Source of the DNA: Octopus bimaculoides
Lineage: Eukaryota
NCBI RefSeq assembly: GCF_001194135.2
Contig: NC_068989.1
Location: 91,951,082-92,015,081 of the forward strand
Length of the DNA: 64,000 bases
Reading direction: 5' to 3'
The translations under genes were made by a program, and so were the position numbers. Positions 1-64,000 of the stretch are shown piece after piece. The notes beneath the pieces are model-generated. The model saw only the letters and a list, made by a program, of their open reading frames with translations. It did not search any database and had not been told where the DNA came from. The stretch's first letter is position 1. Every line of letters begins with the position of its first letter.

Positions 1-56
<56 letters not shown>
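1..56. repeat. (GT)n microsatellite
   Basis: Perfect GT dinucleotide run at the window start. Confidence 0.95.
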
Positions 57-58
<2 letters not shown>

Positions 59-946
59 AAACATGTGGTTGTAGTAATTGGTGTTGTTAATGATGAGTTA
101 GTTTATCTGGGGCAGAGATTTGGGAGAACAGACACAGCCAATCACTCCATCGAATGTGTGTGTGACAGGCAAAAGACAAAAGAAATATATCTTTATCTTT
201 ATATTATCATTTTAAATAATTATAATATAACGATTGTTAGTCTGTCGCACAATAAAATTTAGAATCTCATTATCGAAAGATGACGTAAAATATTCACTTT
301 CGTTTGATGACGGCTATCTTCATATTAAAAATTTGCAAACATCAATTGATGATATCCGCCGTTTAATAATTAAACATGGCGACGAATTTCATGTAGCTCA
401 CCGCAAGAGAGACTGAGAACGTACAGACTCGGTTGTAAAAAATGTGAACGATCCGGAACATATTTACAGTTTCGACAATTCATCGCTGTGGCATGGTACT
501 TTCTTAGAATTAATGAAATGATATAAGGTAAATTCGATCTGAGAAGAATGTGAACCCAGATCGTCGAGTTTCAGAATAAATAGTAATACATTATGTAATC
601 CGTTCTAATTCACTGCCTAGGTGGGTGTATATATTTCGACATATGTGTATACGTTTAGGTGTGTCTATATTTTTTCATAACCGTATGTGTCAAGTATGAA
701 AGAGAAAGAGAAATAGAGAGAGAGAGAGTGCGCGCGCGCGCGCGCGTGTGTGTGTGCGCGCATGTGCGTATTTTCGTGTGTTTGCGTGTGCAGATGTTCG
801 TAAATTATGAATATGTCAAATCAGCGAAACTTCATTTAGAAATTGCAAATCCAGAATCAAAACATATTTGCTAGGAAACACACTTTGTTAATATGAAAAT
901 GAGATTCTTCGAATATCTTGCTGAATCAAAACGTAAGCCGTTAAAA

Positions 947-983
<37 letters not shown>

Positions 984-1552
984 TGAAAAATCTGACAAAA
1001 GAAAAGTAAAAGCAACGAAATTAACACGTTTGCTATCGAATATCATGCTTAATCAATAGCCTTTCGAAGTAATAATCGATGAAATTAAGGGAGAATTTCG
1101 AATGGTAATATTAATATTGCAAAAAAGAAAAATAACGCATAAAAAAAGAGAAGAGAAAAATGATGATGTTGATGATGATGATAATGATGATGATGGAGGG
1201 ACGTGGTAGGGCAGTGGGAAAAGTGTAAGAAGAAAAGCATTGGCAATAGTAATATTGATGATAACAATAACAGGAAAATACAAAAAGAAACTCAAGATAA
1301 AAAAAATGGTAAAAGAAGGATAAAAAATAAAATATATGTCAGCTATAAAAATTATTAATAAACAAGAAAAAATATGACCCAAAGAATAAACAAAAAGTGC
1401 AAAAACTTAAGGCTTCAACATCAATGGTTACAAACGAAAGGAATCGAGAAGAAACGGAAAGAAGCGGAAAGAAACCCAACACCAAAACGTTGGTGGTGGT
1501 GCTGGTAGTGATGGTGGTGGTGGCGGCGGAGGTGAGAGCGCAAAGCAAAGGG

Positions 1553-1593
<41 letters not shown>

Positions 1594-1792
1594 TATATAG
1601 AATACAAACCTATAAAAATAAAAAAAAAACCCTTAAAATCACAAGAATCAATTTGTTGTGGTCGGAACGATTTAAAAAGTGGAGATTAGTGATGTTGAAT
1701 GAAAGTTTAAAAAGCATGAAATTCTGGCTTTTAAAATGATATTGGACCTTTGAGCTTTGAGATTTTGCGCAGGCTAATGAAGCGAATACTTT

Positions 1793-1803
1793 TATTATTA
1801 TTA

Positions 1804-1883
<80 letters not shown>

Positions 1884-1935
1884 GTTGTTGTTGTTGTTGC
1901 TGTTGTTATTATTATTATTAATAATAATATCATTA
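1793..1935. repeat. (ATT)n/(GTT)n compound microsatellite
   Basis: Long ATT run followed by GTT and AAT runs; source of the poly-I/L/N ORFs. Confidence 0.95.
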
Positions 1936-2556
1936 TCGTCAATATTATTATCATTTTTATTTTTGTTATTCGTATTATCATTATTATTCATTGTTTTTTT
2001 ACCTTATTCTTTTTATTAATAATTTTTTAATTATTGTTTTTAATAGAGAAGCTGTCATTTTGAAGGGTTTATACGAAGGAATAGAACAAAAATTGCTTAA
2101 AAATAAATTTGAACGTAAAAGAAGGGAAACACCGACAAATATTGAAAAATTATAAAGTAGAAAATAAGAAGAAATGATTTAAATAAGAAAAAAATTGAGA
2201 ATGATTATGTGAAATTAACAGTAAGATAATAAAATAACTGAAAAAAAAACACACACAGAATACAACCCACCACTTACAATTTACAAGTAAAAATAATAAA
2301 AGATAAAATGATAAAAATAATATTAAATTGTTTATGACGACTATGAGGAAGGGAATGACAATAGTAGCAATATTAAAAAATATGTAATATTTATGGCAGG
2401 GATCTTATTCTTAATATAACGATATTATTATGGAGTAATATAACGATATAATAAACATATTATTCGGTGGATGTTATGAGAAAACACACAAAAAAAATAT
2501 TATAAAGAAATACAAAAGCAAAAGAAATGATACACTTGTAATAAGGAAACTATCTA

Positions 2557-2630
<74 letters not shown>

Positions 2631-2677
2631 CAACAACAACACTAATAACATCAATAACAATAATAAACAGGAGAAAG

Positions 2678-3066
2678 TGTAGCTGTGTAGTAAGTAGCTT
2701 TCTTACCAACCACATGGTTCCGGGTTCAGTCACACTGCATGGCAGCTTGGGCAAGTGATTTCTACTATAGCCTCGGGCCGACGAAAGCTTTGTGAGTGGA
2801 TTTGGTAGATGAAAATTGAAAGAAGCCAGTCGTATATATAAGTGTGTGCGCGCGTGCGAGCGCGTGTGTAATTGTGTGACTGTCTTTGACCCCGCAATAT
2901 CGCTTGACAACCGATGTTAGTGTGTTTAGGTCCCCGTAACTTAGCGGTTGGCAAAATAGACCGATAGAAGAAGTACTAGGCTTACAAAGAATAAGTCCTG
3001 GGATAAATTTGTCCGACTAAAGGCGGTGCTCCAGCACGGCCGCAGTCAAATGACAGAAACAAGTAT
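2678..3066 (+). mobile_element. tRNA-derived SINE, family A (near full length)
   Basis: Head gctgtgtagtaagtagctttcttaccaaccacatggttccgggttcag (A/B-box-like), central (TA)/(TG) tract, tail ggcggtgctccagcacggccgcagtcaaatgacagaaacaag; more than 12 homologous copies in the window. Confidence 0.9.
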
Positions 3067-3109
3067 AAAAATAAATACCACTACAACTATATTTTTGATG
3101 ATGCTTATT

Positions 3110-3330
3110 TTCATGTTTTATCTTTCAATTGTGTCGACCACTGAAATGCGGCCATGCTAGAGCAATGCTTTGAAGCTTTATAGTCGAATATATCGACCGC
3201 AGTTATTGTTTCTGTTAATTTATTTATTCTATCGTTCACCGTTCTGGAACTGCTAGGTTACAGCGAAGAAAACAAGCCACTGCGATTTCTGAAACAAAGA
3301 CACACACGCAAACACACATACACGCATAGA
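3110..3330 (-). mobile_element. Diverged 3' half of SINE family A
   Basis: Reverse complement matches the family A tail (gcggccatgctagagca..., ttattctatcg, ctaggttac). Confidence 0.7.
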
Positions 3331-4534
3331 TAGATACATACACACATACATAAACAGATAGAAGGATATGCGTAGCCGCCCAAACACACATAAATAGATA
3401 GTTACATACATATACACATACACAGAGAGATAGAAAGATATACGTCCCCACCCATATACACATACATATATATACATATACACAAAGAAATAGCTATACA
3501 TATATATACGCATATACATGCACATATACATATACACACACAAATCCAAACACACACACACACTCACACACACTTATATATAGATATATCGTTATGTATC
3601 CGCAAAACAATCACACACAAGGACAATAGAGTGATAATGTATTGTTTAGGAAGTTAAAAATTATGACTGGTCATGGAATAACCAATGGTTTCGCGCCTAT
3701 AAAGCGCTTAACATTATGGTTGACTCATCATACTGAAATGGCTGAAAGGGCATAAACTCTCTAGAACAGGAGGAAGAAATACGTAAGAATCAGTTGGTTT
3801 TGTAAATAATTATACATACATGCATACATATATATATACTTACACACACACATATATATATATGTATGCATACATACGCGCATATATATGTGTGTGTGTA
3901 TATATGTATACATACATGCATATATATATATGTTTGTGTGTATATATGTATACATACATATATATATATATNNNNNNNNNNNNNNNNNNNNNNNNNNNNN
4001 NNNNNNNNNNNNNNNNNNNNNNNNNNNNNNNNNNNNNNNNNNNNNNNNNNNNNNNNNNNNNNNNNNNNNNNNNNNNNNNNNNNNNNNNNNNNNNNNNNNN
4101 NNNNNNNNNNNNNNNNNNNNNNNNNNNNNNNNNNNNNNNNNNNNNNNNNNNNNNNNNNNNNNNNNNNNNNNNNNNNNNNNNNNNNNNNNNNNNNNNNNNN
4201 NNNNNNNNNNNNNNNNNNNNNNNNNNNNNNNNNNNNNNNNNNNNNNNNNNNNNNNNNNNNNNNNNNNNNNNNNNNNNNNNNNNNNNNNNNNNNNNNNNNN
4301 NNNNNNNNNNNNNNNNNNNNNNNNNNNNNNNNNNNNNNNNNNNNNNNNNNNNNNNNNNNNNNNNNNNNNNNNNNNNNNNNNNNNNNNNNNNNNNNNNNNN
4401 NNNNNNNNNNNNNNNNNNNNNNNNNNNNNNNNNNNNNNNNNNNNNNNNNNNNNNNNNNNNNNNNNNNNNNNNNNNNNNNNNNNNNNNNNNNNNNNNNNNN
4501 NNNNNNNNNNNNNNNNNNNNNNNNNNNNNNNNNN

Positions 4535-4576
<42 letters not shown>

Positions 4577-4858
4577 TATAATTGGACACAAGGGCCCAGG
4601 ACATCGAGTACAACATCAAAAAACAGAATGCAACATTGCGTAATAGCATTAACAATAGGGATATTAAAACATGAAATTTTAATCATAAAAAAGCATTATT
4701 GATAATAATAACGATAATTATTTATAAAGAAAAAAAATCTGTCGTTTGCGATAGACTCACAATATTATTTATTGAACGAAATAACATTCGTTCGAAGAAT
4801 CAGTACAAAAAGGAAAGAATATCAACTGTGGCAAACACAATCTGTTCTTCTTGTAATA

Positions 4859-4894
<36 letters not shown>

Positions 4895-5164
4895 GGAGGA
4901 GGAGGAGGAGCAGGAGACGAAGGATGTGGACGGGAGGAAATAGGTGGAGAAAGGAAAAAGGATGCCCATTACTATTATTTTTGCTATTATTTTCCCATTA
5001 TTATTTTTTGTATTTTATTGGTGTTATTATTCCGTTGCGACCAGTGTTTCTGGTTTGAACATGGTGAATGCAATTGATTAAGGAATAAAATTTCAGGCTG
5101 TATTTAGAGTCGAGTAACTGCAGTTACAACAACGCGAAGTTGATTTCCATAATATATGTACATG

Positions 5165-5195
<31 letters not shown>

Positions 5196-5939
5196 GTATG
5201 AATGCTTGTATGCATGTATGCTTTTATGTATATATATNNNNNNNNNNNNNNNNNNNNNNNNNNNNNNNNNNNNNNNNNNNNNNNNNNNNNNNNNNNNNNN
5301 NNNNNNNNNNNNNNNNNNNNNNNNNNNNNNNNNNNNNNNNNNNNNNNNNNNNNNNNNNNNNNNNNNNNNNNNNNNNNNNNNNNNNNNNNNNNNNNNNNNN
5401 NNNNNNNNNNNNNNNNNNNNNNNNNNNNNNNNNNNNNNNNNNNNNNNNNNNNNNNNNNNNNNNNNNNNNNNNNNNNNNNNNNNNNNNNNNNNNNNNNNNN
5501 NNNNNNNNNNNNNNNNNNNNNNNNNNNNNNNNNNNNNNNNNNNNNNNNNNNNNNNNNNNNNNNNNNNNNNNNNNNNNNNNNNNNNNNNNNNNNNNNNNNN
5601 NNNNNNNNNNNNNNNNNNNNNNNNNNNNNNNNNNNNNNNNNNNNNNNNNNNNNNNNNNNNNNNNNNNNNNNNNNNNNNNNNNNNNNNNNNNNNNNNNNNN
5701 NNNNNNNNNNNNNNNNNNNNNNNNNNNNNNNNNNNNNNNNNNNNNNNNNNNNNNNNNNNNNNNNNNNNNNNNNNNNNNNNNNNNNNNNNNNNNNNNNNNN
5801 NNNNNNNNNNNNNNNNNNNNNNNNNNNNNNNNNATATATATATGTATATATATATATATACATAATACATACATACATGCATACATGCATACATACATAC
5901 ATACATATATACAGAAATATGTATACATATTGAAATATA

Positions 5940-6430
5940 TAAATACTAGCGACGTGACCATTATCGACGGCATGAAAATACTTATATACATGAAGATCGA
6001 GATATGTTCTCCAGGTATTATTATGGAATGGAATCTAGCAAATGCAAAATTTCCTGACAGAAGTAATAATCGCAACAGACAGACATATAATAACTGAAAT
6101 GGAGAAATTATTTCAAAGCGAAGAATGAGAATAAGAATAAATCTAATGGCCATATTGACAACAGAATTGATGTCTCGAATAAAAGAAGCCCTGAGAATAA
6201 TATCAACAGATGTGAGGCAGACAGATTCGTAAATCTCCAAACTTACACAAGACATACGAAATGATACTAATGGACACCGTTTCTATTTGGGGAGAATAAT
6301 AGAAAATCAATCCGCAGTGCGTACTCCGGATGCAGGATCGGGCATTTGCAAACAGTGAAAGCAGGAAACAACATAAAGAAGAACAATAATTTCACCAAGA
6401 TTACTGTGGGATAAAGAAGACCCCTTGTTT
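5940..6430 (+). pseudogene. Possible highly decayed R4/Dong-like LINE ORF fragment
   Basis: Broken frames give CVLRMQDRAFANSESRKQHKEEQ, resembling the 'IQDQVIATRNY' region before the zinc knuckle of RLE-type LINEs; several stops and frameshifts. Confidence 0.3.
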
Positions 6431-7149
6431 TCGGGTTCAGTCCCATAGCATGGCAATTCCCGCAAGTGTTTTCTTCCACTGTTCCNNNNNNNNNNNNNNN
6501 NNNNNNNNNNNNNNNNNNNNNNNNNNNNNNNNNNNNNNNNNNNNNNNNNNNNNNNNNNNNNNNNNNNNNNNNNNNNNNNNNNNNNNNNNNNNNNNNNNNN
6601 NNNNNNNNNNNNNNNNNNNNNNNNNNNNNNNNNNNNNNNNNNNNNNNNNNNNNNNNNNNNNNNNNNNNNNNNNNNNNNNNNNNNNNNNNNNNNNNNNNNN
6701 NNNNNNNNNNNNNNNNNNNNNNNNNNNNNNNNNNNNNNNNNNNNNNNNNNNNNNNNNNNNNTTACAGAAAATAATAACGCCACACAGTGGACTTCTCAAA
6801 ATAACCACATTTAGTACCTAATGCGCGGAAAAACAACCAACAGAAGACGACCAACTTTCTTTTAAATAAACTTAACTGTGTATCGGCCGATTTCGCTATT
6901 ACTAGAATGAATCTAGATTTCGTTCATCAGCACAGTATTGTCCCAAAAATATATATAAATAAACAGAATTCTCACCTCACCAAAAACGAACACACTACGT
7001 ATCCGACAGAGTAAAGGGAATGAAGTTTATCTGTATATATCTTCATCAAAGAAGCGGGAATACTTCCGGGTTGCTTCTGGGTACCCATGTGGAGACAGGA
7101 ATACAAATTCAACATTGAATATATTCCGTGTATAAATTTGATAATGATA

Positions 7150-7340
7150 GATCGTTAACCACTACACACATTTTTTTCTCTCTGTGTTTCTTTCAGTGTT
7201 CCTTTCTGTAGAAGAGCGTAGGTTCGAGACATTAAAAACTTGTTCAATTCCCGAGCGTTATACTAATACATCTGTTTGTTTTCTACACTACCTGTCTTCG
7301 TCTATTAATTTTTTGTTTTTTTGAATTCTCCCTATATATA
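7150..7340 (+). mobile_element. Penelope-type short repeat family H1, degenerate hammerhead copy
   Basis: cttt CTGTAGA a GAGC gtag GTTC gaga cat t aaaa at 7202-7237; the remainder matches the copies at 16.6 and 51.2 kb and ends in ctccc(TA)n. Confidence 0.75.
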
Positions 7341-7718
7341 TATATGTACATATCTACGGACAGGGAGAATTGTACTTCCATTTCGCTTTCTCTGGAGACT
7401 CCGTGATCTCCGAGATGAAATAGCGAGCATCATGTGGACTAATGTTTACTGAGCGCCAACACATTCACCCAGAGCCCCAACGGCCAGCTCCGCCTCCGAG
7501 AAAGCAGCATATCCTCCAACAACACGCAGTACCCATCCACAAGAGATACAATTCATCTTATTGTTATAACCACAGGCATGCTCTTCTGGCAAATTTCAGG
7601 TCTCTGACTGCGAACAACCTGGATATACTATCTTAGCACCAACTTCTACGCTGCTTCGCTGTCTGCGGGTGAGACTTGGAGTCAACTTGTACAAATGCAA
7701 AGCAAATTTCAAACATAA

Positions 7719-7920
<202 letters not shown>

Positions 7921-8640
7921 NNNNNNNNNNNNNNNNNNNNNNNNNNNNNNNNNNNNNNNNNNNNNNNNNNNNNNNNNNNNNNNNNNNNNNNNNNNNNNNN
8001 NNNNNNNNNNNNNNNNNNNNNNNNNNNNNNNNNNNNNNNNNNNNNNNNNNNNNNNNNNNNNNNNNNNNNNNNNNNNNNNNNNNNNNNNNNNNNNNNNNNN
8101 NNNNNNNNNNNNNNNNNNNNNNNNNNNNNNNNNNNNNNNNNNNNNNNNNNNNNNNNNNNNNNNNNNNNNNNNNNNNNNNNNNNNNNNNNNNNNNNNNNNN
8201 NNNNNNNNNNNNNNNNNNNNNNNNNNNNNNNNNNNNNNNNNNNNNNNNNNNNNNNNNNNNNNNNNNNNNNNNNNNNNNNNNNNNNNNNNNNNNNNNNNNN
8301 NNNNNNNNNNNNNNNNNNNNNNNNNNNNNNNNNNNNNNNNNNNNNNNNNNNNNNNNNNNNNNNNNNNNNNNNNNNNNNNNNNNNNNNNNNNNNNNNNNNN
8401 NNNNNNNNNNNNNNNNNNNNNNNNNNNNNNNNNNNNNNNNNNNNNNNNNNNNNNNNNNNNNNNNNNNNNNNNNNNNNNNNNNNNNNNNNNNNNNNNNNNN
8501 NNNNNNNNNNNNNNNNNNNNNNNNNNNNNNNNNNNNNNNNNNNNNNNNNNNNNNNNNNNNNNNNNNNNNNNNNNNNGGTATACTGGGCTTCATATATTTT
8601 ACCCCAGCGTCATTTTGATGGTATGCACTGCTCTCTCACT

Positions 8641-8770
<130 letters not shown>

Positions 8771-8799
8771 AGCAATAACAACATAAATAACAGCCGCAA

Positions 8800-9030
8800 T
8801 TTTGCATAAACAGGGGTCGAAATCTTGTACTGAACTGATGATGTCCATGAATATGTTGGACGCCTGCATGGTTGCGGTCGTTTATTGTGTTATTGGAAAT
8901 ACGAACTGGACAACACAATGAAATAAAACTTTTGAAAGAGATGAAAGGGGGAAAGCCTTGACTATGCACAGAATACTTGTACGAAATGCAAATATCAGTC
9001 GATTATATATCAAGAGGAAGATTTCAAAGA
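8800..9030 (+). pseudogene. R4/Dong-like non-LTR retrotransposon fragment (region C-terminal to RT)
   Basis: Translation ...GNTNWTTQ*NKTFERDERGKALTMHRILVRNANISRLYIKRK matches the 'W...ID-RKTRKLLTMH...P-ADVDRLY-RK' motif of RLE-type LINEs. Confidence 0.65.
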
Positions 9031-9199
9031 GAGAGAATGTTATTATCTGTACTTATGTACGGTTGAATAAACAGCTGTAACGTGAAATGCTTTGACCAAT
9101 AAAGAGCTAGCACGGACGGTCTAAGTGTTGAACTCCCGAACTTATGATCAAAAACTAAATTTTCTAGCAACGAAGCAATCAACTTTACTCTTTTTACAT

Positions 9200-9665
9200 T
9201 TTTACTCCTCTATTTGTTTCAGTCTCTTGACTGCGGTCATGCTGGAGCACCGCCTTTAGTTGAACAAATCGACCTCACACCGATACTGGTGTGCTTACGT
9301 CACCGTAACTTAGCGGTTCGGCAAGAGACATAGATAGAATAAGTACAAGAATAGCTACTTATTCTTTGTAAGCCTTGTACTTATTCAATTTATTTCTTTT
9401 ACCGAACTGCTACGTTACGGTGACGTAAACACACCAGTATCGGTTGTGAGGCGATAGTGGGGTGACAAACACAGACAGAAACACATATATATAAATATAT
9501 ATATACGATGAGCTTCTTTCAGTTTCCGTCTATTAAATTCGTTCACAAGGCCTTAGTCCGCTAGAGGCTATAGTAGAAGACACTTGCCCAAGGTTCCACG
9601 CAGTTGGGACTGAACCCGGAACCATGTGGTTGGTAAGCAAGCTACTTATCACACAACCACTCCTA
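9200..9665 (-). mobile_element. SINE family A
   Basis: Reverse complement of the family A head (9600-9665) and tail (9215-9260), with an internal rearranged piece. Confidence 0.85.
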
Positions 9666-9779
9666 TCCAATATGTCCTCATTACATTTTGAAAGCTGCAT
9701 TTATTTTGAAAATATCATTGAACCAGAATTCTTTCGCCTTCCGCTGTTAAAACTGTTATCATTATAATAGGGTTTTGTA

Positions 9780-9995
9780 AGGTGGCGAGTTCACAGAATC
9801 GTTAGCACGTCGTGCGAAATACCTAGTGGTGTTTGGTCTGTCGCTACGTTCTGAGTTCAAATTCCGCCGTGGTCGACTTTACCTGTCATCCTTTCGGAGT
9901 CGATAAATTAGGTACCAGTCAAGTCCTGAGGTCGATGTGATAGACTATCCCCCTTCCCAGAAAAAATTCAGGCCTTCTGCTTATATTAGAAAGGA
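9780..9995 (+). mobile_element. tRNA-derived SINE, family C
   Basis: ggcgagttcacagaatcgttagcacg...gttctgagttcaaattccgccg.ggtcgacttt...tcatcctttcgg; homologous copies at 13960, 29840, 51740, 52545, 57440-58370 and 59465. Confidence 0.8.
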
Positions 9996-10413
9996 TTATA
10001 ATAGAGTTTTTTTGATATCCCTCTTCACAAAGATCGGATCACCTTCTACGTGTACCTTCAAAAATATTCCTTGTTATATCTGGATAGTGTTTGGAGTTCA
10101 TGTGTATGATCTTATCGTTTGCATTTTACAATGTTAACACTCCACTCTGATCAAACTGAAAGTTAAGGACTAAAACGACAAAAATGAGGATCGTTCTTAT
10201 GCTGACATTTAAATCGAATTCCTAGTATACTCTCACAGATTTTCTCTCAGCGAATCCAGTGCGTTCTCGTTCACATCGGATAAAATTGACAACCACCATT
10301 TCTGTGCAGTCCAGAGTGATAGGACCAATTTTGTTTTCTGATGGTGTTTAGTATGAACTGTCTGACGATAGAATTTATTTCGATTTCATCATAGATACCC
10401 ATAGGGTCACTGA

Positions 10414-10605
10414 TCAGAAGTGTATTCTGCCTACACACTGTAGCTGCATATGTAGAGTGACTGAATGCTCATCGTTGAAACCGCTGGAGTATCCATCATC
10501 GACATCATCACCCTCGTCGTCATCGACGGCGTTATCTTCGTCGTAGTCATCATCAGGTTCATCATGATCATCATCATCATCACTATTATCTTTGCTATTT
10601 TTCTT
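10414..10605 (-). CDS. Candidate exon encoding an Asp-rich acidic segment (unassigned)
   Basis: Plausible acceptor (ttgacttttttt atcgttgaacag) followed by the open frame KKNSKDNSDDDDDHDEPDDDYDEDNAVDDDEGDDVDDGYSSGFNDEHSV...; mixed GAT/GAC/GAA codons; no partner exons found. Confidence 0.25.
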   Translation of the reverse strand, partial: KKNSKDNSDDDDDHDEPDDDYDEDNAVDDDEGDDVDDGYSSGFNDEHSVTLHMQLQCVGRIHF

Positions 10606-11869
10606 CTGTTCAACGATAAAAAAAGTCAATATGTCTCTCTTCCATAATGTTTCAAGTTTGTCGATTATATTACTTGTTTTAAATATTAAGACATGAATAT
10701 TTATAAAGTTATATTCCATAACCTACCTTTCTACACTTTTGATATAAAATAGTAACTGTTAATATCTAATTTATGTATACCGAATGTGATGTTATGCACA
10801 CTATTTCTAACATACTGCTGGCTATATTTCAAGCATTATATAAGATTTACTAGCTTGATTTCAAGTCTTAATTCTTCCTGAAAACTTGACTCGTCTCGTA
10901 TTTATTTATTATTATTGATTTTCATATAACTATACTGTCTTATTAACTTTATTGTAAGATCGTCTTTTACTATAAGCTCTTCGAGAATGTGTAATTTTCC
11001 ACTAGTACTAGTCAAGCGTTAATTATATATTTCTATTTAATTACTTTTCGTCAGTTCATAAATATAATCTACTTATGGCCAGAACAATTCAGTTTCTCAC
11101 TATTTTATACTATTTTAGATGAAACACTAAATTTGATATTCATCTCTATGTGTAAATAGATTACAACTGTATTAACGTATACCTTCTATCATACCAGTAT
11201 TTTTATTGCAATCATTATTCTAGTAAATTCATACCGCCATAATTCTAGCTGCAGCTTTATCTACACTTTCGTTATTTATACAATCAGAATCACCACCTAT
11301 CCGTGTGGTTTTCTGCAACTGTATGACGAAATCATAAATTGTAATGCGGAAACAAATAGCAGAGTATATGTATTCTGTCGTTGTATTGTAATCAACATGT
11401 TAAACGAAATCAATATCTCACCAAAATAAAGGTAATGTTGACGTTGGCTCAGAAAACAAGTCAAGAGTTGTAACAATCAAAAGGACATGACATACAGATT
11501 TGTCTATAAAAGAATGAAAAATTGTTCTTGTATTTCTTATATATTAAATACACATAGCGTGTACATTTAACAAATACACAAATATTCTCAAAGAATATAA
11601 AAATAATAACGTAATTATGAAGAAACTTTATCATTTCTAAATCTCTCAACGAGAGACATACAGGAACAGAACTCTAAAGTAAAGATTACTTGCCAGCATA
11701 ATGTGGCAGACACAGATGTGTGTCGTATAGCCAGCTGGAGACGATGTTTCCTGGGGCTAAAACAACAGTAACATTCATGCCAACCGGGACTACCACATTA
11801 TGTTGGCAAATGATCTTTATCGTAATGATATTTTTATCACCTGCAATATTCTAGTAAATTTATCGAGCA

Positions 11870-12180
11870 ATAATTTTGACCGTAGCCTTGACATTTATAA
11901 TTTATATATTTTCACATACATTTTTACTAAGTGTTAGAAATATGAAGTAAATACTCCATGATACTGCTCAATAATCCTAGCACTTGGTTCTGAATTTAAC
12001 TGCCAACCTCTATTTCAATATCTTTATACTTGCTCGGTTTTTGGTAGGGCTCGACAGATACATTTATGTCGATTGGGACAGTTATATAAATGAGGAGACA
12101 TGACTTTTTGTCCAAAGTCTTTCAATATAATGTCTGGCCTATTCGCATCTATCTTTCTGTCACTTTGAATGGTGAAATTC
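11870..12180 (-). pseudogene. R4/Dong-like LINE 3' fragment with restriction-like endonuclease (PD..D) domain
   Basis: NFTIQSDRKIDANRPDIILKDF / (frameshift) KSCLLIYITVPIDINVSVEPYQKPSKYKDIEIEV, the RPD...D...K.KY RLE signature. Confidence 0.85.
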
Positions 12181-12590
12181 GGGCAGGCGAGGCTGTTTTT
12201 CTTTGCCTGGTGGCTATGGCGAAAGCGGCTGTCCGGTGGACGAGGGTGAAAGGCATGAGGAGAGAAACATTCTTCCTTGGTAGAGGTCTCATTGACTTCT
12301 TCAAGTTTCACTTGAAAAGGAAACTGAGGGTAGAGAGGCAAGCGCTGTCCTCAAGTGAGTTTCTTGAATGGTCGGTGAGAGTTGCGGAAATGGCAAGAGT
12401 GGATGGTACTTCTCTAAGTGTAGACCTATGAGTCGGAGAAAAGGAGTTTGAGAGGGCACTTGACCGACCGGGGTGTTCAGGGAGATCTTGGAGAGTGCGG
12501 GTACCTCTATTATCTCTAGAAGTCATCCTGTATCAGGAGGACTACATCTCAATCATTCTCCACCTTTTATTGTATATTATGTATATTACT
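12180..12590 (+). mobile_element. 5'-truncated Tx1/L1-like LINE: ORF2 C-terminus plus 3' UTR
   Basis: RAGEAVFLCLVAMAKAAVRWTRVKG...LIDFFKFHLKRKLRVERQ...VAEMARVDGTSLSVDL* is homologous to the copies at 62.5 and 63.2-64 kb. Confidence 0.75.
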
Positions 12591-13959
12591 GTTGTTGTTC
12601 TTGTTACTGTTATTGTTTTAGTAGTTGTAGTTGATGTCGTCATCGTCCTCCTCTTCTTCTTCTTCCTCCTCCTCCTCCTCCTCCTCCTNNNNNNNNNNNN
12701 NNNNNNNNNNNNNNNNNNNNNNNNNNNNNNNNNNNNNNNNNNNNCGTGTGTTCTTTATATTTTGATCGCTTTAAATTTTGACTTCATTCCTCCTTTCAGA
12801 GTTTTGAATCGGTTGTTTTCTATTGTTTTTTTTATTGTTTTTGTTTTGTTTCTTGTTAATCTTTTTTTTTTTATCCGTAAACCTCTCGAGTCCCACTCTC
12901 ATGCGGTCATTCCTATCAGTGACCTTGGGATGAAGAAGAATCAAGCAATCGCACATAACAAAAAGAGAAACACATTTAAAATAATAAAACAACATTAAGA
13001 AAATGAATTATGTTGAAAGCGAAACTTGATAAAGAAGTAAAGGATCCGTGAAATATGTGAGTGAGTGGATCAGTGCAAAGCTGAAAGTGTTTTGAAGAAC
13101 TGAGGAAAAATTCAAGAAATACAACAATAAACGAAAACATAATCTTTTGATGAGTGCAAAGCTGGATTTGAATGGAAGCCGAACGACTAAAAGACAGAAT
13201 GAAAACATGAAGAGCAGAAAATTGAGAACGACGACTGTAACGGGTGGTGGTGGTGGTGGTAAGAGGTTGAGAAGTCTTAAATAAACGAAGGCGACGCCAA
13301 CGATTAAAGGAAGAACAAGGATAGTTGTTATAATAAAGTTAACGCTAAACCGAACGTTTACAAACATGAAGGGAAATAAAGAAAAGAAGGTAGTAAAGAA
13401 AATTAGCCAACAACTTAAAAAGCAGTAAATAAGGTTATGCCTAAATGATCCTCCGTCGGTTTTGACGGTGAGCATTCAGGTTTGCCTCACTTTTACATGA
13501 AATATAAACTGCTGAGTATCACATTGACATGTGTGCCTTTAATGTAATTTTCCTACAGATTCAGGATGATGCAATGAGAAACAAGACCGTACTTTTGAAT
13601 TACGAGCACAGTCTAACCAACGGGATTCCGCACAGTTTCCTTTTTCCGCGTGTTTTAATCTCACTCTCAAGGCTTAATTTGGGTCAGAGCCATGTTAAAT
13701 TCACTAGCCGAAGGTGGAAACTGTGAGTGCGAACCTAGTACATTTATGATTGCGCAGAGAATTTGGACAAATAACCATGCCTAAATTCAAACTTTACTAG
13801 CAATATAAATATCAATGCAGCTACTAGAAGAAATTTCCCAACTGTAGCTCCACCTTCTATGAATTGCAGGAAAATTCCACCCACTACTCAAAAAATAGAT
13901 AAATAAATCAAGAAATATTATGTCGGAAAATAAGACGGTGCAATAATCCTTTCTGCTGG

Positions 13960-14160
13960 AGGCACAAGGCCTCAAATTTGTAGGGAGGGGACTAGTCGAT
14001 TACATCGACCCCAGTACACAACTGGTACTTAATTTATCGAACCCGGACGGATGAAAGACAAAGTCGACCTTGATTGAATTTGAACTCAGAATGTAGTGAC
14101 GGGCGAAATACCGCTAAGCATTTTGTCTAGCGTGCTGACGATTCTGCCAGCTCGCCGCTT
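13960..14160 (-). mobile_element. SINE family C
   Basis: Reverse complement of the 9780-9995 element. Confidence 0.85.
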
Positions 14161-14426
14161 CAAGTCGGTGCAATAACGGTTTGTATGTCAGTGAGCATAA
14201 ATCAACCCAACATGGACTGATCTGGGGTTAAACATTAGCACCAATAAAAGTAAATCACTGGAAGTGATTTAATGATATACGCTTGGCTTGGCTTCGCTTG
14301 GTTGCGTGGTTAAAAAGACCTCTTTACAACCATGTAGATTCCGATTCAATTCCACTGTCCGACACCTTGGGCTAGACTGTTCTACGTATATATCCGATCA
14401 ATGCTTTGTGAGGCAATGTGATAAAG

Positions 14427-14481
<55 letters not shown>

Positions 14482-14483
14482 TG

Positions 14484-14516
<33 letters not shown>

Positions 14517-14987
14517 ATTTAATGATTACTTCAAAGCGTTGTGGCACTCTCACTCCCTCTGTCTAAACCTATTGGCGTCTCTCGTTAGTGTAAATTTTTA
14601 AAACTTTTACTTTTTGATTACTTATCCATCTTATTACCCCCAAAGAATTACTATTCTAATTCTAGTCATTTACTCAACGTCCCAAAGCGACACATAATCA
14701 AAATGGTATGATTAATTATATTAAGCATTTCATTTTCCTCTTTAGGCCCTTCATTTCTTCTCTTTTCTTTTCTTTTATGTATTTTTCTTCATTTTGATGA
14801 AGTTCCATGTTTCCAGATCGGATATATTACCAAATAAAATGAATATTATTCTTAAAATTTGCAATGGCAATACCATATAACATTGGAAGCAGAAACAGCT
14901 GTTAGATGGGATGCAGTCTATTTGTATTGAATTAAAAAATAATAATTGATCTAAGTCAATTGTTGTTGATCAACATTTCTCCACTTT

Positions 14988-15053
<66 letters not shown>

Positions 15054-15091
15054 GTATCCCCCTCTCTCTCTCTCACTCTCTCTGTATATAA

Positions 15092-15126
<35 letters not shown>

Positions 15127-15879
15127 GATAAATAGATAGATAGTTACATACACGCCCTCATACACGAATGCATATTTGTATGCGTTTATGTTTGTTCCTT
15201 CCACCTCTTGACGACCGGTGCTTGTCTACGTCCACATAACATAGCGGTCCAGTCTAAGAGATTAAAAATGCTCCGAGGCCATGCTAGCGCATGGCCGCAG
15301 CCCATGCTAGGAAATAAGTAAAACATGATCCACATCGTATACACAATTTCATTTAATCTTCCACTGACTTCATTCATCAAACTCTGAATTTTGGGGAGAC
15401 AAAACCCGAAGAGATTATCCTTGTTTCATTTATGATTGATCTTATCGATCCCTGTATTTATGCCTGTGTTCTACTTAATTTATCGATCGATATTTATCGA
15501 GTTGTTAAGTTATGTTTTCAACACGGGTTTTATACGCTATTATACGAAACCAATAAACACAGACACAATGATAGTCCTTAATTTGTAAACAATAGAGGAA
15601 TGAATAACGGAAAGCATAAACAAATCAATCGATTTAACCGTTTTGTTAATTTTTAATGGTTTTCACCTGGAGAAGCACGACTGGATGTTTGTGTCCCTGT
15701 CTTTGGCGTCACGCCAGCACCATTCACGGTATCGACACGGTTGGATTGCTGATGCAGTGTAGCTTGTTGTGATAATTGTTAGTGTTGCTTAGCTCCAAGT
15801 CAGTTTTGATTGATACAGGACACTGGTACAAATATTTCGGTTGTCATCATATCAGACAGAGCCGTTGCTATGTAGGCAC

Positions 15880-16345
15880 AGGCGCGGCTGTGTGGTAGGA
15901 CGTTTGCTTCCTAACTACATGGTTCCGGGTTCAGTCTCACTGTGAGACAGCTTGGACAAGTAGATTCTACTATAACCATAAGTCAACCAAATCCTTCTGA
16001 ATGGGTTTAGTAAAGGGAAACTGAAAAAAAAACCGTCGTATGAATATATACAAATATGTGTATGTGTGCATGTGTGTGTGTGTGAGCATGTGTGTGTTTG
16101 TATGTGTGCGTGTGTGTCCGTCCGTGTGTGTGTATGTGCATGTGCGTGTACGCGTGTTTGTTCGCCTCTATTGTTGGACAACCACTGTTCTGGTGTGTAT
16201 ATATGTTCCCGTAACTTAGTGGTTCAGAAAATGAGAGTTATAGAATAAGTACCAGGCTTTAAAAATATAGTACTGGGGTCGATTGTTCGACTAAAATTCC
16301 TCAAAGAGGTGCTCCAGCATGACCGCAGCCTAAATCACTGAAAGA
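15880..16345 (+). mobile_element. SINE family A
   Basis: Head, (TG)n centre and tail all match family A. Confidence 0.85.
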
Positions 16346-16521
16346 GGTTAGAGATTAGTCCTATTTCATATTCTGCAGCTGAAATTAGATTTTCTTATGT
16401 GTTCAGCAAACGCTGAACGCTCATACTTCGTCTTCGACGGAAGAGTACGTGTGTGTGTGTGTGTGTGTGTACATATATATGTATGTATACGTATATGTGT
16501 ATATATGTATGTGTGTGCCTC

Positions 16522-16556
<35 letters not shown>

Positions 16557-16604
16557 CTGTTTGTGTCTGTGTGTGTTTGTGTGTGTGTGTGTATGTATGT
16601 GTAT

Positions 16605-16770
16605 AGGTTTCCATTTTTTCTCTCCTTGTTTCTTTCTGTGTTCCTTTCTGTGGAAGAGCGTAGGCTCGAAACGTTAAAGACTTTTTCACTTCCCGAGCGT
16701 TAAACTAATACATCTGTTTGTTGTCTACACCACTTGTCTTCGTCTTTTTTTTTGTAAATTCTCCCTATAT
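16605..16770 (+). mobile_element. Penelope-type short repeat family H1 with the best-preserved hammerhead-like motif
   Basis: CTTT-CTGTGGA-A-GAGC gtag GCTC-GAAA-CGT-T-AAAG at 16644-16679; ends ttctccc(TA)n. Confidence 0.8.
16644..16679 (+). ncRNA. Minimal type-I hammerhead ribozyme-like motif, variant core CUGUGGA
   Basis: Stem I CUUU/AAAG, stem II GAGC/GCUC, GAAA, ACGU palindrome in place of stem III; architecture of Penelope-associated minimal hammerheads, except U at core position 6. Confidence 0.55.
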
Positions 16771-17049
16771 ATATTTGTTTTTTTCACAGATTTTTTCACG
16801 GTAATTTTCAATTGGCCGGATAACTGAAGAGATGTTGGCGTGGTCCCCCCCCCCCGGCATCCGAAACTCTGAGTTTTNNNNNNNNNNNNNNNNNNNNNNN
16901 NNNNNNNNNNNNNNNNNNNNNNNNNNNNNNNNNNNNNNNNNNNNNNNNNNNNNNNNNNNNNNNNNNNNNNNNNNNNNNNNNNNNNNNNNNNNNNNNNNNN
17001 NNNNNNNNNNNNNNNNNNNNNNNNNNNTATATATATATATATACATACA

Positions 17050-17082
<33 letters not shown>

Positions 17083-18218
17083 GTGTATGCGTGTGCCATC
17101 GTAATCTAGCGGTTCTAGTAAAGAGATCGATAGTTCAGGTACTATAAAATAAATACTGGGGTCGCATTTTTTGACTGAACCCTTTAATGGTGCAGTATAA
17201 TAACAGACCAATGATGGAATCAAATGAAAAGTATTGAGAAAAGCAATATATCTTAGCTTTTTGAAACGAAATGATATAATATACCTTGGGAGGCGCCACG
17301 ACTGGATTTCTTTTAATCTAGATCAAATGCCGTCGATACCAGCCAACATCAACAACGGTATCAAAAAACAACAGTCTCTCGTGCCTAAAGCTCTTCCTAT
17401 ACCAAAACATGTGAGACAAGCACTACTACAGAAGCATTCTCTAACTCGGGACGACAACGGATTTTATAGGCCACTGCTTAATCTACTGAAAATAACAGCC
17501 AAAATCACTCTTCAAAATAAGATTTAAGCATCTTCAAAAACTGAAAATAGAAGATACATTGGGAAATCTTGTTTGAAATAAAACGTCTGAAGAAAATATT
17601 GTAATAGCAGTCATGTTCAGAATTCTTTTGATCAAAGGTCTGTCGATCAAAGCTGACCTGCAGCTAAACAACAACACCAATGACAACTACAACAAACACC
17701 AAAGGTACCTCACAGTATTATTGGTCTTCTAATGTCCCCCACCCCACAAGTCTCGTTCGTTCCTTTCTTTATTTTATTGTTTCTTTCTTCATTTGCATTC
17801 GTCCTCGTCCCCTACCCCGTACCGAATTTATTCTGGTTGTAATTTCTGTCTAATCCTTTCTTCTTCACTTCCTTCCTATCGTTCTTTTCTTCCTTCTTCC
17901 TTTTTACTCCTTCTTTAAAATTTCTTCCCTCTTTTCTTCACTTTCTTCTTCAATTGATTGATTAATTGATTAATAACAACACGTTGTCTTCCTTTTCTTC
18001 TCGCTTCATTTTGCTGTTGTTGTTGTTGTTGTTCTTGAAGAAGAAGTCAAGCAAGATGAAAGATCATACGTATGCATCCACACGACAACACACAAACGCG
18101 TACGCATGCACAGACGCACACACAAGCACACACGCAATCACATTGTGTATGTGTATATGTGTGTGTTTATTCACATATTTTTAACACTGTCATCCATATA
18201 TGTATTCTTGTATGTATG

Positions 18219-18251
<33 letters not shown>

Positions 18252-18274
18252 GTATATATATATATATATATATG

Positions 18275-18317
<43 letters not shown>

Positions 18318-18691
18318 NNNNNNNNNNNNNNNNNNNNNNNNNNNNNNNNNNNNNNNNNNNNNNNNNNNNNNNNNNNNNNNNNNNNNNNNNNNNNNNNNNN
18401 NNNNNNNNNNNNNNNNNNNNNNNNNNNNNNNNNNNNNNNNNNNNNNNNNNNNNNNNNNNNNNNNNNNNNNNNNNNNNNNNNNNNNNNNNNNNNNNNNNNN
18501 NNNNNNNNNNNNNNNNNNNNNNNNNNNNNNNNNNNNNNNNNNNNNNNNNNNNNNNNNNNNNNNNNNNNNNNNNNNNNNNNNNNNNNNNNNNNNNNNNNNN
18601 NNNNNNNNNNNNNNNNNNNNNNNNNNNNNNNNNNNNNNNNNNNNNNNNNNNNNNNNNNNNNNNNNNNNNNNNNNNNNNNNNNNNNNNNNNN

Positions 18692-18724
<33 letters not shown>

Positions 18725-20360
18725 CGTATAGGTGTGCGTATGCTGCATTGTATGTGTACCAACAAATATGGATGAGAGTGGGGGGTAGAAATTTGTGGAA
18801 TAGAAGTAATTCAGGATTACAGTTATATTGAAAATATGTCGACCGTTGAGATTCATCGAAATTCACTTCTTAAAGCAAAAATTTGATCGTTTGACAGGGA
18901 AGAGAATACATGATCATCTCCCTTTGTTTAATATTTATTTCTTTATATTTTTGAAGCACCAGCGCTGACATGATTAAATGGATTTTGTATAATGTTACAA
19001 TGATTAAAAGCAGTTCAAAGCGACAACGCTGACAGGCAAATCATCTCCATTGCAAACGGTTTCCAATATCCAACTAAAATATTAAGCACTGCTCTTCAAA
19101 ATGCCTAAATAGCGAAATTTTCATTTATAAAAACTCAATTATCAATGGCAGCCCGCTTTCATGTTATGTACTTTTTCCGTTACAATGAATTTCATTCATA
19201 AAAACTTAAATGTTACTGGTCCGTCCTCGCATTGTGTAATCCTTCCGCCATTTTTGTCATTATGAAGCGGTTATATTAGACATTCTAAATCTGAGTTTAA
19301 TTGTACCATTTAAGACACGTTACATTTTCGTTGTCTATGTCGGTGCGTGGACATTCTATGCCATTCCTAACCCCCACACAATTTGTTTGAGAAATTACTT
19401 TGATTTCTAAATCATATTAATATCCTCTCAGGGTTAGGAAATCTATCACATCTGAAAAGACGAACGATTATGGATTAAATATCATATATTCTCTCACAGG
19501 ATTATGTTTTAGTTGCACGTTTTAAGTGACTGGACACTTTTTTTTAGCTTCTTCTGATGGGGATCCAATGAAATATATATATATATATATATACAAGAAA
19601 TGAGGGCAGGGAATCGTCAATTAATAATAGAATTAACAATTAACAATTTTGCCAAGTAGTTCAGTATGAAATAAACCTTTATCGGTAAGACCATTTATCA
19701 TCATAAATATAAGGGATTAGCAATTGAGTTGCTTCTCCAACATACTGAAAATTCAGAAACAGCAGTCAAAGAACTACTGATTCTAAACTACAAATTTTTC
19801 TCTAAAATGGATGGNNNNNNNNNNNNNNNNNNNNNNNNNNNNNNNNNNNNNNNNNNNNNNNNNNNNNNNNNNNNNNNNNNNNNNNNNNNNNNNNNNNNNN
19901 NNNNNNNNNNNNNNNNNNNNNNNNNNNNNNNNNNNNNNNNNNNNNNNNNNNNNNNNNNNNNNNNNNNNNNNNNNNNNNNNNNNNNNNNNNNNNNNNNNNN
20001 NNNNNNNNNNNNNNNNNNNNNNNNNNNNNNNNNNNNNNNNNNNNNNNNNNNNNNNNNNNNNNNNNNNNNNNNNNNNNNNNNNNNNNNNNNNNNNNNNNNN
20101 NNNNNNNNNNNNNNNNNNNNNNNNNNNNNNNNNNNNNNNNNNNNNNNNNNNNNNNNNNNNNNNNNNNNNNNNNNNNNNNNNNNNNNNNNNNNNNNNNNNN
20201 NNNNNNNNNNNNNNNNNNNNNNNNNNNNNNNNNNNNNNNNNNNNNNNNNNNNNNNNNNNNNNNNNNNNNNNNNNNNNNNNNNNNNNNNNNNNNNNNNNNN
20301 NNNNNNNNNNNNNNNNNNNNNNNNNNNNNNNNNNNNNNNNNNNNNNNNNNNNNNNNNNNN

Positions 20361-20399
<39 letters not shown>

Positions 20400-20403
<4 letters not shown>

Positions 20404-21330
20404 TGTAACTGAGTGTTGAAACAATGAATCGCTCAAACGTGGATGTGATATATCGCTATTGTTCATGATATTGTTGATCAAGGGGTGATAATTCACAAGC
20501 TAGGGATACTCGGCGAGTACTTGCATGACTTTTTAAAAGACAGAAGCCAAACTGTGGCAGCCAATGGAGCCCTCTCCAAGGAGACAGTAATAGCAAGTGG
20601 AGTGCGTCGGTGAACTGTATAGGGGCCTCTATGGTTCATGGTGACTCTTTCAGATATGCCATCAGTTACACAGGCACCTACACGTACTAGCTATGCTGAC
20701 GACACAAAACTAGCACCAGCAATCAGGAAAACTTCTGATGTCAATCTTCTACAGAAAGACCTAGATACCATATATGAATGCGCAGCAGAAAATAACATGC
20801 AATTTAAAAAAGGTAAAGTCCAAACCCTCTACTATCGGCTAATTGGTGCTCACAAGCCGCCACAACGATAATTTGGGCCAAAAATACCAGCAAACTCAGA
20901 GTCACATACAGTGCGTGATCTGGGGATTGGTATGAGCAACGGTACCTCGTTAAACGCACATATCACCAAGGTGGTGGCCATGTGCAGGCGACGGGCGATG
21001 GATTTTGACAACCTTCAGAAGAAGGGACGGGGAAACTATACTGGTTCTATGGGGGACATTTGTTCTCAACTGTCTAGACTACTGCTGTCAAGTGTTGTCA
21101 GTGTACAGTGCCTAATTAATAGCAGAACTTGAGATTCAAGGGCTCACAACTATTTAACGCCTTGCCAAAACACCTGAGGGATCTTCATGGAATAGGGTAG
21201 ATATTTTCAAGAAACTTGACACCTTGCTATCCAAGATCCCAGTTGAAACAATATCAAGGCTGGAAACTCAAGAGAGAGAGCAGCAGTGTCGAACTCCCTC
21301 TTCACCAAAAGCCAATCACATTAGAGTAGC
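20400..21330 (+). pseudogene. Decayed CR1/L2 (jockey-group) LINE RT and C-terminus
   Basis: NVDVIY..., DQGVIIHKL, GEYLHDFLKDRSQTVAANG, SYADDTK (YADD at ~20692), ENNMQF, FKGSQLFNALPKHLRDLHG. Confidence 0.9.
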
Positions 21331-22460
21331 CACTGAAAAGATGATTACACTGGCGGTGCTCCACTGTTTCTGTCGCTAATTATTATTCGCGACACCTTTA
21401 CTTGAAATTCTATGTATGTCATTGGCGGAAATATCGCTCTTAATCTCATCGGCCGAATGTCCACTATCGCCAACGCCAGGGAATGCAGAAAACACGTGAT
21501 CTGGCCGACTCGGTGCTTATATGCACCAAAAGGCTCATTTGCGAGATTGTTTCATGGTAACAGTGGCAGCATTCTGTTGTAGCACAACATCAATCGTTTA
21601 TATATATACTCCAACACAAAATTTCTGTGCATCTTCCTTCTTTTTATATATTATATTTCACATTAGAATTTACCACGTCCGAAAAATAATTTTATCGAAC
21701 CTTTCTATTATGTATGTGTGATGTGTGTGTGTGTGTGTGTGTGTGTATGAGCAAAAACATTCAAATGTTTACATTCGAAATAAAATATTACTACGGTTAA
21801 TATCATCTGTGGTGAGTATGTTTAATTGATAATATTACCAGCAGTAACATAGGCGGTTCACAGGTTTAATAGCGTTATAGGTTATAAAATATAAAAATTA
21901 GCACGAAGGCATTAGGATGCAGAAAACATCAGCCTATTTAGAAATGAGAGTTAAAGTCTCAATTCAACCACTGGCAGGCACCAAAATTATAGAAAATAAC
22001 AGTACCTGAGGATCTCATTTCTGCATCCTAACGCATTCGTGGTAATTCATATATATATGTATGTATATATNNNNNNNNNNNNNNNNNNNNNNNNNNNNNN
22101 NNNNNNNNNNNNNNNNNNNNNNNNNNNNNNNNNNNNNNNNNNNNNNNNNNNNNNNNNNNNNNNNNNNNNNNNNNNNNNNNNNNNNNNNNNNNNNNNNNNN
22201 NNNNNNNNNNNNNNNNNNNNNNNNNNNNNNNNNNNNNNNNNNNNNNNNNNNNNNNNNNNNNNNNNNNNNNNNNNNNNNNNNNNNNNNNNNNNNNNNNNNN
22301 NNNNNNNNNNNNNNNNNNNNNNNNNNNNNNNNNNNNNNNNNNNNNNNNNNNGGGTAGGAGAGGTGCAGCCGGAGGGTATAAAGTTCAGAATCAAACAGTC
22401 CAGATCCAGAAGGAAAGAAGGTAGAATCCAAAAGTTGGTAGTGTGTGATGAGAGGAGACA

Positions 22461-22496
<36 letters not shown>

Positions 22497-22498
<2 letters not shown>

Positions 22499-22914
22499 TC
22501 TTTACTCTCTTTTACTCTTTTACTTGTTTCAGTCATTGACTGTGGCCATGCTGGAGCACCGCCTTTAGTCGAACAAATCGACCCCAGGACTTATTCTTTG
22601 TAAGCCTAGTGCTTATTCTATCGGTCGCTTTTACCGACCGCTAATTTACGAGGGCCTAAACACAACAGCATCGGTTGTCAAGTGCTGTTTGGGGGACAAA
22701 CACAGACACACAAACATACACACGCACATACATATATATACACCTATATACGATGGGCTTGTCTCAGTTTCCGTCTACTAAATCCACTCACAAAGCTCTG
22801 GTCGGTCCGAGGCTACAGTAGAAGACACTTGCCCAAGGTGCCACGCAGAGGGGCTGAATGTGGAACTATGTGGTTCGTAAGCAAGCTACTTACCACATAG
22901 CCACTCCTACGCCT
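22497..22914 (-). mobile_element. SINE family A (full length, aagagtaa tail)
   Basis: Complete head-to-tail match; tail repeat tttactctc. Confidence 0.9.
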
Positions 22915-24362
22915 ACATATGTATATGTATATATATATATATATATNNNNNNNNNNNNNNNNNNNNNNNNNNNNNNNNNNNNNNNNNNNNNNNNNNNNNN
23001 NNNNNNNNNNNNNNNNNNNNNNNNNNNNNNNNNNNNNNNNNNNNNNNNNNNNNNNNNNNNNNNNNNNNNNNNNNNNNNNNNNNNNNNNNNNNNNNNNNNN
23101 NNNNNNNNNNNNNNNNNNNNNNNNNNNNNNNNNNNNNNNNNNNNNNNNNNNNNNNNNNNNNNNNNNNNNNNNNNNNNNNNNNNNNNNNNNNNNNNNNNNN
23201 NNNNNNNNNNNNNNNNNNNNNNNNNNNNNNNNNNNNNNNNNNNNNNNNNNNNNNNNNNNNNNNNNNNNNNNNNNNNNNNNNNNNNNNNNNNNNNNNNNNN
23301 NNNNNNNNNNNNNNNNNNNNNNNNNNNNNNNNNNNNNNNNNNNNNNNNNNNNNNNNNNNNNNNNNNNNNNNNNNNNNNNNNNNNNNNNNNNNNNNNNNNN
23401 NNNNNNNNNNNNNNNNNNNNNNNNNNNNNNNNNNNNNNNNNNNNNNNNNNNNNNNNNNNNNNNNNNNNNNNNNNNNNNNNNNNNNNNNNNNNNNNNNNNN
23501 NNNNNNNNNNNNNNNNNNNNNNNNNNNNNNNNNNNNNNNNNNNNNNNNNNNNNNNNNNNNNNNNNNNNNNNNNNNNNNNNNNNNNNNNNNNNNNNNNNNN
23601 NNNNNNNNNNNNNNNNNNNNNNNNNNNNNNNNNNNNNNNNNNNNNNNNNNNNNNNNNNNNNNNNNNNNNNNNNNNNNNNNNNNNNNNNNNNNNNNNNNNN
23701 NNNNNNNNNNNNNNTATATATATATATATATATGCGAGAGAATGCTGAAAACCTCCTGGTTTGGGGTAAAAGAAAATACAGAGTACATGATAGCTATGAT
23801 TTTATTCAGCATGTTCCCCTCTCAGAATCACACACTTATTGCAGTTGTCCTTCAGTTTTTCCAAGCCCTTTAAAAGACTTCGGAATGTTGGGCCTTCAAC
23901 TGGGCCTTTCGTGATGCTTTTAAAGCCAGTAGCTTTTCAGTACACCTTCCTAGGTCTACATATATCGATAATCACAATGAAGATATTTAAACGTCTTATA
24001 GGGATATTCATCCAAGATACACCGGTTTAATATATTATTTTTTGAAGAGATATTTCTTCAATTAATATATTATATGAAATATCGTAACATATCAGGCATT
24101 ATTATCGAGTTAGAAAACAGAGAGATCTAATGGATACAAATTAATGAATTAATTAATCAACATATTCAGCTACAATTGTTTCATTTCGCATAGAAAATTA
24201 AAATTACAAAGTATACGTAAACATATAGCTTGGCATTTTAAATACCTTGTAAAGGAAACCATCAGGTTGTAGAAAGGAAAATACAAGGATTACATTAGGA
24301 TGCCTTTGGAGTACTCAAAATGTATACATACACACACACACACACACACGCACACATATATG

Positions 24363-24417
<55 letters not shown>

Positions 24418-24789
24418 CACATCTTGAACGAGTGCTCGCACCGCATTAATGGACGAATATTCTTTATTCGTGGGATAACTAAACTACAAGTGTCATATTG
24501 CGAGAATGTCTTTATCCAAGATGAAATGGAGAACTTATAGATGGACTGGAGTGGGGCTGACATTCGTTATACAATATTTAATTGGATGGATATTTGATTT
24601 ATTGAAGAACAACAAATTCAAACGCGTTGAACATTCCTAAATAGTCAATGAGAATATCTTGCACTATAATAGGCAATTATTGTCGAATGGATATTTGAAA
24701 TATAATTCTTCGTGTAGGCTGTTTGTTATTCGGACAACTCTATTCACAGACATAGTTGTAAGGTTAATCAAGTTCCCTGTCCAAACTCG

Positions 24790-25185
24790 TGGTTGCGCTT
24801 TCACTCCCGCTCTTCAGGTGTGTGTCTTCTAAAGTCGCCACGCACCGACCAATACGTTGTCAGTGATTTTGGTAAAGGGAAACTATGTGAAAAACCGTAA
24901 CTTCATCGTGCACACACACAAACACAAACATATACATATACATCCTCCACATATATATGTATATATATGATGTATATATTGTGTTCAAATTTGCCCCACC
25001 ACCGACACTTGACGCCAATTGCTTTTGTTTGCGTCCCCTTAACGTAGCCGTTAGGTAAAAGAAAAAAAAGCCGACAGAATATTTACAAGACATAAAAATA
25101 AGTCCTGAGATCGATTTGTTCGACTAGACGCTTGAAGCCAGCGCCTCAGCACCGACACGACTTAATGACTGAAACAAGGAAAGCT
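24790..25185 (+). mobile_element. Diverged SINE family A
   Basis: Recognisable head remnant, central tract and aagtcctgagatcgatttgttcgacta tail. Confidence 0.65.
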
Positions 25186-25689
25186 ATGGATACAAAAAAA
25201 AAAAAGAACAAAGATAGACGTAACTATTTTAATAGGAACAACACAAATAGTCACAGGTACAATGTTAATACGATATCTTTCTTAATGTTAATACGTTAAC
25301 CAATCAATAAATCAATTAGTTAATCCATATATTGGTCGATGCAAACATTTAAAGAGACAACAGCAAATTTGAACAAAGGGTTAAAAAAATGTAAGATTAT
25401 GTGTACATAATTTAGGAGACATACATTTTTCAATATTGTTTCAAAAACAATGGTGATTGTATTAAAATATATCGCTTCATAAAAGTTATGATATAGATAT
25501 TATAAACGTCAATTTATCTAAAACACAACAAGATAATTAAATAATAATACCATTAATATCAGTAGTACAAGTAATAAAAATAATAATAACTGCAACAAGA
25601 AAGTAATAACGATATTAGTGCGTTTAATAATAACAACGAATACAGCAGCGGTGGTAGGAGACACAGTAGTAGTGGTGGTGGTGGTAGTA

Positions 25690-25698
25690 GTAGTAGTG

Positions 25699-25752
<54 letters not shown>

Positions 25753-25829
25753 ACACAAATAATAATAAAAACATCAATATGTACAAAAACATAATTAAAA
25801 TGATGATGATGAGGATGATGATGTTGATA

Positions 25830-25867
<38 letters not shown>

Positions 25868-25870
25868 AAA
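25690..25870. repeat. (GTA)n and (GAT)n microsatellites
   Basis: Direct reading. Confidence 0.9.
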
Positions 25871-27032
25871 AATAGCTAAATAAATAAAGAAGAGGAGCAA
25901 CATTATCGTGTACAAGGCGTTATCAGTTTATTATTTTATTAGGAATGTAGTATGTACAATCATAGCATTCTTTTCTCTTTTACTCTTTCTCGAAGTGAAG
26001 GAAGGTTGTATTTAATTTCATGAGTTCGAGGTATTTGGTGTGTAACTTAACAATGAAAGCTTATAATAAAGTTCCTGTGTTTGTGATAATGGAGTTACCT
26101 TGCTTACAAATGGTCGACACTAATAGAGATGAACTGTATCAGCGAAAATATATCATTATGTACTTATTACCATACAAGACGTACGCACACCCATATATAT
26201 ATGTGTGCGTGTATGAGAGAGAGTGAGTATATATATATATATANNNNNNNNNNNNNNNNNNNNNNNNNNNNNNNNNNNNNNNNNNNNNNNNNNNNNNNNN
26301 NNNNNNNNNNNNNNNNNNNNNNNNNNNNNNNNNNNNNNNNNNNNNNNNNNNNNNNNNNNNNNNNNNNNNNNNNNNNNNNNNNNNNNNNNNNNNNNNNNNN
26401 NNNNNNNNNNNNNNNNNNNNNNNNNNNNNNNNNNNNNNNNNNNNNNNNNNNNNNNNNNNNNNNNNNNNNNNNNNNNNNNNNNNNNNNNNNNNNNNNNNNN
26501 NNNNNNNNNNNNNNNNNNNNNNNNNNNNNNNNNNNNNNNNNNNNNNNNNNNNNNNNNNNNNNNNNNNNNNNNNNNNNNNNNNNNNNNNNNNNNNNNNNNN
26601 NNNNNNNNNNNNNNNNNNNNNNNNNNNNNNNNNNNNNNNNNNNNNNNNNNNNNNNNNNNNNNNNNNNNNNNNNNNNNNNNNNNNNNNNNNNNNNNNNNNN
26701 NNNNNNNNNNNNNNNNNNNNNNNNNNNNNNNNNNNNNNNNNNNNNNNNNNNNNNNNNNNNNNNNNNNNNNNNNNNNNNNNNNNNNNNNNNNNNNNNNNNN
26801 NNNNNNNNNNNNNNNNNNNNNNNNNNNNNNNNNNNNNNNNNNNNNNNNNNNNNNNNNNNNNNNNNNNNNNNNNNNNNNNNNNNNNNNNNNNNNNNNNNNN
26901 NNNNNNNNNNNNNNNNNNNNNNNNNNNNNNNNNNNNNNNNNNNNNNNNNNNNNNNNNNNNNNNNNNNNNNNNNNNNNNNNNNNNNNNNNNNNNNNNNNNN
27001 NNNNNNNNNNNNNNNNNNNTATATAGAAAAAT

Positions 27033-27072
<40 letters not shown>

Positions 27073-27103
27073 GAGAGAGAGAGAGAGAGAGAGAGAGACA
27101 TCC

Positions 27104-27141
<38 letters not shown>

Positions 27142-27718
27142 CCATACAGAGAGAGAGAGAGAAACAGAGAAATGCAGAGGAAAACAGAGAGTGACAGAGA
27201 CACGGTGAAAGAGGAAATATCTATATGGAAACTCAAAGTTTTGCATAAATATACATAAGTATGTATTAATAGGCCATTACGCAGCATCATTGGTGTTTGA
27301 GGAAATATTTGATTAATGCTGTGAAGTACTCATTAATCAATCGATATGATCAATAATTAATGTGATATGAAACATGAATATCCGTCGTGTTTCTAACAAT
27401 CTAGGATATACTATGTAATTTTGCTTCACATTTACACTGAAGAATTTTGAAATATGACTTCACTGGAATTAGCTCTACTCGATTGAATTGAGTTTTCTTA
27501 AATACAAATTAGTAAATTTTCGGGATATATGTATATATTCAAAAATATACGCAGATAAACACACGAACAGATGATGGGTGCTCACTCGCATGCACACACA
27601 AAACAAACAGACATACATGCAAAAATATACACAGACCCGAAAGCATAATGTAACTACTATCCATATTTATCCACACACACATTTATGCGAATGTGCGCGT
27701 GTATAAATAATAACGCAA

Positions 27719-27762
<44 letters not shown>

Positions 27763-27851
27763 ACACATACACACACACAGATATATATATGTATATATAT
27801 ATATAATATGCATGTGTACATATTTATGTATATATAACATGCATATATATT

Positions 27852-27910
<59 letters not shown>

Positions 27911-28059
27911 TGTGTCTATATTTGAGTATTATCTTCTAAGGTTCAGTCTAAGAACTGCGGTCATACTGCAGCACCATTATTTACTTTGCTACACTCTCAC
28001 TAAACCTCCTTTGATATGTGACACTTGGTTGCTAAGAGATTTTGACGCTGCTGTCCTCT

Positions 28060-28990
28060 GTATTTTTTTGCCTAGAGGTAGATTCATCCGGAATTCTTGA
28101 CAAGATATCTAGTTTTGTTCTGAAAAAGCATACATCCATGCCATGCACGTCTCTCAGGTGCTGTGAGAGAATCTTGACGAGAAGAGCTGTGAGCCTTTGA
28201 AGCCCAAGCTGTCGTAGTAACTGGTCCTATATCCTGATGACAATGTTGGAACATTTGGTATCATGCAGTAGCGCTCCGTGCTGCTGTTTGTGTAAGTGAC
28301 AATGCTAAAGCTGGAACAAATTTTTCTAGGATTTTCCAGTTGCATATTACTGCATATCTTTCTCGCCTTCGTTCCAGGGAATAGAATCTTGACTCTTTCA
28401 ATCTCTCCCAGTAGCTAATATGACTCATTGTATCGATCTTCTTTCTGTAGTTTCGCTGGATTGCCTCGAGTTCCGTCGTTAATTTTACAGTTACGTGATC
28501 ATAGTTAGGAACAGTAATCCAGACGGCTGAGAACGAGAGTCATCCAGAGGACCAACATGGTTTCTATTTCTCTTGTTCTGAATGTTCGAAGGATCCACCC
28601 GGTTGGACGTCTGCATTTTATTGCCAACTTAGTAATGTGCACCTGGAAAATGCATCATTACTCGTGTCGATGCAGAGGTCATGTACTGATTTTGATTCAG
28701 GGATTGGAATTCCTCCTGGGCCAGTGTATCCTATCTGCTTTTCATTGAACTTCTTGTGTTGGTAGCGCAGGCCTTGGAATTTTCCCGCATTAAACTGCAT
28801 GTTGTTTTTCTCCCACCTGTATATGAGTACAACTCACGTTGCAGAGGCCCAACATCTACAGTGTTCTGTATGCTCTGGGAGACTTTTGCATCGCCTGCAT
28901 AGCTAGCAAGAGTAGCTACTTGAGCAGCTGAGGTCATCTCAGAGAGGGCCACTATAACGGTGGCGCCAGATGGACATTTAACGATGGACA
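28060..28990 (-). pseudogene. Decayed CR1/L2-type LINE, same family as 20.4 kb
   Basis: VALSEMTSAAQVATLASYAGDAKVSQ, NNMQFNAGKFQGLRY, GFKGSQLF...HLRDVHG; frameshifted. Confidence 0.85.
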
Positions 28991-29274
28991 TTTAACCCTC
29001 GTATGTTATTTTTTCTTTGCTATATATATATATGTGCCAATAGAGCTTGGCACCAGTGATGTCGCAACTTATTTCAACAGCTGAATGAACTGGAGCAACG
29101 TGAAATAAAGTGGCTTGTTCAAGAACACAACACTGAGCCATGCGCCTTCACGTATATATGTGTGGGTGTTTTTTCAAAACACTGTCTGGTTTAAAAAGCC
29201 ACATCAGACGCCATGAAAGGGCTAAGGTGTAGGTGCAGGGGGTGGTCAAACGCTGTTTAAGGAGTAGACAACCA

Positions 29275-29346
<72 letters not shown>

Positions 29347-30489
29347 ATGTGTGTGTGTATATTCTCACTGTGTAGAGTGAGACAATTCACTTTATGTTAA
29401 GATCTTCCTTCACCATTGGCTGCGGGATCTTTCATGCATTAAAGCAATACAGAAATCAAAATGACTTCTTGGATTCTTACAAAATGTCAGTTGCCTTTGA
29501 TTATTGATGAATGGCTTCTACTTGCGTCTTAAATTCAGATTTTGTTTTCGGAATTTGCTGCTGAAGAAGTCGAATTGCTAACGAAAATCATAAATAACGA
29601 AGTACACCAGTCAACAATGTTAACTTAGATAAGATATATTATTAGTGTCAACCTGTTCAGATGTTTCATGGGTGTTCGATGTCAGTAAAGAAGGAAAGAA
29701 CTGCGATATAGAGCTCGTGTTTGGCGGAAGACTAAACCTCGTTCAATGTAGATGATAGGTGTCTTATGCATGCTGGGAATATTTCTATTACAGAACGATT
29801 AGTTTCAAATTTTGCTTCAAAAGCAGCAACTGCAGGGCTAATTCAAATACATCGACCCCAGTGTTAAGCTGGTACGTTTTTCATCGACCTCGAAAGGATG
29901 AAAGGCAAAGTCGATCTCGGTGGCAGACGAAAGCTAAGTATTTTGCCAGAGGTAGCGATTCTGCCATCACGACGCTTTTTACAGAACGAACTAACAATAG
30001 CTTCAAGTCAGAGTCACTGTGGCTGCGTGGAGTAAGTCCTAATAAATTGAACCAGCCGTAAGCATCAGTGTCTACGTGTTGATGTCGACTTTGCCCTACA
30101 TCATTTCGATGTCGATAAAAATAAGCAACAGCTTAGTAGTGTGGTCGATGTAATTTACTTATCTCATCTACCAAAATCTCTGCCCTTGTACCAAACTATG
30201 AAATCAAATATTCAAGGCAAGAGTGAACGATGGCCTTATAGAGTTAAAAGAGAATTTCAGATGGCAAAAAACAGAAACAATTTTCCTGGCATCTGTGACG
30301 TTTAAGAAGATTATCGAAGTAAGCGAAGATGAGAGGACATCAAAAACTGCCAACATTGTTGTAGTTTATAGATGACATTATTATCATTTCAATTATCAAA
30401 TTAAGGAGACAAGTAGAAGCAATTCAGGTGAGATTGGATGAGATATTCTTGAAATGGCAGACTGTTGAAACTTACACGCTTTAGTCTGT

Positions 30490-30880
30490 CGTCTTTTACT
30501 GGTTTCAGTGATTAGAATGCGGCCATGCTGGGACATAACTTTGGGTTTAGTCGGGTATATCATTCGCAGTTCTTATTTAAAGACTGGTACTTATTGAATC
30601 AGCTACTTTTGCCGAATCATTAAGTTATGAGGACGAAAAGAAACCAACATCGGTTGTTAAGCAGTGATGGGTCACAATCGCAACGCAAACACCAAGACAC
30701 ATAGACATATATACATACAAATGTATGAATATTATGTACGATAGGCTTCAACACAATTTCCAACTACCAAATTTACTTATTAGGCACTGATCAGCCTAGA
30801 ACTTGCTCAAGTTGCGGTGCAGCAGGATTGAACCCGAAACGACTTGATTGCAAAGCGACCGTCTTAATCACCACAGTCAT
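30490..30880 (-). mobile_element. Diverged SINE family A
   Basis: Tail (gcggccatgctgg) and head (gaacccgaaac) remnants in reverse. Confidence 0.65.
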
Positions 30881-30957
30881 GTCAACACTTTTTGTGCATA
30901 TTTCACACATTTATTCTTTTAACACTTGCATCTTTACTTTCCTTCAATGCAAGTAGA

Positions 30958-31280
30958 GGTGCGCGGATCAGTGGTTAGGGTAGTCGACCTGCGATCGTAA
31001 GATCATGAGTTCGATTCTTAAAGGCGCCTTGTGTCCTTGAGGATAACACTCGTATTTCATATCGCTCTTGTCCACCGAGCTGGCAAAAATGAGGTGTACC
31101 TGAAAATGAAAGTGCCAACCTTGTCACATTCCATGTCACGCTGATTCTCCCTGAAAACTACGTTAAGGGAACGCGTGTCTGTGGAGTGTTCAACCACTTG
31201 GACGCTAATTTCACGAGCAGACTATTCATTTGATTGGATCGACTGGAATGCTCGTCGCCGTAACCGACGGAGTACCAGTT
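30958..31280 (+). mobile_element. tRNA-derived SINE, family B (CORE-like central domain)
   Basis: Head gcgcggatcagtggttagggt...gagttcgattc, then tgtgtccttgag..acact; 3' ttcacgagcag...actggaa...cgtcg..taaccgacggagt. Confidence 0.8.
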
Positions 31281-31984
31281 ATTACAATACATTTTATTTT
31301 TGCTTTTAAGCTACTCTAAAACGTGATTTTGTTCCAAATCTTATAATTTCACAGTTTATTAAATTATTGCTTATTTACTTACAGAACCCGAAATTAGTTT
31401 TGGTAATAGTTCCGTTTTACCTGTCATCTCTTTTGCCGCCTTCCTAATTAAAGTTCATTTATATCGATTCTAACTAAAATTTTCTTTTCGAGTTTTAAAT
31501 CATAACTTTTAATGTAATATTTTGTTTCTGTATTTGGTTTGCAAGCTTCTGGTTGTGAACTCTATGTTGAAACAGATTTTGTTTTTTTCTCAGGAGAGCC
31601 ATTATGCCAATAACAGACACACGCTTTGCTTCTGTTTCACTTTGATTTGTATTTGTTAATTGGTTTAATGTTTAACATGAACTCTACGCGTCAACAACAC
31701 ATGACGACTACCACTACAGTGTCCGCCCTATCCGTCACACTTCCTTTCCCAGAAGGACGTTTGTCACATTTGGATGCAGAATGTTTGAGCCCCAAGCAGA
31801 AGCACTGCTTTGCATCTAAAACGTTCGGGTCGACCGTCTGATGTAGTCAGCCTTCCTAAGAGTCGTGGTAGACTCAATTTTCTGATCCAGTTCAATCCAT
31901 CCGAGATGCAATTCTCCTTAAGTACGAGTAATTAATTTAACCAATTCAACGATTTTTTTTATTTAGTCTTATCCTAGTGTTAGT

Positions 31985-32640
31985 ACTTATTCTTACGGTC
32001 TCTGGGGCGAACAGATAAGTTACGGGGATGTAAACACACCAACACTGGTTGTGAAGCGGTGGTGGGAACACAAGCACAGACACAAAGACACACAGACGTA
32101 GATAGACATACATACATACACGCACATGATATATATAATTGTTAAAAAAAAATCCATATTTTGTGTGTATGTGTGTGTGTGTATTTATATATATATATAT
32201 ATATNNNNNNNNNNNNNNNNNNNNNNNNNNNNNNNNNNNNNNNNNNNNNNNNNNNNNNNNNNNNNNNNNNNNNNNNNNNNNNNNNNNNNNNNNNNNNNNN
32301 NNNNNNNNNNNNNNNNNNNNNNNNNNNNNNNNNNNNNNNNNNNNNNNNNNNNNNNNNNNNNNNNNNNNNNNNNNNNNNNNNNNNNNNNNNNNNNNNNNNN
32401 NNNNNNNNNNNNNNNNNNNNNNNNNNNNNNNNNNNNNNNNNNNNNNNNNATATATATATATATATATATATATACTACGAGCTTCTTTCAGTTTCCGTCT
32501 ACCAAATGTATTAATAAGGCTTTGATCGTCCCGAGGCTATAGTAGAAGACACTTGCCCTAGTTGCCTCGCAGTGCAACTGAACCTGGAATCATTTGGATA
32601 GGAAGGCAACGTCTAACTGTACAGTGACGCCTGTCCCTAT
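31985..32640 (-). mobile_element. SINE family A spanning a gap
   Basis: Both halves flank the N-gap at the central (TA)n tract. Confidence 0.8.
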
Positions 32641-32833
32641 ACAACTTCCCAGAAGACTTCAATTTTCTTTTCCTAATTAAACACATCTTTTGCATTAATT
32701 ATCACTCCACGCCTTTGCCCTTCCCTACCAATCTGGAGCTAACTGACATCCAATTAATTCACTCATGCTATAATCAGTTTACCTTTACACTTATCTGTCT
32801 AAGCGACACAATTTCAGATATTCAAATCGGAAA

Positions 32834-32891
32834 GCTTACGTTCAACTTGAACTTGCTTACGTTCAACTTGAACTTGCTTACGTTCAACTTG
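32834..32891. repeat. 21-bp tandem repeat (gcttacgttcaacttgaactt) x2.8
   Basis: Direct reading. Confidence 0.9.
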
Positions 32892-33512
32892 CTCTTTGAT
32901 ATTTTTTGACTTTTCCGTTTTTTGTCTTCATCTCACATCTTACACCCCCAGCGAATCTTCATATCCCCCTCCATCTCTTCTTCTTCTTCTTCTTCTTCTC
33001 CTTACCTCCTTCCTCTCCTTCCGTAGTTCTCAATCATTTCTTTTTATCTATCAACCCCTTTGATTACTATTGAATTCTGGTAGACTTCCATATCCGTTCA
33101 GTGTTTATAAACTAATTTTATAGAAACTTTTATCAAAATTCCTATTTTGTTTTTCAGATTTTAACTTGTGTAGGTACAACTATGTAAAATGTCAGAGAAA
33201 AATAAAACTGGAGATGCTTCTTGAAATAAATCTATCTAAAGCAAGATATTTTAAATAGATCCTTAATATAACTCTGAGGGTCACCATTTTATTATTTTGC
33301 TTGCGTGGATCCCAACAGATCTTACACAGACCACGGTTGAGAAGCCGTATCGACTCAACTTTTTCCATTCCTTGTCTTCTTGGCCTCTTTATTTGTCTTC
33401 TCCGTTTTTCCTCTCTCATTATCATCAGGCTTCTGAAACCGTTAACCTATTGTGTGCTGTAGACACCAACTTGAAATTTCTTTTTCACATAATTTAATTA
33501 CAGAAGTGTTTA

Positions 33513-33553
33513 GGCGCAGGAGTGGCCGTGTGGTGGCGCAGGAACTTGCTTAC
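33513..33553 (+). mobile_element. 5' head of a family A SINE, split by insertions E1 and E2
   Basis: ggcgcaggagtggccgtgtggt...aacttgcttac matches the family A start; the continuation is found only at 37359. Confidence 0.8.
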
Positions 33554-34768
33554 GATCGGCGCATGCGTCGCTAGTTAGTCTGTTGCTTACAGAGAGAGAG
33601 ATGACGCAAGTTTCGGCTCCTTAATAGAAAAAAAGAACAACAAAACTAAAGTTCGGAAGGTGAGTCGTTTTTTTTGTCTTCCGAGCTGGGCGCGAATTTA
33701 TTGTGCTTTCTTTTTTTCAGTAAGTTCCTGCCTAGCTCTGGGGCAATCTCGTCTGCCTTAGAGGTTTTAAATTGTAGCTCGCTTTAGCATGCAAAAATAT
33801 TGTGTTCCTCGTTATTGGATGACGTGTTCGAGCCGCCATAACGGCAGACTGAGAATTTTGTTGAAAACTTTTTATTGATTAAAATTCTGTGCGGCGTTTT
33901 TTCGCCAAATAACCTGTGCATTCTGGTAGGGGTGTTTGGCCGGAAAATTTGTACTCTGTGAATTTTACTCTGTGGAGTTTATCTAAACTGGGGTACAAAC
34001 GGGAAGAACCCTGACTATTGGATTTACCTGGCTGAAGTATTATACAGAGCCAAGGATTGCCTGTCTGTTGTATTTAAGAACATTGTTTTCTTTTTATTTT
34101 TATTTTTCCCCTCCTCCTATTTTTTCTTTCTTTCTAAATTTCAGTTCCCTCTTCTGTTTCTCATTATTTAAATTTCTGTTTCAAGAACCGACCCTCACCC
34201 CCGAAGATGAAGAATTATCTTTTTCTACAAGGGCGGGGAGGTGGAAAAATAGTAGAACATAAAGAGACAGTAGATATGGCCTGCACACGGGATCCCGAAT
34301 AGCTTCCGAAGATAGCTGTGGAGGTCATAAGGTGTGAGAAAAGCGGAGAATACTTAAAGAGGATTGTCGGATATGGTCGGTTGACCCCAACATGACATAT
34401 GCCTCGTACATGAATGAGAACTCAAGCGGCACTGAAGATAATGATAGATATGTTGATGGATATATCGATGAATAAGAGGTGAAAAAGCCTCCTTAAGAGG
34501 TTTGAAACCCCTTCTTATTTTTTTTATTTGTAGTGGTTTAAAACCTTAATTGTGTTTTTTAAAAAAATGCTAAGAGGTTTTAGTGCCTCCTTTTTGTAAG
34601 AGGTTTGAAACCTCATATTGATTTTTAAAAAAAATAGAATATATGTTTTTTGAGAAAAACCCAATCGTCTCTCAGTTATTCATTGTATGTCATTTCATTT
34701 TCATACATTGTGTTGTTCAGCCCGTAGCCAGTCTGTATATTGCTTTATTGCAAATATAATGAAATAGA
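33554..34768 (+). mobile_element. Element E1: internally deleted non-autonomous retroelement-like unit
   Basis: 5' region homologous to E2 (cgcatgcgt..., gtgttcgagccgccataacgg.., aaaattctgtg), C-terminal coding remnant EELxxFYxxGE..K.VE...TRDPE, and 3' end gcaaat...atgaaataga followed by the target motif. Confidence 0.7.
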
Positions 34769-34896
34769 GTAGCTTGCTTATGAACGACGCATGCGTTGTG
34801 AGTTGGTTTGTTGCTTCCAAAGTGGAAAGACGTGAGTTTTTAGCTCAGCCAAATGAAAGAAAAAAAAAATAACAAAGTCGTTAAGGTAGGCCTTTT

Positions 34897-35194
34897 GGAT
34901 CTTTTTTAAAACGGGGGCCACATTTTTCATTAACGAAACACTTTGAAACTTGGAACACTGGTAGAATGTGTCATATAAAACATCTTTTTCTCTTAGTCTT
35001 CTTAAAAAAAAAGGAAATCCATAAATTATTCCATGTTAAAGTTGTATTTCTGTAATTTCAACCAATCACTGACGTCCATTCAGCCGATATACATTAAGTG
35101 CCGACTACATAAACAAACGATTCTGAAACAATTAACCCTAACCCTAACTCTAACCCTAGGGTTAGGGTTAAAGCAAATTTAAAATGAAAAAAGC
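34897..35194 (-). mobile_element. TIR MITE with internal telomere-like repeats (partial, runs into gap)
   Basis: TIR ggatcttttttaaaacgggggcc; reverse-complement match to 50600-50883; (CCCTAA)n/(TTAGGG)n core at ~35135-35170. Confidence 0.85.
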
Positions 35195-36237
35195 NNNNNN
35201 NNNNNNNNNNNNNNNNNNNNNNNNNNNNNNNNNNNNNNNNNNNNNNNNNNNNNNNNNNNNNNNNNNNNNNNNNNNNNNNNNNNNNNNNNNNNNNNNNNNN
35301 NNNNNNNNNNNNNNNNNNNNNNNNNNNNNNNNNNNNNNNNNNNNNNNNNNNNNNNNNNNNNNNNNNNNNNNNNNNNNNNNNNNNNNNNNNNNNNNNNNNN
35401 NNNNNNNNNNNNNNNNNNNNNNNNNNNNNNNNNNNNNNNNNNNNNNNNNNNNNNNNNNNTGCCTAGCACTGGAGGCAACTTCGTCTCCTGGTGGCGACTT
35501 CAAATTGTGGGTCGCTTCAGCGAGTAAACGTATCTTGCTTCTCGTTCGTCGTTATTGGTGGCCGTGTTCGAGCCGCCATAACGGTGGACTGAGAATTTTG
35601 TTGAATACTCTTTTTGAGTAAAATTCTGTGTGGCATTTTTTCGCCAAATAACTTGTACATTTAGGTGGGCGTATTTCGCCAGATAAATTTATACTGTGTG
35701 GATTTTTCCTTGTGGAGTTTACCTAACTGGAGTACAAACGAGAAGAATCCTCACTATTGGATTTCCTTCGCTTTGAGCTGCGTGAATAAGAAAAATAAGA
35801 GACTGACTGCAGGTAAGATTTTTTTTTCTTAGTTTGGTTGGGATTTATTGTTGTGTTATTTTTAATAGATACCTGCTAAACTCGAAACATTTTTGTCTGC
35901 TTGTGGTGAGTCTAGTTGTAGTCACTTTTTAGTGAGTTAACAATTTTGGGGGTTTGTTTTGGTGGGCGTATCTCGCCACACAAATATTGTTTCTGTACCT
36001 TCTCTACTGAAATTCCTGCCTCGGAGTACCTGGTTTGCTGCAGTTCTGCTTGGGAATACCTGGTTTTGCTGTTGCTACCAAGTTCCAGTTTGGGTCAGGA
36101 GTACTTGTGGCCAGAAGAGTCTGTTCGTCGTATCTTTTTTTTGTTTTTTCTGAACTGTTTTCTCTTCTCCCGTTTACTTCAAAGACTTTCTTTTAACTAT
36201 CTCTCTGAACTGTCTTTTGTTTTGTTTTTTTTCTAAC

Positions 36238-37160
36238 ATGATGGACAAAAAGAACAAGAGAAGCACTGCTTAAACAGCAAGAGAAGACGGTGGTGTTGAG
36301 AAAGTTCTCGACGCCATTGCCGTTTTCTCCTAGCAGGAAATTGAAAAGGAGTTAGCAGACTGTCAACTGTGAAGTTTAATACCCGGGGTGTCGAATATGC
36401 AACGATTTGGTTGCTATTTGACACTCCAGAGGAGGCTTGTATTTTTGAGAGCCAGCCCCTGGAGAGCAATACAATTCTATGTCTTCCAATGTATTGTGGG
36501 AGGAAATTGACGAGGGCTTGGGTCTGCGGGCTGACACCCAATATAGAAGCAGGGTTGATACATGCCACTGTCTGCCAGTGTCTGGGTGGCAGCAGCGCCA
36601 AGCTCCTCAGTGTAAAGCTGTTACCTGTGGCTGATTGGTTGCTCACCGAAGGATTCTAGGGCAGAGTGAGGGGAGATGGATCTCCCGGTTACGGAGGAAA
36701 CCTACCCTTCTTCAGTAAAAAAGAATAAAGAGGAAGAAAAGAAACGGGACATTGCCGGAAGTCGGTAACACAATACCGACATATCCCAGAACTTCGTCGG
36801 TAGTAATTGTGCCATCGACGGTGGAAGGGATGACCCCGCTCCTTAAAGGAGAAGAATTATTAGTCTTCTACAGGGACGGGGAACTGAAAGTGGTGGAGAA
36901 GCACCAAGAGGGAGCAGTTCTGGCCGGCATACGGGATCCTGAATGACCTCCGCAGATAGCTGCGGAGGCCATAAAGGCGTCTGTGGTCCAAAGGCTGTAG
37001 GAACTCAGACAGGAGTATCGCTTATGGCCGGGTGGTACCGGTACGTCACACTCTTTATGCTTGAGTGAGTCGTGGGAAATGGCGGGGCACGGGGTCAGAA
37101 GCGATACTGAATTTGAAGATGTTGAAGAAGAGGACTACGGGCAATAGGTAGGAAAACCTC
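36238..37160 (+). pseudogene. Frameshifted ORF of E2, putative LINE ORF1/RRM-like protein
   Basis: Reconstructed MMDK/RTREALLKQQEKTVVLRKFS.../VKFNTRGVEYATIWLLFDTPEEACIFESQPLESNTILCLPMYCGRKLTRAWVCGL.../EELLVFYRDGELKVVEKHQ...RDPE; C-terminal part conserved with E1 at protein level. The ORF1 assignment is inference. Confidence 0.45.
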
Positions 37161-37358
37161 GTCATTGTAAAATGATTAGAGGTTTGAAACCTAGTGCTGT
37201 TTATTCTAAAAAAGAACATTTTTTTTTGTGGAGACGGCGGTCGGTGGGCGCGGTTCGTTTCCCTCATTAATATTTTTATATTCATTTCATCCCATTAATG
37301 TAAGAGTCCAGCCCGCAGTTACTCTGTCATACCGCTATGGCAAATTGTATGAAATAAA

Positions 37359-37496
37359 GTAGCTTACTTCCCAACCACGTGGTTCCGGGTTCAGTCCCAT
37401 TGCACGGCACCTTGTGCAAGTGTCTTCTTCTATAGCCTCGGGTCGACCAAAGCCTTGTGAGTGGATTTGGTAGTCGGAAACTGAAAGAAGCCAGTC

Positions 37497-37550
<54 letters not shown>

Positions 37551-37760
37551 TGGTGTATCTGTGTTTGTCCCCATCCAGCATCGCTTGACAACCGATGCTG
37601 GTGTGCTTACGTTCCCCTAATTTAACGGTTCTGCAAAAGACACCCATAAAATAAGTAGTAGGCTTGCAAAGAATAAGTCCTGCGGTCGATTTGCTCGATT
37701 AAAGGCTGTGCTCTAGCATGGCCGCAGTCGAATGACTGAAACAAGTAAAATAATAAAAGA
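37359..37760 (+). mobile_element. Remainder of the split family A SINE
   Basis: Resumes gtagcttacttcccaaccacgtggttccgggttcagtccc... through the full tail. Confidence 0.9.
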
Positions 37761-38606
37761 ATACATCTTCATTTGTTCTTTTATTCTTTCATTAAAATCC
37801 ATTCATAAACTAGAATTTCTAGTTCTTTCTACTCTAACGAACACTATTTACTATATTTAGATTTAAAACAGTTATTAGTGCATCGTACGTAGTGTTACTA
37901 TATCGTGTGAGGCAAAAATGCTGTTTTACATACGCAAAAAGAATGTCATATGAACGCACTGTGTTAAAAAGTATTTGTGAAAGGCAGACGAAAGTCGTTC
38001 TAGCATCAGCTGTTGAAATTGCTAGCTGACTTTTTTTTGTTAGATTGTAACAGTAGCATATGCTCGTTGTCAAACGCATTCCAAGACGTGATATGTCGCC
38101 AACAATATAAAACTGCAAATAATCACGGATGTAGCAAATAGCTGCCAAGCTGAATCCGGATTCAAATAACCATTTGTATATCATACTGAATGTTAATACC
38201 TCGTAAATGGCAAAGGAGAAACTCGTAAATATGGTTTCGGATTTGTTGCCAGGAATATATGGGTGCGGGCATGAGTGTACGCACGAGCGAGCGTGAAGCT
38301 ACGCGTCCTGGTCACTAGGATGTCGCAAGCACTATAGCAAGATCGGCAGCGCATTGTACTTTTGAACAAAGCACGTCATCTTATAGGTCTCCAACCCACA
38401 CAGCTGTCGATCGGTCAACGTTCCTAGCTGGAGTTCCTAGCTTGGTGGGTGGCATCACTCGAAAGCTGAAACAATTCGAAGAGCATATTGTGAGCAATGC
38501 TCTGTATCACATCCGATAGCCTAGTCAAGGAGCAATATCTATCTATTTATCTATCTCTCTATCTATCCATTTGTATGTGTGTGTGTGTGTAAGTATGTAT
38601 GTATGT

Positions 38607-38659
<53 letters not shown>

Positions 38660-39943
38660 TGTATGGACGAAGCAAATATATCATTTCGTGGATCTTGAAC
38701 TTTATATAATGCATGCATTGTTTCTTACAGTTGATAAATAGAAGAATGGCTCAACTGATATCTTAAATACTGTGACTTTCCTTTTTATTTTACATTTCCT
38801 CCCATCATCCGATGTTATTGTTAAAGATGACCTTAGGATGATGACTTGTGCTTAATATGTTGTTCAGCCTTTCTAGAGAGATTTATGATTAAAAGCATTT
38901 GAGCAAAAACCATTCTAACTCTCTTTCAGGCGCTGAACTACATTTTCCAATGCATCCTATCTATATTTTGAGACAGTAGGGCGTGATTTAGAGAAGTTAT
39001 GATGTTGCTACATATATAGAAGGTCGAATGATCATGAGGGGTTTCCAGCTGTCGATCGTCAGTGGAGTAGAGAAAGTGTGATGAAAAATTATTGCTGTGT
39101 GAATATAGGTTATATTTTCGCTTATATCAATGTTTCGCATGGCTGGTTATGTGCTTAGCCTGTCTATAGACGGGGGAAATATTTTAATATATCAATTTAT
39201 TATCCTGCCTCTATTTAGACATGGCTTTTGTATTTCATTCTAGTTTTTGAAGGGTTGACTGGGAATAAATTTCAGAGCCAATTCAATTACCAGATCTATT
39301 GTTTCGTAAGTTAAAATTTAATTTCTCTGTGGATGTGTAGGATTGAGTTAATTGTACATGTCTATTTTTCAACTAATTTATCGTTTTATAGAGCCATTTT
39401 TATGCCACCAGTCGATGGTATTTTAGTACTTTTATGAAGCGTTACCATTGGGAAGCCACAAATCAGGATTTCTACTGCTATTTAAAGATCCAATTTATGT
39501 TTCGTATTATTCATTATTTCCTTTCATGTTTTTGTATTTGCGCGTGTTTTGATACGTCTATAACTAAATTTTAAATTATTAGTTATTAAAGAAATTATGT
39601 ATATATATATATATATATATATATGGCACAGGGAGAAATGTATTATATTATTATTGCTAGGCTATTTATAGCGACAGTCTAGACGTTTCTAATTTTTGTT
39701 CCACCTATTCTTCTGTCTCAATGTTGTATCATTTTCATGTCTGTTTTTTTTTTGTCGTTCTTTCGTCTTGCATCAATATTTATTTTTTCATATGAAAAAT
39801 GTTGTAGATGTGGAAATGTGTCATTCTTCGGGAATATTGTATTTCATATTACATGATATTTTCTGTTATTTTTAAAATGGGACACATTCTAATTTAATAA
39901 AGAATTTATATTAGTTAGAGATAATGGAAAGTGTATACATACG

Positions 39944-39985
<42 letters not shown>

Positions 39986-40228
39986 AGTGTATACAATTTT
40001 ATTTACATAAATACATATACTTCTGTGTATATGTGAGTTTGTGTGTATAATTCAATTCGTCTTTCTATGTGGTTCTTAGAAACCATTAGGAATAACGTGA
40101 CAATGGAAGTTATGCAATCTGGCGCCATGCAACTCCATGTTCTTGGATATATTTTGGAATGTGGTATTCTGTATACTTATCATCCACTGAAATAAAACCC
40201 CCACTATTAAAAGTATACACACACACAC

Positions 40229-40259
<31 letters not shown>

Positions 40260-40269
40260 TGTGTGTGAA

Positions 40270-40570
40270 GGCGCGTGGCTTAGTGGTTAAGGTAATCAGC
40301 TCGCGGTCGTAGAGTTGCGTGTTCAAATCCCGGTGGCGCGTTGTGTCCTTGAGCAAGACACTTTATTTCACGGTGCTCCAGTCCACTCAGCTGGTAAAAA
40401 TGAGTAGTACATGTATTTCAGAGGGCCAGCCCTGTCACACAGTGTCGCACTGAATCTCCCTGAGAAATAAGTGAAGGAGTACTCGTGTCTGTGAAGTGCT
40501 CAGCCACTTGCACATTAATCTCACGAGCAAGCTGTTCCGATGATCGTATCAACTGGAACCCTCCTCGTCA
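40270..40570 (+). mobile_element. SINE family B
   Basis: ggcgcgtggcttagtggttaaggt...gttcaaatccc, tgtgtccttgagcaagacactttatttcac. Confidence 0.9.
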
Positions 40571-42434
40571 AATGCTAATCTGGGAGGATACACGTGGAGT
40601 AGAAGTGTTGCTGAAGATGTGTGACGAAAGATTTACAGACAAAAGACATAAGGTAAAATAAGAACAATAACATTCAAGTGAACAACGAATATATATAGTG
40701 AGTTTCTTTATTTGACAAGGAAAAATTGACCATCCCGAAATATAACTGCGCGTGTGTGTGCGTGCTCGTAGTGGGGAAATCTTAGGAGGCGTTGTTAGAG
40801 GGAGAAAAAAGAAAGGAAGAACAGAAATAAAGATAGGAAGATAAAAATAAGGAGAAAAGAATGAAACAAAGGGTTCATTTTCGGGGATAGTTGAAACTGA
40901 TCATAGGTCAAAAAGTGAATTTTCTTTTAGTTATTCTATTTTTTGTCGGTTGTTATGTTACCCACCTGAAGAAAATAGAATTTATCAAATAGCTTTGGAA
41001 GGTTTTTAAATATGCGTGTGTTTCTCTGCGTGTTTAAGTGTGTGTTGGTTGCTTAAGTGAATTTTTCCAGTTATTTTAGTAAGAGTAATGAGAACATTAT
41101 CAATAAGTTCCTGAGGTAATCTGATTTGCTTCATCCAGGAGAGTAAATTTTTAATTAGTATTTCTCGTGTGTTTATAAATACATCTTTTTAAAACGTTTA
41201 GTTAAGTAAGACTTTGCTGATAAAATGTAATTTCATTGCTTTTCTGGTAGTTTGGGTCATTCCTTGAACATTTGCAGAAGTGAAAGATCTTGTATCTGCT
41301 GGTTCCGGATATTTCCAGATGTTTAATCAGCAGAGCCAGGCGTAATTGATTTGTTTGATGTGTTTTCTCTGGATTCTTGTATGCTGGATTCCGTGCATGA
41401 CGTTTGACACATTCTTGCCTGTCGGGAAACATGTGAGCTCCAAGGTAAGGTCTTGTATCAATGTCTGTCTATACAAATATTCTCCTGCATAGACGAATGA
41501 GACCCTAAATAGGTTCTTAACGTCGAAATTGCAATAGAGATTTACCCTTTTATTTTCAAGTTGTAGATTCTATATGTCATGTTGCCCGCAGACTGCATTT
41601 ATTGCGAGAAGATATGAGTGATAATAGTGGCTTTATAGTGGTTTTTGACTGCTATTTCTAAACATGTACGAGTTCTTGAAACCCTCTTAGTTACATAATA
41701 AAAACTCTGTTTTATGATAACATGTTTGGCCATTGATATATTCATAAATAATTATTAATTGTTTATGAAATATCCTCCGTAATGTATTATTACATTAATT
41801 TTTAATTATATGTGTGTGTGTGCGTGCGTGCGTGCGTGCGTGCGGGTATGTATCTGTATATACTTACATTCACATAAACACAAGTGATTAATATATAGAA
41901 TCACATATACATATGTTTAAGGGAGAAAAAGAAGGAAAGCAAGTAGTAGTAGTAGTGGTGGTGGTGTGGAAAGAACAAGTGAATATGTTGGTAATTACAC
42001 CAAGATTCCAGTTTTAGTGACCTCAACCGTATTTAATGTAGATTGGTGCAAGCTTGTGCTTTGGTCAAGTAACTAGTACTTAATAAGACTGACCGCTGGC
42101 TTGGTTTCAATCTAGTTACTTCCATACTGTCCAGGAAACAACTTAATTACAACAATGTTGCATCTAACAGATTTATCAACGAATATTCTTGACAGCAGTA
42201 ATAGATTACGAGTGTGTCTATTTTCGGTACACGTTCTTCACTATTATGGCACGTTACACTGGAAAATATTCCTTGTCTTTAAGGCTGTAGTATGAAAAAT
42301 AATTAGCACTGAATGGTTTTAGACTTAGATGAGAATTCCTCATTTATTCCTTACTCTTTCCCAATCTCTCTGAATCGCACACTTCTCTCTCTCTCTCATT
42401 CTCTCCCTTCTTTTATCTTTTTTTCTTTTTATTT

Positions 42435-42600
42435 CTTTCTGTCATTTGACTGTGGCCATGCTGGAACACCGCCTTTAGTCCAACAAATCGACCCCAGAAC
42501 ATATTCTTTGCTAGCATTGTAGTTATTCTATTAGACCCTTTTGCTGAACCACTAAGTTACGGGGTATAAACACACCAACATCAGTTGTCAAGCGATGGTG
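42435..42600 (-). mobile_element. 3' half of SINE family A
   Basis: Tail match in reverse. Confidence 0.8.
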
Positions 42601-43053
42601 TGTGTATGTACGTATGTATGTAAGAAGGTATAGTTCAATGTTCGGTAAAGATAAGATTAAAAAAAATGTACTCCATCCAGTGAGAGATAAATATTATTTA
42701 ATGTACACTGTATTAAGATAAGAGCTACTAATATATTCTTGCTCCGAAGAGAAGAGACCACATTTTCAGAGCCAGATGGTTGCTTGCAGGCACAAGGCAC
42801 GTTATAAACCAGCCTGTCAACGTATTTTAATAGTAAGAAACCGTTCAAGTGTTCCTGTGAAGATGAAGGTAGAGTTAATGTACAAGCATTTGGCTAGCAT
42901 TCATTTTCAACCGAGTAAACGGTGACAACGTGAAATCTAATGTTTTGCTCAAGTACGCTGTCTGGTCTAGAAATTGAGCCCAACATGTAATACTCGAAAG
43001 CTGTTCTCATGCGCACGCACGCACACACACACACATACATACATACATATATA

Positions 43054-43401
43054 CAGGGTGATTCAAAAGTCGCCATACATAGGAAGAATTTATCTTTTTA
43101 TAAGAAACAGTTTATAAGAACAGTTTTTAATTTAACAGTCTCTATATGGTTACTATTGTTTTGAATACACATTGCAATATGTTTACCCTACTCATTGTGA
43201 ATTCGTAATAGCACATCTGGTGATGCGTGTGCAAATGAGTTGGTGATGCGTTCCTTCAAATGATTTATGTCTTTTATCTTTCAAATGCCCCCAAAGATAG
43301 AAATCAAGAGGGGTCAGATCAGGGGATCTAGGGGATTTTATAAACTGTTTCTTATAAAGAAAATTAAATTTTTCGTATGTATGAAGACTTTTTGAATCAC
43401 C

Positions 43402-43404
<3 letters not shown>
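43054..43404 (-). mobile_element. Non-autonomous Tc1/mariner (DD37D/maT-like) deletion derivative
   Basis: TIRs cagggtgattcaaaagtc / gactttttgaatcaccctg, TA on the left flank; internal minus-strand PRSPDLTPLDFYLWGHLK...INHLKERITNSF. Confidence 0.9.
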
Positions 43405-43455
<51 letters not shown>

Positions 43456-44009
43456 TGTGTATTACATCTATAAATGTTACAATTATTGATGATACTGTCG
43501 GATTGAAACATATGTAGAATTTTATTTGGAGATGTTTGGGTTGTTTTGCTGATGCGGTTCCTTTTATACTTGTTCTTATAGGTTTATCTTTGAATCCTTT
43601 ATTTTTTTAGTTTGTATTACTTTTCCATTGCGATACAAATAAGATGAACCAAGCATCTTTTATATATTTTTCCTCTCCATATCCTTCAATTGACTTTTTA
43701 ACACACATACACACACACATGTATGTAATTCATGTTCAGTTAGTTGAAGGAAAGAAAACGGAGAGTTAAAAGTTAATTATTTATAAAAAAATTGGCAATC
43801 TTTATTTCTTATAGCCGTTTCCATTAGGGCCCAATTGGTAAAATATAAATTTGCGCTTTAAATTTGCATGTATATCTTATGAGCATAATTTCATCAGAAA
43901 AATAGACATTATTTAAGGAAATTTCATATCCCCAAAATACTGGGTATGAAACTATCGTTTTCTTGGAGGTAACCATCACTTTATGAGGTTAACATATTCT
44001 CTAAGCAAT

Positions 44010-44040
<31 letters not shown>

Positions 44041-44139
44041 TGGAATGTCTTGTGCAAGACAAAGTATGAGCTTTCAATCTTTGCCAAAAACCTTGCAGAA
44101 ATGATTCTTTTAATAGTGATCAAATGCATGTATTTTACA

Positions 44140-44495
44140 GTGGCCCACCCCCTCCATCAAGTCAACGTTGCCTGAACAAGTGCACCATACGACAAATTAG
44201 GCGTCGACGTGTTCGCAGAGCAACGGGAAATTAAGTATTTTGTTCAAGCACACAAGAAACCGTCCGGGCTACGAATTGAAACCATGATCTCGCGATCAAC
44301 AGCCTAACCACTAGGCCATGCGTCCTAATATATATATAAATACATACACACATATGCATAATAGGAGCACTTCGTCGGAGTGGATTGGAGCCATGTGAAA
44401 TAAAGTGTCTTGCTCAAGGACAAAACGCGTCGCCGGGAATTGAACTCACGACCTTACAATCCTGAGCGAAATGTCCTAACCACCAAGCCACGCGT
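44140..44495 (-). mobile_element. Two adjacent family B-type SINE 5' fragments
   Basis: Two reverse tRNA-like heads (ending ~44325 and ~44495), each with the ttgctcaag.acacaa/aaataaagtgtcttg core. Confidence 0.75.
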
Positions 44496-45044
44496 ATACA
44501 GTCATACATACATACATACATACATGTATTCACTCATGCACGTGGGCAAACTTTTAATGTGTGCGGGGATTGTATTGTAATATGTTTTATTATTGCTTTA
44601 TTTTGTACCCGTTAATCCTATGTCTGGAAGAGATAGCCAATTGTCACTTACATATAGTGTCCTTTCATTGGCAATCTCCGCTATGACCCCATCACCTCTA
44701 GCCTTCCTCGCGGCTCTGTGCTTCTTTATAATATTCACCTTGAATCTCTGCTGAAGGATAACTGGTTCTTTCTGATAAGATATTTATATGTTGTCTACGA
44801 ATGTCCACTTCCTGTGATGAGAAAATTCGTACGAGATTGTCTGTACATCTGATGTGATAGGTTTCGCCATGCAAATACATATATACACGCATATATATGT
44901 ATATACGTGAGTGTGTGTACATACTTCCATATAGTCACACTCACACACTCATAAATGCATTTGTGTATATGTATATATGTGTAAATATATATATGTATAT
45001 ATAGATATAGGAAAATAGAATTTTCTTTACACGTATGCACATAA

Positions 45045-45102
<58 letters not shown>

Positions 45103-45649
45103 TGTATGTGTATTATGTATCATATATATATGTATATATATATATACGAATATACACTACATACGTATGTATGTGTATGTAGTGTATACATGCTTACATA
45201 TGCACACTCACACACACACATTACTCTAGGAGACTGTGTGCATGTCTGTGTGTCGAATTTGTGTTTCCATGCCGTATAAACATGCTCCATTTGGTTTGAT
45301 GTGTAACGTTATTTTGATAAGTTATCAATGATTCAGGTTTTGGGCGAGGAATTGGCGATGTGGTTCCAGTGAAATTGCTGCCGCAAACAATATAAAGTTA
45401 TCAGAAGGTTATAGAGTCTCCTTTTAAATCTATGATTTATGAGTTTCAAATATCTGCAGGAATGAGACACGATATAAACATTCAGCAGGTTTTTGGTGAA
45501 TTATGTGCTCAAACGTATTATTTTAGCTTGTTTATTGTATTACTTCTCTCCTGTATTTCTTCCGTTATTTTGCTGCTCTTTTCCTCCATTTTTGTGCGGA
45601 ATACTTTTCGAGTTGTTCTGCTGGTGTTTACTGAAGTTTCCTGAACAGG

Positions 45650-45815
45650 TAGAGGTATGGTTGTGCGGTCAAGGAACTGGTTTTGCAGCTACGTAGTTTC
45701 GGTTTCAGGCTCACGATACGGTACCCTGGAAATATCCCTTCTAATATAATCCTGGTCACCCAATTCCATATGCTTAAATTTGGTAGACGGAAACTGGATG
45801 GAAGTCCATCATATA

Positions 45816-45851
<36 letters not shown>

Positions 45852-45960
45852 TTTGTGTTTTTCTTTGTCCCGTCCGAACCCCTTGAAATCCGATGTTGGT
45901 TTGTTTAGTCCCCATAATTCAGCATTTTGTCAAAAGAGACCGATAGAATAAGTACCAGGC
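45650..45960 (+). mobile_element. SINE family A with an altered head
   Basis: ggtatggttgtgcggtcaag..., tttggtagacggaaactg, (TG)n, agaccgatagaataagtacc. Confidence 0.75.
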
Positions 45961-45962
45961 TT

Positions 45963-46333
45963 AAAATTTATTATTGGTGCTGCTAATTATGTTTTGATAA
46001 ATTGCTGTTTCTTTTCAGATATCATCAGAAAAAGGTAATTAAAATTCACTAAAATGACAGATCTATCGGACTTTCAAAGAGGTCAAATTGCTAGTGCTCG
46101 TTTGGCAGTCGCTAGTGTAACGAAAACAGCGAAAATGTTTGGTGTATAAAGAAGTATTGTCTCTTTCAGCTATTTTCGTTAAGCTAGCGCCTGCCATACG
46201 AGCACCAACAATTTGACTTCATAGAAAGTGCGATAGATCTGTCATTTTAATTAATTTTAATTACCTTTTTTTGATATCTGAAAAGAAACAGCAATTTACC
46301 AAAACATACATAGCAACACTAATAATAAATTAA
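45963..46333. mobile_element. Foldback of two Tc1 5' ends (arms ~45963-46138 and ~46164-46333)
   Basis: The left arm encodes MTDLSDFQRGQIASARLAVASVTKTAKMFGV (Tc1 HTH N-terminus); the right arm is its diverged reverse complement. Confidence 0.85.
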
Positions 46334-46885
46334 AAATCATAAAAATAAACAAGGGAGTTCTTATAAATTTGTATCACTGTAGTGTATGAACTGACTGATT
46401 TTTGACTACTGTTTCTAGCACATTAATCATCGAAGTAAATGTTCTACTTATAGTACGAAATATTTTCACCACTCAATAATCAAGCCTCAGATATCTCTCA
46501 TTTGTTATGGCACCGCATCTGCACTAAGCGCCTTAATTTCAAATACTTAGTCTTAAATATACGAGGACCTCAACATTAGTTGGTTTGAAAAACTGAGGAG
46601 AATTTCCATATGAGGAATGAAGGAATTTATTTCATTCAACACTGCGAACATATTTTTCTCGCCTGTGACATTCATGAATTCTTTATCATCTTTATTTTCC
46701 TCCTTTATGTAACTTTAATTATTTGCTTGCTTCAGCCACCAGAGCTTAATCTCGCTAGTACCTTCTTTAAGATGGTATGTATTCTATCGACTTTTTTTTT
46801 TTGCCGAAACGCTTAGTTACGGGTACGTAAACAAACCAACGCTGGTTGTCAGGCGGTGTGAAGTACTAGTACAGATGCAAACACA

Positions 46886-46921
<36 letters not shown>

Positions 46922-47160
46922 CATCTGGTGCACACACACACGCACACACATCTGGTGCACACAGACACGCACACACATCTGGTGCACACAGACACGCACA
47001 CACATCTGGTGCACACAGACACGCACACACATCTGGTGCACACAGACACGCACACACATCTGGTGCACACAGACACGCACACACATCTGGTGCACATACA
47101 CACGCACACACATCTGGTGCACACACACACACACACACACACACATCTGGTGCACACAGA
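46922..47160. repeat. 27-bp minisatellite (catctggtgcacacagacacgcacaca) x9
   Basis: catctggtg at 46922, 46949, 46976, 47003, 47030, 47057, 47084, 47111 and 47144; lies in the (CA)n centre of a reverse family A SINE remnant. Confidence 0.95.
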
Positions 47161-47329
47161 GACACACATACACCTATATGTCAATGATTGTGTGCAAGCT
47201 ATAAATAAATAGCTAGTTAGTTATATACATACACACATACCTGTGGACTGGTATAACCATGTGTATGTGAATAATTATGTACGTGTATGTATATACATTT
47301 CTGTGTATATTCAACACACACGTTGATAT

Positions 47330-48110
47330 TCTGGGTGGATGAAAAGTCAGTAGGAATTAAAAATTAGTAATAAAAACCCTATTCCTTTTACATGTTCTTT
47401 ATTACATGAAAGTAAATCTTCATATTTCAACGTAAGTATCGGTGCCGCCAACCTGTTTTCTCAAGCGGCCACGGACAGAATAAACAACCTTCTGAAGGAC
47501 CTCGTCTGGGATATCATTGAGAACCCTCAGATCTGTGTTTCCAAGTCCTCCAGTGTGCAAGGTTTTGCCTTATACACCGTTTTTGTGTAACCATATGAAC
47601 TGAAATCTGAACTCCTTGGAGTTCTTGATTCCTGCACGTAATGGGGTTTTCCACGGATGAAAATTCAATTCTTTATGCAACACCATACGTATTGTGTATC
47701 TTGTTAGTCCACTTTCACAAACTGCTTGACGTGTTGATTTTTGCGGGCTGCGATTAATCATTTCCAGCACTTTTGGCACGTTCTCCGCTGAACAGAATGT
47801 AGTTCGAGGGCCACTACTTCTTGCATCGTTCACAGGGCCGGTTGTCATCAGCTTTGCATGACAACTTTTTATTGCCTCCTGACGTAGTGCTACATGGTGA
47901 CGTTTCCATGCACGCAACCATCTGTGAATCAAAAACAATGAAATTCCACACTTCATAGCATGCTGTTATCTTAGTTCGCTCCTGAACAGTCATGCGACAG
48001 ACCATCTGCGAAAAAAGAAATATGACAATCAAGAAATAAGAAATCCCCATTAGTGTTGTCTGTTTGAAAAGCGTTTTCGTCATGACTTCAGTGATACAAA
48101 GAATTCTATG
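47330..48110 (-). mobile_element. Tc1/mariner (DD37D/maT-like) element lacking the catalytic core
   Basis: MTVQERTKI...; TTGPVNDARSSG..RTTF.SAENVPKVLEMINRSPQKSTRQA..ESGLTRYTIRMVLHKELNFHPWK is joined directly to TVYKAKPCTLEDL...VLNDIPDEVLQKVVYSVRGRLRK...TYVEI*. Confidence 0.85.
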
Positions 48111-48160
48111 AGCAATTTCTAATGCCTAGTTACTCCCCCCTCTCTTTCTCTCTTTCTCTC

Positions 48161-48230
<70 letters not shown>

Positions 48231-49469
48231 ATGTACATAGATACATACATATGATTATATGGGTACAGGGCGTCACCAACAGTAAACATGAAATACGAAA
48301 ACAAATGAGTTCAATACGAAAACAACGAGAGAAACAAATGGAAAACAGAAGTAACACAAAGAACGACCCTTCATCAGTTGTTGGTGATATACCTACTTAT
48401 CATTTCGAGCACTGAACAACAATGAGTCTTCGAAGACAGTTGCTCCCATAAGTACCAAAATAGAATTTTGGATTCATGGACGGCCAAAGCTTGGAACCAA
48501 AAGAAAAAAAAACTGTCAGAGCCAGAGGGAAAAAGACGGGCCGGCCGGCAGACAGACGGAGACAGACTGATATATGGACAAACGGTAAGACCGACAAACA
48601 GATAGATAGATAGATAGATAGATAGATGATAACTAGATAGATGTTAGATAGATAGAGATATATGGAAAGATGATAGATAGACAGGTAGGTAGGTAGATAG
48701 ACAGACACTTTCTGAATTAAAGCCAACACCAATGCCTTCTCAAAACGTATTTGTAAAGATTATGTTAAAAATATTGTAAATCAACAACACATCTGTTTCT
48801 ATTGGTTCTACGTAAATAATTCAGTTTCTACGGAAAAAAATAGTTAAATAAACGAATCATTCCTCGTTGCCATTGAAATTTCGATTTTAATTCAATTCCA
48901 TTAAATGCATTTCATTGCTGTTAGCAACAAAAATTGCATGAGTGGACCAAGTATTAATTCAATTCGCTTATGATGAACAGAAATTTAAACCACACTGTCA
49001 CTGACATTAAATTTAGACTCATTGATTCATGCGAGGGAAATCTATTTTTCTGACTGAATTTAAGCATTATTATTGATTTCTGAAATGTTGTAGACGGCTG
49101 AGCTGGTCTCAAGTTATACTAGTGTTTCCATAGCTCAATGTTCGTATCACGCCATTAGTAGATTTTTGTGTCCAAGGTCAACACACTTAAAGCTCTCGCT
49201 AATAAATTTCCCATTAATCGCGCCTCAAGGCAATGAATACATCACAAGATTAACTAGATGTTTTATATTTTTATTTTTTCAACCGCCTGCTTATTAATTT
49301 GTGAATATGTTCATAAATTATGGCGAGTTTAGAAAATGCGAACGCATTCTGCTGATGTAAGAAGGCATAACCTCGCTTTCATAAATACATACATCACGTG
49401 ATTACGTGATCGACCTGACTAACGGTTGTTTTAAGCATTGCTGACAGCAATGTGCTTTGCATATTTTTG

Positions 49470-49650
49470 CCTGATCGGAAGACTCGTCCGACGCTGGGTT
49501 ATCCATTTATTTAAAGCTGAGTGGATAAGAGAAGCGTGAAATGAAGTGTTTCGCTCGAGAACACAACGTGCATCCGGTCTGGGAAACGAAACCACGACAA
49601 TTGTGATAGCAACACGGCTAATCACTGGGCTACGCGTTTCACCATACATA
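49470..49650 (-). mobile_element. SINE family B-type fragment
   Basis: Reverse head gaaacgcgtagcccagtgattagcc and core gtgaaatgaagtgtttcgctcgagaacacaacg. Confidence 0.7.
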
Positions 49651-49669
49651 CATACATACATACAAACTT

Positions 49670-49985
49670 TTACTTGTTTCGGTCATTTGACTGTGGTCAT
49701 GATGGAGCACAGCCTTGAAGGGTTTTAGTCGAATGAATCGACCCCTGTACGTATTTTATAAAACTTAGTTCTTATTCTATCGCACACTTTTGCCGACCCG
49801 CTAAGTTACGGAGATGTAAACACCAACACTGGCAGTCAAGCGGTGATGAGGGACACACACACACACACACACACGCGCACACACGCACGCACGCGCACAC
49901 GCGCATACACACACACACGCACGCACGCACGCACACACACACACACTCTTATTTATATACACGACGTGCTTCTTTCAGTTTCTGA
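49670..49985 (-). mobile_element. 3' two-thirds of SINE family A
   Basis: Tail, (CA)n centre and tctttcagtt. Confidence 0.8.
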
Positions 49986-50329
49986 ATTATCTTAAAGATG
50001 GAACAATTTGTGTGCTCGTACTGAAGATTTCCGCTCGTACTTCAGGGCAAAACTTCGCACGAGTCTCGGCTCCTACAGCAAATTACTCGCACAACGGGGC
50101 GCTCGTGCTGTGAGGTTCTACTGTACTAATTCTTTTTATGACTGTCCTTTCCTTAATTTCAGACTTCCTTTGTTCCATTTTCTATCGAATGCGTACTCTC
50201 TTTTACTTTTTCTATTCATTCCTCTCTTCCTTCTTTCTCTTCACTTTAGTCCTTATTTTCCAAACCATCACGTCCCTTCCCCTGTCCTCTTTATCACTTC
50301 CACTTTTCGTTATACCTGTTCCTATACCC

Positions 50330-50883
50330 GGATCTTTTTTAAAACGGGGGCCTCACTTTTCATTAATGTTTTACGTAGTGTTTTTGGTACCGAAAGGCTT
50401 TCAAACTTCGTATACTTATCTATTTTGTGTTATAGAACAGAAAAATATTTTTGTATTCGAATTTATTTCATGTAAAAAATTGTCTTATTTCGATAATTTC
50501 AACCAATCACTGACAAGTATTCAGTTGTTTATATTTACTCCTTTGGCTGATTAAGTGGTGTAAAGCGTATTTAATTTCCATAGCTTCGTTTTGCTTTTTT
50601 CTTTTTAAATTTGCTGTTTTACCCTAACCCTATCACCGATAGAATTGTTTCAGAATCGTTTGTTTATGTAGTCGGCACTTAATGTATATCGGCTGAATGG
50701 ACGTCAGTGATTGGTTGAAATTACAGAAATACGACAACTTTAACATGGAATAACTTAGGGATTTCTTTTTTTTTTAAAGAAGACTAAGAGAAAAAGATGG
50801 TTTATATGACACATTCTACCAGTGTTCCAAGTTTCAAAGTGTTTCTTTAATGAAAAATGTGGCCCCCGTTTTAAAAAAGATCC
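50330..50883 (+). mobile_element. Complete 554-bp MITE with a 23-bp TIR, subterminal CCAAT-containing inverted blocks and a CCCTAA core
   Basis: ggatcttttttaaaacgggggcc ... ggcccccgttttaaaaaagatcc; aatttcaaccaatcactgac in both orientations; accctaaccct at ~50620. Superfamily not determined. Confidence 0.9.
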
Positions 50884-51149
50884 CTATAGCCTCTCTTTAC
50901 GCTACCTCTTCAAGCCTTACCATTCTTTCACGGCTCTTCTTCGTTACAACTAGAAATGACTCTCAAGAATAAAAACATTAATCTTCTTGGGCGTTCCAGT
51001 TTTCTGAAAAACATCAATGGGCCGATTGAGTAAACCTATCAATATCAAACCTATAATGACTACCGGAAACAGCTGTAAGTGAAATTTACTACAATCAAGA
51101 AAAGCATATAACAACCATTATTTCTACCTTGTCTCGTATGTATATGTAT

Positions 51150-51343
51150 CTATGATTGACCGTTGACCGAACACTATTCAATTTTTTTTCTCCGTGTTTT
51201 TCTCCTTGTCTCCGTATTCTTTCTGTTGAAGAGCGTAGCTCGAAACGTTAAAGACTTTCCGTATTCCCGAGCGTCATACTAATACATCCTTTTGTTGTTT
51301 ACACCACCTGTCCTCGTCTGTTGTTGTTTTTTCGTACATTCTC

Positions 51344-51346
<3 letters not shown>
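51150..51346 (+). mobile_element. Penelope-type repeat family H1, hammerhead-like motif intact
   Basis: CTTT-CTGTTGA-A-GAGC gta GCTC-GAAA-CGT-T-AAAG at 51219-51253; ends ttctccca(TA)n. Confidence 0.8.
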
Positions 51347-51382
<36 letters not shown>

Positions 51383-52174
51383 GTACGTACGTACGTATAT
51401 CTGTTTAGTGCCAAATGTATGGAAAAGAGTACTCAATATCAACTTAAAGATTGATGATGTATTTCGGGATGGAGGGCGGAGTCACTCTCTTCTTACTCTG
51501 AATTTTCTTGTTCCTGCTCAGGAGCTTCAAACAAGTTAAATTTATTCTTTGTTATATATTGCACAAAGTGCAAAGAAGTAACGGGCAGAGATCTTTTACT
51601 GAAGATACTTTAAACGTATTTTTTCCTATTTTTCTTCATTTTTTTTTCTCGAGCCCGGAGAGACATAAGACCAGTTGCTTGATTTCCATCGTGCATAAGT
51701 AACCGAGATCACATTCCCACTGATTGGAGTGCTGGTTTGTAACAGGTTCCAAGGCCAACAATTTTGAGAAGATGGGGACAAGTCGATCATGTAGATCCAA
51801 GTATTTCACTGGTACTTAGCTTATCGAACGCGAAGAGATGAATCCCTCGATGGGATTTGAACACAAACTTTAAAAATCTGGAAGAAGTGCTGCTAAGCAT
51901 TTTGTCTGACACGCAAGCTCCGATCTCTAACCTTAAGAAATATACACTTGTTTATAGCAACAATTTCAGCAATTAATTAGTTATATTTGTCGAAAATATA
52001 TAGCGACAATGTTATCTCATGTTTTCATAGTTTAGCATGATTTTAGCATCCGACAATAACGACCAATACCTTTACTTAATTGGGAGATGTTCAACTTGTT
52101 ATATTACGAAGGTAGCATCATTTCTTGTGTCTGTAAAGATAATTACTCTCTTTGCGAATATTCCGTCAGTCATA

Positions 52175-52468
52175 TTTCTGAGGAATTATGTACATTATTT
52201 AAAATGGAGGGACTGATGTCCCCACCCTGCTTGTTGTTACCATAACGTTTCGGCTGATGTACTCTCCTGCCTTCATCAGGTGTTCTGATGGAATTTCGAA
52301 CCCAACCCTTTATTTGACACAGTACCCCATTAGTCAAGTAAAGGGTTTGGTTCGAAATTTCACCAGAACACCTGATGAAGGCAGAAGAGTGAATGAGCCG
52401 AAACGCTGTGGTAACACCAAACAAGGTGCGATGACCTATCCGTCCATTATAAGTCACATACGTCTATT
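52175..52468. mobile_element. Penelope-type foldback element H2 with a hammerhead core on each arm
   Basis: ~130-bp inverted arms around a 14-nt loop; CTGATGA-A-GGC...GCC-GAAAC on + (52372-52404) and on - (52279-52244); flanked by the direct repeat gtcagtcata (52165-52174, 52469-52478). Confidence 0.8.
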
Positions 52469-53309
52469 GTCAGTCATACTTTGATATTTATATTGAACGT
52501 GACTGTGTGCACTATCCCAATGTGTATATCGGTTTCAAATTTCGGCACAAGGCCATCAATTTCCGTTACATCAACCAACTGGTACTTATATTATCAACTT
52601 CGAAACGAAGCGACGAGAAGTAAAGTCGACCACGGTACAATGTGATCTCAGAATGTATGCTCAAATGGATCAGTTTCCAGTGGTACCAACTAAATTGAAT
52701 ATAATTCGTTGAGGACATGTATATAATAAAACCATAATACTTCTCGTACTTTCGAAAATTAAGTTTAAAGGCAAGAACCACTCTTATCTCCACCGCATTA
52801 CTTCACCAATGTAAAAAAAAAAAAGATATTCTTCAACTTATCGTGCTTCGTTGTTTTTATATTTGGCAACGTAACTCTAGGGTGATTTCGTTTACTAATT
52901 GCATGGATCATCTCATTAAATGGAAGATTTTCAATCCCCAACATCATATGTGTGATCCTAACATAAGTGTGCTTCGAATGAACAACGTTGCCCAGGGGCA
53001 ATTTCTCGAAGCACTATTGCAAATAATTTCCTGATGGCTGGAAGATATCAGATAGCTCCATCATTGAGCCACAAGAGTGCTCTTATGAAAAAATCTCATT
53101 TAAAAGACAATATTAGTAACAACCGACATTGAAACCATTTCAACCAGAATATAATAAACAGAAGCTCTTGAAATGTCGAATGACACTAGAAAATATTTTG
53201 TTGGAAACAAAACGAAAACGGTCAAAGTGGATTAATTAGAAAATATAAAATCTTAAGACGAATAAGTTGAAAACAGTACGCGCGTGCGCGTGTATACATA
53301 CATACATAC

Positions 53310-53352
<43 letters not shown>

Positions 53353-53722
53353 TTATATACATACATACATAGTGTATATATATATACATGCACATTGTTG
53401 TATTTAGGGACGGTCATTTTTTTGCCAAATAAACACACGCACTATGTATTCGTTCTTCACTCGTTTATTTCTGTTCTTATTCTATTATTCTAATTCATGT
53501 CCATTGTCCGGAAACCTTCCGTAACACACACACACACACACGCACACGCACCCCCCCCCCTTATTTTTGTTCCATTCTAAATACAATAGTTTTTATATTT
53601 CTGCTGTTTTTCAACAGGGCATATTACTCTACCTCTCGCATTCGAGTACTATTTTTCCCACATTGTTTCGCATTTATGTGCTTAATCTGGTATGTTTATA
53701 TATATATTTATATATATATGTT

Positions 53723-53779
<57 letters not shown>

Positions 53780-53780
53780 A

Positions 53781-54129
53781 GGCGCAATGGCCCAGTGGTT
53801 AGAGCAGCGGTCGCAGGATCGCAGATTCGATTCCCAGATCGGGCGTTGTGTGTGTTTATTAAGCAATAACACCTAAAGCTACACGAGGCTTCGGCAGGGT
53901 GTGGTGGCGAAACCCTGCTGTAATTTTTCCCCACAACTTTTTCTCATTCTTTCTTCTACTTTCTGTTGTACCTGTATTTCAAGGAGCCAGCCTTGTCACA
54001 CCCCGAGAACTGCGTTAAGGGTACAAGTGTCTGTCGAACGCTCAGACAATTACACGGTAATTTCACGAGCAGGGTGTTTCGTTGATCGGATCAACTGGAA
54101 CCCCCATCGTTGTAACCGACGGAGTGCCA

Positions 54130-54130
<1 letters not shown>
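53781..54130 (+). mobile_element. SINE family B-type (variant middle)
   Basis: ggcgcaatggcccagtggttagagcagcg...gattcgattccc head; family B 3' end. Confidence 0.85.
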
Positions 54131-54165
<35 letters not shown>

Positions 54166-55085
54166 NNNNNNNNNNNNNNNNNNNNNNNNNNNNNNNNNNN
54201 NNNNNNNNNNNNNNNNNNNNNNNNNNNNNNNNNNNNNNNNNNNNNNNNNNNNNNNNNNNNNNNNNNNNNNNNNNNNNNNNNNNNNNNNNNNNNNNNNNNN
54301 NNNNNNNNNNNNNNNNNNNNNNNNNNNNNNNNNNNNNNNNNNNNNNNNNNNNNNNNNNNNNNNNNNNNNNNNNNNNNNNNNNNNNNNNNNNNNNNNNNNN
54401 NNNNNNNNNNNNNNNNNNNNNNNNNNNNNNNNNNNNNNNNNNNNNNNNNNNNNNNNNNNNNNNNNNNNNNNNNNNNNNNNNNNNNNNNNNNNNNNNNNNN
54501 NNNNNNNNNNNNNNNNNNNNNNNNNNNNNNNNNNNNNNNNNNNNNNNNNNNNNNNNNNNNNNNNNNNNNNNNNNNNNNNNNNNNNNNNNNNNNNNNNNNN
54601 NNNNNNNNNNNNNNNNNNNNNNNNNNNNNNNNNNNNNNNNNNNNNNNNNNNNNNNNNNNNNNNNNNNNNNNNNNNNNNNNNNNNNNNNNNNNNNNNNNNN
54701 NNNNNNNNNNNNNNNNNNNNNNNNNNNNNNNNNNNNNNNNNNNNNNNNNNNNNNNNNNNNNNNNNNNNNNNNNNNNNNNNNNNNNNNNNNNNNNNNNNNN
54801 NNNNNNNNNNNNNNNNNNNNNNNNNNNNNNNNNNNNNNNNNNNNNNNNNNNNNNNNNNNNNNNNNNNNNNNNNNNNNNNNNNNNNNNNNNNNNNNNNNNN
54901 NNNNNNNNNNNNNNNNNNNNNNNNNNNNNNNNNNNNNNNNNNNNNNNNNNNNNNNNNNNNNNNNNNNNNNNNNNNNNNNNNNNNNNNNNNNNNNNNNNNN
55001 NNNNNNNNNNNNNNNNNNNNNNNNNNNNNNNNNNNNNNNNNNNNNNNNNNNNNNNNNNNNNNNNNNNNNNNNNNNNNNNNNNNNN

Positions 55086-55505
55086 GAAGGCATATCTGAG
55101 AGAGCAACTATAAAAAGCAATGGTCCCAAAACAGTGCCCTGTGGAACACCGCTCATTATTTGTGTTCTCATAGAGGTGGCTCCATTAGCCACTACTGCCT
55201 GACTTCTATCTTTCCGAAAGTCATGCAACCACTCTCCAAGTTTTCCAGCTATGCTAAGATCACGCAGTTTGTGGCATATCACACCATGATCCACTTTGTC
55301 AAAAGCTTTTGCAAAATCAAGGTATATTACGTCCACATTTGAATTGTTGAGTAACTGCCTCAACACCCAGTCGTAATGTTGTAAGAGCTGGGTCAGGCAG
55401 CTCCTACCTGGTCGAAAGCCATGTTGGGTATCACTCAGCAATTTATTTTCTTCAAGGAATGCGATCAGTTTTCCTCTGATTATCCTTTCCATGACTTTGC
55501 TGATG
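55086..55505 (-). pseudogene. CR1/L2-type LINE RT fragment with an uninterrupted ~140-codon frame, cut by a gap
   Basis: KVMERII...LSDTQHGFRPGRSCLTQLL...VDVIYLDFAKAFDKVDH...SGVPQGTVLGPLLF (RT domains 2-4). Confidence 0.95.
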
Positions 55506-55684
55506 TGTACATTATTTAAAACGGACGGACTGATATCTTTACCTTGCTTGTTGTTACCACAACTTTTCGGCTGATGTACTTTCCTGCCTTCATCAGATGT
55601 TCTGATGGAATTTCGAATCCAAGCCTTTAAGTGACTAATGAGAACAGAGTACCTCTTAATCACATAAAGGGTTGGATTCGAAAT
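55505..55684 (-). mobile_element. Second H2 foldback copy (one full arm plus a 25-bp stub of the other)
   Basis: Minus-strand acatCTGATGAaggc..gccGAAAagt; hairpin atttcgaatccaagcctttaagtga / tcacataaagggttggattcgaaat. Confidence 0.8.
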
Positions 55685-55686
55685 GT

Positions 55687-55787
<101 letters not shown>

Positions 55788-55809
55788 TGTGTTTCAAATG
55801 CACATAAAA

Positions 55810-55990
55810 CATAAGATAGAAACAAGTTAGGGAACAAGTACGTGTATTTGTTTGACGCTCGTGAAAATGAGAAGTCTTTGATATTTTGAGCCTACGCTCT
55901 TCTACAGAAAGGGATGAGAGGGAAGGAAAAAGAGCAGAGAGAAATAAAAACGGAGAGAAAAAAATGTGTCGGGATGAACGCTTCTACTAT
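55810..55990 (-). mobile_element. Penelope-type repeat family H1, degenerate copy
   Basis: Reverse complement cTTT CTGTAGA A GAGC gtag GCTC aaaa tat c AAAG at 55911-55876. Confidence 0.7.
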
Positions 55991-56122
55991 ATATATATAT
56001 TGCTGACATCGTATGAATTAATATACTTTCGAGACAACAGTAAAGGATTGTTTCTGAAATTCGATCTCGAAGCTGATATGAACCTAGGGATTTTTAAACC
56101 ATATATTTACGTGCTATTTATA

Positions 56123-56405
56123 GGCGCAGAAGTGGCTGTGTGGTACGTACCTTGCTTACCAACTACATGGCTAGAGGTTCAGTACCACTGCGTGGCACCT
56201 TGGGCAGGTGTCTGTGTGTGATTGTCCCCCACATCATCGCTTTACAATCGATATTGGTCTGTTTACGTCCCCGTAACTTAACGGTTCGGCAAAAGAGACC
56301 AATAAAATAAGTACTAGGGTTATAAAGAATAAGTCCTGGGCTCGATTTGTTCGACTAAAGGCGGTGGTGTAGCATAGTCGCAGTTAAATTACTGAAACAA
56401 ATAAA
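56123..56405 (+). mobile_element. SINE family A with a central deletion
   Basis: Head and tail present; the ctatagcc...gtcgtata block is absent. Confidence 0.85.
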
Positions 56406-56796
56406 AGAAAAGCTGTATATGTGCTCTGGGGGAAGACAGCTCCAATAGAAGAAGGGTATTCTATCAAAATCCTAGGAGTCATCTTTCAACTCTTGTCATT
56501 TGTGACCTACTATGGTGAACAAGAGGGAAAGAGAAATGTGCTGTACAAGCTCTTTTCATTTAAATCTAATGGCGTACAGATGCCCCACGATCATTGCTGA
56601 TTGTGAAACGGCCACCATGTTACAAGATGAGACAATCCTCATCACTAGCAAATAAATGACGACGTCCTCTCAATAAGGTCTCTTGAACCGCTAGCTGGGT
56701 TGTAGAGGGAGCAGATAACCGACAGAAGAGAGATGCGATGAGACCGAAACAGGGTTGTGGTGAGGACGAACATAGATAGATATACAGTACACACAC

Positions 56797-56868
<72 letters not shown>

Positions 56869-57439
56869 GCGAGCTTATTTAGATTTCACCTACCAAATCC
56901 ACTCACAAAGCTTTGGTTGTCCCGAGAAAAGAATGACCGAAGGGACATCTGATGAAGGCAGGAGAGGGTACAAGTGTCTGTCGAATGCAAATAAACAAAT
57001 TCCTTACCACAAAGCAACCTTAGTGTGTGTGTGTGTGTGTTAAGTAATCAATAATGATTATCTTCATGAAGGGAGACATAAGTGGGCTAACTTTTATGTA
57101 AGGCGAATACATTTATTATAATAAAGGAGATAAATATTTGTTCATTTCTACATTCTTTAAATGCACGTGACTCGATAGAAAATTTTCTCAGCATCAGCCA
57201 GAATAGAGGCAAACTGAAAACCATATATATTTGTGTGTGTGTGTGTGATTATTTTAACAAAAGAAAAATAAATTAATCTTTACCCAACCTATTGAAAGAT
57301 AAGGCTTAAATTTTAAGCAGATTCAAATAGATTTTGAGACAATCTCTAAATATATAGAAAACCGTTTTTGCTGCTTCGCCCCCATCTCGTAAAAATTACT
57401 ACTGAGAACTACTTAACAAAATGTCTTCTAATATATAAG

Positions 57440-58370
57440 GCCGACAATTTAGAGGAAACAAAACTTGTCAATTACGTCGACTCCAGTGCTTGATGGATAC
57501 TTTATTTTATTAACCTTTATAATATGAAATAATAAAAAAAAAATCAACTCCGGCGTAATTTGAACTCCAAATGTCATGCATCGAAGCAAATTTCGCAAAG
57601 CATTTTTTCCCCTACGTGAACGATGTTACTAATCCTGCACCATGCAACTACCCTTAATTTTATTTATTTATTTATTTTCTTTCTCTCTTTTTACATTTAA
57701 GATGATGAGCTTGCAGAATCGTTACTGCCCCGGAGAAAAAAAAAAGAGCTTTGTGGCACTCTTTCTCTTTTTATATCCCGAGTTCAAATACCGCTGGGAT
57801 CGATGCTGCCTTTTAATTCTTTCAGGATCGATAAAATAAATAACGGTAGAGTATCGGAGTCGATATAATCAACTTACGCCTCCCCCGAAATTGATGGCTT
57901 TGTGTCAAAATTTGAAACCAATATAATTTCCAACTTTGACAAAAGAACAAGTTTTGATTTCACCGGACTAATAGATTACATGGCCTTCACTGATATTTCT
58001 TTTTATCGGTTTTGATAAGTAGAAAAGTAAACTTGACCTCGGTGGGATTTGAACTCAAAACGTAAAGAGCCGGAGGTAATACTGTTAAGCTTTCAGCCCG
58101 ATGCATTAACGATTTTAATAGCTTTCCACCTCACTGTTACAGTAAATAATCATTTCTACGCTAGTTAAAAGACCTGAAATTTTGAGGAAGGGACCACGTT
58201 CGGTGCATCGACCCTAATTCTCGATTGCTATTATTTTGTCGATCTCGAAAGGATGACGGAAAAACTTGACTTCGACGTGACTTGAGCCAAGAATGCAAAG
58301 AGCCAATAACAAAGCAACTATTGTCTTTTGTGTGATGGACTAATGATTCGGCCAGCTCACCATCTTGCTG
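57440..58370. mobile_element. Cluster of about four diverged family C SINEs in mixed orientation
   Basis: Repeated gaatttgaactc/gagttcaaat, gtcgac and tcgataaaataa motifs on both strands. Confidence 0.6.
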
Positions 58371-58879
58371 CTTCTATGAATAACAATGATAAATATACAT
58401 AAATAAAACAGGGCGGAGAGAGGAACAGAATGCAAGCAAACAATAAGTAAATCTACAAATAAAAATTCAATCTTTGATCGAAAGTTTCAAAAGGTCACTT
58501 AGAGCTAAATGTAAAGCTGTCCAAAATACGAGATAATTGTGTTTATATATGAAGCTCACATATTAAATACATTAAATGCACTCATCTTTAAGTGTACAAT
58601 AATTCAGTGATATACAAGGGATAAAGCTGAGCAGACACGAGTAGACATGGCGCCGAATGATTAATGTCGGCAAGAAACGACACATGTATCAATTCCAATA
58701 GTCGAGGTTAACGGTTCCGTTGCACTTTAGAAAATCTCGTTGTACGGGCAGCTATCACTGATTGTATATAGGGAGAATGCTTTACTAGCAAGGTAGGCCA
58801 CCCACCTTTGGTTTGGAGGCTGCAGTTATTTGCTTGAGTCTCTTCTGTGAGTCGTTGGCGGTCCTGTTCTAGTGTTCAA

Positions 58880-59193
58880 CGGATTTATCTTTTACTGGTT
58901 TCAGGTATTAGACTGCGGCCAAGCTGGGGCACAACCTTGAAGAATTTTAGTCGAACGAATCGACACATTACATTTCTTCGTTTGTTTGTAAGAACTGGTA
59001 CTTATTCTATCGGGTCTCTTTTGCCAAACTGCTGAGTTACGGGGACGTAAACTCACCAATACTGGTTGTAAAGTGGTAGAGGAGTACTCACACAAAGCGA
59101 CGCACAAAAGACGTACAAAGTGAAGCAGGCAGGCACACACGTACGCTCGCAAACACACACACACACACACACACACAATAAATNNNNNNNNNN

Positions 59194-59224
<31 letters not shown>

Positions 59225-59352
59225 TACACAATGGGTTTTCCGCCAACGAATCCGCTCACAAGGCTTTGGCATCTGCCCATGGTGCCAAGCGGTGGGACTG
59301 AACCGAGTACCATGTAATGAGAAGCAAACTTCTTCCCACACAGCCACGCCTG
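58880..59352 (-). mobile_element. SINE family A
   Basis: Full reverse match. Confidence 0.85.
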
Positions 59353-59464
59353 TAAACATAGGCTTATCTTTCTCCAGTCTGCCTGCAAATCTATATAGTG
59401 CCTCCACACACTTTGGTAACACTTCTGCTGCTGTATCATATTTAACATATATAAGGAAACGGTT

Positions 59465-59660
59465 ATGAGCTGGCAGAATCTTTAACACTTCCAACAACAG
59501 CATTTCTTTCGGAATTACATTTCGAGTTTCAATGTCGCCGAGGTCGACTTTGGCTTTCGTCATTTCAGGGTCGATTAAGACAAAACACTATTCAAGTATC
59601 GGCGGCGATGTAGTCGACTTGCCCCTCCCCTCCTAACTGCTTGCTTTGTGCCAGAATTAG
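59465..59660 (+). mobile_element. SINE family C
   Basis: gagctggcagaatc...gagtttcaatgtcgccgaggtcgactttggctttcgtcatttcagggtcg. Confidence 0.75.
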
Positions 59661-59924
59661 AAGCATTTATATATAACGTCGATATATTCTTCCGACACTA
59701 CCTTGTTATCTGACAGTATGACCAGAATCCTAAGCGGCTTCTACGTAGACTGAAGACGATTTCCAAGATGCAATGTTAGATTTAGTAATCTTTATTTTCC
59801 AGATGGAATTATTGCTTCCAATCTCTATTCTTCAGCACACACGTCCCTATCGTCTGTTCATACTATAATCCTGACAGATTAACTGTTTAAGCTTAATGCT
59901 TCTACGTTCTTCACACATTCTTTT

Positions 59925-60136
59925 ATTCTTTTACTTGTTTCCGTCATTTGATTGCGGCCATGCTGGAGCACCACCTCTAGTTGAACGAATCAACCCCAGG
60001 ACTTATTCTTTGTAAGCTTAGTACTTATTTTATTGGTCTGTTTTGCCGAACCGCTAATTTACGGGGACGTAAACACACCAACATCAGTTATCAAACGATT
60101 GTGGGGGGACGAACACACATAAACATATCTATTTAC

Positions 60137-60171
<35 letters not shown>

Positions 60172-60325
60172 CGACGAGCTTCTTCCAGTTTCCGTCTACC
60201 AAATCCACTCACAAGGCTTTGGTCGGCCCGAAACTATAGTAGAAGACACTTGCCCAAGGTGCCACGCAGAGGGACTGAACTCGGGACCATTTGGTAGGGA
60301 AGGAAGCTTCTTACTACACAGTCCC
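59925..60325 (-). mobile_element. SINE family A (centre replaced by (TATC)n)
   Basis: Full reverse match. Confidence 0.85.
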
Positions 60326-61849
60326 GCTTTGCGGGACCTTGGCCAAGTTTCTTCCATTACGACCTCGGCCCGACTGATGCACCAAAATTACCACACACCT
60401 AAACCTGTAAACACGTACAAATACTCATGCACACACACACACAGAGGCATGAACACATACACACACATAGGCATGAACACACACACACACACAAACACAC
60501 ACACATACACGCATGAACACGCACGCACACACAAACACACACACACACAGGCACGAACAAACGCACACACACATATGCCTGTGTATCTTGCCTCTGTTTT
60601 CTGTAAAGTTCCACGAATTGACAACCACTGCAAAACTACCAAAAGTGTGTACGATACTGGGATATATACGACAGCTTCGTTTACATGAAGTTAGTCATTG
60701 CAGGCCTTGAAGAGAATAATAATAATAAGAAGAAGAAGAAGAAGAAGAAGAATAGTTCCCTATGATATGCTCGGTAGAAAATCAACTTGTAGAGATTGAC
60801 TATGTTGCAGATAACTATGCAGTTGTTCATGGTCTATTCATGCGGTTAATTTGCTGATTTCGGTAAATTATGAAATAGGACAGTTCCATGCTGGTTTAAA
60901 CAGGACGCTATTGTATTGGATTAGACCGAAAGCACTTCTTAGGAGAAGTATCACAAAATCGATCCTCTATTGGTTTAGAATCACATATGAAGGAGGCAAC
61001 ACGGCGAACAGGTTGCTTCCATAACACAATTTCTTTATGATTTTTGATCGGAATTCAAGATCGATAGTATTTACCAGGCTTGAGATCATGCGTTATTTTC
61101 CTCCACTGAAAATCACGTTTTGAAGCTGTATGAAGTGAGGGCCCTTATCAGACGTGTATGTTTGTTACGGGAGATTTTTCCTTAAAACTCAGTCGATAGA
61201 CTTTAGCTATCAAAATTGGCAAATGCTTTGCAAGCTTTTGATGGCTTACGTGAAATGAATTCAGGTGTGGCAGCCCTTGTAAAAGAATAAGAGAGAGAGA
61301 GAGAGAGAGAGAGATAGGTAGCGTAGAAGGGGAAATTACGATGCAACAAGATTTCTAATCGCCATTGCTGTAGATTCTTAGGGGCTTGTCTTAGTCTGAC
61401 ATCCGTATTTCTATTGTAGCGAATATATTTCCTGTCTGAATGTAGATGGCATGCGGTCATATGGTTTAAGCAGTTTTGTTATCAGGAAAACTATTCTCCT
61501 TCAAAGAAAAAAGAACCTCTTATCAGCATAAACACAACACAACACAACAACAACACAACACAACAACAACAACAACAACAACACACACACACACACACAC
61601 ATGCATTCGAATTCACGCACACGCGCGCACACAAGCAATGACACACATATGGATACATATGTATATATGTACATATACATGTATATATGTATACAAATAA
61701 GTACTTATACTTCCACATACGCTCATATATACGTGTATATAGATATATGTACAGCGTTACCAACCCAAAAATACACATACATTCATATATATTGATTGAT
61801 CCCCGTTGAACTGTATAGTTGCATAGTTTTGCGCACCCTCACGAGAAAG

Positions 61850-62025
61850 GGATAAATAAATAGATAGAGATAGAAGGTAGGCAGATAGATAGATAGATAG
61901 ATAGATAGATGGTTGATAGATTGATAGATAGATAGATGGTAGGTAGATAAATAGATACAAAGTAGGAAGGTAGGTAGGTAGGTAGATAAATAAACAGATA
62001 GGCAGATAGATAGATAGATAGATAC
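61850..62025. repeat. (GATA)n/(GGTA)n tetranucleotide tract
   Basis: Direct reading; abuts the 3' end of Tx1-like copy B. Confidence 0.9.
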
Positions 62026-62665
62026 ATTTCTTTTATTAGCCACACAGGGCTCAACGAAGATGGGACAAATACAATGTAGAGCTTTTCTTTTTGGGAGGGG
62101 GAAGGAAGGTAAAAAAAAAAAAAAAAAATTGGTGGTGTCGATCAAAAGGGATCGTAGGAAGGGAAAAAGGGGCAGTTCGATCAAAAGGGATCGAAAAAAA
62201 AGAAAAGGAAAGGCCGATCAATAGGGATCGTGTATCACACAGTAATGTTCTCGTGTAAAAAGAGGGGAGGACAGTTTAGGTTTAGCCGTGGAAGGAAAAG
62301 CCTACGGNNNNNNNNNNNNNNNNNNNNNNNNNNNNNNNNNNNNNNNNNNNNNNNNNNNNNNNNNNNNNNNNNNNNNNNNNNNNNNNNNNNNNNNNNNNNN
62401 NNNNNNNNNNNNNNNNNNNNNNNNNNNNNNNNNNNNNNNNNNNNNNNNNNNNNNNNNNNNNNNNNNNNNNNNNNNNNNNNNNNNNNNNNNNNNNNNNNNN
62501 NNNNNNNNNNCTCTCAACTTCCTCTTCAGGTGATACTTGAAGAAGTTGATGAGAGATTGCCCAGAGAGGAAAGTCTTTGTCTCTAGACCTTTCAGACGCG
62601 TCCACCATACACATTCTTTCGCCATAGCCACAAGTACGATGAAAATAGCTCTTCCTTCCCGTTTA
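62026..62665 (-). mobile_element. 5'-truncated Tx1/L1-like LINE, copy B (gap inside)
   Basis: [54 protein letters not shown]; the 3' UTR ends gctaataaaagaaatg-(TATC)n. Confidence 0.8.
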
Positions 62666-62669
62666 AAGG

Positions 62670-62763
62670 AAGGAGAGATAGATAGATAGATAAACAGATA
62701 GATAGATACATAAACAGATAGACAGAAAGATAGATAGATAGATAGATAGATAAACAGATAGAC

Positions 62764-62805
<42 letters not shown>

Positions 62806-62895
62806 ACAGAAAGATAGATAGATACATAACTAGATAGACAGAAAGTAGGTAGATAGATAGATAGATATAGATAGATAGACAGACAGATAAATAGA
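62670..62895. repeat. (GATA)n tract between the two Tx1-like copies
   Basis: Direct reading. Confidence 0.9.
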
Positions 62896-63148
62896 TATCT
62901 TTATTAGCCGAACACAGAGGGGACACAATACAATGAGGACCTTTTCTTTTCGAAAGAAAAAGGAGTAAGTAGAAAAAAAAAGAGGAAAAAATTCCGATCA
63001 AAAGGGATTTGTGTAACACAGAACAGAGTAAACATGTAAAACACAGACTAGGTTTACCTGCGGAAACAAAAGCCTACAAAAAAGACAACGGTAACCTTAG
63101 GCAGGGAGGTAATAAATATGAGAGCGAAGTGCGCTCTCTCTCTCTTTT

Positions 63149-63180
<32 letters not shown>

Positions 63181-64000
63181 TTTCTCTCTCGGATTTACAG
63201 TATCATGCTCAAAGTGGTTTCGTCAATTGCGCGAACCATCTTTGCTACGTTCACCCACCTTTTATTGAATCTTTCATGAGACAAAACTTGCCTCTCTATT
63301 CTCACCTTCCTTTTCAAGTGGTAGCTGAAAAAGTTGATGAGCGACTGGCAAGAGAGGTAGGTGTTTGCCTCTATCGCTCGCATCCATCATGGCCACCAGT
63401 ACGATAAAAACTGCCTTGCCTTCCCGGTTAAAGGAAGGTGGCGTAGCAATTTGCACGATCGACTCGGCCGACAACCGGATTCATCTCACACGTGACAGCA
63501 GCCGTTCGGCATAAGCCCACAGGACCGAAATAGTTGGACACTGCACGAGTGCGTGCAGAACAGTTTCGTCGCTCTGACCGCATCTCGGACAAGTCGGTCC
63601 GGTGTATCCCGGACCGTGCCTGGAGAGCTTATCCCGAACGGGTAATGCATCCGGATAGCACTGCCAGGTGATTGTCCACAGGTCCCGGCCCGAAAGTTGT
63701 CCTGAACAAGCGGGTCAGGTGTTTCTCGTCGACGCCCAGACTCTACCAGAGAACGTCGTCGCACCTCCCCTCCACTAATCCTCTAAAGAACGCCTTCGTG
63801 GAATTGATGTCGCACAAGTTTGGTCCCCGACGGCAGAGTTGCTTAAGAGCAAGGCGGCATTCGCGGTGCCATTCGCCTAGTCTCGGGTTCTTTTTAATCC
63901 AGAACTGTAGTTCGGCCAAGGAGACGAGCTGCGGCAAAGCGCGCCGCACAAACGGCGACCACACCTGTTCACCGTCGTCTATGAAGCGCCGGAGATGTCG
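62896..64000 (-). mobile_element. Tx1/L1-like LINE copy A: ORF2 C-terminal region (frameshifted) plus 3' UTR; continues beyond the window
   Basis: VWSPFVRRALPQL...HRECRLAL...STKAFFRGLVEG..., CGRVDRANCY region, AVFIVLVAM, QSLINFFSYHLKRKVRIERQVLS..RFNKRWVNVAKMVR; the 3' UTR is homologous to copy B and ends gctaataaagata-(TATC)n. Confidence 0.8.

What the first reader, a model, noticed from the sequence alone, without database searches (positions are those of the whole stretch)
33513..37400. Tandem, site-specific insertion of two RT-less retroelements into the tRNA-like head of a SINE
Seen: a family A SINE starts at 33513 (ggcgcaggagtggccgtgtggt...aacttgcttac) and resumes only at 37359 (gtagcttacttcccaaccacgtggttccgggttcag). 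Between them lie two diverged relatives, E1 (33554-34768) and E2 (34782-37358). They share 5' ends (ga.cg.cgcatgcgt...) and 3' ends (cagcccg.ag...gcaaat...atgaaata.a), and each 3' end is followed by the same motif gtagcttRctt (34769, 37359), with a degenerate copy before E1. SINE5'-TSD-E1-TSD-E2-TSD-SINE3' is the layout expected when a sequence-specific non-LTR element inserts twice at one target. Established: Tx1-clade LINEs include families specific for tRNA/snRNA/5S genes, microsatellites and other transposons. Inference: E1/E2 are a non-autonomous family that parasitises the most abundant SINE between its A and B boxes, giving it a huge pool of safe targets and disabling the SINE's Pol III promoter, probably mobilised by a Tx1/L1 partner. 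I do not know of a description of this in cephalopods.
Basis: partly seen in the sequence, partly recalled or inferred. Interest (0 to 1): 0.85.

Follow-up and report, generated by a model that had tools for sequence, protein, structure and literature searches.

The report
SINE-targeting, RT-less octopus retroelements in tandem
Two diverged copies of a retroelement family that has a gag-like ORF1 but no reverse transcriptase sit head to tail at one exact position inside an octopus SINE, and a relative in another octopus species starts at the same SINE position, so the family probably uses this abundant SINE as its landing site.

Summary
One SINE copy (33513-33534 and 37359 to about 37763) is split by E1 (33554-34768) and E2 (34782-37358). 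Each element is followed by a copy of SINE nt 25-37 (GTAGCTTGCTTAC), and a degenerate copy precedes E1.

E1 and E2 are only 72-79% identical in their best blocks. That is more than in-place duplication allows, because the host SINE is only about 9% from its consensus.

New findings:
- E2 carries a decayed gag-like ORF1, 62-64% identical to Octopus sinensis LOC115225585. It has no room for an ORF2. E1 has lost ORF1 altogether.
- The O. sinensis locus is not orthologous. There, the intact-ORF1 relative (E3) also begins directly after nt 37 of a SINE head.
- The N gap lies inside a nested MITE. E2 is colinear with E1 across the gap.

Best reading (confidence about 0.7): an ORF1-only, non-autonomous non-LTR family that integrates by target-primed reverse transcription at one site of the SINE, giving a 13-bp duplication.

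The autonomous partner and its clade (Tx1, R1 or other) are unidentified. Only three elements at two loci could be examined, so a genome-wide flank census is still needed. I class it as a new variant of a known kind: target-specific LINE derivatives with a SINE as the target.

The parts
33513..33534 (+). SINE head, nt 1-22 (includes the A-box-like TGGCCGTGTGG)
   Evidence: Aligns to the 5' ends of the other window copies.
33535..33543 (+). Unexplained 9-nt repeat of SINE nt 1-9 (ggcgcagga) at the E1 5' junction. It takes the place of SINE nt 23-27.
   Evidence: Read directly from the sequence and compared with intact heads.
33541..33553 (+). Left, degenerate copy of the 13-bp target (ggaacttgcttac; consensus GTAGCTTGCTTAC)
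33554..34768 (+). E1: a 1215-bp element that has lost ORF1. It keeps the family 5' end, block B, the block C hairpin (34303-34324), three GAGGTTTGAAACC hairpin motifs and the family 3' end.
   Evidence: BLAST and alignments to E2. tblastn finds no ORF1 remnant.
34769..34781 (+). Middle copy of the 13-bp target (gtagcttgcttat)
34782..37358 (+). E2: the longer family member. In order it has the 5' end, a nested MITE and the gap, block B, the 5' UTR, a decayed ORF1 and the 3' UTR.
34897..35194 (+). Left part of a MITE nested in E2 (terminal inverted repeat GGATCTTTTTTAAAACGGGGGCC). The rest lies in the N gap at 35195-35459.
   Evidence: 88.5% identical to the full copy at 50331-50885 on the minus strand.
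36238..36745 (+). Decayed ORF1 of E2. It has frameshifts in the first ~40 codons. 36360-36653 matches P0001 residues 56-153 at 62% identity. About 93 codons, including the zinc knuckle, are deleted, and there is an in-frame stop.
   Evidence: phmmer E = 1.7e-32, tblastn, three-frame translation, dN/dS 0.40.
36947..36968 (+). Conserved hairpin cctccgcag-atag-ctgcggagg in the 3' UTR. The E1 equivalent is at 34303-34324 and keeps its pairs through G-U changes on the + strand.
   Evidence: fold_alignment.
37359..37371 (+). Right copy of the 13-bp target (gtagcttacttcc), continuous with the rest of the SINE
37359..37763 (+). Remainder of the interrupted SINE (nt 25 to the 3' tail, including the B-box-like GGTTCAGTCCC and the internal microsatellite)
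   Evidence: Alignment with five other copies. The locus copy is 8.7% from a leave-one-out consensus.

Best explanation
E1 and E2 are two independently inserted, diverged members of a non-autonomous non-LTR retroelement family. The family keeps (E2, E3) or has lost (E1) a gag-like ORF1, and it has no ORF2.

Proposed mechanism:
1. An unidentified autonomous LINE supplies endonuclease and reverse transcriptase in trans.
2. Its endonuclease recognises the SINE head and nicks the bottom strand between SINE nt 24 and 25. The family's RNA is then reverse-transcribed from that nick.
3. The top strand is cut after nt 37. The 13 bp GTAGCTTGCTTAC are therefore duplicated on both sides of each insert.
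4. Each insertion regenerates the 13-bp site. A second family member could therefore land next to the first, giving SINE5'-T-E1-T-E2-T-SINE3'.

Shown:
- the anatomy of the locus;
- the divergence of E1 and E2;
- ORF1 homology and the absence of ORF2;
- the same SINE position at a second locus in a second species.

Inferred:
- target-primed reverse transcription;
- trans-mobilisation;
- an internal Pol II promoter around the conserved CGCATGCG palindrome at the 5' end;
- inactivation of the SINE's Pol III promoter by separation of its A and B boxes.
For: 1. All junctions fall at the same SINE nucleotides. The junction strings are unique in the window, and seven other SINE copies are intact there.
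2. E1 and E2 differ by JC 0.25-0.35 even in their best-conserved blocks and are otherwise unalignable. The host SINE is only JC 0.093 from a leave-one-out consensus, so in-place duplicates could differ by about 0.19 at most.
3. The E2 ORF1 remnant matches O. sinensis LOC115225585 (E = 1.7e-32). That locus (L001) is not orthologous to the window.
4. In L001, the 5' end of the relative (GCATGCGTTG..TTGCTTCCA) beats all 2000 shuffles in alignment to the E2 5' end. It follows directly on GGCTGAGGCATGGCTGTGTGGTAAGTAGCTTGCTTCC, a SINE head that matches the consensus 25/25 at nt 11-35.
5. No ORF2 follows ORF1 in L001, and none fits into E2. E1 and E2 share this layout, so the ORF2-less form itself propagated.
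6. dN/dS is 0.40 and dS is 0.61 between E2 and the O. sinensis ORF1. This points to a long-lived family with a once-functional ORF1.
7. A more distant relative in O. bimaculoides has a zf-CCHC knuckle above the Pfam cut-off, as in type I LINE ORF1 proteins (PMC5203782).
8. The elements have no TIRs or LTRs, a 13-bp duplication, and precise full-length 5' ends.
9. There is precedent. Tx1 LINEs and their non-autonomous SINEU partners target one site of a mariner transposon, and neighbours often lie side by side (PMC4494074).
Against: - Only three elements at two loci could be examined. No octopus genome could be searched at the DNA level.
- No RT or endonuclease partner was found, so the retroelement nature rests on ORF1 type, duplication length and lack of terminal repeats.
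- E3 is truncated at L001 ~10975. Its 3' junction and the rest of its SINE are missing, so for E3 alone a carried SINE head cannot be excluded.
- The left junction of E1 is irregular (9-nt repeat of SINE nt 1-9), and the three 13-mers differ at 1-2 positions each.
- Pfam does not call an RRM, and the AlphaFold model is poor (pLDDT 39).
- The two halves of E2 are joined across an N gap.
Confidence: 0.7

Rival explanations
1. There was one ancient insertion into the SINE. It was later duplicated in place (unequal exchange between the flanking 13-bp repeats), and the two copies then diverged.
For: The elements are head to tail and separated by exactly one 13-mer. That layout is also what unequal exchange would give.
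Against: - E1/E2 distance in the best blocks (JC 0.25-0.35) exceeds twice the age of the host SINE (2 x 0.093).
- Most of the two elements cannot be aligned, and they differ by a ~1.1-kb segment.
- This does not explain the same SINE position at the non-orthologous O. sinensis locus.
Confidence: 0.08
2. The SINE head is not a target. It is carried by the element. It could be fused on by RT template switching to SINE RNA, as in U6-L1 chimeras, or it could be a 5' leader or promoter module of the family.
For: - E1 and E3 are both preceded by a SINE head that starts at SINE nt 1.
- The extra ggcgcagga at the E1 junction looks like a second SINE 5' end.
Against: - E2 is preceded by only 13 nt of SINE.
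- The rest of the same SINE follows E2 with a 13-bp overlap, which is the signature of insertion into a pre-existing SINE.
- Template-switch chimeras have variable switch points and no downstream remainder.
Confidence: 0.1
3. The layout is an assembly artefact. The scaffold join across the N gap (or collapse of repeats) created an apparent second element.
For: This draft assembly has 16 N gaps in 64 kb, and one lies inside E2.
Against: - E1, both of its junctions and the E2 5' junction lie in one uninterrupted stretch (33513-35194).
- The E2 3' junction and the SINE remainder lie in another (35460-37763).
- The sequence on the two sides of the gap is colinear with E1.
- The missing length predicted from the MITE copy (~320 bp) is close to the 265 N.
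Confidence: 0.05
4. E1 and E2 are non-autonomous DNA transposons with small-RNA-gene target specificity (Dada-like), or another cut-and-paste element.
For: Dada transposons target specific sites in tRNA and snRNA genes (PMC3706591).
Against: - The elements have no terminal inverted repeats.
- The duplication is 13 bp against 6-7 bp for Dada.
- The only coding remnant is a gag-like CCHC protein, not a transposase.
Confidence: 0.03

Closest known systems
Tx1-clade target-specific LINEs and their non-autonomous partners (Tx1L in Tx1D; Tx1-Mar plus SINEU in Mariner-N4_AMi; Kojima 2015, PMC4494074)
   Same: - Insertion at one defined position inside another transposable element.
- Non-autonomous elements share the target.
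- Several inserts can lie side by side at one target.
- The ORF1 type (RRM/CCHC variants) is compatible (PMC5203782).
   Different: - The target here is a SINE head. I found no description of that in the searchable literature.
- No RT or APE sequence of the family is known, so clade membership is open.
- The non-autonomous elements here keep an ORF1 and are 1.2-2 kb long, unlike short SINEU elements.
R1 and R2 elements of rDNA and their internally deleted derivatives (SIDEs). This comparison is from my own knowledge of the Eickbush laboratory's work.
   Same: - Strict site specificity in a multicopy target.
- R1 makes a 14-bp target duplication, close to the 13 bp here.
- Internally deleted non-autonomous copies use the same site.
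- 5' junctions are variable.
   Different: - The target is a mobile SINE, not a host gene.
- No HDV-like ribozyme was detected at the 5' end (Rfam; no conserved fold).
- R2 has no ORF1.
HAL1 (half-L1), the ORF1-only L1 derivatives of mammals. This comparison is from my own knowledge (Bao and Jurka 2010).
   Same: The family propagates with a conserved ORF1 and without ORF2, so it must borrow RT and endonuclease in trans.
   Different: HAL1 is not site-specific, and its ORF1 is of the Transposase_22 type. Here the ORF1 is a CCHC-type gag-like protein and the insertions are at one SINE site.
Dada DNA transposons (PMC3706591)
   Same: They target defined positions in tRNA or snRNA genes, which are multicopy Pol III/small-RNA sequences.
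   Different: Dada elements have TIRs, 6-7-bp duplications and a DDE transposase. None of these is present here.

Membership tests
Target-specific non-LTR retrotransposon (general) | Independent copies occupy the same nucleotide position of a repeated target | tested here: met
   E1, E2 and O. sinensis E3 all start after SINE nt 37. E1 and E2 both end before SINE nt 25. The sample is only 3 elements at 2 loci.
Target-specific non-LTR retrotransposon (general) | Target-site duplication of fixed length, with no LTRs or TIRs | tested here: met
   The 13-bp GTAGCTTGCTTAC flanks E1 and E2. The termini GAWCGRCGCATGCG... and ...ATGAAATARA are not inverted or direct repeats.
Target-specific non-LTR retrotransposon (general) | Encodes, or shares a 3' tail with an element that encodes, an RT plus endonuclease | not testable with these tools
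   There is no RT in E1, E2 or E3. The only RT fragment in the window (about 55086-55680, minus strand, RVT_1) shares no sequence with E. No octopus genome could be searched at the DNA level.
Tx1 clade | RT domain groups with Tx1 in a phylogeny; APE-type endonuclease | not testable with these tools
   No RT or endonuclease sequence of the family is available.
Type I LINE ORF1p (RRM plus CCHC knuckle) | CCHC zinc knuckle | tested here: inconclusive
   The distant relative in L002 scores zf-CCHC 23.5 bits, above the 20.8 cut-off. P0001 has a degenerate knuckle (14 bits). The knuckle region is deleted in E2.
Type I LINE ORF1p (RRM plus CCHC knuckle) | RRM fold | tested here: inconclusive
   There is no Pfam or PDB sequence match. 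The AlphaFold model has pLDDT 39 with a beta-alpha-beta pattern only, and no fold search was run on it.
ORF1-only non-autonomous LINE derivative (HAL1-like) | ORF1 under selection, ORF2 absent in propagating copies | tested here: met
   dN/dS is 0.40 over 98 codons. There is an intact 281-aa ORF1 in L001 with no ORF2. E1 and E2 share the ORF2-less 3' architecture.
R2-type co-transcribed element | HDV-like self-cleaving ribozyme at the 5' junction | tested here: not met
   There is no ribozyme family at E <= 10 in 33300-37900. The consensus fold of the three 5' ends has about 0 kcal/mol. Divergent ribozymes could be missed.
Penelope-like element | Hammerhead ribozyme motifs in terminal repeats; GIY-YIG/RT ORF | tested here: not met
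   There is no hammerhead hit and no such ORF.
Dada DNA transposon | TIRs, 6-7-bp duplication, DDE transposase | tested here: not met
   There are no TIRs, the duplication is 13 bp, and there is no transposase ORF.
tRNA-derived SINE (the target) | tRNA-like head with A and B boxes | tested here: inconclusive
   A-box-like TGGCTGTGTGG (nt 11-21) and B-box-like GGTTCAGTCCC (nt 54-64) are present. ARAGORN and Rfam do not call a tRNA. The tRNA origin of octopus SINEs is from my own knowledge of the literature.

The most novel reading that the evidence does not exclude
A long-lived lineage (dS about 0.6 between members) of ORF1-only retroelements, present in at least two Octopus species, uses the genome's most abundant SINE as a dedicated landing pad. 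It would be a parasite of a parasite. This implies an undescribed site-specific LINE whose endonuclease reads SINE nt ~20-40. It would also inactivate each SINE copy it hits by separating the A and B boxes.
Probability: 0.55. Interest if true: 0.7.

Novelty: new variant of a known kind. Interest (0 to 1): 0.55.

Why it matters
Site-specific LINEs are known for rDNA, snRNA, 5S and tRNA loci, microsatellites, telomeres and a few DNA or LTR transposons. A SINE as the dedicated target would be a new class of safe harbour.

Octopus SINEs are thought to be very numerous (this is from my own knowledge of the literature; about 9 copies lie in this 64-kb window alone). Their sequence and activity are set by another mobile element's machinery. 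That makes this a three-layer parasitic system, in which a LINE mobilises the SINE and a second retroelement family lives inside the SINE.

It would also point to a sequence-specific endonuclease with a defined ~13-20-bp site. It would add a molluscan ORF1-only family comparable to mammalian HAL1. It also shows that at least one annotated octopus 'gene' (LOC115225585) is a transposable-element ORF1.

Tried and rejected
- **Other E copies in the window.** BLAST at word size 9 found only the nested MITE's second copy.
- **Ribozymes or other RNA families.** None in 33300-37900. There is no conserved 5' fold and only a weak 3'-terminal fold.
- **E 5' end derived from the SINE head.** The local alignment is no better than shuffles.
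- **E 3' tail shared with the SINE 3' tail (same LINE partner).** No better than shuffles.
- **Pfam on E2 ORFs.** Nothing.
- **Word-indexed protein search with the E2 ORF.** Nothing.
- **Exact look-up of 10 window ORFs.** None is in the collection.
- **Metagenome scans.** Empty for the 5' junction pattern and for ORF1 relatives.
- **P0003.** It has no contig on record.
- **L002 (a distant ORF1 family).** It has no DNA similarity to E, and its 5' junction is hidden in Ns.
- **Structure prediction of P0001.** pLDDT 39, so no fold search was run.
- **PDB and NCBIfam sequence searches.** Nothing.
- **Literature.** No description of SINE-targeting LINEs in cephalopods was found, and there is no Tx1 mention in the octopus LINE paper.
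Full report
**What is in the sequence**

The window looks like a cephalopod draft assembly: it is AT-rich, it has 16 N gaps, and it carries many copies of one ~400-bp SINE. Intact copies of that SINE begin GGCGYAGGAGTGGCTGTGTGGTAAGTAGCTTGCTTACCAACCACATGGTTCCGGGTTCAGTCC.

At the finding, SINE nt 1-22 lie at 33513-33534, and the SINE resumes with nt 25 at 37359. It then runs to its normal A-rich tail at about 37763. Between these lie:
- E1 (33554-34768);
- the 13-mer gtagcttgcttat (34769-34781);
- E2 (34782-37358).

E2 is again followed by the 13-mer (gtagcttacttcc). A degenerate copy (ggaacttgcttac) precedes E1. The 13-mer is SINE nt 25-37. Both 5' junction strings and both 3' junction strings are unique in the window, and shuffles expect none.

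**The gap**

E2 positions 34897-35194 are not E sequence. They are the left 298 bp of a MITE with 23-bp terminal inverted repeats (GGATCTTTTTTAAAACGGGGGCC). A complete copy of about 555 bp lies at about 50331-50885 on the minus strand.

The MITE copy predicts that about 263 bp of MITE are missing. The alignment with E1 predicts another ~55 bp of E2. Together that is about 320 bp against 265 N. After the gap, E2 resumes colinear with E1 position 176. The two sides of the gap are thus best read as one E2 interrupted by a MITE. This is a parsimony argument, not proof.

All four informative junctions lie in uninterrupted sequence: SINE/E1, E1/13-mer/E2 and E2/SINE.

**E1 and E2 are relatives, not recent duplicates**

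They share four blocks:
- the first ~95 nt (72% identity), including the palindrome CGCATGCG at nt 7-14 and a splice-donor-like AAG|GTRRG at about nt 105;
- a 316-nt block (79%);
- a 126-nt block (75%), which holds a 9-bp hairpin kept through G-U changes on the + strand;
- the last ~100 nt.

The remainder cannot be aligned, and E2 has about 1.1 kb that E1 lacks.

The host SINE copy is JC 0.093 from a leave-one-out consensus of the other window copies. Two copies duplicated in place after the SINE arrived could therefore differ by about 0.19 at most. The best E1/E2 blocks differ by 0.25-0.35. The two elements had diverged before they arrived, so this is two insertion events at one site.

**What the elements are**

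Neither element has room or reading frames for a reverse transcriptase.

A three-frame reading of E2 suggested a broken gag-like ORF. An exhaustive HMMER search with window:36345-36656 found two proteins in 1.84 billion. P0001 is 281 aa, E = 1.7e-32, 64% identical, and is named LOC115225585 of Octopus sinensis. P0002 is 155 aa, 38% identical, and is LOC128249544 of O. bimaculoides. A third protein, P0003, came from a profile search.

tblastn shows the state of the E2 ORF1 (36238 to about 36745):
- it is frameshifted near its start;
- it matches P0001 residues 56-153 in one frame;
- it lacks about 93 codons, including the zinc knuckle;
- it contains a stop.

E1 has no ORF1 remnant.

The knuckle of P0001 is degenerate. 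The more distant L002 copy carries a zf-CCHC above Pfam's cut-off. An ORF1 with a CCHC knuckle is the type I LINE ORF1p pattern, reported as typical of Tx1-like elements among others (PMC5203782). No RRM could be confirmed by sequence or by a usable model.

Between E2 and P0001, dN/dS is 0.40 and dS is 0.61. The ORF1 was therefore under selection in a family much older than the split between the two species.

In L001 the intact ORF1 is not followed by any ORF2. In E2 only 613 nt separate the ORF1 end from the 3' terminus. E1 and E2 share that post-ORF1 architecture. The form that spread is thus ORF1-only, comparable to mammalian HAL1 (from my own knowledge).

**Independent test of site specificity**

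L001 was retrieved purely through the protein, and it is not orthologous to the window. Upstream of its ORF1 the sequence reads ggctgaggcatggctgtgtggtaagtagcttgcttcc|tgtgcatgcgttgattagttgcttccacac.

The left part is a SINE head starting at SINE nt 1, and it matches the consensus 25/25 at nt 11-35. The right part aligns to the E2 5' end better than any of 2000 shuffles, and an AAG|GTAGGC follows at the same distance as in E2. The 5' UTR (59% over 464 nt), the ORF1 (76%) and 137 nt after the ORF1 (66%) are also homologous to E2.

A third, deeply diverged member in another species therefore starts within a few nucleotides of the same SINE position. For a random insertion the chance of hitting one given nucleotide of this SINE is of the order of 1e-4. 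That figure is my estimate from SINE density, not a computed value.

E3 is truncated at about L001 10975, and the rest of its SINE is not within 10 kb. Its 3' junction could therefore not be checked.

**Mechanism proposed**

The features that fit a non-LTR element inserted by target-primed reverse transcription are:
- a 13-bp duplication;
- the absence of TIRs and LTRs;
- precise 5' ends with small junction irregularities;
- a gag-like ORF1;
- dependence on a missing RT.

The proposed steps are a bottom-strand nick at SINE nt 24/25 and a top-strand nick at 37/38. Each insertion recreates the 13-mer on both sides, which would allow a second hit next to the first. Kojima (2015) describes exactly such neighbouring inserts for Tx1-Mar and SINEU in a mariner target (PMC4494074).

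The site lies between the A-box-like and B-box-like motifs of the SINE. Loss of Pol III promoter function is inferred from that position, not tested. The partner's clade is unknown. Tx1 and R1 are natural candidates, since R1 makes a 14-bp duplication (from my own knowledge), and RLE-type elements are not excluded.

**Rivals**

- In-place duplication is disfavoured by the divergence argument and by L001.
- A carried or template-switched SINE head could fit E1 and E3. It does not explain E2, which has only 13 nt of SINE upstream and the remainder of the same SINE downstream with a 13-bp overlap.
- Mis-assembly can only affect the link across the gap.
- A Dada-like DNA transposon fails on TIRs, duplication length and coding content (PMC3706591).
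- R2-like ribozyme processing and Penelope-like identity find no support.

**Limits**

None of the collections available here allowed a DNA-level search of an octopus genome. The claim of site specificity rests on three elements at two loci. The dispersal of the family and its autonomous partner remain to be shown.

**Verdict**

The thing is best described as a SINE-targeting, ORF1-only non-autonomous retroelement family. That makes it a new variant of the known class of target-specific LINE derivatives. Interest is moderate to fairly high for transposon biologists, pending a genome-wide census.

Noticed in passing
window 34897-35194 and 50331-50885 (minus strand): A MITE family of about 555 bp with 23-bp terminal inverted repeats (GGATCTTTTTTAAAACGGGGGCC). 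The copy nested in E2 has a palindromic telomere-like expansion (ccctaaccctaactctaaccctagggttagggtt, 35133-35171) where the other copy has only tagggttagggt.
   Followed up: partly
window 33535-33543: A 9-nt repeat of SINE nt 1-9 (ggcgcagga) sits at the E1 5' junction in place of SINE nt 23-27. It could be a leader carried in from a donor SINE or junction filler.
   Followed up: no
window 33659-33718; 34886; L001 9586: All three family members keep a splice-donor-like AAG|GTRRG about 100-105 nt from the 5' end. E1 has a matching polypyrimidine-CAG 60 nt downstream. This may be a retained 5'-UTR intron.
   Followed up: no
window about 55086-55680 (minus strand), next to N gap 54166-55085: A fragment of an unrelated LINE reverse transcriptase (Pfam RVT_1, E = 3e-16). 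It shares no sequence with E1 or E2.
   Followed up: partly
L001 10001-10846 (O. sinensis CM016886.1): The annotated gene LOC115225585 ('uncharacterized protein') is the intact ORF1 of a transposable element that sits in a SINE head. Its CCHC knuckle is degenerate (HLCLEPGHIKKNC), and the element is cut off at about 10975 by an unrelated microsatellite-rich sequence.
   Followed up: partly
L002 8480-10429 (O. bimaculoides CM046615.1): This is a distantly related ORF1 family (P0002, P0003). An ORF1 C-terminal half with a clean CCHC knuckle is followed by an N run (9037-9358). After that come a 5' UTR ending in AAAGGTAAGT and an ORF1 N-terminal half. This is another head-to-tail pair, and its junction is hidden in the Ns.
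   Followed up: partly
window 34480-34625 and 37178-37195: A near-palindromic motif GAGGTTTGAAACC(T/C)C occurs three times in the E1 3' region and once in E2. It is a candidate protein-binding hairpin of the 3' UTR.
   Followed up: no
window, most of the 16 N gaps (e.g. 3972, 5238, 18318, 22947, 26244, 32205): Most assembly gaps in the window abut (TA)n, (CA)n or other simple repeats, several of them the internal microsatellite of SINE copies. Several SINE copies are therefore truncated by gaps.
   Followed up: no
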